A stretch of DNA of 63,379 bases, the filler included, from Octopus bimaculoides (lineage: Eukaryota): the NCBI RefSeq assembly GCF_001194135.2. It is 6 parts of 5 records of this genome, joined end to end, with 100 filler letters (N's around TTAATTAATTAA, not from the genome) between each part and the next. Parts side by side here need not be neighbours in the genome. Positions count along the whole stretch, not along the records: positions 36,848 to 51,773 come from NC_068987.1; 5 more parts are not named here. One strand, written 5' to 3'. A program made the translations under genes and the position numbers. The notes below the pieces were generated by a model that saw only the letters and a list, made by a program, of their open reading frames with translations, did no database searches and had not been told where the DNA came from. Within the stretch, counting starts at the first letter, position 1, and each line of letters opens with the position of its first letter. Below, piece after piece: positions 1 through 63,379 of the stretch.

Positions 1-5
1 ATACA

Positions 6-53
<48 letters not shown>

Positions 54-409
54 GAAAGTATCTGTCATTACAGTATCGAAATGTGATTGTTTCAGTTAGT
101 AGAATAGTTTCATTTTTAAAGTGAAAGTATTTGACATGAGTGTTTTTGACTAAAACAACTGGGACCCTAAGTAAGGCATCTGTAAAATTTGAATGAAATT
201 GGTTGCGTAGTTCTCGAGTTTTAGGGATTCACACACACACACAGACAGACAGACACACATTCTCATTTTTATATATATAGATATATACCCATGTAACTTG
301 TAAAAGTTTTTTTCTCTGCAAAATTGGGTATTTGACTGTGGAGCCAGTGAAAGATTGAATGTTTTTTATCCCCACTTTCCTTGGATTATATACATATATA
401 TATGAAGTA

Positions 410-865
410 ATATAAACAGCAAGGCACAACATAAGACCATAAAGAAAGAATTTTATCATCACTAACTGTGACCAAGGTTGCTGAAGCACCTATATTGCAA
501 TAAATAAGAGTTAAAAACTTTTAATGCTCTATGAAGTGCACAATATATATAGACTGTCAGGGGATATAACCACCCCATGAGCGAATCTAGGATCACTGGA
601 CTATACTAGTGTCACTTATAGGCTTGTCAGCAGTGACTACTCAATCGCTTGATGATTTGGCTAAGTCAGTCTGTCATTATGTTGGCTGATTTAGCAAAAT
701 GCGTATATTAAAAATTAATATAAACAGCTAGGCGCAGTATTAGACACTAAAGGAAAAATTTTATCATCACTAATTGTGAGTGTGTGTGCTGAAGCACCCA
801 TATTTCAAGAAATAAGAGTTAAAACCACTTTAACGCTGTATGAAATGCACAATATATATACACTG
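410..865 (+). repeat. Two diverged ~150-bp direct repeats (410-556, 719-865) flanking a hammerhead-like hairpin; probable Penelope-type terminal repeat remnant
   Basis: Both copies run from ATATAAACAGC...ATCATCACTAA...GCTGAAGCACC...AAATAAGAGTTAAAA to GCACAATATATATAxACTG. The spacer contains TTGATGA, a 12-bp stem, then AAAATGCGTA. Confidence 0.5.
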
Positions 866-1627
866 ATATATTTTTAAAATCCTTTTATACCTGCATTGTA
901 CTCCAATTGAATTTTTTGTTGCATCTACCTTAATGTAGCTAGGTTTGAATTTACGTACTTGTTAATTGCTGTTACTTTCACAAATACTTTTATTCAATTT
1001 GCTAAATATCTTTTACTTGCTTCAATCATTTGACTCTGGGGTTAGCCAAAAAAATCCACCCCAGTAAGTCTGATACTTAGTGTATAACCACAACATTACA
1101 GAAACTTACATCAGCCAACACCAGTTGTCAAGCTGTGGTGAGGGAAGAAACACAATGCACACACACACACATACAACAGGATTCTTTCAATTTCTGTCTA
1201 CCAATTCCATTCACAGGGCTTTGGTCAGCCCAGGGCTGTAGTAGAAGACTAGCCAAGGTGTTGCACAGTGGGACTGAACCTGGAACCATGTTGCAAAATG
1301 AGCTTTGTAACCACACAGCTTTTTTTTCTTTTGCATTGAAACTTTTATTTTAACTTTCTTACAGGTGTTCTATAGTGACAGTATGAACTATAATCATTAA
1401 TGTATGCATAGAAGTTCATATGAAAATACACACATGGACATACATTACACACACACATAATTCACATTTGCAACATTCATTTAGTCTCCTGTTTTTTTTT
1501 TTGGGGGGGGGGGGTTTGTCATTTTTTTCAGTGTCAGTGTATGTGTATCTTTTATTTACCTCTCTTCCTCCCTCTCCATTTGCAGATTAAGTTTTTATTT
1601 TATTAGATATTGCTCTTTTATCTCTAG

Positions 1628-1852
1628 GTTACTCGTGAATCTGGTCCACCTCATATGAAAACTTTTGTCACCCAGTGTTCTGTTGGTGAGTTTGTTACAG
1701 AAGCTGAGGGAAACAGCAAGCAGGTCTCTAAGAAGAGAGCCGCCGAGTCAATGTTGGAAGAACTGAAGAATTTGCAACCTCTTCCTCCAACATCAGTACG
1801 CCCAAAAGCCAAATCAACCACTAGCAAGAAGAAAAATAGGAACCTCATAAAG
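1628..1852 (+). CDS. stau: Staufen exon encoding most of dsRBD3 and the basic linker
   Basis: Acceptor tctctag|GTT at 1627/1628 and donor AAG|gtttgc at 1852/1853. The 225 nt translate as [54 protein letters not shown]...KKKNRNLIK, matching Staufen dsRBD3 ([34 protein letters not shown]). Confidence 0.93.
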
Positions 1853-3028
1853 GTTTGCTATTTGTTTTGAAAATTTTTCAGTCTCTTCAGGAATGGCATA
1901 ACATCAGATGAGAATGATATTTTATTGATTTAAACAAAAAAGAAATTTTTATTCTAATATGATGCCTATTCTATGTAAAAATTTAAATTGGAAGAATGTT
2001 TTACATTTCAGGGTTAGTAAGATAATTTCTTGAAGAATTATAAGAAAGTGAGAACAATGCATACAGTTCAGAAAGGTATAGATGAACTATAACTAGCTGG
2101 GAATTAAAATCATCATGGTCTCTATTCACTGAGAAGTACTGCAGCTGCAAAAGAATGAAAATTTGTAATAGTATTCCAGTTGATGGATTAATTGTTAGGG
2201 CTGACCAACTCTCTCTCTCTGCTTAAAATTCTCTGCTCCTTACAAAAGAAATGAAATGGGTTAAGCATGAATAGCATAGGTACAGATGTGGTTAAAGGTG
2301 TAGGCATGACTATATGCTAAGAAGTTTGCTTCATTCTATAAGTCTTTTTTGCCAAACCACTAAGTTACAGGGATATAAACAAACCAAGTAATTGGTGAGG
2401 CACAAAAATAAACACACACATATATATGAAAGGTTTCTTTAAGTTTCCATCGATTAGATCTACACAAAAGGCTTTGGTTAGCCTGGAACTATAGTAGAAA
2501 ACCCTAGCCCAAGGTACCATGCAATAGTATTGAACCCAGAACCATGTGGTTAGCAAACAAACTTATTACAACACCTGCTCCTTCATGCTCATGTTAATAT
2601 CTTAGCTCCTTAACATCACAACTGTGTAGCCCTATTCCTTTGTACCATCATCAACTTATATGCAAATCATTAGCATCATGTCCTATATCTCCATGCTGGT
2701 GCAAATTGAGCATTTCTCTGTGCCACTTGACCTTGTGTTGTCCCACTTCAAAAAATTAAATATTTTCAGGTCTGAAGTAAACTACCACTTCTCATTTCTT
2801 TCATGCATTGGCTATGCACAGATGTCTTCCACAGCATTTTTTCATACTGGGTTTTATTACATACAACAAAGAATGGTCTTGTTTTTAGCCTAAATACTAC
2901 TTGTAGCCAAATAAATGTCTTAACTATTCTAGCCATCAGTTTTCCCTATCCAATCTGCTGCATCACTTACATTCACCTCTCTGTAACTTGAAAGTCTACC
3001 CTGACACATCTTTAGCACACACCTTCTT

Positions 3029-3078
<50 letters not shown>

Positions 3079-3719
3079 CCCTCTCTCTCCCTCCTCACTT
3101 CCCCCGTCTCTCTACCTGGGGTAGCCATGTATCTCCTTTACAGCAAAATGCATGTTTCTGCGTGTGTGTTATACTTTAATCTCATCATTTGGCATGAAAC
3201 CACCTCCTTTTATGCTACATACCCCTCAGTTTAGGGATCATATTTTGCAAGTTACTTGATGACTTCAATGGTACTGATATCATGTAAAAAGCATCCATTA
3301 CACTCTGTCAAGTGATTGGCATTAGGAAGGGTCTCCTACTGTAGAAACCATGCCAAAGCAAGACAATAGAGATTGGTGCAGTCCTGTGGCCCACCACCTC
3401 CTGTTGGGCCATCTACCCCATGCTGGCATGGAAAATGGGCACTAATATATATATATATATAACTTTTATAAAGAATATTCTAAAAGAATATGTAACTGAA
3501 CTTATATTGAGTGCTCTATTATTTTGAGCAAATAAAAATATATATATGTGTGTTTTTATATTATTAATAAATTCATAAAATTATCAATAATATTCGCAGG
3601 AAATCAATATTTAATATTTAAATTTCGAAAGATATATATCCAATATGACATGGTAATATAATAAATTTAAAATTTTAAATACACGAAATATAAATATATA
3701 TAAAAATATGAATGTAGAT

Positions 3720-4126
3720 AAAGATACATGTAAATATAAATGCATATATATAAATACATGATCTATTGAATATGTGGTGATACTTGTGTTCTGTGGGGAA
3801 GCATTTTTTAATTATATTAAGAAATTTTTTTGCTAAGCCTTTGACTTTTAAGGAAAATGGAGGTGTACACCATATAATTTGTCTATTTGAGCTCCACTTA
3901 GGTAATTTTTGGTATTTATCTAATGATTTTAGGAAGTGTATATTATTCATAGGATGTTTATTTTGATGTTTAGTTCTTTGAGTTTTACTATTTTTAGAAT
4001 TTTTATTATATTGTGTATAATTTTTATGTTTTATTTTTAATTGTATATTATTGGTGCATGTGGTATTGTCTTTATTTTGTATTTTGTTATTTTCTATAGT
4101 ATTGTTTAGTTCTAATTGTGCTATGT
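3720..4126 (-). mobile_element. Penelope-like element fragment (RT-endonuclease linker region), cut by a gap
   Basis: Minus ORF contains RQIIWCTPPFSLKVKGLAKKFLNIIKKCFPTEHKYHHIFNR, resembling the PLE motif IIWFNPPFS..V.TNIG..FL.LI.KHFP...H.IFNR. Confidence 0.7.
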
Positions 4127-4968
4127 NNNNNNNNNNNNNNNNNNNNNNNNNNNNNNNNNNNNNNNNNNNNNNNNNNNNNNNNNNNNNNNNNNNNNNNNNN
4201 NNNNNNNNNNNNNNNNNNNNNNNNNNNNNNNNNNNNNNNNNNNNNNNNNNNNNNNNNNNNNNNNNNNNNNNNNNNNNNNNNNNNNNNNNNNNNNNNNNNN
4301 NNNNNNNNNNNNNNNNNNNNNNNNNNNNNNNNNNNNNNNNNNNNNNNNNNNNNNNNNNNNNNNNNNNNNNNNNNNNNNNNNNNNNNNNNNNNNNNNNNNN
4401 NNNNNNNNNNNNNNNNNNNNNNNNNNNNNNNNNNNNNNNNNNNNNNNNNNNNNNNNNNNNNNNNNNNNNNNNNNNNNNNNNNNNNNNNNNNNNNNNNNNN
4501 NNNNNNNNNNNNNNNNNNNNNNNNNNNNNNNNNNNNNNNNNNNNNNNNNNNNNNNNNNNNNNNNNNNNNNNNNNNNNNNNNNNNNNNNNNNNNNNNNNNN
4601 NNNNNNNNNNNNNNNNNNNNNNNNNNNNNNNNNNNNNNNNNNNNNNNNNNNNNNNNNNNNNNNNNNNNNNNNNNNNNNNNNNNNNNNNNNNNNNNNNNNN
4701 NNNNNNNNNNNNNNNNNNNNNNNNNNNNNNNNNNNNNNNNNNNNNNNNNNNNNNNNNNNNNNNNNNNNNNNNNNNNNNNNNNNNNNNNNNNNNNNNNNNN
4801 NNNNNNNNNNNNNNNNNNNNNNNNNNNNNNNNNNNNNNNNNNNNNNNNNNNNNNNNNNNNNNNNNNNNNNNNNNNNNNNNNNNNNNNNNNNNNNNNNNNN
4901 NNNNNNNNNNNNNNNNNNNNNNNNNNNNNNNNNNNNNNNNNNNNNNNNNNNNNNNNNNNNNNNNNNNN

Positions 4969-5017
<49 letters not shown>

Positions 5018-5559
5018 AATGAAAGACGGAAGATGGAATATATGAGAATTTATTATTAATCACGACAATTGTTTTGACACATCTAGCATCGGTTCCTCAT
5101 GGGTGGGACACTCAACAACTGGTTCAGGAGCATCTGGTGCTGCAGATGTATCTCGTCGGGTGATAAATAAATACAACTCATTAATGTAACTGTTCTGCAA
5201 TGTAACTTTGCATTTTGTAGAAAGAAAAGCAGCCAGATGGAAGAAATGCCTTCATTTACCTAGAAGATCAAAAATAAAATCACAGATAGCAAAAAGAGAA
5301 ACGAACACTCAGTCCAGCAAAAAAAGTATTAGAAATAACCGTTAACAAATATGGATGTATAAATGCCCTCGGGCAAGCTGCATGGTGCAAGTACACTCGC
5401 TCATACAAGCATTCGCACAAATGTGAGCATATGCACACGTGAGGTTTGGTGCACTCATGATCACAAAGTGAGTTAGCTATCTACTTGGTGTTTGTAAGAA
5501 TGGGGAGGTTAAAAGTAAACCTAAGTCATCCATACCTTAAAGTAAATGAAATTATATTG

Positions 5560-7965
5560 AAGGTTACTCAAAATTCATTCCCACTGCATTGTGCAACAGA
5601 AATTCTATTAATGATCTTCCCGTTAGTCCACAGAATAGAAGGGGAATCCTCAGAACAGAGACGGCATCTCCTGGAATTTATATTGTATGGTTTCACGTAC
5701 CTTACAATGGACCAATTTATGCTGTACTTCATTTTATCCTCCTTCAGTCACCATACAAAATCTGCCAAAGATGTTGAATGTCTCTTATTGATTGTCTTAA
5801 AGCTGGCAACATGGTTACAATAACGTTTCTTAAATGAATCAGCCATCTGCCCAATGTAAACATATAGTCCTCCTCTTGTGTACACGGTACATTTATATAC
5901 AAAATTTGTACTCTTACAGAAATTCATCAAAGGATATTTTGATTTTTCTCTGCATGAGCATTTATCATATTTATTTGTATATAAGGCAGTCCTGACACCA
6001 TTTACCAGCGTTGTTACCATATTAGCTGTATCATAAGTATTTCTACTACTACAAATTGATTGTAATTGGTGTTTACCATTGCAGTTTACATCTCCTTGGT
6101 TGGTATTTAGATGCAAATGTTCACTAGATCCAGTAGGAGGGTTACTGAATTTTGCTATTGTTTATGCAATGCATAAGCTGCTCTAAATTAGCAGAGTTGG
6201 TGTAGGATACCTTCACAGTGTGTGGATTAAAAATAGCATGATACTGATTAAATTTAGGAAAACACTTATCCAAAGCAGCAAAAAATTTTCCATCAATCTT
6301 GGTTGAATTATGCAAATTGAAAATTGGGTTGAACCAGAGGATATCCTGATTCCTATATCTGTTGTTAGGCTTATTAAATCAAGTGTGTTGTACAGGATTG
6401 GAACAAGCAGTTGGATTATTATGTCGCGTGTGTCTGAGTTTTTGTTGGTAGTTCATTGATATGACCAATTCTTCCTGGCCTGTATTCTTTATCTGAGTGA
6501 GTTCTGAAACTGTAACGTTGTGGTGGTATACAATGTGCTTCACAGTTGGAGGAATTACCAGTGTTGTGTATGCCCTTTCTTGTATATATTGAATTTTTTC
6601 ACAGTACCCAGCCCTAGCTAGAGCAGCATTATAATAAGTTGCATGTGATTCGAAAATTTTGTTATTAGCAGATAATCTAGAGATTCTTGTAGAAATATTC
6701 TTAACTAGTCCCTATATAATCGAGAGTGGATAGTTGCATGCTACATTAATGTACTTAATACGATCATTTGGCTTATGAAATGGTTCGAATAATCCAGTAT
6801 CGAGACAGAAGGTAGCATCAAGAAAATTCACTCTACGATAATCTTTACCCATAGTAATGTTTAGTACTAAATTTTTGACAAGTGTAAAGAAATTTTTTGT
6901 ATGCCTTTCTGACTGTACTTTGCTACATCTGTCCAGAAAAAATAAGGCATCATTCTTATATAGACCCCTTGTTACTTTTGGAAAGGAAGAGTGGATTAAT
7001 GAAAAGATATATATATTCCAACTAGGTCACTGGCCTGAGCAGAATCATATGAGCCCATTGCTATATCAAATGAATTCTCCCTATCTAATCTACTCCATAA
7101 TCTACCATCAAAATCTACTAGAGTGGCTTACACGTGAAGTATAATATCTATTTCACATCAGAACAAATCAGAATTTTTCATGCTAAAAATCAGGGCTTGA
7201 TTAAGAATGATCAAGTCAATAGTCGCATAATAGCTCTCTATATCTAGTTGCAAGAATTTACTATTCTTACTAATTTCTAGAAGCTTAAACCAACCAACTA
7301 CCTCTTGGGTATCGGACCAGTGGGCTAATCTAATTTTAGACTTAAGGAAGGGTATTACCCTATCAATGATTTTTTTACTAATAATGCCTATATTGGATTT
7401 AGAAGGATAAATCAATCTAACTGAGGAGTTGATAAGAAAGTTAGGTTTATGGGTTTTTGAGGGACGTAGGGTTTGGTTCTATCATCTATTGCTAGATCTC
7501 TGATGATTTGTAGCTCTGTATTGTTAATTCTTTTTAATGTCATTACTAGTGTGTCTATATTTGCTGTGTCATTTCTTCCTAATTATAGACTTATATAGTT
7601 CAATATCAACAATGTAAATGTTACTTGTTTTGTCCACTGGTAAAAGTATCCCCAGAGCTTTATTGAAGTCAACAAGTAATTTTCTGATTTTTTGTTGATG
7701 TATATTACACCTTCTAGGGTACTTCCTGAACTTCATGTTCTTAACCATACTATATGATTTTTCTTCAAACCTGGTTAGGTGTTGGTTAGTCGGAGGGTTC
7801 CTTCTGGATTTGAATACTTTTCTGAGTAGGTCACCATGTTTAGGTTTGTTGAAAAAGAAAGCTTTCCACCGCATTCTACATACAAATTGGTTTTCTTCAA
7901 AAGATCACATGTATAATCCTTCCTACTGGGTATAGATATGTCCTTTAGCGAAACATCCAGTGTTA
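5560..7965 (-). mobile_element. Degenerate, near-complete Penelope-like retroelement (RT plus C-terminal GIY-YIG endonuclease)
   Basis: Collinear minus-strand segments: MRWKAFFF...DKTSNIY (7569-7874), INPSKSNIG...LQLDIESYYATI (7158-7415), GLYKNDA...VNFLDATFCLDTG, then CSCREK...VYKCTV...YVYIGQMADSFKKRYCNHVASF (5748-6116). Stops and frameshifts are present. Confidence 0.85.
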
Positions 7966-7974
7966 TTTTATCCA

Positions 7975-9043
7975 TCATCATCATCATCATCGTTTAACGT
8001 CTACTATCCATGCTAGCATGGGTTGGATGATTTGACTGAGGACTGGCGAACCAGATGGCTGCACCAGGCTCCAATCTGATCTGGCAGAGTTTCTACAGCT
8101 GGATACCCTTCCTAACGCCAACCACTCCGAGAGTGTAGTGGGTGCTTTTAGATGCCACCAGCACAATGGCCAGTCAGGCAGTACTGGCAACAACCACGCT
8201 CAAAATGGTGTTTTTTACATGCCACCTGCACAGGAACCAGTCCAGTGGCACTGGCAATGATGTCGCTTCAATGTTTTTTCACGTTCCACCGGCACATTGC
8301 CAGTAAGGCGACGCTGGTAACGATCACGCTCAAATGATGCTATTTACGTGCCGCTGGCACGGAAGCCAGACAGCTGCTCTCGCAATGATCACACTCAGGC
8401 AGGGCTGTTAGCACTCCACTGGCACAGGTGCCAGTCATCGAATTTGGTTCAATTACGATTTTGATTTCACTTGCCCCAACAGGTCTTCGCAAGCAGAGTT
8501 TAGTGTCCAATGAAGGAAAGGTTGGCATGGGTGCCAGTCGTCGAATTTGGTTTGATTTCCATTTCACTTGCCTCAAGAGGTCTTCGCAAGCAGAGTTTAG
8601 TGTCCAGTGAAGGAAAGGTACGCATAAGTGGGCTGGCTATCCTCATCCATTCTTGCCACATGATCATACCAGCGCAATCATCTCCCTTGCAGACCACAAC
8701 TGATGCTTCTTAGGCCCAAATTTTCTCTCAAGGCACTTACACTCTGGAGTATGAACACTGACATTACACATCCATCAGAGCATACTGGCTTCATTTCTTG
8801 TGAGCTTACGCTTGTCCTCAGCAATCGTGGCCCATGTTTCACTGCCATGTAGCATGGCTGTTCGTACGGATGCGTCATACAGTCTGCCTTTTACTCTGAG
8901 CGAGAGGCCCTTTGTCACCAGCAGAGGTAAGAGCTCCCTGAATTTTGCCCAAGCTATTCTCATTCTAGCAGGTACACTTTCAGCGCACCCTCCCCCACTA
9001 CTGACTTGGTCACCTAGATAGCGGAAGCTATCAACTACGTCTA
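7975..9043 (-). mobile_element. 5'-truncated RTE-family LINE copy (RT C-terminus plus 3' UTR with (ATG)n tail)
   Basis: Minus ORF RIAWAKFRELLPLLVTKGLSLRVKGRLYDASVRTAMLHGSETWA. Reverse complement of the element at 11802-12708. Tail reads GACGTTAAACGATGATGATG on the minus strand. Confidence 0.9.
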
Positions 9044-9103
9044 TATAGCAGCCCCAATTCTAGGTTAGGCTCAAAACTTTTGAGACACCCCTTGTATATT
9101 GTG

Positions 9104-9142
<39 letters not shown>

Positions 9143-9169
9143 CATATATGCTGTGACTGAGAAGATCCA

Positions 9170-9440
9170 GCAAACAAGGTGAGTTCACAGCTGTAACCTA
9201 CACAAGTGTCACATAACCAGCCCACTCAAAAGTAACTTGGATCGTAGGGTGACATACTGTCCTTGAGGAGACCTATTGAGTCAAGTGCTTCAAAATCAAA
9301 ATGAAATGTAAATTGTAGTTATGATCCTCGTGCCAGTGGCAAGTAAAAAGCACCATTCAAACATGGCCAATGCCAGCACCACCTTGACAAGCTTCCGTGC
9401 TGGTGGCACGTAAAACCACCAAACAATCGTGATTGCCAGA
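9170..9440 (+). mobile_element. Partial non-coding repeat of the same family as 13300-13830
   Basis: Shares GTGAGxTCACAGCTG...GGAGACCTATTGAGTCAA and GCCAGTGGCA..TAAAA subrepeats with 13306-13460. Confidence 0.6.
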
Positions 9441-9470
9441 TGGTGATGATGATCACACACACACACACAC

Positions 9471-9504
<34 letters not shown>

Positions 9505-9666
9505 TACATATATACATATATGTATATATATTACATATATATTTTTATATTATATATATATATACATATATACTATGTAAATATNNNNNNNNNNNNNNNN
9601 NNNNNNNNNNNNNNNNNNNNNNNNNNNNNNNNNNNNNNNNNNNNNNNNNNNNNNNNNNNNNNNNNN

Positions 9667-10211
9667 AATAACCGGTTTCGTGTAGTCTTTTCAAATTTCT
9701 CTACTTCTTTGTAACGTGTTCGCTCCAGTCTGAAAAAGAAGAGTTCTAGATAGGGGGAGGTAATTAGGGATTTCTTCCGGTATAGGGGAGATAATCGAAA
9801 TCTAGGAGGTGGTAGAATTTGATTAATTTACCATGGTTTTCTTCTATATTTTTTTCCCTTTTTTCTCAGTGGGGTGATGAATTTCCTTATTTAAATGTGT
9901 TAGCAATGGTTAAGTTTGGGTTTGTATTTTTGAATGAAAAAGGTTTCCTTATTTAATCTAATCTGTGTTGGTGTTTTAATGGCACATTGATAAAAAGGAA
10001 AGAATATAAATTGTGGTAGCATTTGTTTTGCGCATTTCTCAATATGAACACTAAAAGCTATCATTCGGTATTCTGGGTATGCAATCTGCTGGCGGTGTAG
10101 AGTGCATCTACGTCTGAGCGATAATCCTGTGGACCCTATGTAGTTCTCATGGCAGCCTAAGCATCTTATTACATAAATAAGATTTTCTGAGGTACAAGTA
10201 AAGTTAGATTT
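9667..10211 (-). mobile_element. 3' part of a second Penelope-like family (GIY-YIG domain plus 3' region)
   Basis: KSNFTCTSENLIYVIRCLGCHENYIGSTGLSLRRRCTLHRQQI...FFPFY...RLNKETFFIQKYKPKLN contains the LIY-x-YIG GIY-YIG motif, with R, H, E and N at the expected spacing. Confidence 0.85.
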
Positions 10212-10311
10212 NNNNNNNNNNNNNNNNNNNNNNNNNNNNNNNNNNNNNNNNNNNNNNNNNNNNNNNNNNNNNNNNNNNNNNNNNNNNNNNNNNNNNNNNN
10301 NNNNNNNNNNN

Positions 10312-12708
10312 AAAGTCCCCTCTCGACCGAAAATAACGTGGTGGTGGAACAATGTTGTTGAGAGGGCTATCAGACAAAAGATACAGGCTTAGAAGGACTG
10401 GAAAAACAGTGGTCGCAGGGAATTGTATCAGACTGCCAGGAGGGAAGCTAAGCGACAGGATTATTTAGCCAGAGGGGAAGCAGATAAGAAAAAATTTGCC
10501 AATGTTCTGCACCGTGAGGACCAAAGACTTGAGGTATTTCGTGTTGCAAGACAGTGTGTGAGAGAGAATCGTGATGTTGTGAGAGAGAAATGTGTTCGCA
10601 TGGATGATGGTATGTTTGCACTAAACGAGGCTGCAAAGAAAGAGGTATGGAGACGCCACTACGAAAGATTGCTCAATAAAGAGAATGAATGGGAGAGAGA
10701 GAGTCTGCCGAATGTCGACCCAACAGAGGCACCAGCTATCCAAGTTGACAGTACCATGATAGATAAAGCAATTAAGAGTATGAAGACAGGGAAGGCCCCT
10801 GGCCCATCAGGAATCATTGCAGAGATGCTCAAAATATCTGGCTGTGTTGGCTATAGCCTAGTCACTGTATTGTTAACCAGGTGATACACGAAGGAGTCAT
10901 ACCCAATGACTGGTGTAGCAGCACCATTGTCAACTGCTACAAAGGTAAAGGTGACGCTTTAGATACAAATAATTACAGAGGTATCAAGTTGTTAGATCAG
11001 GTAATGAAAGTCACGGAGAGGGTCATAGCCCAACTAATTAGGGAGAGAGTCAGTTTAGATGAGATGCTGTTTGGGTTCATTCCAGGGAAAAGCACCACTG
11101 ATGCTACTTTTCTGGTAAGACAGCTGCAGGAGAAATACCTAGCCAAGGATAAGCCTCTGTACCTGGCTTTCATTGACATGGAGAAAGCCTTTGACAGGGT
11201 CCCCCGATCACTCATCTGGTGGTCAATGAGGAAACTAGGGATAGAAGAATGTTTAGTGAGAGCTGTGCAAGCCATGTACAGAGATGCTGTCAGTAAGGTG
11301 AGGGTTGTCACTGAGTACAGTGAAGAATTCCGGGTCGAGGTAGGGGCCCACCAAGGTTCTGTCCTCAGCCCCCTCCTATTTATCATAGTCCTCCATGCAA
11401 TAACAGAGGAATTCAAGACAGGATGCCCCTGGGAGCTCCTCTATTCTGATGACCTTGCACTAATTGCTGAGTCACTATCAGAACTAGAAGTTTCAGGTGT
11501 GGAAGCAAGGACTAGAATCGAAGGGCCTTAGAGTCAACCTAACTAAAACCAAAGTCCTAATAAGTAGGAAGGTAGAGAAAACACAAACCCCTTCAGGTAG
11601 ATGGCCCTGCTCGATATGTAGAAAAGGTGTAGGTAGAAACTCTAAGATGCATCCAGTGCAAGCTATGGACGCATAAGAGGTGCAGCAATATCAAAGGAAG
11701 GTTAACTAGGAAGTTAGTTTTTGTATGTGGCAGATGCTCAGGAGCAATAAACACTGTAAATGTGCAGAAAACACCCTCTGCCACATTCCATGGAGAAAAA
11801 CTAGACGTATTTGATAGCTTCCGCTATCTGGGTGACCAAGTTAGTAGTGGGGGAGGGTGTGCTGAAAGTGTAGCTGCTAGAATAAGAATAACCTGGGCAA
11901 AGTTCAGAGAGCTCTTACCTTTGCTGGTGACAAAGGGTTTCTCTCTCAGAGTAAAAGGCAGACTGTATGACGCATGTGTACGAACAGCCATGCCACATGG
12001 CAGTGAAACATGGGCTGTGACTGCCGAAGACATGCATAGGCTCCCAAGGAATGAAGCCAGTATGCTCCGATGGATGTGTAATGTCAGTGTGCATACTCGA
12101 CAGAGTGTAAGTACCTTGAGAGAAAGGTTGAACCTAAGAAGCATCAGTTGTCGTGTGAAAGAGAGACAATTGCACTGGTATTGTCACGTGGCGAGAATGG
12201 ATGAGGATAGCTGTGTGAAAAAGTGCTACACCCTAACGGTTGAGGGAACCTGTGGAAGAGGTAGGCCCAGGAAGACCTGGGATGAGGTGGTGAAGCACGA
12301 CCTCCAAACATTAGGCCTCAATCGTGATGGCACCACCTTTCGAGCATGATCGTTAGCAACGTTGCCTTCCTGGCACTTGTGCCGCAGCTTCATGTTCCTG
12401 GCACGTGAAAAATCATTCGAGCAAGATTGTTGCCAGTGCCGCTGGACTGGCTCCTGTGTAGGTGGCACGTAAAATACACCATTTTGAGCATGGCCGTTGC
12501 CAGTACCACCTGAGTGGCCTTTGTGCCGGTGGCACGTAAAAGCACCCACTGCACTCTCAGAGTGGTTAGCGTTAGGAAGGGCATCCAGCTGTAGAAACTC
12601 TGCCAAATCAGATTGGAGCCTGGTGTGACCATCTTGATCACCAGTCCTCTATCAAATCGTCCAACCCATGCTAGCATGGAAAGCGGACGTTAAACGATGA
12701 TGATGATG
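10312..12708 (+). mobile_element. RTE-family LINE (RT domain to 3' tail) with frameshifts; 5' end lost in a gap
   Basis: ORFs 10423-10884, 10881-11531 (NYRGIKLL, FGFIPGKSTTDA, AFIDMEKAFDRVP, HQGSVLSPLLF, LYSDDL) and 11762-12349 (FRYLG, HGSETWA, GRPRKTW). Tail GGAAAGCGGACGTTAAACGATGATGATG. Confidence 0.95.
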
Positions 12709-13289
12709 TATCTATGTATTTATTATATATATATTATATACTAGCAGCTAAGCCCAGTTTCACCTTGTCTATTTGGATGATATGGCTGTAAAACCTGCTC
12801 TGTGTAAGCATTCGACTTGTTGTGCACACTTAAGTTAGAAAACAATTTTAGAATGACTTTTTCTGTCAAAACACTAAAAATAACTGACCAACAAAAAAAA
12901 AACCAACCAAGATTCAACTAAATCAAAAAATAAACCCGAATTCTAAGCAAACAAAGATGAACCATCCCACTTCCATTGCACATGCACACGCAGACACACA
13001 GACACATTCACATACCCCCCTTCTACATATACACACATATATAATCACAGATTTGAAATGCTCACCCCTTCCTTTCTCATTCATAAACACAAGGGTATTA
13101 TTATAGTAGATTATCTTGGTAACCATGGGAGCTATGAAAAAAAATACAAAGCCCAGCATCATCACCGGATTATTTTATACATCTGTGTAATTTTTCGTGC
13201 AATTCCACCCAAGACAAGAAAGAATCGCCCGTATCAAATTTATATATATATATATATATTATTATTATAAGACCCAGCAAATAAAGTGA

Positions 13290-13830
13290 GATCACAGCTG
13301 GAACCTACACCAGTGTCGCCTAACCAGCCAACTGAAGTACCCTTGGATCATAGGGCGACATGCCGTGCTTTAGGAGACCTATTGAGTCAAATACATCAAC
13401 ATCAAATGAAATCAAATCACAATCAAATGGAAATTGTAGTTGTGGTCCCCATGCCAGTGGCATCTAAAGAGCACCATCTGAACATGGTCGATGCCAACAC
13501 CCTTCGCCCTGACTGGCTTCTGTGCCAGTGGCACATAAAAAGCACCATCTCAACGTGGTCAATTCCAGCACCGCTTTGGCTGGCTCCCATGCCAGTGGCA
13601 TGTAAAAAACACCATCCAATCATGGTCAATGCCAGCCCACTCTGGCTCCTGTGCCAGTGGCACATAAAATGCGTCCACTTGGAGTTCTTGGTGTTAGGAA
13701 GGGTATCCAGCTGTAGAAACATTGCCAGATCAGACTGGAGTCTGGTGCATCCTCCTGGCTTTCCAGACCCCAGTCAAACCGTCCAACCCATGCCAACATG
13801 GAAAACGGACGTTAAACAATGATGATGATG
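13290..13830 (+). mobile_element. Non-autonomous element carrying the RTE 3' UTR subrepeats and (ATG)n tail
   Basis: GCCAGTGGCAxxTAAAA subrepeats, AGGAAGGGTATCCAGCTGTAGAAAC, and a terminal GGAAAACGGACGTTAAACAATGATGATG like 12590-12708. Confidence 0.75.
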
Positions 13831-14630
13831 ATTGAATATATATATATATATATATATTATTTTCTACTACATATGTGGAAAATGTGCTTGTGGCATTGTT
13901 AGCTAACTCCTACATTGTTTTATTGATTTTGAGGAAACTTCACACGTGAGTAGAAATTATGTCTGGAAACTTTGTGACATACTTAGGTTGTTGAAAAAAA
14001 TCAATAATACGGCCCCTGGAAGGGATCTTCATATCTAACTAATTATTTTGTTTTAAACACCTAAGGAAAATAACCCATAGCACGTGAATAAAATTGTTTT
14101 AAAACACTCAAGGGAAATAACCCATAGCACCTGCATTTACAGTTGTTAGTTTTCAGCGAAGTGATAAATGTTTGATTCTTGCAATCAGCGGACCTAATTC
14201 TGCATTTCACTACTCACAGTTTTCAACTGCTAAACCTTATTATTGCACTTTCTTGGTGCATGTACACTTTCAATGCCAATAACTCTGTCTTACACAGAAT
14301 CCTATTATTAGGAATTCCCAATAAGCTATGAATACCCAAATTGTGAAGTCAGTGATATAATAACATGAAATTAGTTACCCGATAGTAAGAATTCAAATAA
14401 AGTAGCCCCGAAAAGGACTTTAATTCATTCCCAGAGTATACAGAACTTAGGAGGAAATACTGATAAGATATGTATACAAAAATCATGAAGCATGTTACGT
14501 AATAACAGGCTAATCACATATGAGATAACAATTGAAAGTAAATAACTCTGTGGTGTGGAAGTTTGGTTTCATTTTTTAATAATTTTAAGCATTCAAAGTA
14601 TGAGTTCATTGTATTGGAACACACTTATTA

Positions 14631-16021
14631 TTAGGTCATCCCATAAGTTCTGTCTGATTTTACCTGTTTTAAAATTGAATGAAATTTAATAGTACTTTAG
14701 AATGTCTAATGGAATTAAAAATTACTTTTATGCATTTGTGTACATTTAAACTAATTAATTATTAAATTCAAATTACGATAAACGTAAACAAACAAACAAA
14801 GTTTGCTTTTAGAAACGTTGAGATGTCTTAGAAAGTTAAAGAAGGGATTTTAAATTCTCAAACGCAGGATAATGCTAATAATATAGCCTGAACAGGATAA
14901 GCATTATCCTGCGTTTGAGAATTTAAAATCACTTAATTAATTATTATTTTACACAATAATAGAATTAACATTTCTTTGATTAAAACCCTTTCTAACATGG
15001 AAGTATCCAAAGAGCATTTGAGGTGCATAATGCTTTATGAGTACAAAAAAGGAAACTCTGCAGCCAAAGCGACTCGAAACATACACTCAGTTTATGAAAA
15101 AGAATGCTTGAATGAAAGAACTTGCAGAAAATGGTTTGCAAAATTCAGAAGTGGAGATTTCAGCCTTTTAGTTGAAGTTCAAACAGGACATCCAGTTGGG
15201 TTTGATGATAAGCTCTTTGAGGCATTACTTGAAGAAAATCCTGCATTATCAGTTGAAGAATTGGCAATAAAGCTTAGTTCAAACCATACAACTATTCATC
15301 GTCATCTTCAACTTGGAAAGGTTCCTAAACTTGGAAAATGGGTGCCTCATGAATTGTCCGAAAGCAACTGCAAATCCCAAGTTGGCATCCGCTCTTCCCT
15401 CCATTCTCACAAACTCATTTCACCCTTTTTGGATAGACTTGTGACTGGTGACGAAAAATGGATCTTCTATAGAAATGTTAAACATTGTAAACAGTGACTT
15501 GGTAAAAGGGAAAAGGCACAGCCACAACCGAGAAGGGAACTTCATTGGAAAAAGGTTCTTCTCTCTATCTGGTGGGATTGCGAAGGAGTAATTCACTTTG
15601 AATTGTTACCACCTAATGCATCAGTCAGTGCTCAGGTCTACTGTCAGCAATTAGAGCATTTGAACCAAGCTTTGAAGAAACAAGAACCTCTTTAGTGAAT
15701 CAAAAAGGAGTGATGTTTCATCAGGACAGTGTGCAACCCCACACTGCAAAGATCACATCACAAAAGATCGGAGAGCTTGGTTGGGAAAAAATTCCTCATC
15801 CACCTTATTCTCCCGACCTTGCTCCTTCAGACTACCATTTGTTTCGTAGTTTACAGAATCATTTGGAGGACATAACTTTTGTAAGCCAAGAGGAGGTTGA
15901 AACTGACATTTCAAAGTTCTTTGCTTTGAAACCAAAAGAGTTTTACATTGAAGGGATTAAAAAGCTTGTAAATAGATGGCGGGAAGTCATAAATAATCAG
16001 GGAAAGTACATTGATGATTAA
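14631..16021 (+). mobile_element. Mariner (DD34D) DNA transposon with an inactivated transposase
   Basis: TA followed by TIR-like TTAGGTCATCCCATAAGTTCTGTC at 14631. Motifs WVPHEL, VTGDEKW, HQDSVQPH and YSPDLAPSDYHLF, with 34 residues between the last two Asp. Stop at 15495-15497 and a frameshift near 15690. No 3' TIR found. Confidence 0.92.
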
Positions 16022-16069
16022 ATTTCAATTAAATATAACATTTGATCACTTGTTTTCTTTATTCAAAAT

Positions 16070-16445
16070 TGAGCCAAGTGAAATCATCGTGGATGATGCC
16101 AGTGCCATCTGTTTGGCATGTAAAAAACACTGTTTGAGCATTGGGCTTCATGGAGGCAGTGATGGATGACCAAGGCCTCTAGTGATATACCATGCTTGTG
16201 TAAACCTTTCAAGCCAAGTGAAGCACAGTCGTGGTCAATGCTGGTGTCAGGTCAATGGCACCCGTGCTGGTGGCATGTAAAAAACAACCACTACACTCTC
16301 GAAGTGGTTGGCGTGAAGAAGAGCATCCAGCAATGGAAACCTTGCCATATCAGATCAGAACCTGGTACAGTTCCCCAGCTTACCAGTTTTTAGTCAAACA
16401 ATCCAACACATGCCAGCATGGAAAATGGATGTTGAATGATGAGGA
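16070..16445 (+). mobile_element. Diverged RTE 3'-tail-type repeat
   Basis: GGCATGTAAAAA subrepeats, AAGAGCATCCAGCAATGGAAACC, and a terminal GCATGGAAAATGGATGTTGAATGATGAG. Confidence 0.65.
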
Positions 16446-17019
16446 TGTGCATAGGTGTGATGTGTAAGTGGAAGTGGGGGTACGTGTGTGTGCGTATGCG
16501 CTGGAAGAGCATATGTGGGTGCATGTATATATATACTTCTATTATTTATGTATATTGGTGTGATAGATGTATGCTGATGTAGTTACATGAACGTGTATGG
16601 GGGTGCTACATAGACACTTGTGCGTGTGTTATGCGTATTTTTTTTTTTTTTGTACATGTCCTAGATATAGAGGCAATATTAGGAGTTTGCAGAGGATACG
16701 TTAGACTGTGGAGGCCACTCTGCATAGGCATTGGTGGTTAGTGGTTGGTTGTGAAGCAGCCAATCTTAAGGTGTTCTGTCCAAATTGTTGATAGCCAGTG
16801 GTTTGAAGTTCACCAGGAGGGTATACCTCTGGTGGCAACAATAGGATAGTTTCATATTTCCTGTTTATAGATACTGCAGGTTGATGGAGGATATGCAGTC
16901 TTTCACAGAGGCAGAGCTGCCAATTACAGGCACCGAGTGAATAGAGTGGTGCCCTGTCAATGATGGTTCATTCTGTGTTAGGTGTTTCATTCTGGAGGTC
17001 ACAGAGCCTCCAGAGGAAG

Positions 17020-17830
17020 TGAAACAAGGATTGATTGCTATCTATTTCTTCACATTGAAGATTCCTCTTCTTTACATGGTTATAGTGGGTTTATTTTTTT
17101 AAAATATACTTAGTTCATGCTTATAATCAGATTCCCTTTAAACATGCTGATATGCCTAAAATTACTGCAGCTACTCCTTTTAGGCTCTTTGAATTTCTTA
17201 AAATATCTTTCAATCTTAAGTATGCTATGAATTTATTTCAAAGACTTATTGATGAAATTACTTGCTGTGCAGCATGAACAGCATTTGGAGTGACTTTTTA
17301 TCAGGTATCACAATATGGCATGGTGACTAGCCTTAGTTAATGCCTTCTTGGTGTGTCTTCAATAGCATTCAATAGCATTGATAAAGACGGAATCTGGTGT
17401 TGAGGGAAAAAGTAGATGCAATTATAATATTCCTGTTCCTACATTATTGAAGAAATTGTGAGAGTTCATTGGCCTCGTAAACTTCTATAAATAGTGTCTT
17501 TTTTTTTTTTTTTTTTTTCTCAATTCTTCACAATTTATCTCACCCTGGTATTTCAGCAGTGGTGAAACTATGTATGGCCAGGCTTGCAAAAAGATATTTG
17601 TAACTGGATGCAACCCTGTATATCTTGACAAAAATCTAAAGTTCACTGTCACATTAAAGCACCTCTAGGAATATTTGCAACTTCTGGTGATCATTTGAAA
17701 CATATTCCTATACATACTGTTGCTAATTTACCCTGGTACAGAGCAAGATGTATTTAACTTGTATAGACTGGTTTTCAAGCTGATCTGAAGCTGTTAAGAA
17801 TATTTTATCTCTGACTGTTGCAAAAGTCCT
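17020..17830 (+). mobile_element. Highly decayed Gypsy pol remnant (RT to RNase H)
   Basis: Hand translation across frameshifts gives approximately PHIEDSSSLHG...KIYLVHAYNQIP...TPFxLFEFL...FQRLIDEI and PVPTLLKKL*EFIGLVNFY, both Gypsy RT motifs. Confidence 0.7.
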
Positions 17831-18229
17831 AATTGCCAAGTAGATTTCATGTTTTGGTACTCTTATTACAATAACAGTTGACAGTTTTAATCTAGTCTCT
17901 TCATTGAATTAACCAAATGATTTGTATGACAGCTTACCACTCTGCTTCTAATGGGATGAAAGAGCATTTCCATTGCTCTTTTGTTATTATATTTCTAACC
18001 AAAATATACCCCTTAAGTGTTTCAATTAAATACTGGAATTTATCTTTGAAGAAAACTAGAAAATGAAATACACATACCATCAACTAAATGAAATAAACTC
18101 ACATGCATACATAAATTCACAGGAACATAATAATGATTTGGTATACAAAATTTGTTACTCACCTTGAAGGTAAATTACAGTTAAATAAAAAAATAATAAC
18201 ATGGTGAATTTGATAAAGATATCTATAAA

Positions 18230-18393
18230 ATCAAATTATATACATATACACATCACACAATCTTTCTCTGATGGAAACTTGTAAAGCACCCCACTCTACA
18301 TAATGCACATTTGAAAGTTGCTTCAACTGACCATCCACTGGGACTTTCCTTTTTTGATGAAGACATTTGTGGCACTTCCTTTCATAACCCTCA

Positions 18394-18428
<35 letters not shown>

Positions 18429-18830
18429 TAATTTATGGAGATTGGCTGAATTCAAAGAAATATCCTTCTGGCAGGCTTTAGTTTTTCTCCCAACAGTTAT
18501 TCTTTTGGATGTAAAATTTGCCTGCAACTGCATTGCTTACATCTGCCCAGAACTGCAGATGATCACATCACTTTCAAGTCCCTCCTGATTTGGTATGTAG
18601 TATAAATGCATTAACAATACTCATATTTACTATATATCCAACCAGCTACTCCCACCATTTATTATTTGGTCTACCAACTAGGTAATAGCTCATCATTTGA
18701 TACAGCCAATCTACACCACGCATGTAAACTATTATCATTGAAGTTCATAAATGAGGTGCCATTTTCATCTACATGTGGTTGTGCACAGGTAAATAGAAAA
18801 TTGATTTGTTTCTTATCTATGTATGTAGTC
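18230..18830 (-). mobile_element. piggyBac-type transposase remnant (C-terminal part)
   Basis: Minus strand reads YIDKKQINFLFT, then YMRGVDWLYQMMSYYLVGRPNNKWWE*LVGYIVNMSIVNAFILH (cf. YMGGVD..DQ..SYY...RK..KWW), followed by a Cys-rich CHKC...KRK tail. Confidence 0.75.
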
Positions 18831-20189
18831 ACGAGCAAATTTTGTTTCTGTCGTTAGATTATTTCACTTTTTTTTTTCAAATTTTGCTTTTGTTCATATC
18901 CAACTACATCCCTTTCCTACTTGCAATCACTGTAGCACATGTATGTGTTACCACAGCTTCTAAATTCACCGTAAGTTTGACCAAACTGAAAAATCGATCA
19001 AAAATTAATATACGGCTCTAGTTATGGTATGGGGGTGATAAATTCCAGACCATATTATACCCTAGGCTGTGTTGGCCCACATTATGGTCCCTTTTTCCCC
19101 ATATCAAAATCAAACCCACAGTAGTACTAAACTTTGATCCCCACCATTTTGTAAGTTTTCCTGGTATATGCTGTTGGAAGCATACTCAGCCATTATAGCC
19201 TATCATGCCTTCATTGAGGGAGAGCTGTCTCCCTTATCTGTAGAATGTTTTATGTGTGTTTTGAATAAAGTTGTTGAGGAGTGTCAGTTTAACTAAGGGA
19301 TCAAAGTTTGGTTCTACACGTATTGGTGTACTGTACTGCTAGTGTCTCTTACATGCAGATACTATGATAATTTAAAAAATTGTATCCTCAACATAATACT
19401 TGAAACACTCTGGTCTCCAAAAGGTTTGTCACTGCTCCAGTAGTTTGTAATTCTGGATCACTTTCTTATACCCATAATAATATTTAATTGTAAATAATTC
19501 TCGAATTTTGTCCAAGTATGTACAAAAATTACAAAGTATCATTTTAATCTCTGTGTAACAATTTGTTTCTGCAGTGGTTGTTTTAAACAAAGTGGTAAAA
19601 AAATTTTTAAATAGTCTAATGGTTTAGTCTCCTGAAAAAGACAGTGACTAGGTCCAGTCTCTTCAGAAAAATCATTAAAAAAATTAGTTTTCAAACTTTT
19701 ACTCCATTCTGGTACAAATCTATTTTATTTGTTGCTATCAGAGTTACCGTCAGAAACTCTGGTTTCACTTTCAGAAATCAAAATATCCATTTCATAACCA
19801 CACACCACATGGATATTTTTATTTTTCCATTGAAAATCTTTGAATTCTGCTTCACTGCTTGACAACATGAAACTAGTACCCATTTTTCATCAGTATTAAA
19901 AATTTTCAGAAAATCAATGAAGAAAATATCTGGAAATAAATCTCCAAAATTTCACAGAGGTCAGATATCATGCCAGATAATATCGCTGTAACTCAATTGT
20001 TTACATAGTGAAGTTACATGTTTTCACGGCTGAACTAATAAGATTTGTGCTAAAATTATCATTTAAATATTACTAGGTTATTTTGGGCATGTATGGGTAG
20101 GTCGGTAAAGTAAACTAATAAAATTCTTGGGTGTCTATGGGCGAGATGGTAGTGAAAAGGTTAACACAGCTTTATGAACATATACTGAC

Positions 20190-20560
20190 TCATAGATGGT
20201 TGGAATCCCTGCCAGTGTTTCTCTAGGTTTATGTACAGCTATTAAAGAAGACCGCAGCTACTTTTTAGTGGAATTACTGTATGGCATGGCAATCACACTA
20301 CCTGGTCAGATGGTAGTTGCAACAGTTAACCAGCAGCATGATTCTGCTTATTATGTTCATTGATTGCAAAGCTATATGGTGCAGTTGATTAAAACTTTTG
20401 TTCCATCAGATGCAAATACTTCTTATGTAACAATGCAGTTAACCATCCATTGTACACTTCTTATTCTGGATTTGAGAAGCAAAACAAAAATATATGCAAG
20501 GAAGACAAGAAACTGTTAGTATTGATAGACTTAAGAAAGCTTTTGTTCAATCAATACTTA
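20190..20560 (+). mobile_element. Decayed Gypsy integrase C-terminal remnant
   Basis: Approximately ESLPxxxLGLCTAIKEDRSYFLVELLYGMAITLPGQM and VSIDRLKKA, cf. LPLVLLGIRTAVKEDLGCSAAELVYGTTLRLPGEF and VSIDRLKPA. Confidence 0.7.
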
Positions 20561-21559
20561 TTCCAAAGCATCTTTTTTAACATCTACAACGTTTAAACAA
20601 TCAGAATAGGAATAGGAAAATAACACGTTCTGTCATAATTCTTCCTTACCTCACACAGATGTAATCAGAAGTGACAGAAAAGTGTATTGGTCAACCAAAT
20701 ATACACAAATCTACTATATTCAGTTTTTGATTTTAAAAAATAACTACTTGTGTAACTACAAAATTCTATGTATTAAAAATAATATTTTTCTTCTACTTTT
20801 CTCTCTATCTTATTGCTCGTGTTTGGTTTTCAACACTTTTGAATACAAACATTATTATATTTCTTTCACTTTTGTACATACCTTTGTATATTCAATTGCA
20901 TTATTTTATATTTTGCATATAAGTTTCTCACCACATAGTTTTATTGTAAATGTTTTCACTATAATTGTGTTATTTCATTCACTTCTCCCACTTGTTCACT
21001 GGTAGGAGACTCATATAGTAAGGCCTAGAATCAAAATCTCACATTTTCAGTTACCAGTTTATGTCCACACTTGAATCAGGTAATGTGCCCTGATTACCAA
21101 CCAATCAGCTAGCAGAAAAACAATGCCACACAGTAAAACATTCTTCAAGTTTCTAGAAGTTCCTGTGCTTTTCTTCATATAAGAGCAAAAGCCTGTCAGG
21201 ATCAACCAGAGCATGGCCCTTCAAAACATAAGCAACCTGCCTTTACAATGTTATATGTTCCTTTGTTGAAATTTAGCCCAGAGTAAATGGAATTCTTCAG
21301 TTATGACAAATGCCATTCCTGCCTCTCAAACAACACTAATCTTTCTGTTCGTAATTTGATTACAGCTAATTTTGATTCTAGCTTTCTACAATATACTACT
21401 GGCGACTACTGGAAAACTTTATGTATAAATGTAAATATTGTTATAACTTTAATGATAAATAAATGTATTTCAATAATGTGCACATTTGGTTTGTTATAGG
21501 GCAACATGCAGCCAATTAATACCAGCCAGCAATGACCCATATAGCAACTTAACATAATT

Positions 21560-21900
21560 GTGGTTTCCCCAGGTCCTGCTGGACATGAACTACCCTCTCC
21601 TCACCATGCAGGACTTGTACCTGATTTCCTCATGCACACATAATAGTGAACATAGCCACAATGAGCTGATCAATGATGACTCTGATTGACCCACTGGGAT
21701 TGTAAATTATATCCTGGACTTATTGGATAAACTCAACTATCCTCAGATATCCCCATTATTAGTCTCCAGCTCTTTCTTGATCCTTGAAGTACTGGTCATG
21801 TTCAAGAAGCTGACCATCTGAGTTGCTGTGATTTGCCACAAGATCTATGAGCACAGCATGTATTTTCATTTCCTTCCCTTGTCAGATTTGAATCAGCCTT
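21560..21900 (-). mobile_element. Tc1/mariner-superfamily transposase N-terminal (HTH) remnant
   Basis: Minus strand gives approximately FLNMTSTSRIKKEL and VQDIIYNPSGSIRVIIDQLIVAMFTIMCAHEEIRYKSCMVRRG, resembling DP..SIR.IA..L.VS..TIR..VHEDIRYKSY. Confidence 0.55.
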
Positions 21901-22446
21901 ATCATTATGCCTAAAAGGGAAATAAGTGTTACATTAGGTTATCTGTTTATGACCTGCCAAATCTATGTTCACAAATACCTGTTACATCTTGTATATATTG
22001 AGAGAAAGAGAGAGAAATCTATGCTTTGGTTTCCTACAACCTACTCTCTTCATTCTCTGTAGAAAAAAATATTTTCATTTATTTGGTTAAAATTATTCTT
22101 TTAATAGGGAGACCAGTGCGCATGACATTTATTTATCCTCTAAAACTGATAAGATTAATACAGTTACTGTTTAGATAAGTCAGTGTCAGTAAAAATGTAG
22201 TTGGGAAGAAATTCTAGAAGAGGGTTGATGATCTGGAGAAGGTTTTCAGAAAGTGAATAGTGTTGGATCTGAGATGGAAGTGGAGTGAGAAATTAAGGGT
22301 ATCACGTGGTACATTTTCTTTATGATAAGCAAACATATGTAAGACATTACATATTGTATATGTAATGTCTCCTGTTCTTATATAAAACATGTATATTCAA
22401 TTGTTATGTTGTCATTCTAATTGTTTCCTCTTGCCCTATATTACAG

Positions 22447-22593
22447 ATGCAGAAGGCAGATCCTAACTATGGTGTTGGCATTAACCCTATTAGCCGTCTC
22501 ATTCAAATCAGACAGGCTAACAAAAAGAAAGAACCTATATACTCTCTAATTGCTGAACATGGTCTCCCCTGGCGCAGAGAATTTGTCATGCAG
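22447..22593 (+). CDS. stau: Staufen exon encoding the N-terminal half of dsRBD4
   Basis: Acceptor ttacag|ATG and donor CAG|gttaga. The 147 nt translate as [49 protein letters not shown], matching Staufen ([42 protein letters not shown]). Phase 0 is compatible with the upstream exon. Confidence 0.93.
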
Positions 22594-24237
22594 GTTAGAG
22601 CATTTTTTTCTCTCTCCTCACCTCCAAAGTAAAATGGCTGTACACTTAAAATACAGGAACACATCATCAGATCTTAATGCTATTATTGTGTTGTGGTTTC
22701 TGAATAAGGCATCTAATTCTGCAAAGTTACCAGCAAGCACAAAAAGTTTTAGTTTGTGGAAAAGAAGGAAGGACTCTACTCCCAAACAGGTAAAAGTGGA
22801 TAGTAGTAATTGTATAGGCATGGCTGTGTGGTTAAGAAGTTTGTTTTTCAACCACGTGGTTTCAAGTTCAGTCCCACTTGTAGTACTTTGAGTAGGTATC
22901 TCTTACTATAGCTCCAGGCTGACCAAAAACGTTCTGAGTGAATCTGAAAGCTAGAAACTCAAAGAAGCTCATTTTGTGTGTATGTGTGTGTATGTAAAAT
23001 CATTATCATTTAACATCCATTGATTTGGGCCTTCTTGTCTTGACATAGTGTGATAGTTGTAATTGAATGTCACTGTCATACAGTTAGCGTTATTTGTTTT
23101 GCATCTTCTATGAAAAATGCTTGGTAATGGGAAATTATTGCTTTACAGGGAAACAAATGAGGGTTGGCAACAAGAAGCCATAGAGATTCTGCCAAAATGA
23201 ATGCTATCTCATCCATACAAGCAGAGAAAAGTTGACATTAAATTGATGATGGTTATGTTGATGGCAGTGGTGGCACTACACAAGAAGTGTAGTGAGATCA
23301 CAGGCAGACTGACATATCTATACACATATGCATGAGTATATTTATACATATAAATAATCAGAAGTTTTGATGATGAGGAAACGATGATAGATGTGTGTGT
23401 GTATCTGCTTTTCTCTGTCTCTCTCGATCCCCCTCACTCGCAATCTCTCTTCTCCTACCTATTTGCATTGACCCCTCGCTTCGTTCACCAGGCCTATAAA
23501 ACTATAGCGTGAGCATCGAACCCCTTCACTCGTTCATAGAACCACTGCCGAATTAATACGACCATAGAAGCATGTACAGATAAGTTCTGTCTTTCTCACC
23601 TGTATTGTACTTTTCTATGTATTTTTTGTCCTGATTCGTAATATCTTAAGTGCTCAAATTCATTTTCAGTAGTCCCTAATGATGTTGTCAAACTCATTCA
23701 TTTATTCAAGTTTTTCAGTTTTAATTTCCTCACATAGTCACCTATCTCTATAATTCTGTCTTAGACTTAGCTGGCCGAAAACCCTTATTTCTCAAAATTC
23801 TATTTATACCATTCAATATTTAATGTGTCTATGTGACAGAAATCCCCAAACCTACCTCTCTATTCTCCCTCATGCTGGCATNNNNNNNNNNNNNNNNNNN
23901 NNNNNNNNNNNNNNNNNNNNNNNNNNNNNNNNNNNNNNNNNNNNNNNNNNNNNNNNNNNNNNNNNNNNNNNNNNNNNNNNNNNNNNNNNNNNNNNNNNNN
24001 NNNNNNNNNNNNNNNNNNNNNNNNNNNNNNNNNNNNNNNNNNNNNNNNNNNNNNNNNNNNNNNNNNNNNNNNNNNNNNNNNNNNNAAGACTCCACGCCAT
24101 TCCCCCCACCCCCACTTAGGGTTTATCTCCTATGTAAGGAAGCAATCATTTGGTGCAAAATACGATAGTGTAGTAGATGCAGGCTGAAGTGATTGCTACT
24201 GATTGTTTATGAATTCTGCAAAATGCGAGCTTTCTTT

Positions 24238-25738
24238 TCAGGTACATGACGCTGCTGTTCCCCGCCCCAGGGTCTCATGGTCCCATACCTCCCACACCCT
24301 CAGGTTTGGCACTCTTAACATCGGCACACTGAAAGGTAGGTCTGGTGAAATTGTTGAGATGATTGAACGGAGACGTGTCGATATCTGCTGCCTCCAAGAA
24401 GTAAGGTGGAGAGGTGGTTCCGCTAGGTTCCTCACAGGCAAAGAACACAGGTACAAGATTTTCTGGGCAGGGAACACAGACGGGGTCAGGGGCGTGGGTA
24501 TATTTCTTGCAGAGAAATGGGTGGATAAGGTAATCGAGGTAGTTAGAGTATCCGATAGAATACTTAAGATTAGATTAGTCCTTCACCATGGGTTAGCAAC
24601 CATTATCTCGGCCTATGCCCCTCAGCCTGGGCTACCCGACGGACAGAAAGACCAATTTTATGACTCCCTCCTGTAGACTACCTCGTCGACGAATGACAGG
24701 GACCTTCTCTTTGTGGCTGGTGACTTCAATGGTCAAGTTGGACAACATTCAGGGGGCTTATATGGCGTACATGGAAGCTATGGTTTTGGTTCCCGCAACG
24801 AGGAGGGAACCAGGCTGCTGGAGTTCTGTGATGCAAATGACCTTATGGTCTACAATACTAACTTCAGGAAGCCTGCCAGTCACCTAGTCACCTACCATTC
24901 TGGCAGACACACTAGCCAAATTGACTACATCCTCGCCAGGAAAAGGGAAAGATGGCTGCTTATAAATGCCAAAACCTTCCCAGGCAAAGAATGTACCCCA
25001 CAACATAGACTAGTAGTTAGTGACTTCAGGATCAGGGCTAAGTGGTTGCCTAGAAGACGACCAGCTTGGAGAAGAAGGGTCTAGAAGCTCAAAGATCCTG
25101 CGAATGGACAGAGATTTAGAGACTTATTACTCGGAGCCTTCGACAAATTAGAGGGGGATGTAGATTCACACAATGTAGAAGACAACTGGACTTTTCTACG
25201 GGACAACCTGCTGAGGGCCACTGACCAGATCTGTGGATGGTGCAAAGTCCCCTCTCTACCGAAAATAACGTGGTGGTGGAATAATATTGTCGACAGGGCA
25301 ATTAGGGAAAAGAAACAGGACTGGAAGAACAGTGGTAGCAGGGAATTGTATCAGACTGCCAGAAGGAAAGCTAGGCGACAGGTTTATTTAGCCAGAGGGG
25401 AGGCCGATAAGAAAAAGTTTGCCAATGTTCTGTGCTGTGAGGACCAAAGACTTGAGGTATTTCGTGTTGCAAGACAGTGTGTGAGAGAGAATCGTGATGT
25501 CGTGGGTGAGAAATGTGTTCGCATGGATGTTGGTACGCTTGCACTAAACGAGGCTGCAAAGAAAGAGGTTTGGAGACGCCACTACGAAAGATTGCTCCAT
25601 AAAGAGAATGAATGGGAGAAAGAGAGTCTGCCGAATGTCGACCCAACTGAGGGACCAGCTATCCGAGTTGACCGTACCATGGTAGATAAAGCAATTAAGA
25701 GTATGAAGACAGGGAAGGCGCCCAGCCCATCAGGAATC
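24238..25738 (+). mobile_element. RTE-family LINE 5' part (APE endonuclease to pre-RT region), cut at a scaffold end
   Basis: RFGTLNIGTLKGRSGEIVEMIERRRVDICCLQEVRW...SAYAPQ, then AGDFNGQVG...RNEEGTRLLEFC...SQIDYIL...QHRLVV. Positions 25243-25738 closely match 10312-10820. Confidence 0.93.
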
Positions 25739-25838
25739 NNNNNNNNNNNNNNNNNNNNNNNNNNNNNNNNNNNNNNNNNNNNTTAATTAATTAANNNNNN
25801 NNNNNNNNNNNNNNNNNNNNNNNNNNNNNNNNNNNNNN
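25739..25838. other. Artificial scaffold-join spacer
   Basis: 44 N + TTAATTAATTAA (25783-25794) + 44 N = 100 bp. The 12-mer is palindromic with stop codons in all six frames. Confidence 0.95.
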
Positions 25839-26349
25839 TATATATATATATTACACACACACACACACCTATATGTTCTGTATTCGAATATCACCGTAGT
25901 AGTTTTGCTATACCATTTTATGTCTATTGACAAGATAAGATAAAATACATATGAGTAAATAGCAGTCAAAAGTTAGCGGAGGAGATGAAGTCTTTAGCAT
26001 GACTGTCGACTGGATATGTATGAAAAAGAACTAGGAAAGTTACTCGCGAAAGACTAGCGTCCTTATCCAGGAGAATGACTAGCTTCCATTTCATTCTTGT
26101 TAGGCAGCTGAAGCCAAGTCTACGATCTGATAGCATTCTTCCCCCTCCTGGGACCAAAGAGACAGTCTTCGTTTTAAATTTACCAAAATAGATTCAGTGA
26201 AGTGTGTGAATATACATAATTACATGCAAAATTACATGCATACGTATATCTATGTGTGCGTGAGTGCGTGTGCATATATATATATATATTTATGTGTGTA
26301 TATGTATATGTGTGTGCGTGTATATATATATGTATGTATATGCATGTAT

Positions 26350-26387
<38 letters not shown>

Positions 26388-26432
26388 TTACATATATATA
26401 TATACATGTGTATGTATGTATGTATGTATATA

Positions 26433-26477
<45 letters not shown>

Positions 26478-26855
26478 NNNNNNNNNNNNNNNNNNNNNNN
26501 NNNNNNNNNNNNNNNNNNNNNNNNNNNNNNNNNNNNNNNNNNNNNNNNNNNNNNNNNNNNNNNNNNNNNNNNNNNNNNNNNNNNNNNNNNNNNNNNNNNN
26601 NNNNNNNNNNNNNNNNNNNNNNNNNNNNNNNNNNNNNNNNNNNNNNNNNNNNNNNNNNNNNNNNNNNNNNNNNNNNNNNNNNNNNNNNNNNNNNNNNNNN
26701 NNNNNNNNNNNNNNNNNNNNNNNNNNNNNNNNNNNNNNNNNNNNNNNNNNNNNNNNNNNNNNNNNNNNNNNNNNNNNNNNNNNNNNNNNNNNNNNNNNNN
26801 NNNNNNNNNNNNNNNNNNNNNNNNNNNNNNNNNNNNNNNNNNNNNNNNNNNNNNN

Positions 26856-26888
<33 letters not shown>

Positions 26889-26923
26889 TATACACATATT
26901 TATATATATACACACACACACAC

Positions 26924-26958
<35 letters not shown>

Positions 26959-27074
26959 TGTATGTATGTATGTATGCATGTAATCGCGTCTTGTCAAAGG
27001 AAATTACTATGGAGAAAGAATTTTAATAGCATCGTCTGCAACAATAGCAACACGATCATCAACATCATCAAAAC

Positions 27075-27106
27075 AAAAGCAGCAACAACAACAACAACAA
27101 TTATGA

Positions 27107-27148
<42 letters not shown>

Positions 27149-27255
27149 CTACCATCATCAGCAGCAGTAGCAGCAACAAAAGCAACGGTAGCAACATCTA
27201 CATTTAAAATAACAACAGTAGCTAGAACAGCAACAACAACAACAACAACAACAAC
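27075..27255. repeat. Compound (AAC/GAC/CAG)n microsatellite
   Basis: Directly visible. Confidence 0.9.
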
Positions 27256-27905
27256 GAGTGTAGCAATTGTTACTAATTAGTTTGAGATTACCGAAATACC
27301 ACCGTTAGATGGCACTGTTGTCAGCCGGAAATGGAAATTTAACTAGAAAATAATTGTTCGAATATTCTGGAGACATTGTCTGTAATGAGAATTCTAAATT
27401 TTTATCTCGTATTAACATTTTTAAGCCTTGATACAAATAACACGTTTTTTTTAAATTTCTTTTTTTCAGCTTCTAACGTTAAAGAACAAATTTAGCTGAC
27501 TCGACCTCAATATATTACTGGTTGTTGTTTAGTACTATGTCATCCTAACTGAACTATGAGAGTTATGATCAAGAGTATTCCAGTCGTGACTACTCCCGCT
27601 TATTTTTCAGACATGGTGTATCTTGGACTACATTTAGACATTGTGTCTATTTCCGTCTGAAGACCAAAATGTTTGATTTAATACCGATTCAATTCGACTA
27701 TTATTTATAGTAGGTTGAGCGAGCACTTTCATGTGTCCGTCCTTGGCTTAAATCCGTCATGGATAACCTGCGGCCCACGAGACTTTCTGAATGGCATATC
27801 TAACGAAAATTTATCTCAAATTTTTTAATAGTGCTGTCCTCTTGATGGTAAGCGAATTCTCAAAAAAAGTTTGTTTTGTTTTAACGCTCGACGTCTTATG
27901 GGGGA

Positions 27906-27975
<70 letters not shown>

Positions 27976-28194
27976 TATACAATATATACATGTACATATA
28001 TGATTACATGGAATATATTATATATCTATATATAGGAATAAGTTTTAGCAAAAATTGATTTAGTTTAATGCTTAAAAATAATGGGGAGGTTCATAATGTT
28101 TCGGACGCCAATCCTTCACCATAAGAAAAGTATTGAAGAAAAGTAGAGGAAGAGTTTGAAAGAGGAAAAGGGGCTGAGAAGAGAGTGAATGAGA

Positions 28195-28234
<40 letters not shown>

Positions 28235-28387
28235 NNNNNNNNNNNNNNNNNNNNNNNNNNNNNNNNNNNNNNNNNNNNNNNNNNNNNNNNNNNNNNNNNN
28301 NNNNNNNNNNNNNNNNNNNNNNNNNNNNNNNNNNNNNNNNNNNNNNNNNNNNNNNNNNNNNNNNNNNNNNNNNNNNNNNNNNNNNNN

Positions 28388-28453
<66 letters not shown>

Positions 28454-29490
28454 TGATAAAGAAAGAAACAAAGAACGAAAGAACGGATGCTGTACATGGG
28501 CCAGGGTCTAGGGGAAATGCGGTTTTATGACAGAGTGAAGAAGGGAAGAGGGCTGTGTGTACGTGGGTGTCAAGAAGAATATTCGTGTTTTAAGATCGAT
28601 ATAGTTCAATACTATATCATACACGACACACGTATTAGAACGCTATCCGAGTGCATCGTGCAATATACAATAGCCACATATTTCTTGACAAAGACACAGT
28701 AATACTTTTTACCACCAGTTTTCTAACTTTCGCTAATTATTATTAGTGAAAACTTCATCAATACTTACAAAACAGTGTTTAATTCATTCAAAATTGACGA
28801 AATGTGATACCTTTATCATAATCCATCATTTGGTTGCCATGGGATTTGTGTCTTGTAAGTTAATCCATTATAACACACATGGACTGACATTAATACTACA
28901 AATTGGATTGCGAAAATCGAGTGGACATACAGAAGCTTCTTCTCTTGGAATATATTCAGCCAAACAATTTCGTAACAAAGATATATATCACTGTCAGAAA
29001 GCAGAGGTAAAGATCTATAAAATATAAATTAGATTCCTAGACGAACAGGAACCATATTTTTCATGACAAATACGTAGACATAATTTCTATCAGTGTTCCT
29101 CAAACTTTTACGAATGATTGGTAGCGAAAACATCTTCCAATTACTGGCTGTGTGAAAGAACAGCATTAAATTCATTCACGAAGCTACCAAAAGCGACGTA
29201 CAAAAGTCAGGACCAACATTCTATTACAATATGAAGCCGGAGAAGAGAAAAAAAAAATTAATTACCTGAAATCTCATGAAAACACTATTACGGTGTGTCA
29301 TACATCATAAATACTTTCTGCTATTGTCAATACATTGACCTTATCTATGTGCGTCAGTAACCCGAGTTTTGTTTCTTTCGCATAAGAAAGTATTGAATTG
29401 ATCATGTGATTAACTAAGTCGTTGCAGCTAGACAAGGAAAATACTAGCGGCGGACGAACTTCTCGGTTGCAGATAGACCAAGCCTTATAT

Positions 29491-29523
<33 letters not shown>

Positions 29524-30197
29524 NNNNNNNNNNNNNNNNNNNNNNNNNNNNNNNNNNNNNNNNNNNNNNNNNNNNNNNNNNNNNNNNNNNNNNNNNNNNN
29601 NNNNNNNNNNNNNNNNNNNNNNNNNNNNNNNNNNNNNNNNNNNNNNNNNNNNNNNNNNNNNNNNNNNNNNNNNNNNNNNNNNNNNNNNNNNNNNNNNNNN
29701 NNNNNNNNNNNNNNNNNNNNNNNNNNNNNNNNNNNNNNNNNNNNNNNNNNNNNNNNNNNNNNNNNNNNNNNNNNNNNNNNNNNNNNNNNNNNNNNNNNNN
29801 NNNNNNNNNNNNNNNNNNNNNNNNNNNNNNNNNNNNNNNNNNNNNNNNNNNNNNNNNNNNNNNNNNNNNNNNNNNNNNNNNNNNNNNNNNNNNNNNNNNN
29901 NNNNNNNNNNNNNNNNNNNNNNNNNNNNNNNNNNNNNNNNNNNNNNNNNNNNNNNNNNNNNNNNNNNNNNNNNNNNNNNNNNNNNNNNNNNNNNNNNNNN
30001 NNNNNNNNNNNNNNNNNNNNNNNNNNNNNNNNNNNNNNNNNNNNNNNNNNNNNNNNNNNNNNNNNNNNNNNNNNNNNNNNNNNNNNNNNNNNNNNNNNNN
30101 NNNNNNNNNNNNNNNNNNNNNNNNNNNNNNNNNNNNNNNNNNNNNNNNNNNNNNNNNNNNNNNNNNNNNNNNNNNNNNNNNNNNNNNNNNNNNNNNN

Positions 30198-30247
<50 letters not shown>

Positions 30248-30447
30248 TGAAAAAGAGAGAAAGAGGGAAGTGGGAAGAGTGGGAGAAATAAAGAAAGAGG
30301 AAGATATCCTGTGACTGTTGTGATTTGGCTGACGTTGAGATGCTGGTAGAAAATTTAAGTAAAGTGAAATTGGATGGCTTAAAATAGATCCAGCACGGTG
30401 CATAAGTTCAATCTGCATATGTGACACCCAGTATTGATTTCTAGTTA

Positions 30448-30484
<37 letters not shown>

Positions 30485-30759
30485 CATATATTTATTATAT
30501 ATTATATATGTGTATATAAATATATATATATATATTTNNNNNNNNNNNNNNNNNNNNNNNNNNNNNNNNNNNNNNNNNNNNNNNNNNNNNNNNNNNNNNN
30601 NNNNNNNNNNNNNNNNNNNNNNNNNNNNNNNNNNNNNNNNNNNNNNNNNNNNNNNNNNNNNNNNNNNNNNNNNNNNNNNNNNNNNNNNNNNNNNNNNNNN
30701 NNNNNNNNNNNNNNNNNNNNNNNNNNNNNNNNNNNNNNNNNNNNNNNNNNNNNNNNNNN

Positions 30760-30805
<46 letters not shown>

Positions 30806-31121
30806 AGCTCACACACACGCACACACACTCACACATATACATGCACACTCGTACACATACATAACTGTATATATCTGTGTATGTATATGTATGCATACAT
30901 ACATTCATACTTCTTTGTGTGTGTGTGTGTGTGTGTGTATTGGAAAAATAGAGCAAATCCAGAAGGGAAGAACAGGCAATGGAAAGCTTTTGTTTATAGA
31001 GAATACATACATACACACGCACACACACACATACACACACGCACGCACATATCCGCACGTACAAACACACCACATGTTCACACTCTCTCACGCACACACA
31101 TCTACGAGCACACACCTACAG

Positions 31122-31157
<36 letters not shown>

Positions 31158-31334
31158 ACAGATTGGCGAGCATTCACAAATAATGCCATAATGCATACAC
31201 AATTTTATATATAGCCAATATCTGCTTTGAAATATTCAGCATCCCCCGCAAGACCAAACAAAAATTACATACGCGGTAGCATTTCTATTATATATATGTG
31301 TGTGTGTGTGCACGGAAATATGTACATATATATA

Positions 31335-31500
31335 GATACGACGGGTTTCTTTCAGTTTCCGTTTACCAAATCCAGTCAAAAGGTTTTGGTCGGCCCGAGG
31401 CTATAGTAAAAGACACTTGCCGAAGGTGCTATGCAGTGAGACTGAACCCGGAACTATGTGGTTGGTAAGCAAGCTACTTACCACACAGCCAAGCCTGCAC
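31335..31500 (-). mobile_element. tRNA-derived SINE, family B (other copies near 1190-1320 -, 2420-2580 -, 22815-22975 +, 42950-43110 +, 54530-54680 +, 55410-55550 -, 58005-58140 -, 58395-58570 +, 58650-58810 +)
   Basis: Shared consensus GGCTGTGTGGTAAGxAGCTTGCTT...GGTTCAGTCCCACTGC...CTTCTACTATAGCC...GACGGAAACTGAAAGAAGCCCGT. Confidence 0.85.
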
Positions 31501-32580
31501 GTATGTATATTCTTTTATTAATAATGAGCTTTACGCGTTTATTTGTGCATCGTACTCGGACAGCTGTTTCTTATATGAATTATGTGTGCATATAAAATTG
31601 ATGGACCCTAACAAACGCTATCACCTTTAGAGTCCACGCAGAACCTGCTGAATCGTCAGGTCGCCGTCGGCTAAAATGGCAGCCTTTCTCGCCTTTACCT
31701 CGCCGAGGTTGTTTGAGTTGGGGACTGATTTTGGATATCCCGGATGAAGGAAATGATCGCGTACAGAAGTGACAATGATCATCCAATAAGGATATGTACG
31801 TTATACCGGCTTTTCTATGATTAGTGTCATGTTTGCATTTCAGTTAGCCTTTCAGGATTTAATCTACCCATATCTGGCCCTAGTTTTCTACATGTTTCCT
31901 GCTCAAACCGGCCACAGTTACCTTACAAGGTCAAACTAAAAATAGACAACAACATTGAAATCTGAAAGCTACGATACAAGATAATGCATGATTAATTCGA
32001 ACCAAAGTGAATGAATAAGCAATATATTAGACAAAGTATCTTGAATACTAAAAGGTTAAGCGAAGCATGGCAGAAATAATATTTATCTACTCGGCTTTAT
32101 AGTCGGCGGCAGTAGGCCTAACGAGGTGATTGGCGCAGAGGGCAACGTACATTTATGTTGAGTCAAAAGCCGTTATGCAAGGCAATCTCCAGTATACTCA
32201 GAGACGCTTTGTTGTCTTGGTTTGATTTTGCAGCGTAAGATCGAATATGAGTCTAACGTGCGCATAGTACGTTCTCATAATAAAAGATAAAACTTGCACT
32301 GTTCTAGTATTTGCACGGCCAGTAGGGCCGCAGTCTAGTGACCGAGAACATTACTGTGTGATACACGATCCCTATTGATCGGCCTTTTTTTTTTTTTTTC
32401 GATCCCTTTTTCCCTTCCTACGATCCCTTTTGATCGACACCACCCTTTTTTTTTTCTTCCTTCCCCCTCCCCAAAAGAAAAGCTCTACGTTGTATTTGTC
32501 CCATCTTCGTTGAGCCCTGTGTGGCTAATAAAAGAAATGTATCTGCCTACCTGTCTGCCTGCCTGCCTGCCCGCCTATCA

Positions 32581-32653
<73 letters not shown>

Positions 32654-33199
32654 CATAATGCCTTTCCGAAATAAACATACGCTTCGTTGTAATGGTTCCA
32701 AGAACAACATCAATAGCGACAAGATGAAGAATACCCAAGGGCCAGTCCTGCTGTCCCCCCGCAGGACCTACAATTTAGATCTAGCTTATAAGGGTGAAAT
32801 GCTAAGTTAAAGCACATCATTTGCCGATCAAAAAAAAAAAAAAAAAAATTAAAAGTTTTATATCTGCCATATGTTAAAACAGGATTTGCCGAAATGACAG
32901 TGTCCTTGATGACGGAATACAAGGCTAATAAAAGCCGAACTGTTCCTTTGTTTCAAAATAAACAAATAAGTAAATAAAATATAAAATTAAATGAATAAAT
33001 AAAATGAAAATATAAAGTAATTAAGAAAAAAAAGAAAAAAGGAACAGGAGTACAGCGGCAAGGGTAATTAAAGATACAAAGACAATAAAAACGTACAACA
33101 GAATAAAAATAGCTAAAATTCTAGCGTATAAACGTTCTGGCCTGAATCGAAAATAATCTCTTGTATTTTTTTTACTTTTTAGGATTATTTAGTCAATTG

Positions 33200-33218
33200 C
33201 ATATTATTATTATTATTA

Positions 33219-33277
<59 letters not shown>
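33200..33277. repeat. (ATT)n microsatellite running into a gap
   Basis: Directly visible. Confidence 0.95.
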
Positions 33278-33591
33278 NNNNNNNNNNNNNNNNNNNNNNN
33301 NNNNNNNNNNNNNNNNNNNNNNNNNNNNNNNNNNNNNNNNNNNNNNNNNNNNNNNNNNNNNNNNNNNNNNNNNNNNNNNNNNNNNNNNNNNNNNNNNNNN
33401 NNNNNNNNNNNNNNNNNNNNNNNNNNNNNNNNNNNNNNNNNNNNNNNNNNNNNNNNNNNNNNNNNNNNNNNNNNNNNNNNNNNNNNNNNNNNNNNNNNNN
33501 NNNNNNNNNNNNNNCATACCTACCCGTATAATTTATGCCAAATTGTATTACGTTCCAGATTGCTTTACGTAATACGTACATACATACACAC

Positions 33592-33652
<61 letters not shown>

Positions 33653-34059
33653 TACATGTGTGTGTATATATATATATATATGTATATATATTAAAAAAGT
33701 GCGTATGTGTGTGTGCCTATATGTGAGTGTTTATGTGTGAATGCGTATGTGTGCGTATGTGTATACACACACCCACACAACCCCCCCCACTCACACATAT
33801 AATTTCACTAATTACGTTGCGTTTTCCATGCATGTTTCTTTTCTATCATTCATTCATATATGCAGTCATCTCTTTCTTCCTTTCTTTCTTTCCTTCAGGC
33901 ATCTACCAACTATCGCTCCCCCCCTCTCTCTCTCTCTCTCTCTCTCTTTCTGCGTCTCATTCGCTTTTCCTCTGCCCGCCCCCTCCTCCCCATCCGTTCC
34001 CACATTCATCTGCATATCTGTCAATCCGTTGATTGTTCTTCATTACTCCTTTGCCACAA

Positions 34060-34754
34060 TCATCGTCATCACCAGCGTTCGTCAAACGACAACGATGACC
34101 ACCACCACCACCANNNNNNNNNNNNNNNNNNNNNNNNNNNNNNNNNNNNNNNNNNNNNNNNNNNNNNNNNNNNNNNNNNNNNNNNNNNNNNNNNNNNNNN
34201 NNNNNNNNNNNNNNNNNNNNNNNNNNNNNNNNNNNNNNNNNNNNNNNNNNNNNNNNNNNNNNNNNNNNNNNNNNNNNNNNNNNNNNNNNNNNNNNNNNNN
34301 NNNNNNNNNNNNNNNNNNNNNNNNNNNNNNNNNNNNNNNNNNNNNNNNNNNNNNNNNNNNNNNNNNNNNNNNNNNNNNNNNNNNNNNNNNNNNNNNNNNN
34401 NNNNNNNNNNNNNNNNNNNNNNNNNNNNNNNNNNNNNNNNNNNNNNNNNNNNNNNNNNNNNNNNNNNNNNNNNNNNNNNNNNNNNNNNNNNNNNNNNNNN
34501 NNNNNNNNNNNNNNNNNNNNNNNNNNNNNNNNNNNNNNNCACCACCACCACCCCATCATCATCATCGTCATTGGCGTTGTCGTCGTCATCATCATCATCA
34601 TCATCATCATCATCACCGCCATCACCATCACCATCACCATCACCATCATCATCATCATCGTCGTCGTCGTCGTCGTCGTCGTCATCATCGTCATCATCAT
34701 CATCATCATCATCATCATCGTTTTCATCGTCTTCATCGTCATCATCGTCATCCA

Positions 34755-34805
<51 letters not shown>

Positions 34806-34859
34806 TAGTCGTCGTCATCGTCATCATTAACGTCGTCGTCGTCATCATCGTCGTCATCG

Positions 34860-34906
<47 letters not shown>

Positions 34907-34910
34907 TCTC
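34060..34910. repeat. Compound trinucleotide microsatellite (ACC/CAT/CGT)n with an internal gap
   Basis: Directly visible. Confidence 0.95.
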
Positions 34911-35241
34911 TTCTTTCCGCTCCTCGGCTTAATTCTGTTGTTGCCCAGCCAAGACATGTCACCCTTCTTCCGTTTGTGTCTTACATAATTTTCACAACTC
35001 TATTTTCTTTCTTTTCATTCCAGTTATGCTTTTTTCTATTTATTTATTTTGATAATTGTCAATTTCTTTCAAATTTATTTTCTTTTTATAATTCCACTTA
35101 ATTCTTTATTTTTTGGTATATGCGTTTTAATTGCGTACAAGTCTGTCTGTGTGTCTGTGTGCGCGCGTGTATATATATATATGTGTGTGTGTGTGAGTGT
35201 GTGTATGTATATATACATAAACGTATATATACATAAACATA

Positions 35242-35317
<76 letters not shown>

Positions 35318-36255
35318 NNNNNNNNNNNNNNNNNNNNNNNNNNNNNNNNNNNNNNNNNNNNNNNNNNNNNNNNNNNNNNNNNNNNNNNNNNNNNNNNNNN
35401 NNNNNNNNNNNNNNNNNNNNNNNNNNNNNNNNNNNNNNNNNNNNNNNNNNNNNNNNNNNNNNNNNNNNNNNNNNNNNNNNNNNNNNNNNNNNNNNNNNNN
35501 NNNNNNNNNNNNNNNNNNNNNNNNNNNNNNNNNNNNNNNNNNNNNNNNNNNNNNNNNNNNNNNNNNNNNNNNNNNNNNNNNNNNNNNNNNNNNNNNNNNN
35601 NNNNNNNNNNNNNNNNNNNNNNNNNNNNNNNNNNNNNNNNNNNNNNNNNNNNNNNNNNNNNNNNNNNNNNNNNNNNNNNNNNNNNNNNNNNNNNNNNNNN
35701 NNNNNNNNNNNNNNNNNNNNNNNNNNNNNNNNNNNNNNNNNNNNNNNNNNNNNNNNNNNNNNNNNNNNNNNNNNNNNNNNNNNNNNNNNNNNNNNNNNNN
35801 NNNNNNNNNNNNNNNNNNNNNNNNNNNNNNNNNNNNNNNNNNNNNNNNNNNNNNNNNNNNNNNNNNNNNNNNNNNNNNNNNNNNNNNNNNNNNNNNNNNN
35901 NNNNNNNNNNNNNNNNNNNNNNNNNNNNNNNNNNNNNNNNNNNNNNNNNNNNNNNNNNNNNNNNNNNNNNNNNNNNNNNNNNNNNNNNNNNNNNNNNNNN
36001 NNNNNNNNNNNNNNNNNNNNNNNNNNNNNNNNNNNNNNNNNNNNNNNNNNNNNNNNNNNNNNNNNNNNNNNNNNNNNNNNNNNNNNNNNNNNNNNNNNNN
36101 NNNNNNNNNNNNNNNNNNNNNNNNNNNNNNNNNNNNNNNNNNNNNNNNNNNNNNNNNNNNNNNNNNNNNNNNNCAAGAAAAAAATAATAATTAAAAGAAA
36201 GAAAAAAAAAATATAAAGAAAAAGGAAAAATGGGAAAGCGAGGGGAAAAATATTA

Positions 36256-36257
36256 TA

Positions 36258-36328
<71 letters not shown>

Positions 36329-36498
36329 GGTGGTGATGGTGGTGATGATGATGATGATGATGATGATGACAATGATGATTTCGATGATGAAGATGATGAT
36401 GAGGAGGAAAAAGAAGAGGATAAAAGGGAGGACTAGTATGAGGGGATAATGACGAAGATGATGATGACGACGGCGACGAAGACGACGGTGACGATAAA

Positions 36499-36530
<32 letters not shown>

Positions 36531-36590
36531 CGATGATGATGATGATGATGATGATAATGATGGTGATGATGATGTTAAAATGATGATTGT
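36256..36590. repeat. Compound (GAT/GGT/GAC)n microsatellite
   Basis: Directly visible. Confidence 0.95.
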
Positions 36591-36692
36591 GGCGTTGGCA
36601 AGACTTCTACTATACGTCTGATGAGTGGTATCGAAAGAGAATTCGAGGTTGAGGTCACTGTAGTTCTGTCTGATACACTACACACACACGCA

Positions 36693-36747
<55 letters not shown>

Positions 36748-36847
36748 NNNNNNNNNNNNNNNNNNNNNNNNNNNNNNNNNNNNNNNNNNNNTTAATTAAT
36801 TAANNNNNNNNNNNNNNNNNNNNNNNNNNNNNNNNNNNNNNNNNNNN
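36748..36847. other. Artificial scaffold-join spacer
   Basis: 44 N + TTAATTAATTAA (36792-36803) + 44 N. Confidence 0.95.
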
Positions 36848-38409
36848 AAGGATGGAAGGCAAAGTCGACTTCGACGGAATTTGAACTCAGAACGTAAGTA
36901 CGGACAAAATGCCGCTAAGCATCTTGCCCGATATCCTAACGATTCTTCCAGTCCACCATTTTCAGTACTACTACTAATAATAATCCTTTCTATTATAGGC
37001 ACAAGGCCTGAAATTTGGGCGGGGGGGGGAGACAGTCGATTACATCAAACGGTTCTTATTTTATCGACCCCAGAAGGATGAAAGGTAAAGTTCACCTAGG
37101 CAGAATTTGACCGCTAAACATAAAAACCGGAAGAGACGCCGCTAAGTATTTTGTCTGGCGCAGTAACGACTCTTCCAACTCACTGTCTGGTTCTGTTGTA
37201 TTATGAATGATCGTAGTTCTATTTTCCTTTACTACTTTACTTCTATGACTTGAAATTCCTTTGTTTTATTGAATACTGACAATAAACGTATTTCCCTTTA
37301 ACGTATGTAGTCTTTCTTTACAGGAATCTAAAGATGGAGATTAGTCACTCAATATACGTTGATCATATAAATAGAACTGGAAGATAATCCAATGACAGCA
37401 CTGTGTGCATCATTTTGACGTTTCGTTAGTGTCCGTTTTTAACTTTCTAAAATAAGAACAAATCCAATTATTGTATAAGACTGATTCGCTTTGAGTTTGT
37501 GTCTGCTGCTTACTTTACAGAATATTGGAGGGATAATATGTAAAGTCAATTCCAGTGGGATTTGAACTCGTAACGAGAATGGACAAAAAGTAAAATTAAG
37601 TGCTACATCTTTTTTTTTTTTTTTACCTTTTCTCAATACTTTAGCATTTCGTTCTCCTTATCATCTTGACTTGGCTTTGTGATGTAACCGCTGAAAAAAT
37701 CATTAAAAGCTTACAATGTATAACAGCAACTTCGTTTCTCTTAATAGAAAAGCTTAACTCGCTTTCAAGGTAGTGAATTAGCCGAGTGGTTAGATCGTCG
37801 TATTGATTCCCTTATTATATTCGTTCTGAGTGTCTGCAATCTGAGTTCAAATTCCACCCGGGGCAACTTTGCTTTTCATTCCCTGGGAATCGATAAATAA
37901 CGTACCAGTTAAGTACTAGGGGATCAATTCTTCTTTCTCTCTAAAAGAAATCGGTTGTAATCAGAACTGAAGCGGAATGGATTCTCTCAGGTTTAAGGCG
38001 CACCACTACGACTCCATCAGGAGACGGGGACTCAGAGAAAAGGCGAGACACTAGTCCTAGTGAGAGAGGGAGGTTGTGACAGCTGTTAACTAGCAATGCT
38101 TTGCTCATTATAATTGAGTGACCCCCAAACTTTTAGAAACAACTATCCTGCTTATGCGGATCTGGTAGTCAGCTGATTTCATCGTGAAAACCTGCTGTGA
38201 CTTTCCTTTTGCAAGAAAAGGGAGCTAGTTTGGTTCTACCTTGAGACAAAGCTGATTCTGTGGTAGGCGCAATAAATGGACTGAAAGCATAGAATTTCTT
38301 CTGTCTCATCAATATTTGCAACTACAACTTGAAGAGAAAGAAGGTCAAAATGGAAGTTGCTGTTAAATTTAAATTTGCTGAAATGGGGGTGAGTGAGTTT
38401 AGAGTGGCT

Positions 38410-38735
38410 GAATAACTGGCACTGTGTCGGCTACAACGACACGAGTTCCAGTTGATCCGATCGACGGAACAGCCTGCTTGAGAAATTACCGTGCAAGTAG
38501 CTTAGCACTCACTCAACAGACAATCGAACCCTTAATGTAGTTCTCGGAGAGATTAAGCGGGACACAGAATGTGACAAGGCTGACCTTTTCAAATACAGGT
38601 GCTTCTCATTTTTGCCAGCTAAGTGGAGTGGAGTAACGAGAAATAAAATTTCTTGCTCGAGGACACAACGCACCGCTGAGAATCGAACTCACGATCTTAT
38701 GCTCACGAACCGAATGTCCTAACCACTAAGCCACG
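38410..38735 (-). mobile_element. Diverged family-A-related SINE
   Basis: Plus strand shows GTTCCAGTTGATCCGATCGACGGAACAGCCTGC and GAATCGAACTCACGATC...CCTAACCACTAAGCC, an antisense tRNA-like head. Confidence 0.7.
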
Positions 38736-40114
38736 TCTCCACGGAGTGGCTGAATAAGCATAACGCGAATCTGCAACTGTTGGTGAGAAGCAACAACAGA
38801 GAGGAGGAACTTTTTTTTTCTTTTTTTTTTTTGGTAGTCAGCGTTATTAGCATTGACCTTCATATGGGATCTCATGGTATACTTATCCCCGCGCAGGCGT
38901 GGCTGTCTAGNNNNNNNNNNNNNNNNNNNNNNNNNNNNNNNNNNNNNNNNNNNNNNNNNNNNNNNNNNNNNNNNNNNNNNNNNNNNNNNNNNNNNNNNNN
39001 NNNNNNNNNNNNNNNNNNNNNNNNNNNNNNNNNNNNNNNNNNNNNNNNNNNNNNNNNNNNNNNNNNNNNNNNNNNNNNNNNNNNNNNNNNNNNNNNNNNN
39101 NNNNNNNNNNNNNNNNNNNNNNNNNNNNNNNNNNNNNNNNNNNNNNNNNNNNNNNNNNNNNNNNNNNNNNNNNNNNNNNNNNNNNNNNNNNNNNNNNNNN
39201 NNNNNNNNNNNNNNNNNNNNNNNNNNNNNNNNNNNNNNNNNNNNNNNNNNNNNNNNNNNNNNNNNNNNNNNNNNNNNNNNNNNNNNNNNNNNNNNNNNNN
39301 NNNNNNNNNNNNNNNNNNNNNNNNNNNNNNNNNNNNNNNNNNNNNNNNNNNNNNNNNNNNNNNNNNNNNNNNNNNNNNNNNNNNNNNNNNNNNNNNNNNN
39401 NNNNNNNNNNNNNNNNNNNNNNNNNNNNNNNNNNNNNNNNNNNNNNNNNNNNNNNNNNNNNNNNNNNNNNNNNNNNNNNNNNNNNNNNNNNNNNNNNNNN
39501 NNNNNNNNNNNNNNNNNNNNNNNNNNNNNNNNNNNNNNNNNNNNNNNNNNNNNNNNNNNNNNNNNNNNNNNNNNNNNNNNNNNNNNNNNNNNNNNNNNNN
39601 NNNNNNNNNNNNNNNNNNNNNNNNNNNNNNNNNNNNNGGGAGGCGGTACAGAAAGAGGAGGCATTGGGAGAAAGGCAGTGGACTGAGGGACGTTATGAAT
39701 TTATAATATTATTATAGTATTGTTTGCAAATTATATAATATTATATTAAATATCAAATGATTCATTGTATATATAAATTATTAAAATATAAAATATCTAT
39801 TTATACATAAAAATAACGGTGGGGGCGCTGAGGGTATTATGTGGCCATGAGGGGGGCGGTGGTCGAAAATGTTTGAGAACCACTGATCTAAAGCAAAATG
39901 TTTTTCAGGAGCTTTTAAAATATTATTGTGGATCCCTAATTTACTATTTTCGTGAATGGACCCTGGTTGAGAAACCCTGTACTAGTCAAATATTAATGTC
40001 CTTTTAATTGACTGATCCCCGCTGCCCACAAAAACCATCATTATCATTATTATTATTCAATTCGGATAAAGCTTCATAGTAAACAAAGTCACTTTTGTTT
40101 ACACCGCCTCCTCC

Positions 40115-40220
40115 ATCTTCTTCTTCTCCTTCTTCTTCTTCTTCTTCTTCTTCTTCTTCTTCTTCTTCTTCTTCTTCTTCTTCTTCTTCTTCTTCTTCTT
40201 CTTCTTCTTCTTCTTCTTCT
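40115..40220. repeat. (CTT)n microsatellite
   Basis: Directly visible. Confidence 0.95.
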
Positions 40221-40437
40221 GTCCCCTTCTTTATTGTAGTAGTGAATAAGGAAACAGACAATGTCCTTTCTTTTTTTTTCTTTTTTCTTTTTCTTCTAAA
40301 ATTACTACAATTGACACACTGTTCTTTTCTGTCTTGCTTTTCTTAATGGCCATTAAAGATAGGTTGGTCTCGTTGTATAGAGACTGTGAACTAGATCTAT
40401 GAATTAGTACATTGTTGGAGTCTTCTGATCAGCTGAG

Positions 40438-40476
<39 letters not shown>

Positions 40477-40610
40477 TTGTGTGAAAGAGAGAGTCATAGA
40501 GAGGGGGAGGGAGCAATAGGCTGGTACATACTCAGACACATTCATACAAGTACATTTATACACACAGTTTACATATACACACGCACACGTACACACATGT
40601 ATATAGCAAA

Positions 40611-40642
<32 letters not shown>

Positions 40643-40729
40643 ATGTGCGCTTGCGTCCGTATATTGAGTATGTTTGCTTTACCAGATGTAATTGAAGGTA
40701 CTTATTGTATAAGTATGTTCCTGCGTTGT

Positions 40730-41100
40730 GGAGGCGCAATGGCCCAGTGGTTAGGGCAGCGGACTTGCGGTCGTAGGATTGCGGTTTCGAGTGAGTGTTT
40801 ATTGAGCGAAAACACCTAAAGCTCCACGAGGCTCCGGCAGGGGGTGGTGGTGAACCCTGCTGTAGTACTCTTTCACCACAACTTTCTCTCACTCTTTCTT
40901 CCAGTTTATGTTGTACCTGTAATTTAAAGGGCCAGCCTTGTTACACTCTGTGTCACGCTGAATATCCCCGAGAACAACGTTAAGGGTACACGTGTCTGTG
41001 CAGTGCTCAGCCACTTGCACGTTAATTTAACGAGCAGGCTGTTCCGTTGATCGGATCAACTGGAACCCTCGACGTCGTAAGCGACGGAGTGCCAACAACA
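40730..41100 (+). mobile_element. tRNA-derived SINE, family A
   Basis: Head GGAGGCGCAATGGCCCAGTGGTTAGGGCAGCGGAC, body GTCACGCTGAATATCCCCGAGAAC...GATCGGATCAACTGGAACCCTCGACGTCG, and an (AAC)n tail. Confidence 0.85.
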
Positions 41101-41280
41101 TGTTCCTGCGTGNNNNNNNNNNNNNNNNNNNNNNNNNNNNNNNNNNNNNNNNNNNNNNNNNNNNNNNNNNNNNNNNNNNNNNNNNNNNNNNNNNNNNNNN
41201 NNNNNNNNNNNNNNNNNNNNNNNNNNNNNNNNNNNNNNNNNNGTTATATTCGTGTTTTCTGTCTTACAAACGCCTGAAAA

Positions 41281-41315
<35 letters not shown>

Positions 41316-41344
41316 CGCGCTTGTAGACTTTTATTTTATTCTTT

Positions 41345-41505
41345 TGCTTGTTTCAGTCATTTGACGGCCATGCCGGAGCACCGTCTTGAAGGGTTTTAGT
41401 CGAACAAATCGACCGCAAAACTTATTCTTTGTAAGCCTAGTGCTTATTCTATCGTTCTCTTTTGCCGAACGGCTGGCTTACGGGTACGTAAACATACCAA
41501 CACCG
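41345..41505 (+). mobile_element. Interspersed repeat, family E (also about 57775-57960 +, 54950-55110 -, 990-1130 +)
   Basis: TTGTTTCAGTCATTTGAC..GCCATGCxGGAGCACCG...TATTCTATCG...GCCGAACxGCT....ACGGG.ACGTAAAC. Confidence 0.75.
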
Positions 41506-41800
41506 TATGTACGTTTGTTTTCTCTCTTCAAAATCATTATGTCAGGGCTCTTGTGTTTACATTTTATTGAGGTTTTCACTGGGACATTCCACCAGTATTT
41601 CTTTTTATTATGAGTGGCTCCTACTGTGTGTGGGTTCCTATTTCTTTGTCGTCGGGGTTATCTTTCCGACGGATCTTATTGTACAGTGTCCTAGCTACAA
41701 CATCATGTCTCATCGGTAGATAATACCGTGATGAGATTTTCAGACTTCTGCAATTATAAACAGGGCAAATTTTAACCATTTCTCCGCAGACTGAAAAAAT
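41500..41800 (-). mobile_element. Fragment of an RLE-type non-LTR retrotransposon (R4/Dong-like zinc-knuckle region)
   Basis: Minus ORF VCGEMV...SSRYYLPMRHDVVARTLYNKI resembles the CxxC...Y..RHD.VA motif that precedes the restriction-like endonuclease. Confidence 0.6.
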
Positions 41801-41806
41801 TATGGA

Positions 41807-41853
41807 CAACTTTAATCGATTTTCGAACCTTATTGGGTTCTCATCAGAGGCGT
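41807..41853 (-). ncRNA. Minimal type I hammerhead ribozyme motif (PLE-type)
   Basis: Minus strand: CGCCT CTGATGA GAACC caataa GGTTC GAAA ATCGAT TA | AAGTTG. The core is intact, stem II is 5 bp and helix III is the palindrome AATCGATT. Stem I is weak. Confidence 0.7.
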
Positions 41854-41975
41854 GTATGTATGTATGTATGTATGTATGTATGTATGCATGTATGTATGTA
41901 TGTATGTATGTATGCATGCATGTATGTATGTATGTATGTATGTATGTATGTATGTATGTATGTATGTATATATGT

Positions 41976-42402
41976 ATAGGATCCCTAAGCAGATGCTATA
42001 TGGAGAACTTATGAATGGAAGGAGATTCCGGCAGAAACCAAGGCTGCGCTCTAAGGACTGTGTCAAGTCCTCATTAAAGGCCTGTGATATGCCGGACACT
42101 GACTGGGAGAACAATGCCTGTCATCGCCACAGATGGAGGAAGCAGGTTAAGGAAGAGATCGACACTTTTGAGAGAGCACGTATCCAGCATGAAGAACTTA
42201 AGCGAGCTGCGCGAAAGCGCACGGCTCGTATAGTGAATGGGGAAAGCTTGGTCTGCACTGTTTGCAGTTGTGTATGCTTGTCAAGAGCAGGGCTCATTAG
42301 CCACAAACGGAGCCGCAAATGCAAAATATAAGTTAGTCCTAGAGCGCACAATGATCCTGTATGTCGGCAATGGTCTTCCTCGGTCACGAGTGGACGGCCA
42401 TC
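41976..42402 (+). mobile_element. 3' end of a second RTE-type LINE (C-terminal C2H2 finger) embedded in (TATG)n
   Basis: RIPKQMLYGEL...RQKPRLRSKDCVKSSLK...WRKQV...CTVCSCVCLSRAGLISHKRS. (TATG)n lies on both sides (41853-41975, 42403-42427). Confidence 0.85.
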
Positions 42403-43114
42403 ATGTATGTATGTATGTATGTATGTACGTTTGGACGCTCGACAGTATGTCTATGTTTGTATGAATGAAAGCGTAGAAGCATGGTTATCATTACACATGT
42501 GGATCTGAGTGCATTGATTTATGTAATATGTGTTTATACGTTTTTACACGTGTGTATATGTAGCAATACCAGGTTAAACTTCTGGAATGTTTTACGTTTC
42601 CACAGTTCCATTAAGCGTTTGTGATTGCAATTTTTTAATTAACCATATCCCATCAGGTTTTGTTGATACTCAACTTCACAAGATTAGTGTTGAGGTTGAT
42701 AGTTATATAACCACGACCTCCAATCACTGGCTCTAATCTAGTTATAATATGGTTGTAATATCCAGGCATATCTCGTTAGTTTGATGTAGAAGTTTTCTTT
42801 TATTATTTTAATCTTGTACTAACGTGTGCTGGGCAACCGATTTCTTTCTATTATGCACAGCGTCTCTTCTCTGTCTTAGATTGTCTGTTCTGTTATATTT
42901 GCATTTTAGAAGTTTGGCAGAAACATTCCGCTGGTTTTATTAAGCATAGCTGTATATAAGTATGGGGATGTCTCGCTTTGAAGCCACGAAGTTTCAGGTT
43001 CAGTCCCACAGAGCCGCACTTTGGGCTAATGTCTTCTAACTTCGACCTTGGGTCGACTAAAGCTTGTGAATGAATTTGATAGATAGAAACTATACGTGAA
43101 TGAATTTGACAGAC

Positions 43115-43156
<42 letters not shown>

Positions 43157-44251
43157 CTGTCTGTCTGCCCGCATCACCAATCCCTCACCGCGTTTGTTTA
43201 CGTCATCGTGACCTAACTATACGTCATCGTCATCTAGCCATTCGGCAAAAGAGACTGGTAAAGTATGTACCAGACTTTTAGAAATACTAAGTATGGCCGC
43301 AGTTCAATGACTGAAGCAAGTAAAAGATAAAAGATATGTGACTATACTTTCTACATTAATGTGGCATCGTACATTTTTGTTTTCGGCACTAGCCGTTCTA
43401 TGGATTATATTGTATTATCTTCTCGTCACGGCATCATGCTATACCGGCAGATAGAATCGTATTTGAAGAGCGGTTTATTATGTGAGGATGTGATTTAACA
43501 TTTTGACGATAAATCAACAAAGCTTGCATCACATGTCACATCTAGAAGTTTTACTTGCATTCCTAATTCTTTTATAACTCAAGTATTTCATTGTTATTTC
43601 TTGTTCTGAGGTCGCTAAAGCATAACTTTCAAAATGAGAGTTAGCATAGTGGCTGTTGATTCGAGCTTGACTTCTGTAATAATGTATGTTACTGTTTACT
43701 TTGTAGTTTTCTGACGACAAAATGGTTTCAAATTTTGGCACGAGGCCAGCAGTTTCAAGGGGAAGAGCTAGTCAATTACATCGTCACAGGTACTTGACTG
43801 GTACTTTGTTTTATTGACACTGAAAGGTGAAAGGCAAAATTGCCCCTCGGCAGTATTTGAACTCAGAAGGTAAAGAGCCGGAAGAAATGTCGTTAAGCGT
43901 TTTATCCAACGCGCTAATAATTTCGCCAACTCGCCACCTATATAACCCATCTTGCCATCCATACATAACATGCTGATTAGTAAAAAGCTTTTCATCCGAT
44001 GTGTTGTGGCTGTGTGATACAACTTCCCTACGTACGAATTCCGGGTCATCAGCCAAGGAAAACGTTCGCGAGAACTTCTTTCCAACTCTCGCGATGTCAT
44101 CTGCCTTATTTATGTAGATTCGATCGATGGATGTGCTTTAAAACTTATCGTTAGTAACTGTTAACGAAGAGATATGATGTGGCACTGGAAGGATGATTGA
44201 ATCGACGCTAAGGCTTTGCATCTTTTGTTATTACTATCGATAGGCAAGAGT

Positions 44252-44638
44252 GGAGGCGCAATGGCCCAGTGGTTAGGGCAGCGGACTCGCGGTCATAGGA
44301 TCGCGGTTTCGATTCTCAGACCGGGCGTTGTGAGTGTTTATTGAGCGAAAACATCTAAAGCTCCACGAGGCTCCGACAGGGGATGATGGCGAACCCTGCT
44401 GTATTCTTTCACCACAACTTTCTCTCACTCTTACTTCCTGTTTCTCTTGTACCTGTAATTCAAACGGTCAGCCTTGTCACACTGTGTCACGCTGAATATC
44501 CCCGAGAACTACGTTAAGGGTACACGTGTCTGTGGAGTGCTCAGCCACTTGCTCATTAATTTAACGAGCAGGCTGTTCCGTTGATCGGATCAACTGGAAC
44601 CCTCGACGTCGTAAGCGACGGAGTGCCAACAACAACAA
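44252..44638 (+). mobile_element. tRNA-derived SINE, family A (full length)
   Basis: A box TGGCCCAGTGG, B-box-like GTTTCGATTC, the same body as 40730, and an (AAC)n tail. Confidence 0.9.
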
Positions 44639-44828
44639 ACGATAGGCAAATATCTGGTGGTGGTTAATGACTTTCTGGTTCTTAACATCAATTGCTCGAA
44701 TCTCATTTAGCGTCCAGTCGTAAAACCAAAATGTTGGTATAAGAATTCGTATAATAAACTAATGTTTAGTACAAAAGAATATAATTTTTCATTTGAGTAT
44801 TATATTCCTTGGTAATGCGTTTTGTGTT

Positions 44829-45275
44829 TGTTGTGTCGACGCCCCCAGGCAAAGACGTAGGATCTCCCAAGACATATAAATAGAGGAAGTCTGGCCGTGG
44901 TAGGAGTGTTGAGTAGCAGTCGAGTAGCAGTTATGTAGCGGTTGAGTAGAGATCATCCGAAGGTGCTAGATAGCAGTAGCTTGAGACATAACAGTGGCGA
45001 CGAGGATGAGTTTCAAATTCACACCTCCGTGATTACGCGTCGCGGTGCTCTAGACCGATTAAGCTAAACTGCCCCACTGTTATGTCTCCGATTAAGCTAA
45101 ACTGCCCCACTGTTATGTCTCCACGCTACTGCTATCTAGCACCTTCGGATGATCTCTACTCAACCGCTACATAACTGCTACTCGACTGCTACTCAACACC
45201 CTTACCACGGCCAGACCACCTCTATTTATATGTTTCGGGAGATCCTACTTCTTCGCCTGGGGATGTCGCACAACA
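44829..45275. mobile_element. Inverted-LTR element: LTR(+) 44829-44993, PBS, tRNA-like insert, LTR(-) 45111-45275, with 5-bp TSD
   Basis: Two 165-bp arms, each TGTTGTG...ATAACA, in inverted orientation. TATAAATA at 44875. PBS TGGCGACGAGGATG at 44995-45008. GTGTT at both 44824-44828 and 45276-45280. Confidence 0.85.
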
Positions 45276-46522
45276 GTGTTATAAGTCCTATCCCTAGATT
45301 CCGGCAACATTCTTCACCAGATATCGGAGAAATAGCTTGGCCATTGATAGAGATGTTTCTCACTGGCTTATAATTACCCCTCGTTTTACAACCGAGATGT
45401 CTAAGATCGAACTTTATTTCTATATCCTCTGAGAGTGTCCCAACGAGGTCAAAGTGCGTTTTCGTATCGTTCATATTTTTGGCATATATTTTCAGGACAA
45501 CCACAAAGAAACTACGTGTCAGGCTGGTGTTTCTGTTTTCCTGCGAGTTAAATACGTACTCTGAAGATTAAGGATAAAGTGTTCACAACAAGTAGAATCA
45601 GCGTCACACGCACGCGCACACACACTTAGACACACACACAGACACACAAAGAAGAAGAAGAGATCGTCTCCTTGAAATACATCCTGAGAGGATATTTTAT
45701 CCTAACAGGAACAATATGCAATTCAATGACCTCCTGTATTTAATTTCAAGATGATTACCCAACACGCTCTGATTATCGTACCTTCCATTCAAGTTGAAGG
45801 ATCTCTAAGCATTAAGGAGTGGAGCGATAGTGCCAAGAGTGTTCTTGTAATCCAGCCCTCCGCAGCTAAACGTTTCCAATGCCGACGAACCGCTCAAACC
45901 ATAGTTTTGTTTAATAGATCAAATTGCCCAATACATTCTCAAACTTCATATTGTTTCTTAAGCTGCTTGTTCAGTTGTGGAGATAGTATTACTATCAGAA
46001 TTATGATCCAGAAGGAATAGTTCTGGATGTACTGCGTACATTTTATGCATTAATTTATGACAAATTCTAAACCATGTGAATGATTTTTTTTCCGGTATCA
46101 GATTTGTATTTTTGACAATAACAAAAACTTGCTATATTTATATCTCCATTGACAGAAAGCTGGTAAAGATCAATAAAATACCCTCAATAGAAGGTCACGT
46201 TTTTTTTTATTGAATAGACGACAATTGAGGCCCTTTCATGCCCTGTTTTATCCTGATCCTCTCCTATCACAGTGTGAAGAATATCGCCATTGATATACTT
46301 ATGCTTGTGATGCAATGCAGGGACAACACTACTTCTAACCAGACTGCATTTTCACAAAATTCTTTTTCCCTCTCCCAAAACTTTCTCTCAGAATGAATCC
46401 ATAACTTCCTGGGAAATATCCTTTATGACCTTCATTGATTGCCCTCTCTTTTCACTCTACAATGCTCATTGATTTTGATTGAAATTCTTCATGTAGTTCT
46501 CTTGCTTTACTACATTTCTGAG

Positions 46523-46554
<32 letters not shown>

Positions 46555-46949
46555 TGTATGCATGCTTGCATGGATGGATGGATGGTTGGATGGATGGACG
46601 TATGAACGGATGGATGCTTGCATACGAAATACAAGTGTATGAATATGTGCTTCAAAGGGAAACATTTCCATCACTGTGTTTGTACATATTAGTTAGACAG
46701 TTAGTAAATTGGTTGGTTGGTGGATTTGTTGGTCGGCTGGCTGACTGGCTGGCTGGTTGGCTGGCTGATTGGTTGGTTGGTTGGTTGGTTAGTTGGTTGG
46801 TTTAGTCTGATTTAGTTTGGTTTGGTTTAGATTGGTTTGGTTTGGTTTGGTTGGTTAGCTAATTGGGAAAATATTAAAGAAGCTTGGTGACATAATACAT
46901 CATTGTGTAGCTTCAACAATTACTCGAAACCAATCAGCAAGGTCTCTAG

Positions 46950-48183
46950 GGTGTACTTGCACATTGTGTACATGTGTTTTTATAACTGACACAATCTTTT
47001 GATGATCTCGTATTTACAACAACACCTTCCGTAGCGCTTTCCGTTATATTGTATCGAAAACTAATTTAAAAGTAATGAAATGAAAATGCAGTGGAATTTT
47101 ATGTCTCTCTGGCTTTTCTGATTCTTGACAGGCAATAAAGACTGCATCAATTGTTCTTCTTCCTGGTCTAAAAACCACATTGCGTTTCGCTTAAGCTTCT
47201 TATGGTTATTGGTGCACATCTGCTTAGTAGAATCTCATAAAATACTTTTCCAGGAATTGAAAGTAATATTATTTTCTGGATTCAATTTATTTCCTTCCTT
47301 ATGGATGAGGTTCGCTATCATTATTGACCAGTCTGTAGGGAGACTTTTTCTTTTATAATGATTTGATTAAACAATTTTTATGTCTTTATCATTAATAGTA
47401 CTACTTTGTTTTGATTGCTATTGTATGTGTGCTGCCCATACCTGGCGTATCTTGATCTTTCCCATTTTCTGTTTTAAACTATTTAATAGCATTTTCGACT
47501 TATTTATTTTAGTAATTGGTAAGAAGTTTCCTATGCCATAATCAATGTTATTTGGTCTATCTCGCATTAAGTTTCATCTTTATCGAAGAATTGTGTACTG
47601 AAATGCTTTTCAAAATGCATTCATCATCTGTTTAATGCATTGCTTGTTTCACTTGTAGCATTTCTTGCGAGTTTTTTACTACTTTTACTACCAACACCAT
47701 TTCGTGATTTTCCCTCCTTCCAGTTGTCTGCTTTGCTGAAATAGCCAATATGTATTTATTTCTTCAGAAAGAGTTCTTCTACTTGTATTTTTAGTTATTA
47801 GATTTTTATTCTTCTGTTGTCTCAAGTATTTTTTGATTTTTGTTTAATTCTTTATATAATTCTATTTCTGAAATCGGTGTTATGTTGAAAGGCAATCATA
47901 TGCGATTTCGCTAACTTTCGTTTTTATCACACATATCTACAGCGTCTGCCGATAGAACTTCCATTTGTCTGTCGGTGTTTCTTGATGCCAAATTCTTCTC
48001 TTGCTATCTAATGCACAGTATTTTTTTGATTGCATGAAAAAATTCTCCGAAAATTCTCCGTACCATCTTGGTCTGAAAACGCATCTAATCGACATACAAC
48101 TAAGATTTCAAATTTCTGTGATGGATATGTGCTTATGTGTGTGCTTGTGTGCGTGTGTGTGTGTGTGTACGTCTGTGTGTGCT

Positions 48184-48219
<36 letters not shown>

Positions 48220-49280
48220 TGTGTGTTTGTGTGCTTGTGTGTGTGTGTATGTGTGTGCGTGTGTGTATGTTGTGTGCGCGCGCATGTGTGTGTATATGTG
48301 TGTGTGCGCGTGTGCGTGTGTGTGTGTGTGTGTTTGTGTCTAGGTGAATGTGTGTACATAGTTTCTCTAAAATGCAGCATTTTAAAAAGATCTCGTGTAT
48401 GTTCGATGTCGTACTTTTGATAGAATGTTAATGTTTGCCATTTCTAGCGAATAATGAGACCCTATTTCTGCAGAACTATGTTCTACAGTTTTTCAGGTGG
48501 GATTTCCATCACCTTGGCAATTAATTTGCAATCTATCTGACTTTTCTTTCGTCCGTCTGCTGAAATCCATATATAAACGCTTTCACTCGTTGCGTGTGAA
48601 TATACAATTAGAGAAAATGAGATTATTAATTGTACAAAATTGCAGAAGATTTAATTTTCTTTCATTATGAATTCCAATTCTATATTTTCGCATAACTCGT
48701 GTCCAGTTTTCATTCTTATCATTTCCAATTACAGCATTAAAATCTCCCATTATAAGAAATTCTTCATTTGGTGGAAGATAATTTATTACTTCTTGAAAGT
48801 TGTCAAAGAATTCTTGTGAATAATGAATGCCATAGCTGGAGTTTGGTACATACACTAGAAATATAATTATTCTTAATTTGAGGAGATCTCAAGTGTAATC
48901 TTCAATAACAATATATTATACGTTACTAGATTGTTTAAGAATAGTGAAATACTCGGTCTTTATGTGACATCGGTTCAGGAAGAATTTATTATTACCTGAA
49001 CGGAAAATAGGTGGAAGTACACAGAAGGAAAGGTGTATGGGGTGGGGCACTTGTAGAGCTTTGTCTCCTCTTCTTTCCAATCTCATTCTCATGTACATTA
49101 GCGAACTCCAAGTTCCAAAGAACCCAGTTCCATCGCTAATTTTTACATAATCACTCCTTCTTCCACAATGGTAGGTCTTTGTGTGGCCCAGAATGTTTTT
49201 CTTATTCCTATTCCCTCAATGTCAAATTTGTCAGTCATCCTCCACCGGTTGAATAAGCCGTCAGTCGAAAATAAAAGGCC
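46950..49280 (-). mobile_element. Old APE-RT LINE fragment (RTE/L2-like), split by a (TG)n tract
   Basis: Minus ORF 48583-48855 reads FLIMGDFNAVIG...GIHNERKLNLLQFCTINNLIFSNCIF (APE). The 47000-47350 minus strand has remnants HKEGNKLNPEN, FRPGRRTIDAVF and VFDTI (RT). Confidence 0.75.
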
Positions 49281-49289
49281 CAAGCAGGC

Positions 49290-49686
49290 CATGTAACGAC
49301 ACACGTGTTTTTCTCCGACTATCTGCTCCTTTCCCCCTTTTTCTCCTCTCTGAACTTTTTCCTCTTTCCGACGACGGAGAGCCATGTTCGAAACGTCAAT
49401 ACTACTTTTTCGTCAAAACCAACAGTTGAATATATTGACTGTGTTCGTCCAACTGACTTTTGTTGTTTTTTCGTGTTCTTGTTTTTGATTTGCCTATGTA
49501 TATATATCGTTGGCAATTTCATTCCTCGTCTTCTCTTCTTTTGGACTTTACTCTGTTTCCAAAGAAGAGCGTCTGCTCGAAACGTTAAACCAGCTTTCTT
49601 TCCTTTCCTGAGCGTCTGCTAATACATTACATGTACCACGTCCTCGCGTTGTTGTTGTTTTTTTGTGTTTGTTCTTTTGGGGATTT
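49290..49686 (+). repeat. Repeat with two tandem degenerate hammerhead-like motifs (probable PLE terminal repeat)
   Basis: CCGACGA..GAGCcatGTTC GAAACGTC at 49368-49397 and CCAAAGA A GAGCgtctGCTC GAAACGTT at 49559-49586. Confidence 0.45.
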
Positions 49687-50560
49687 NNNNNNNNNNNNNN
49701 NNNNNNNNNNNNNNNNNNNNNNNNNNNNNNNNNNNNNNNNNNNNNNNNNNNNNNNNNNNNNNNNNNNNNNNNNNNNNNNNNNNNNNNNNNNNNNNNNNNN
49801 NNNNNNNNNNNNNNNNNNNNNNNNNNNNNNNNNNNNNNNNNNNNNNNNNNNNNNNNNNNNNNNNNNNNNNNNNNNNNNNNNNNNNNNNNNNNNNNNNNNN
49901 NNNNNNNNNNNNNNNNNNNNNNNNNNNNNNNNNNNNNNNNNNNNNNNNNNNNNNNNNNNNNNNNNNNNNNNNNNNNNNNNNNNNNNNNNNNNNNNNNNNN
50001 NNNNNNNNNNNNNNNNNNNNNNNNNNNNNNNNNNNNNNNNNNNNNNNNNNNNNNNNNNNNNNNNNNNNNNNNNNNNNNNNNNNNNNNNNNNNNNNNNNNN
50101 NNNNNNNNNNNNNNNNNNNNNNNNNNNNNNNNNNNNNNNNNNNNNNNNNNNNNNNNNNNNNNNNNNNNNNNNNNNNNNNNNNNNNNNNNNNNNNNNNNNN
50201 NNNNNNNNNNNNNNNNNNNNNNNNNNNNNNNNNNNNNNNNNNNNNNNNNNNNNNNNNNNNNNNNNNGAGAAATAGTTTGATGAAATTCTATTTAACAATA
50301 GCAAAATTCTAATGCCAAGGCAAATTGTTTCGTAACTTAAAAACATGTAAATTAGAATTTCCTCGTCTAACTATTTCTCTGCCATTTATGACTTTATACA
50401 CTTCTTATCGTTTTCTCTTGTATCATACCATATATTCTATACGTTTTGTAGGATCATACATCAAGGAGTTTTTTTAGTTTTTTTTTTAGTATTATTGGAT
50501 TACTTAAATCCACACAGACACACACACACACACAGACACACACACACATACGCACACACA

Positions 50561-50662
<102 letters not shown>

Positions 50663-50684
50663 TACATATATATATATATATGTC

Positions 50685-50716
<32 letters not shown>

Positions 50717-50723
50717 TACATAC

Positions 50724-50774
<51 letters not shown>

Positions 50775-51174
50775 GTATATTTATATGCATATGTACATAC
50801 ATATATGTGCATAACTACATATATATGTATGTGTGTGTGTGTGTGTGTGTGTTTGTGTGTGTGTGCGTGTGTACTCGCGTACAGAGATATTTAACACACT
50901 CGAGTGTATTAGGACCTGAGAGGAACTTTCGCTTCAGAAATAGTCCAGAATAGTCCAGAATAGTCCAGGAGAAAAGTTCCCTCCTAGACAACTGTAGAAA
51001 CATATACTGAGCTGTGGATGACGTCAGACAGTCAAACCAACACACAAAAAAAAGAGAGATATTTGCGCATGTATATTACGACATACACAAGAATGTGTTT
51101 ATGTATGTAGATTTAGGCATATGCTGCCTCTTATAAGATGAAAAAAGCTACTGCCAGCCGCAACAAAGCACACG

Positions 51175-51209
<35 letters not shown>

Positions 51210-51293
51210 AAGCTCACACACGTACACATACATTTGTACATACAAAGCAAAGAAATAAGAGAGATTAAAGGAAAGAAAGGAAGGGTGGAAGGA

Positions 51294-51395
51294 TGAAGAA
51301 GAAGAAGAAAAAGAAGAAGAAGAAGAAGAAGAAGAAGAAGAAGAAGAAGAAGAAGAAGAAGAAGAAGAAGAAGAAGAAGAAGAAGAAGAAGAAGA
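51294..51395. repeat. (GAA)n microsatellite
   Basis: Directly visible. Confidence 0.95.
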
Positions 51396-51773
51396 AGGGT
51401 GGAGGAGGAGGAAGATAAGGAGGTGGTGCAGAACAACTGCAACAATAAGAACAACAAGAATTTATGAACTAAATGAATGTTTGCCCTGAATCCGCCCACG
51501 ACATTCAACTCTCCAAGTTTCTATTTCAAATTCGGTTATCTCTTGTCTGCTCACTTCGCCACCACCTGCTGACATAAGGGTATGAAGGGTATGTGTATGT
51601 GGGTGGTATGTGCGGGTGTGTGTGTGCATGTCTGTGTGTGGGGTATAAATGTATATATGGAGAAATGTATGTAGGCATGTACGTAGGTATGTAGCTATGT
51701 ATGAATACATGCACATATAAATGTTAGTATCTATATATGTATGTGTGTGCATATATATATATATATATATATA

Positions 51774-51873
51774 NNNNNNNNNNNNNNNNNNNNNNNNNNN
51801 NNNNNNNNNNNNNNNNNTTAATTAATTAANNNNNNNNNNNNNNNNNNNNNNNNNNNNNNNNNNNNNNNNNNNN
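51774..51873. other. Artificial scaffold-join spacer
   Basis: 44 N + TTAATTAATTAA (51818-51829) + 44 N. Confidence 0.95.
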
Positions 51874-51929
51874 CATATATATATATATATATATATATAT
51901 AGATATATATCCATCTATATATGTCTGTA

Positions 51930-51969
<40 letters not shown>

Positions 51970-52487
51970 CAAACACATCTTAATTTTATGCTATTGTTCA
52001 GGTAAATCCAACTGAAGAAGACTAATCAAATTTACGATAACAAATGTATTTGAAGAGTCCGAAACCAAGGTACTAGATTATCCGATTCTGGGTCGTCCAT
52101 TTATCTAATGTTCTTCCGAGAGGTAAGACGAAATTTCTTATGTTCGCTGTCCTCACACGACTTTCACAGGATATCCACAGTGAAGCTTTACTATAGCGTC
52201 GTAAATTTATCGACTGGTAAAAAGAGAAACGAACACACAATTCAGCGAGAAAAGTATATATAACGCATTTGACCCATATTTTTTCCCAAAATCTGTTTAA
52301 TATATAACCTCGGGTCTTATATGTAAAGTAGGTCTCCTAAGATAAAATCTCATGCTTTGAAGCACTAACAACTTTTTCACCTCAGTTATGCGTTGCTGAA
52401 GTTGGAGTGTGTTGAATATCTTGCGTTTTTTAGGCCTTCAATTACGGTATCCATGCATCGTGAATATATGAGGTATACTTTAACGTG

Positions 52488-52527
<40 letters not shown>

Positions 52528-52559
52528 CGTGCGTGCGTGTGTGTGTTTATGTTTGTATA

Positions 52560-52900
52560 CAAAATTGAAGGCTTGTGGTTTAATGGTTAGGGTATTCGGT
52601 TTACGACCGTAAAGTCCTGAGTTCGATTCGAGGCGGCGTGTTGATCCTTGAGCAAAGCTCTTTTGTTTCTCATGCTGCTCCAGTACATTCAGCGAGCAAA
52701 AATGAGTACCTATAATGCAATCGACCTTCTTTGTCACGCTGAATCTTCCCGAGGTCTACGATAAGTGCACGCGGGATTGTGGAATGCTCAGCCACTTGCA
52801 AGTACATTTCATGAGCAAGTAAGCTGTTTCGCTGATCGGGTCTCTTAGAATCCTTGTTGTCGTAACCGCTATTTGCCAGTTGTTCTGTGTAAATAAAAAC
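52560..52900 (+). mobile_element. Diverged family-A-related SINE
   Basis: GTGGTTTAATGGTTAGGG...GAGTTCGATTC head, with body motifs GTCACGCTGAATCTTCCCGAG and GCTCAGCCACTTGCA. Confidence 0.7.
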
Positions 52901-53010
52901 AAGCACTAAGATGAATGAGCCAACGAGAAACTTTCTTTATCCGACGGCCAGAAATGACTTTCAAAATACATTCAAATCATGGAATACTGAAGAAAGATAT
53001 ATATAGCTTT

Positions 53011-53402
53011 TTGTTGTTGTTGGCACTCCGTCGCTTACGACGTCGAGGGTTCCAGTTGATCCGATCAACGGAACAGCATGCTCGTGAAATTAACGTGCAA
53101 TGGCTGAGCACTCCACAGACATGTGTACCCATAACGTAGTTCTTGGGGATATTCAGCGTGACACAGTGTGTGACAAGGCTGACCCTTTGAATTACAGGCA
53201 CAATAGAAACAGGAAGATAGAGTGAGAGAAAGTTGCGATGAAAGAGTACAGCGGGGTCCGCCACCATCCCCCTGCCGGAGCCTCGTGGAGCTTTAGGTGT
53301 TTTCGCCCAATAAACACTCACAACGCCTGGTGGTCTGGGAATCGAAACCGCGATCGTATGACCGCGAGTCTGCTGCCCTAACCACTGGGTCATTGCGCCT
53401 CC
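53011..53402 (-). mobile_element. tRNA-derived SINE, family A (full length)
   Basis: Reverse complement of the 44252-44638 element. Confidence 0.9.
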
Positions 53403-54485
53403 ATATATAGCTTTAGATATCCAACATCTGGAAATATATGGAACGGTTGTGGTTTTAATGCTTTTCATCACATGAAAAGTCTATGATGCAGTTTACTAGT
53501 CATCGAGGTGTGATCTCAAGTTAAATACCAGTGACAATGACAAGGACAATATCCGCGAAGACCAAAGTTATATATTTACAGCGTAAGTTGGAGGAAATCG
53601 GTAACTGATCTCTGTTAGCAACTATTTCATTAAGAACTATGACGTAACACTCTCCTCTAGCTCAATAATTGAACTTTCAGAATTATTCACTGAATTAAAC
53701 TACAATAAATCCCGTCTCCGAAGAGACATTTTAATTCTGTTGCACAAATGAAGCGTTTCAAAATGAAATTAATGGAATAAAACAAGATCTAGTCAATAAT
53801 GAAGTAATACAAATAATTTAGTAGAGCGAACTATAGAACAATACAACAACAAATTCTGTGTCATAAATAGAACAAACGCAGTCAAATACCAGATAAAAAC
53901 AACCGGACCTTATATAGAAGTATTGAACCAAATGTAGCCTGGTGATATAATCACGTTATTAAGAATCACATCGAATGAAAGCACTGCGGTTATTATTATA
54001 ACCAACGATGAAATCGTATTAATAATATATTATAAAACGCAACAATCCAAGAAATAAATTGTCAATAACAAGCCACAAGCCTACCGAGAGCTGAATCAAC
54101 ATTAGATGATTAATGTAATTATACAAATTTATATGTGAACGAACTTAATGACACTAATTGTGACTTTAGACGTAGAATTTCTACATTTTCCACGCCATGG
54201 AAATGCATTATATTTTGTATATGGCAAAATATAAGTGCATTAATGACAAACGTTAGTTGATGACCTATTACAATCCTCTGTCACGGGAGATCGGCCATCT
54301 TGGAGAGTTCCGAGTGTTAATTCTTAATCTCGTACTTTTACTCTCGATCGCAAACTTTTGCCTCAGCGTTTATTCCGCAGGGACGTAAACAAACCAGCAT
54401 CAGTTGTACAGTATTTGGGGAAGACACGCACAAAGACACACACACATATACATACACATGCATAATTAAATACACACACGCACAT

Positions 54486-54517
<32 letters not shown>

Positions 54518-56216
54518 GTGTGTGAGTGTGTAGTGGCTGTGTGGTAAGTAGCTTGCTTACCAACCACATGGTTCCGGGTTCATTCCCACTACGTGACACC
54601 TTCGGCAAGTTTCTTCTACTATAGCCACGGGCCGACCACAGCCTTGTGAATGGATTTGGTAGACGGAAACTGAAAGAAGCTAGTCGTATATATGTATATA
54701 TATACATGTATGCGTGTGTATATGTTTGTGTGCTTGTGCCCCCCCCCCCAACATCGCTTGACACCCGATTGGTGTGTGTTTACGTNNNNNNNNNNNNNNN
54801 NNNNNNNNNNNNNNNNNNNNACGGGCCGACCACAGCCTTGTGAATGGATTTGGTAGACGGAAACTGAAAGAAGCTAGTCGTATATATGTATATATATACA
54901 TGTATGCGTGTGTATATGTTTGTGTGCTTGTGCCCCCCCCCCCAACATCGCTTGACACCCGATTGGTGTGTGTTTACGTTCCCGTAACTTAGCGGTTCGG
55001 CAACAGACCGATAGAATAAGTACTAGGCTTACAAAGAATAATTCCTGGGGTTGATTTGGTCGAGTAAAGGCGGTGCTCTAGCATAGCCGCAGTCAAATGA
55101 CTGAAACAAAGAGTGTATATATATATATATATATAATACAAATAATAAATGAGTATATGCATATATACGTACATGTATGTACATACTTACATCTACCCAG
55201 ATGCATATCTGGGTACAGGACATTATAAACAAAGCGTAGACAAAATGATAAACGAGTACAGAAGACATACAGGCCACATAGAGAACATCTCCTTCATCAG
55301 CTGCCCCCCGTTCTAACACAGGCGTTTCGAAGAGTTAGAGCAGGACGCATCGTTAAAACGGCTCTTCCGACCGAACGCTTAGCGTCCTTCCTTGCAAGTA
55401 TATATATATATATACGACGGGTTCCTCACAGTTTTTGACGACTATATCACGCTTAAAACTTTTGTTGGCCCACGGTGATGGTAGAAGACATATGATGAAA
55501 GGACCACATAGTGGGACTGAACCTAAAACTTCTTAACCGCACAACCATGCCTATACCTAAAAATACAAAATTCTAAAACGTTCACTTGAATATTAGCGTC
55601 CCCTAATTTAAGAAGGGAATAGAAAATACCCCAAAATTCTAAATACATTTCGTGTAAGCAATTTTTTTAAAGAACAGATTGAACCAGTAAGGGAACTGCT
55701 ATGCGGTAAATCGCTGAACTAGAAATACTAGCCAAATCTCTCAAAATGATTGTTTTAAGAGAGAGGAACCGCTGGAGAAGGTAGTTCTAGATATATTGTC
55801 TGAAGAAATAAATAGCTAGAAGACATTTGGTCATAGATCTGTCCGACGTGGGGAAAAATACTTGAAAATAAGCATCGACAAAAACATCTGCTAACGATAG
55901 ATACCAGATACCGCATCAAAATTAAAGTCTGGTTGTCGAAAGAAAATGGACGCCAGCAACTCTAAAAACTATTTCAAGTTAAATAATAATGGACGTGAAC
56001 AAGGCAACATTATTCCCACGATATCATCTATAATATGACTGAAATAACTTTCACTACTAAAATTAGATTCTTGCAGAAAATGAATTCTGAAAGTTTTCGA
56101 AATGTTGATAGACCTCGGGAATTAATTGTTTCAAAGAAAACGTGAAGGCTTAATGGGGAAATAGGAAAAATGTTTAATAAACAAAGGGAATAAAAATATA
56201 GTGTATAAGCGTATTT

Positions 56217-56261
<45 letters not shown>

Positions 56262-56361
56262 NNNNNNNNNNNNNNNNNNNNNNNNNNNNNNNNNNNNNNN
56301 NNNNNTTAATTAATTAANNNNNNNNNNNNNNNNNNNNNNNNNNNNNNNNNNNNNNNNNNNN
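56262..56361. other. Artificial scaffold-join spacer
   Basis: 44 N + TTAATTAATTAA (56306-56317) + 44 N. Confidence 0.95.
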
Positions 56362-56446
56362 ACATATATATAAATATATATATATACATATATATAAATA
56401 TATATATATACATATATATAAATATATATATATATACATATATATG

Positions 56447-56482
<36 letters not shown>

Positions 56483-56878
56483 CATACATACATATTCACA
56501 TACATATAGATACATACATATATATAAATAGATATATATATACGCGCGCACACGCTTACACACGTATAAAACGATACGTGAATGTATGGATGGACATACA
56601 CACTCACATTGTAAACGTGTGTGTTATTCATCGGAAATATATGTTGATAGGGCTACAATCTGAGCCGTGCCGAAGATGTATGTATGTATGTATGTATGTA
56701 AAATAGACAGACAGACAGATGCAGAGAGAGAGAGAGAGAAAAAGAGAGAAATGTATACGTAGATAGATATACAAATAGTCAGAGAGACAGACTTAACATA
56801 CATTATATGAGCAATCTTACATCTATATATGTATCGCCCCCTGCCTCCTTCGTCTACGTGTTATCTACATTATCTATG

Positions 56879-56919
<41 letters not shown>

Positions 56920-57079
56920 TAATATTTATGGACATATCTATACACACACGCGTCATTATATAATCTTAATAACCTGATGGCTTTTAACGCACAAGTCTCT
57001 TTGAGATATTTCTCTGAGACAAAATTTAGCAGTTAGTGCCACTCCAAAGTCTGTATATATATAATCATGCATCACAACC

Positions 57080-57490
57080 TATGTGTGCGCGACATGGTGA
57101 TCTCATATCAAGATAAACAGCGCATGACCTCGTAGGTGGGGCCCAGTTAGAATTTTCTTCAGGCTGAGTAGCCCATCCCGCTCAAAAGGTCCCTCAATAA
57201 GGGTTGTTTAAGGATGTTGAATGAAACACCCGTTTCCAAAGGTGAATTATCCAAACCCCAAAGAATTCCTCTCAACACATGGCTATGATGCTCCCCCACT
57301 ACTTCTGCTCATGATCAGAGATGCACATATCGTCAGCCACCAAGGGACATGCTCAACTAGTTCAGGTCAAACAACTGACAAATCTGAGGTATTTGGCTAG
57401 AATATTTGCTGTAGTCCATCTTTTATACCAAGACAAAATAATGTACATCATAACACTTCCATTCAATTAAGATCAGACGCCATGAGAACC
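57080..57490 (-). mobile_element. Interspersed repeat, family D
   Basis: Reverse complement of 59310-59664 (for example CATGGCTATGATGCTCCCCCACTACTTCTGCTC). Confidence 0.85.
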
Positions 57491-58816
57491 ACTGTCTGGT
57501 ACTGCATCAGGGCTATTATTATTATAACTTGGAAGGCGAAATACCAAAATACATAGCACAAAATTCCTGCAATACTCAACCTTGAACTGGCATTTTTTGG
57601 GAGGTTCCTTTAAGTGTATAGTCCCTGAAAAGGCGAAAAGCAGAGTTTGGCATAGGTGGGATTTGACCCCAGAATGTAAAGATCCCGAATATATAACCAC
57701 AAGGTATCTTGCCTGATCCTCTAATAGTTCTGCCACTTCACCACATTGGATATTTTATCTTTTTTATCTCTGTCTTGTTTCAGTTATTTGATGCTACCAT
57801 GCTGGAGCACCGCCTTGAAGAATTTTTAATGGACTTATTTTCGTTCTCTAAGCCCGATATTTATTCTATCGGTTCTTTTTGCTGAAACGCTAAGTTACGG
57901 GGACGTAAACACACCAACACCGAATGTCAAGTGGCGATGGGGGACAAACACAGACACAAAGACAGAATACTCACAAGCACGCCCACACACACACACATGT
58001 ACGACGAGATTCTTTCAGTTTCCGTCTTACAAGGATTTGGTCGACCTGAGATTATAGAAGAAGACACTTGCCCAAGGTGACACGCAGTGGCACTGAACCC
58101 AGAACTATGTGGTTGGGAAGCATGCTACTTACCATACTGCGCCGTCATGTATATATTCTATCAACCATGAAAGGATAAATAAAAAAACTGAGCTAACCTT
58201 AATGAGGTTTGAACTCAGAACCTAAAGAGCCGGAACAAATGTGCCAAGCATTTGTCCGGCGCGTTAACGATTCTGCCGGCTTACCTCATTCATACAAAGA
58301 AATATAAGCAGCCGACAACCTCTGATAAACAGTCAACGACCTTTGATAAGCAGCCAATAAGCTTTCACAAATAATCGACAATATCTAATACAAACAGTCA
58401 ATCAACAGACGCGGCTGTGTTGCAAGTAGTTTGTTTTAGAACCACATGGTTCTAGGTTCGATCCCACTGCCTGGCACCTTCAGTAAGAGTTTTCTACTAT
58501 AGCCTCGTGCCTACATACGCCGTCGGAGAGGATTTCGCAGACGAGAAGGAAACTGAAAGAAGCCCGTAATATATATATATAGAGAGAGAGAGAGAGAAAG
58601 AGAAAGAGAGAGAGAGAGAAAGAGAGGGAGAAAGAGAGAGAGAGAGGCAGGTGTGGATGTGTGGATAAGAGCTTGCTTCCAAACTATATGGTTCCAGGCT
58701 CAGTCCCACTGCGTGGAACCTTTAGCAAGATTTTTTTATTATAGCCTCAGGGATGCATAAGCCTTCGGAGTGGACTTCGTAGACGAGAGGGAAACTGAAA
58801 GAAGCCCGTAATATAC

Positions 58817-58847
<31 letters not shown>

Positions 58848-59309
58848 GCGTGCGTGTGTATGTACATTCATAGATATAATACAACGGTCTAATTTGCCTA
58901 ACCCAGTTAATGTCGTCGATTGTGTTTTAGTTAAAGCTACGGTTATAATTAAGTCTGTCCAGAGTTGCCTCTCTCGGGTATTTCCCATTGATAACGGCTA
59001 AACAGCTAGAAATGCGTCTTCTGGGAATGCGACAGGTGGCAACACTTGGACAGATATAGTTTTTACACCTTTGTACTATAAGACAAAATCAGTTAGACGT
59101 AAGGACACAGTCAATAACATAAGCAGTCAACAGACTGGCAACAATCAGTCAATTAATTTTGCTAAAAGCTATCAATTAAACTCGGCTGTTATGTCTTTAA
59201 AAGAGAAACCATGTGATTCAGTTTAGGAGCGTTTGCATAGTCACGTGACCTGATAAAATATGCAAAATGTTCGTATTTCGTCATCAATTAATTCTATATA
59301 TAACAGGCC

Positions 59310-59664
59310 TGGCTCTCATGGCTTCTGATCTTAATTGATTGGAAGTGTTATCATGTACATTGTTTTGTCTTGGTATAAAAGATGGGCTACAGTAAATATC
59401 CTGCTTAATACTACAGATTTGCTTGTCAGTTGCTTGACCGTAACCAGTTGAGCATGTCCCTTGGTGGCTGACGATATGTGCATCTCTGGTCACGAGCAGA
59501 AGTAGTGGGGGAGCATCATAGCCATGTGTTGAGAGGAATTCTTTGGGGTTTGAATAATTCACCTTTGGAAACATGGGTGTTTTGCTCAGCATCCTTAAAC
59601 AAACCTTATTCAGGGATGGGCTACCCGACCTGAAGAAAATTCTAACTGGGCCCCACCTGCAAAG
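59310..59664 (+). mobile_element. Interspersed repeat, family D (cut by a gap)
   Basis: GAGCAGAAGTAGTGGGGGAGCATCATAGCCATG...CTGAAGAAAATTCTAACTGGGCCCCACCTGCAAG, inverted relative to 57080-57490. Confidence 0.85.
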
Positions 59665-60514
59665 NNNNNNNNNNNNNNNNNNNNNNNNNNNNNNNNNNNN
59701 NNNNNNNNNNNNNNNNNNNNNNNNNNNNNNNNNNNNNNNNNNNNNNNNNNNNNNNNNNNNNNNNNNNNNNNNNNNNNNNNNNNNNNNNNNNNNNNNNNNN
59801 NNNNNNNNNNNNNNNNNNNNNNNNNNNNNNNNNNNNNNNNNNNNNNNNNNNNNNNNNNNNNNNNNNNNNNNNNNNNNNNNNNNNNNNNNNNNNNNNNNNN
59901 NNNNNNNNNNNNNNNNNNNNNNNNNNNNNNNNNNNNNNNNNNNNNNNNNNNNNNNNNNNNNNNNNNNNNNNNNNNNNNNNNNNNNNNNNNNNNNNNNNNN
60001 NNNNNNNNNNNNNNNNNNNNNNNNNNNNNNNNNNNNNNNNNNNNNNNNNNNNNNNNNNNNNNNNNNNNNNNNNNNNNNNNNNNNNNNNNNNNNNNNNNNN
60101 NNNNNNNNNNNNNNNNNNNNNNNNNNNNNNNNNNNNNNNNNNNNNNNNNNNNNNNNNNNNNNNNNNNNNNNNNNNNNNNNNNNNNNNNNNNNNNNNNNNN
60201 NNNNNNNNNNNNNNNNNNNNNNNNNNNNNNNNNNNNNNNNNNNNNNNNNNNNNNNNNNNNNNNNNNNNNNNNNNNNNNNNNNNNNNNNNNNNNNAATAAT
60301 AATAATAATAAAAATATATATAACATACAGAAAATTGCACTACTGGGTACTGCACACATTCTACGCAAAACACTTTCAATACAGTAAACATAAGAGCACC
60401 ACAACAAACCACAGCACATACCCAAGGCGCACAGAGCTGCGTTCGGTAGTGAAGTGAAAGCACGTTATAAAAATAAAACTACTGAACAATAATAATAATA
60501 ATAACAACGGTTAG

Positions 60515-61190
60515 TGTTTTCTGGCTTAAAATCAGAGACGGAAGGGTTTATCATAGCAGCCCAAGATCAATGCCTTCCTACAAGGAGCTACCAGGTCGTC
60601 ATCTTAAAGAACGGCAATAACCCAGCTTGTCGTGTAAGTAAATTACAAAATGAAACCACCGATCACGTTGTCTCCATGTTCAGTTTTCTTGCGCCTACAG
60701 AGTATCTCAACGGGCATGATAGAGCAGCACAGTCCATTCACGGGTAATTTGCAAAGACTTGGACCTGTCCCATGACGAAAACTGGTGAGAACACAAACCA
60801 CCTCCAGTGCTTGAAAATAACCACACCTCATTCCTTTGGAGCTTCACCGTTCAAACTGACAGAAAGATAGATGCAAATCTGTCAGACATTGAAGGACTTC
60901 AGACAAAAATCTAGCCTCCTTATCGATATGACTGATCCAATCAACATAAGTGTATCTGTCAAGACCTACCATAAACTGAGCAAGTATAAAGATGTTGAAA
61001 TAGAAATTGCTAAAATGTGGAACCTCAAGACTAAAACAATATCTGTTGTCATAGGTGCCGTAGAAATAATAGTCAAAGGGGCTGATTGCTACTTAGTTAA
61101 GATATCAGGGAATCCTGAAGTGGAATAAATTCAAAACATAGTGCTCGTGGGAACTGCCCCTATCCTATGCAAAATATTGTTTATGTAATG
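60515..61190 (+). mobile_element. 5'-truncated RLE-type non-LTR retrotransposon (R4/Dong-like) 3' end
   Basis: GLKSETEGFIIAAQDQCLPTRSY...CRV...ETTDHVVS...EYLNGHDRAA and LLIDMTDPINISVSVKTYHKLSKYKDVEIEIAKMW...VVIGA. The 5' side is preceded by (AAT)n. Confidence 0.85.
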
Positions 61191-61516
61191 CCAAAAATAT
61201 TTAAACCCGTAAACAGCGTCAAAATACTTCTAAATGTATAGAACAGCAAACACCTTTTACTGTCATCTTAACATCAGTCTATCATTTTATAATCAAATTA
61301 CTTTTAAAACAAACTTGTAATTTATTTATGTTTTGACAGACATTCAGACATTCTCTGGAACAATACTCTGTGCAAAACTAAATATATGGCACCCTAGTCA
61401 TAACACAAACTTGAACTTCTAACTTGTCTCTTGAGGTCTCTGGGTGAGACTTGGAGTCAACTTGTACAAATACAAAGTAAAAGCCAAACAAATAATAATA
61501 ATAATCATTTCTACTT

Positions 61517-61700
61517 AGGCGGTGAGATGGCAGAAACTTTAGTACGCCGGGCGAAATGTTTAGCGGTATTTCGTCTGCCTTTACGTTCTGAGTTCAAATT
61601 TCGCCGAGGTCGACTTTGCCTTTCATCCTTTCGGGGTCGATAAATTAAGCACCAGTTAAGCACTGGTGTCGATGTAATCGATTTAATCCCTTTGTCTATC
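61517..61700 (+). mobile_element. tRNA-derived SINE, family C (other copies near 36848-36960 -, 37000-37190 -, 37760-37925 +, 43730-43935 -, 57640-57745 -, 58160-58285 -, 63200-63325 -)
   Basis: Shared GGCGGTGAGxTGGCAGAA...GTTCTGAGTTCAAATT..GCCGAGGTCGACTTTGCCTTTCATCCTTTCGGGGTCGATAAA. Confidence 0.85.
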
Positions 61701-61762
61701 CTTGTTTGTCTCCTCTATATATTATATATATATGTATGTAATATATATATATATATATATAT

Positions 61763-61862
61763 NNNNNNNNNNNNNNNNNNNNNNNNNNNNNNNNNNNNNN
61801 NNNNNNTTAATTAATTAANNNNNNNNNNNNNNNNNNNNNNNNNNNNNNNNNNNNNNNNNNNN
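61763..61862. other. Artificial scaffold-join spacer
   Basis: 44 N + TTAATTAATTAA (61807-61818) + 44 N. Confidence 0.95.
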
Positions 61863-63379
61863 TACTTTCTTCTTTGTTAATTTCTTCTTTATTTGGTTGA
61901 TGTTAAATAAATTTCTGTTGTTTTATATAGATGTTGTGTTGACGGCTGTCTCCAGACCTTATCAAATTATCTATTTCATTTGTGTAAATGACATTGCTTT
62001 TATGTTGACGTACTGATTATTTTTTTTAGAAACGTCTACAATTGTTTTGCTGAATTCATTTTTGTAGTATTTGCGGTGGAGAATGTAATTTTTTTCTATT
62101 TTAGTTTTACGAATATTGATTCTAATATTGAAAGAAATTCAAGTGAGCTCTTTTGAAGTTTTTGAAAATGTTTCTTTTTTTATTTATTAGTTGTTGCGTG
62201 TTGTGTTGTAATGAGGGCAGGAGAGGGCCGGGTTTTTTCCGTATGGTTGTCATGGCTCGATACGTAGATGAAAAATATATCTGCATTGAAACTGTTGCAG
62301 TATTAGTTGGTTTATCCCTGTGATCATGCGATTTCAACCGTGACAAACCTGATTTTTCACAAACATAGAGAAGAAAATCTATTTCGAAGACCATGTTACT
62401 TATTGGCAAATACGTAAACGCATGCGCAAGACCGAATCATTCTCACATTTAGTTCTTAGTTCTCAAAAGAATTCAAACCAATTTCTGCTCCATTCTGCCA
62501 CTATCCAATGCAGGATGTTATTTGATTTAAATTTATCTTTTCTGGGTTTTGCTATATTAGACTGTGACACCATCACTAAATCCTAATTGTCGAACTGGGA
62601 ACTTATTATTCCCAGCTGTACTTAAATGTGAAATACTTTTAGTGACATGTCGTTTTCTCAGAACTTTTACGTTTTTCTTTTCTTTCTTCCTTTTTTTTTT
62701 TTTGTAAGCGTATACGATATCAAATAAAGGTTTGAAGTAATCAACCACTTCTGCCACTGGACACCAAGTGATATATTGGAGTATGTTTCTAAGTAGGTAC
62801 TAAACGGATTAATAATGTTATTAAAAATTAGATTAAATAAAGTTTGCTATAATATATTAAAAAAAATCTTCGATATGATTAAACATTAATCTCGACAAAA
62901 ATAAAAATACAAACAAATGCGAATTATAAGTTGTCAGTTAAATATCTAAACTAATTATTGCTTAACTTTCATGTAGGAGACCAAAATTAAGGGGTTGATG
63001 AATGAGATTCACTCCCTGTTGGTTAGATAGGATCTACTCATACTGATTGCCAAAGTTATATGAATCAACATATTTCACGGCCTCTTGATATATAAGAACC
63101 CGACTTAAACTATAAGTATTCCAATACCAAAATAAGTAGATAGAGGTAATGAGAATTATGGTAGTAGTAGTCACAACAGCAATAACAACAATAATAATGA
63201 GTTCTAATTTTGACACAGCCACCAGTTTTTGAAGGGAGACGGAAGACGATTAAATCATGACTGGTACGTGACTGGTACTTATTTTATCGACCCCGAAAAG
63301 ATGAAAGGCAAAGTCGACCTCGCCGACCGCTTTGATGACATGCACTGCTCTCTCACTCAATAATAATAATAATAATAAT

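What the first reader, a model, noticed from the sequence alone, without database searches (positions are those of the whole stretch)
44824..45280. Inverted-LTR element with two U3 ends and a 5-bp target-site duplication
Seen: a 165-bp TGTTGTG...ATAACA unit at 44829-44993 is repeated in inverted orientation at 45275-45111. The whole 447 bp is flanked by the direct repeat GTGTT (44824-44828 and 45276-45280). The left unit has a TATA-like TATAAATA and is followed after one base by TGGCGACGAGGATG. Known: that 14-mer is the complement of the 3' end of metazoan tRNA-Ser(GCU) (...CATCCTCGTCG-CCA), a Gypsy-type primer-binding site. LTR integrases join TG...CA ends and create 4-6-bp TSDs, and normal LTRs are direct repeats. 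Inference: this is an LTR-derived foldback unit integrated as one piece with two U3 ends. It may be a one-off snap-back cDNA or a family of integrase-mobilised 'inverted TRIMs'. Either strand would transcribe into a ~165-bp hairpin.
Basis: partly seen in the sequence, partly recalled or inferred. Interest (0 to 1): 0.8.

Follow-up and report, generated by a model that had tools for sequence, protein, structure and literature searches.

The report
Head-to-head retrotransposon LTR pair
A 447-bp insertion in an animal genome consists of two copies of a short Gypsy-type retrotransposon LTR facing each other across a tRNA-shaped spacer; it is most likely a dead by-product of faulty reverse transcription that the element's integrase still inserted, and would matter only if it proves to be a multi-copy family.

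Summary
Arms 44829-44997 and 45107-45275 are inverted copies with 13 differences in 170 aligned columns. They end TGTTGTG...CATAACA and are flanked by an exact 5-bp direct repeat, GTGTT. A 14-nt perfect complement of the tRNA-Ser(GCU) 3' end follows the left arm after one base.

LTR origin is now supported by data. The same U5-end/spacer/PBS string sits at the 5' end of gag-pol elements with Ty3/Gypsy domain order in unrelated metagenome contigs, and one of them (L009) also shares the leader just after the PBS.

- Both arms carry the LTR plus G plus TGG.
- There is a perfect 33-bp tandem duplication at the inner right junction.
- The 79-nt centre has a cloverleaf layout. Its 3' part is tRNA-Ser-like and its 5' part is class-I-tRNA-like, but both detections are sub-threshold.
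- Arm differences cluster in the outer, U3 half.

Best reading (confidence 0.5): a head-to-head LTR dimer was made before integration and inserted through two U3 ends. It cannot retrotranspose.

Rivals are a Ginger-like DNA-mobilised family, a post-insertion rearrangement and an assembly artefact. Interest is moderate.

The parts
44824..44828 (.). Left copy of the 5-bp target-site duplication, GTGTT
   Evidence: Sequence. It is a direct repeat of 45276-45280, not an inverted one, and the adjacent bases do not extend it.
44829..44993 (+). Left LTR (165 bp), TGTTGTG...CATAACA, with its U3 end outward
   Evidence: The terminal 7-mers are 6/7 inverted repeats. The U5 end AGACATAACA is shared with Gypsy loci L003, L009 and L010.
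44875..44882 (+). TATA-like TATAAATA in the left LTR, position 47 of the LTR
   Evidence: It is conserved at the same position in the right arm.
44994..44994 (+). 1-nt spacer (G) between U5 and the PBS
   Evidence: The same G spacer is present in all Gypsy-type loci carrying the motif.
44995..45026 (+). Primer-binding site: 14 nt exactly complementary to the tRNA-Ser(GCU) 3' end (44995-45008), followed by a diverged extension into the T-arm complement
   Evidence: 25/32 identical to the tRNA-Ser(GCT) primer of PMC9072684. Beyond the first 14 nt, 11/18 match (p = 0.0012). L009 has the same extension.
44995..45073 (-). 79-nt tRNA-shaped centre, read on the minus strand and ending ...CCTCGTCGCCA. 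It is a chimera: the 3' 32 nt are tRNA-Ser-like and the 5' 47 nt are class-I-tRNA-like. It is not a functional tRNA.
   Evidence: Rfam tRNA model 15.6 bits, below the 29-bit gathering score (E 0.83 over 4227 families), minus strand 45066..45006. ARAGORN is negative even at 70% thresholds. Alignment to real tRNAs gives Thr z 4.5 and Cys z 3.9; Ser-GCT gives z -0.1 for the 5' part; reverse-complement controls are flat.
45055..45120 (.). Perfect 33-bp tandem duplication (2 copies). It spans the 5' 19 nt of the tRNA-like segment, CCA, C, and the inner 10 nt of the right LTR.
   Evidence: the repeat finder D1, 100% identity. Perfect identity against about 7.6% arm divergence suggests a later slippage event (inference).
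45107..45110 (-). CCAC, the reverse complement of G+TGG: the right arm also carries the spacer and the first 3 nt of the PBS
   Evidence: The alignment of the arms extends through GAGACATAACAGTGG on both sides ([I5, I6], 7).
45111..45275 (-). Right LTR (165 bp) in inverted orientation, with its U3 end outward
45223..45230 (-). TATA-like TATAAATA of the right LTR, on the minus strand
45276..45280 (.). Right copy of the 5-bp target-site duplication, GTGTT

Best explanation
The element is a dead, non-autonomous derivative of a Ty3/Gypsy-type LTR retrotransposon that primes on tRNA-Ser(GCU).

Structure: two complete short LTRs (165 bp each, each carrying the spacer G and the first TGG of the PBS) lie head to head. 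Their U5/PBS ends face inward and their U3 ends face outward. A 79-nt segment plus a later 33-bp slippage duplication separates them.

Inferred origin: the dimer formed before integration, as an aberrant reverse-transcription product. A plus-strand strong-stop-type DNA (U3-R-U5-G-PBS plus extension) continued into the primer/leader region. It was then joined, by template switching or end joining at the TGG/CCA microhomology, to a second LTR+G+TGG unit in the opposite orientation. This gave a linear duplex with a U3 terminus (TGTTGTG) at each end.

Inferred insertion: LTR termini are near-identical inverted repeats (TGTTGTG versus TGTTATG), so the element's integrase could use two U3 ends, and it made the usual 5-bp staggered cut (GTGTT).

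Consequences: with no PPT, no 3' R in the right orientation and no genes, the insert cannot retrotranspose. It persists as a long inverted repeat whose two TATA-bearing LTRs point at each other.

Shown: LTR identity, PBS, inverted arrangement, TSD, and the absence of a PPT and of genes. Inferred: how the dimer formed, and that integrase inserted it.
For: - Inverted arms of 169 nt with 13 differences in 170 aligned columns (about 92% identity), and an exact 5-bp direct repeat at both U3 termini.
- The PBS is exact for 14 nt against a published tRNA-Ser(GCT) primer.
- A metagenome scan for the 19-mer CATAACAGTGGCGACGAGG returned 13 loci. Eight of them are 5' ends of LTR retroelements, with gag starting 20-130 nt downstream.
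- The L003 polyprotein has the order gag-RVT_1-RNaseH-Integrase_H2C2-rve. L002 has RNaseH then integrase. L009 has gag, protease and RVT_1.
- L009 shares 41 nt spanning the U5 end, PBS and leader at 85% identity, plus ATAGCAGTAG in U5, and appears to have TGTTATG...CATAACA termini.
- L002's LTR is about 197 bp, so short LTRs are normal in this group.
- Both arms retain G+TGG beyond the CA. Integrase trims such bases, so the inner junctions come from copying or joining, not from integration.
- There is no purine run of 9 or more, and no gag/pol similarity in the piece.
- The right arm is followed by GTGTT+ATAAG, not by the reverse complement of the left flank. This argues against a host-replication inverted duplication.
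- Thirteen arm differences and an asymmetric centre argue against a fold-back assembly chimera, which would be a perfect palindrome.
Against: - Only one copy was available, and no empty site, second copy or full-length partner could be examined.
- A simple snap-back predicts identical arms that then decay evenly. Instead, 11 of 13 differences lie in the outer 77 nt, with a 75-nt identical run (permutation p 0.005). This needs two non-identical templates, arm-to-arm correction, or constraint.
- The centre is not the complement of tRNA-Ser(GCU) beyond about 32 nt, so plain read-through of the primer does not explain it.
- The first 30 nt of the centre can be ordinary leader, since L009 has the same feature.
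- The TSD rests on five bases, and the attempt to confirm it through homologues of the interrupted flank failed.
- Finding a unique accident in a random window is less likely a priori than meeting a member of a repeat family.
Confidence: 0.5

Rival explanations
1. The element is one member of a multi-copy family of non-autonomous elements with inverted LTR-derived arms. These would be moved as DNA by an integrase-type DDE enzyme: a Gypsy integrase acting on excised or extrachromosomal copies, or a Ginger-like transposase. In effect it would be an LTR-derived MITE.
For: - The termini TGTTG fit the TGTNR pattern shared by Gypsy LTRs and Ginger TIRs.
- The arm length of 165-169 bp lies within the 40-270 bp range of Ginger TIRs.
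- A short TSD is present. TDD-4 and TDD-5 make 5-bp TSDs. A 252-bp non-autonomous Ginger2 is known (PMC2836005; PMC6839031).
- Arm differences of about 7.6% alongside an intact TSD are easy to explain if the differences were inherited from a master copy.
- A priori, a repeat met in a random window is more likely to belong to a family.
Against: - The inner 41 nt are homologous to the U5-PBS-leader of bona fide Gypsy retroelements, so the arms are LTRs, not ordinary TIRs.
- Metazoan Ginger1 targets CCGG/CCGT with 4-bp TSDs, and metazoan Ginger2 makes 4-bp TSDs in RTATAY. Neither fits GTGTT.
- The outer part of the arms, where a transposase would bind, is the least conserved apart from the last 7 nt.
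- There is no second copy in the 15-kb piece and none in any collection searched. The host genome was not among those collections, so this is weak evidence.
Confidence: 0.22
2. An ordinary LTR element (full-length, TRIM-like or solo) inserted here and made the GTGTT duplication. It was later rearranged in place, by inverted duplication of the 5' LTR, by inversion, or by a nested second insertion followed by deletions.
For: - The region is a nest of decayed repeats with microsatellites and a nearby SINE-like copy.
- A later local rearrangement did occur: the perfect 33-bp tandem duplication.
- Non-uniform arm divergence could reflect two different source copies.
Against: - The breakpoints would have to fall exactly at the U3 terminus next to the TSD.
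- They would also have to reproduce G+TGG at the inner end of the right arm. The chance of those 4 nt arising alone is about 1/256.
- A replication template switch would have copied on into the reverse complement of the left flank, which is not seen.
- A nested insertion would carry its own TSD. CCCAC versus GTGTT do not match.
Confidence: 0.12
3. The structure is an assembly artefact: a fold-back chimera, or a mis-join of two LTR copies in a scaffolded draft assembly.
For: - The piece has three N gaps (727, 130 and 580 bp), so it is a scaffolded draft.
- Inverted repeats and a perfect 33-bp tandem repeat are places where graph assemblers can err.
Against: - Fold-back chimeras give perfect palindromes. 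Here the arms differ at 13 positions and the centre is unique and asymmetric.
- The flanks are different unique sequences that share exactly the 5-bp repeat.
- No N gap lies within 3 kb of the element.
Confidence: 0.05
4. The element is a non-autonomous DIRS-type (tyrosine-recombinase) retroelement, a group that naturally has inverted terminal repeats.
For: It has inverted long terminal repeats. The DIRS literature was located (PMC7192593, PMC5633606).
Against: - The centre has no internal complementary region matching the outer arm ends. Local scores are at shuffle level.
- A TSD is present, whereas DIRS elements make none (general knowledge).
- A tRNA PBS and homology to Gypsy U5/leader are present.
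Confidence: 0.02

Closest known systems
Ty3/Gypsy (Metaviridae) LTR retrotransposons with a tRNA-Ser(GCU) primer-binding site
   Same: TG...CA LTR with short terminal inverted repeats; a TATA-bearing short LTR; a 1-nt spacer; a PBS exact for 14 nt; U5-end/PBS/leader homologous to elements with gag-PR-RT-RNaseH-INT; a 5-bp TSD.
   Different: The two LTRs are inverted, not direct. There is no PPT and there are no genes. The insert cannot complete the strand transfers of reverse transcription.
TRIM / SMART-type miniature LTR retrotransposons
   Same: Tiny size (447 bp), short LTRs, a PBS, non-autonomous.
   Different: TRIMs have direct LTRs and a PPT and are replicated through RNA. Neither feature is present here.
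Ginger1, Ginger2/TDD and GingerRoot integrase-related DNA transposons and their non-autonomous derivatives (PMC2836005, PMC6839031)
   Same: TIR architecture with TGTNR termini; TIR length in range; a short TSD; presumed insertion by an integrase-type DDE enzyme.
   Different: The arms are demonstrably LTR-plus-PBS sequence. The TSD length and target do not match metazoan Ginger1 or Ginger2. No transposase partner or further copies could be examined.
Mini-donor DNAs with two identical LTR ends, used in concerted retroviral integration assays in vitro (my own knowledge, not checked here)
   Same: A short linear duplex with the same LTR terminus at both ends, inserted with the virus-specific TSD.
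   Different: Those are laboratory constructs. This would be a natural genomic instance.
Strong-stop DNA with attached primer tRNA, proposed as the source of tRNA-derived SINEs (Ohshima and Okada model, recalled from memory; not found in the searchable library)
   Same: Read on the minus strand, the locus has a tRNA-like segment whose CCA end abuts the complement of U5-R-U3.
   Different: The tRNA-like segment is sub-threshold and chimeric. A second LTR is attached to its 5' side. There is no A/T-rich or LINE-type tail.

Membership tests
Ty3/Gypsy LTR retrotransposon (LTR-derived sequence) | LTR bounded by TG...CA with short terminal inverted repeats | tested here: met
   TGTTGTG...CATAACA, 6/7 inverted, in both arms.
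Ty3/Gypsy LTR retrotransposon (LTR-derived sequence) | PBS complementary to a tRNA 3' end within a few nt of the 5' LTR | tested here: met
   14/14 to the tRNA-Ser(GCT) complement after a 1-nt spacer, and 25/32 overall.
Ty3/Gypsy LTR retrotransposon (LTR-derived sequence) | Homology to elements encoding gag and pol in the order PR-RT-RNaseH-INT | tested here: met
   Only the U5 end, PBS and leader (41 nt, 85%) are homologous to L009. The motif is shared with L001, L002, L003, L005, L010, L011 and L013.
Ty3/Gypsy LTR retrotransposon (complete or solo element) | Two LTRs in direct orientation (or one solo LTR) with a PPT before the 3' LTR | tested here: not met
   The LTRs are inverted, and there is no purine run of 9 nt or more anywhere in the element.
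Ty3/Gypsy LTR retrotransposon (complete or solo element) | 4-6-bp target-site duplication | tested here: met
   GTGTT on both sides, exactly 5 bp. Confirmation through an empty-site proxy failed.
TRIM | Direct terminal repeats enclosing a PBS and a PPT | tested here: not met
   The repeats are inverted and there is no PPT.
Ginger1 / Ginger2-TDD non-autonomous DNA transposon | TIRs of about 40-270 bp beginning TGTNR | tested here: met
   169-nt arms beginning TGTTG. Criteria are from PMC2836005.
Ginger1 / Ginger2-TDD non-autonomous DNA transposon | Family-specific TSD: 4-bp CCGG/CCGT (Ginger1); 4 bp in RTATAY (metazoan Ginger2); 5 bp in TDD-4/5 | tested here: not met
   The TSD is the 5-bp GTGTT. 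The length fits only the Dictyostelium TDD elements, and the target motif fits neither group.
Ginger1 / Ginger2-TDD non-autonomous DNA transposon | Shares its TIRs with an autonomous element that encodes the transposase, and has multiple copies with different TSDs | not testable with these tools
   The host genome is not in any searchable collection.
DIRS | Internal complementary region matching the outer ends of the inverted repeats, and no TSD | tested here: not met
   Local alignment of the outer 40 nt against the centre is at shuffle level. A TSD is present.
tRNA gene / tRNA-derived SINE head | Detected as a tRNA by a covariance model or ARAGORN, with a paired acceptor stem and a 7-nt anticodon loop | tested here: not met
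   Rfam tRNA scores 15.6 bits against the 29-bit gathering score, over positions 8-63 only. ARAGORN finds none even at 70% thresholds. The anticodon loop is 9 nt and only 4 of 7 acceptor pairs form (sequence).

The most novel reading that the evidence does not exclude
The locus is one copy of a family in which two Gypsy LTR ends in inverted orientation are moved as DNA by an integrase-type enzyme. That would make it a living or fossil intermediate between LTR retrotransposons and Ginger-type cut-and-paste transposons. Its tRNA-shaped centre would then be a remnant of the strong-stop-DNA/primer-tRNA intermediate from which the founder arose.
Probability: 0.15. Interest if true: 0.85.

Novelty: new variant of a known kind. 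Interest (0 to 1): 0.5.

Why it matters
If it is a one-off, it is a natural record that an LTR-retrotransposon integrase can insert a DNA with two U3 ends and make a normal TSD. It would also show that reverse transcription sometimes yields head-to-head LTR dimers. This is useful to annotators: LTR finders expect direct repeats and TIR finders would call this a MITE. It also creates a long inverted repeat with two promoters pointing at each other, a plausible source of double-stranded RNA.

If it is a family, it bears on an open question raised in PMC2836005: how integrase-encoding DNA transposons (Ginger) and LTR retrotransposons are related. It would show LTR ends working as TIRs.

The tRNA-shaped chimeric centre, if real, would be physical evidence that primer tRNA can be copied into integrated DNA.

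Tried and rejected
1. Other copies via proteins. The outward ORFs in the arms (MISTQPLHNCYSTATQH...) were used as handles. Exact look-ups of four window ORFs found nothing. A profile search of the two arm ORFs found no candidates.
2. Other copies via DNA. Arm-core patterns gave no hit in viral contigs, metagenome contigs or GTDB genomes. The U5/PBS 19-mer gave no hit in viral contigs. tRNA-like D-arm patterns gave no hit in viral contigs or GTDB genomes.
3. Empty-site proxy. Removing the element plus one GTGTT keeps one minus-strand frame continuous. That frame has no homologues. The exhaustive search gave only a spurious repetitive bacterial protein. There was no Pfam match. The idea that the flank is a LINE remnant therefore rests only on motifs I recognise, and the test failed.
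4. Host identification. The only homologue of the intact ORF at 41852-42331 is 45% identical and lies on a metagenome contig with no DNA similarity to the piece.
5. Centre as a read-through copy of tRNA-Ser(GCU). Rejected for the 5' 47 nt (z = -0.1). For the first 30 nt the evidence is weakened, because the intact relative L009 has the same T-arm complement in its leader.
6. Centre as a real tRNA. Rejected.
7. DIRS. Rejected.
8. Autointegration. Disfavoured: integrase-made joints would have lost G+TGG, and the product is a circle, not a host insertion (reasoning from established retroviral biochemistry).
9. The Rfam miRNA hits elsewhere in the piece are microsatellite artefacts far below gathering scores.
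10. Literature searches for inverted LTRs with a TSD, LTRs in inverted orientation and the strong-stop-DNA SINE model returned nothing usable. A search on inverted LTRs with hairpins returned only DIRS papers.
Full report
CONTEXT. The piece (36848-51773) is draft animal genomic DNA. It has three N gaps, abundant TG/TA/ATGT microsatellites, and three copies of a SINE-like repeat with a tRNA-like head: 40728-41100 and 44250-44634 at 89% identity, and 38417-38600 inverted. It also has decayed retroelement-like frames and no bacterial-type gene content. ARAGORN finds no tRNA gene. All Rfam hits are sub-threshold miRNA models lying on microsatellites.

OBSERVATION.
- The arms align over 169 nt each (44829-44997 and 45107-45275) with 11 substitutions and 2 single-base indels.
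- The LTR proper is 165 bp, TGTTGTG...CATAACA.
- GTGTT flanks both outer ends as a direct repeat of exactly 5 bp.
- TATAAATA sits at position 47 of each arm.
- TGGCGACGAGGATG follows the left arm after one G.
- The 447 nt fold at -321.6 kcal/mol, z = -29.
- There is no other copy in the piece.

- Both arms carry G+TGG beyond the LTR. GAGACATAACAGTGG occurs once forward and twice reversed (I5 and I6).
- There is a perfect 33-bp tandem duplication at 45055-45120 (D1).
- The arm differences are not evenly spread.

ARE THE ARMS LTRs? Yes.
- A paper lists the primer complementary to the human tRNA-Ser(GCT) 3' end as TGGCGACGAGGATGGGATTCGAACCCACGCGT (PMC9072684). The window matches the first 14 nt exactly and 25/32 overall. 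The full tRNA sequence in PMC10359600 confirms the assignment.
- A metagenome scan for the 19-mer across the U5 end, spacer and PBS gave 13 loci. Eight of them (L001, L002, L003, L005, L009, L010, L011, L013) read ...ACATAACA-G-TGGCGACGAGG(AT), followed within 20-130 nt by a gag-like start.
- Of the other five, L004 and L007 look like chance matches in bacterial-type coding sequence. L006 and L012 carry the motif without recognisable gag-pol. L008 was not classified.
- L003 encodes a 1571-aa polyprotein with Retrotrans_gag, RVT_1, RT_RNaseH, Integrase_H2C2 and rve in that order. L002 has RNaseH then integrase. L009 has gag (weak), aspartyl protease and RVT_1. This is the Ty3/Gypsy order.
- L009 is the nearest relative. 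It shares 41 nt across the U5 end, PBS and leader at 85% identity, plus ATAGCAGTAG further up in U5, and its LTR seems to run TGTTATG...CATAACA over about 227 bp.
- L002's LTR is about 197 bp. A 165-bp LTR is therefore unremarkable for this group.

WHAT IT IS NOT.
- Not an ordinary LTR element or a TRIM: the repeats are inverted, there is no purine tract of 9 nt or more, and there is no gag/pol similarity.
- Not DIRS: nothing in the centre is complementary to the outer arm ends, and a TSD is present.
- Not a tRNA gene.
- Ginger-type integrase transposons share the TGTNR termini, the TIR length and a short TSD (PMC2836005; PMC6839031). But the arms are demonstrably LTR-plus-PBS, and the TSD does not fit metazoan Ginger1 or Ginger2.

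THE CENTRE. After collapsing the 33-bp duplication, 82 nt lie between the two LTR+G units, running from TGG to CCA. Read on the minus strand, the first 79 nt fall into exact cloverleaf register (7-2-4-10-4-1-5-9-5-4-5-7-5-7-1-CCA) with U8, A14, G18G19, A21, T54T55, R57 and A58 in place. However, the anticodon loop is 9 nt and the acceptor stem does not pair.
- The Rfam tRNA model gives 15.6 bits, below the 29-bit gathering score, over model positions 8-63. ARAGORN finds nothing even at 70% thresholds.
- The 3' 32 nt are a diverged copy of tRNA-Ser(GCU). Beyond the first 14 nt, 11 of 18 match (p = 0.0012), and 5 of the 7 mismatches are transitions.
- The 5' 47 nt are unlike tRNA-Ser (z = -0.1). 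They resemble class-I tRNAs with the TAGCTCAG..GGT.TAGAGCA D-arm: Thr z 4.5, Cys z 3.9, each p about 0.002 among 13 tRNAs tested. Reverse-complement controls are flat.
- L009, an intact relative, also has the T-arm complement (TTCGAACTCAC) after its PBS. The first 30 nt can therefore be inherited leader, an extended PBS.
- The class-I-like 47 nt remain unexplained.
- One speculative reading: plus-strand synthesis ran into the primer tRNA and switched to a second tRNA near the T-stem/variable-loop boundary. In human tRNA-Ser(GCT), the RT-blocking m3C47d lies 36 nt from the 3' end (PMC9072684). I rate this as a lead, not a finding.

HOW IT MOST LIKELY AROSE.
- Integrase trims the bases beyond the terminal CA. 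Both inner ends keep G+TGG, so they were made by copying or joining, not by integration. This also disfavours autointegration.
- A host-replication inverted duplication would have copied on into the reverse complement of the left flank, but the right arm is followed by GTGTT+ATAAG.
- A nested second insertion would have its own TSD, and CCCAC versus GTGTT do not match.
- The most economical account is a linear head-to-head dimer of LTR+PBS units formed during or just after reverse transcription, by template switching or end joining at the TGG/CCA microhomology. It would have been inserted by integrase through two U3 ends, which differ from the U5 end by one base in seven.
- The perfect 33-bp duplication is probably a later slippage. 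Perfect identity over 33 bp has only about a 9% chance at the arms' divergence.

WHAT DOES NOT FIT. Eleven of the 13 arm differences lie in the outer 77 nt, and there is a 75-nt identical run (permutation p = 0.005). Possible explanations are two different templates (U3 is the variable part of LTR families), arm-to-arm correction near the hairpin centre, or constraint. The data cannot choose between them.

ASSEMBLY ARTEFACT. Unlikely. The arms differ at 13 positions, the centre is asymmetric and no N gap is near. Only long reads can settle it.

LIMITS.
- Four exact ORF look-ups failed.
- A profile search with the arm ORFs found nothing.
- Six DNA pattern scans aimed at further copies found nothing.
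- A search with the interrupted flank found nothing, and the exhaustive search gave one spurious hit.
- The only homologue of any ORF in the piece comes from an unrelated contig.
The key questions therefore remain open: copy number, a full-length partner, and an empty site.

VERDICT. LTR and PBS origin is now supported by data. Integration as one piece with two U3 ends is the best reading but is inferred. A one-off aberrant cDNA (0.5) is favoured over a DNA-mobilised family (0.22), an in-place rearrangement (0.12), an artefact (0.05) and DIRS (0.02). It is a new variant of a known kind, of moderate interest. Interest would be high only if genome-wide searches reveal a family.

Noticed in passing
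window 45055-45120: A perfect 33-bp tandem duplication (CCGATTAAGCTAAACTGCCCCACTGTTATGTCT x2) straddles the junction between the centre and the right LTR. It has 2-nt microhomology (CC) at its borders. It is probably a later slippage event or, less likely, an assembler loop.
   Followed up: partly
window 40728-41100, 44250-44634 and 38417-38600: Three copies of a SINE-like repeat with a tRNA-like head and a (CAA)n tail. Two are direct at 89% identity and one is inverted at 79%. One copy ends 190 bp upstream of the element.
   Followed up: partly
window 41852-42331 (+): An intact 159-aa ORF with a microsatellite-encoded N-terminus (MYVC repeats) and a C-terminus resembling the tail of a retroelement protein. 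The only homologue (P0002, 45% identity) is on a 1.3-Mb eukaryote-like contig of an ENA metagenome assembly.
   Followed up: partly
window 45281-47600, minus strand: Frame-shifted fragments with reverse-transcriptase-like motifs recognised by eye (PTDWS..IHKEGNK, FRPGRRTIDAVF, F.TFKLVFDTI, QGDDL). They suggest the element sits in a decayed non-LTR retrotransposon. Pfam and homology searches were negative.
   Followed up: partly
window 40440-40650, 41856-41977, 50590-50890, 51660-51773: Numerous sub-threshold Rfam miRNA hits (mir-297, mir-3149, mir-466, mir-1277). All lie on TG/TA/ATGT microsatellites and are composition artefacts.
   Followed up: yes
L001, L002, L003, L005, L009, L010, L011, L013 (metagenome contigs): The U5-end/spacer/PBS string ACATAACA-G-TGGCGACGAGG(AT) is conserved across Ty3/Gypsy elements from unrelated metagenomes whose LTR bodies are otherwise dissimilar. 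L009 additionally carries a T-arm complement (TTCGAACTCAC) after a 2-nt offset, which suggests an extended or bipartite PBS in this lineage.
   Followed up: partly
L006 6360-6378 and L012 1617-1635: Two near-identical contigs carry the same 19-mer, but the downstream ORFs show no recognisable gag-pol. Their nature is unknown.
   Followed up: no
window 44789-44956 (-) and 45149-45373 (+): Each arm contains the same outward-facing ORF (MISTQPLHNCYSTATQH...), 55 and 74 aa long, running from the LTR into the flank. It has no homologues and is most likely fortuitous.
   Followed up: yes
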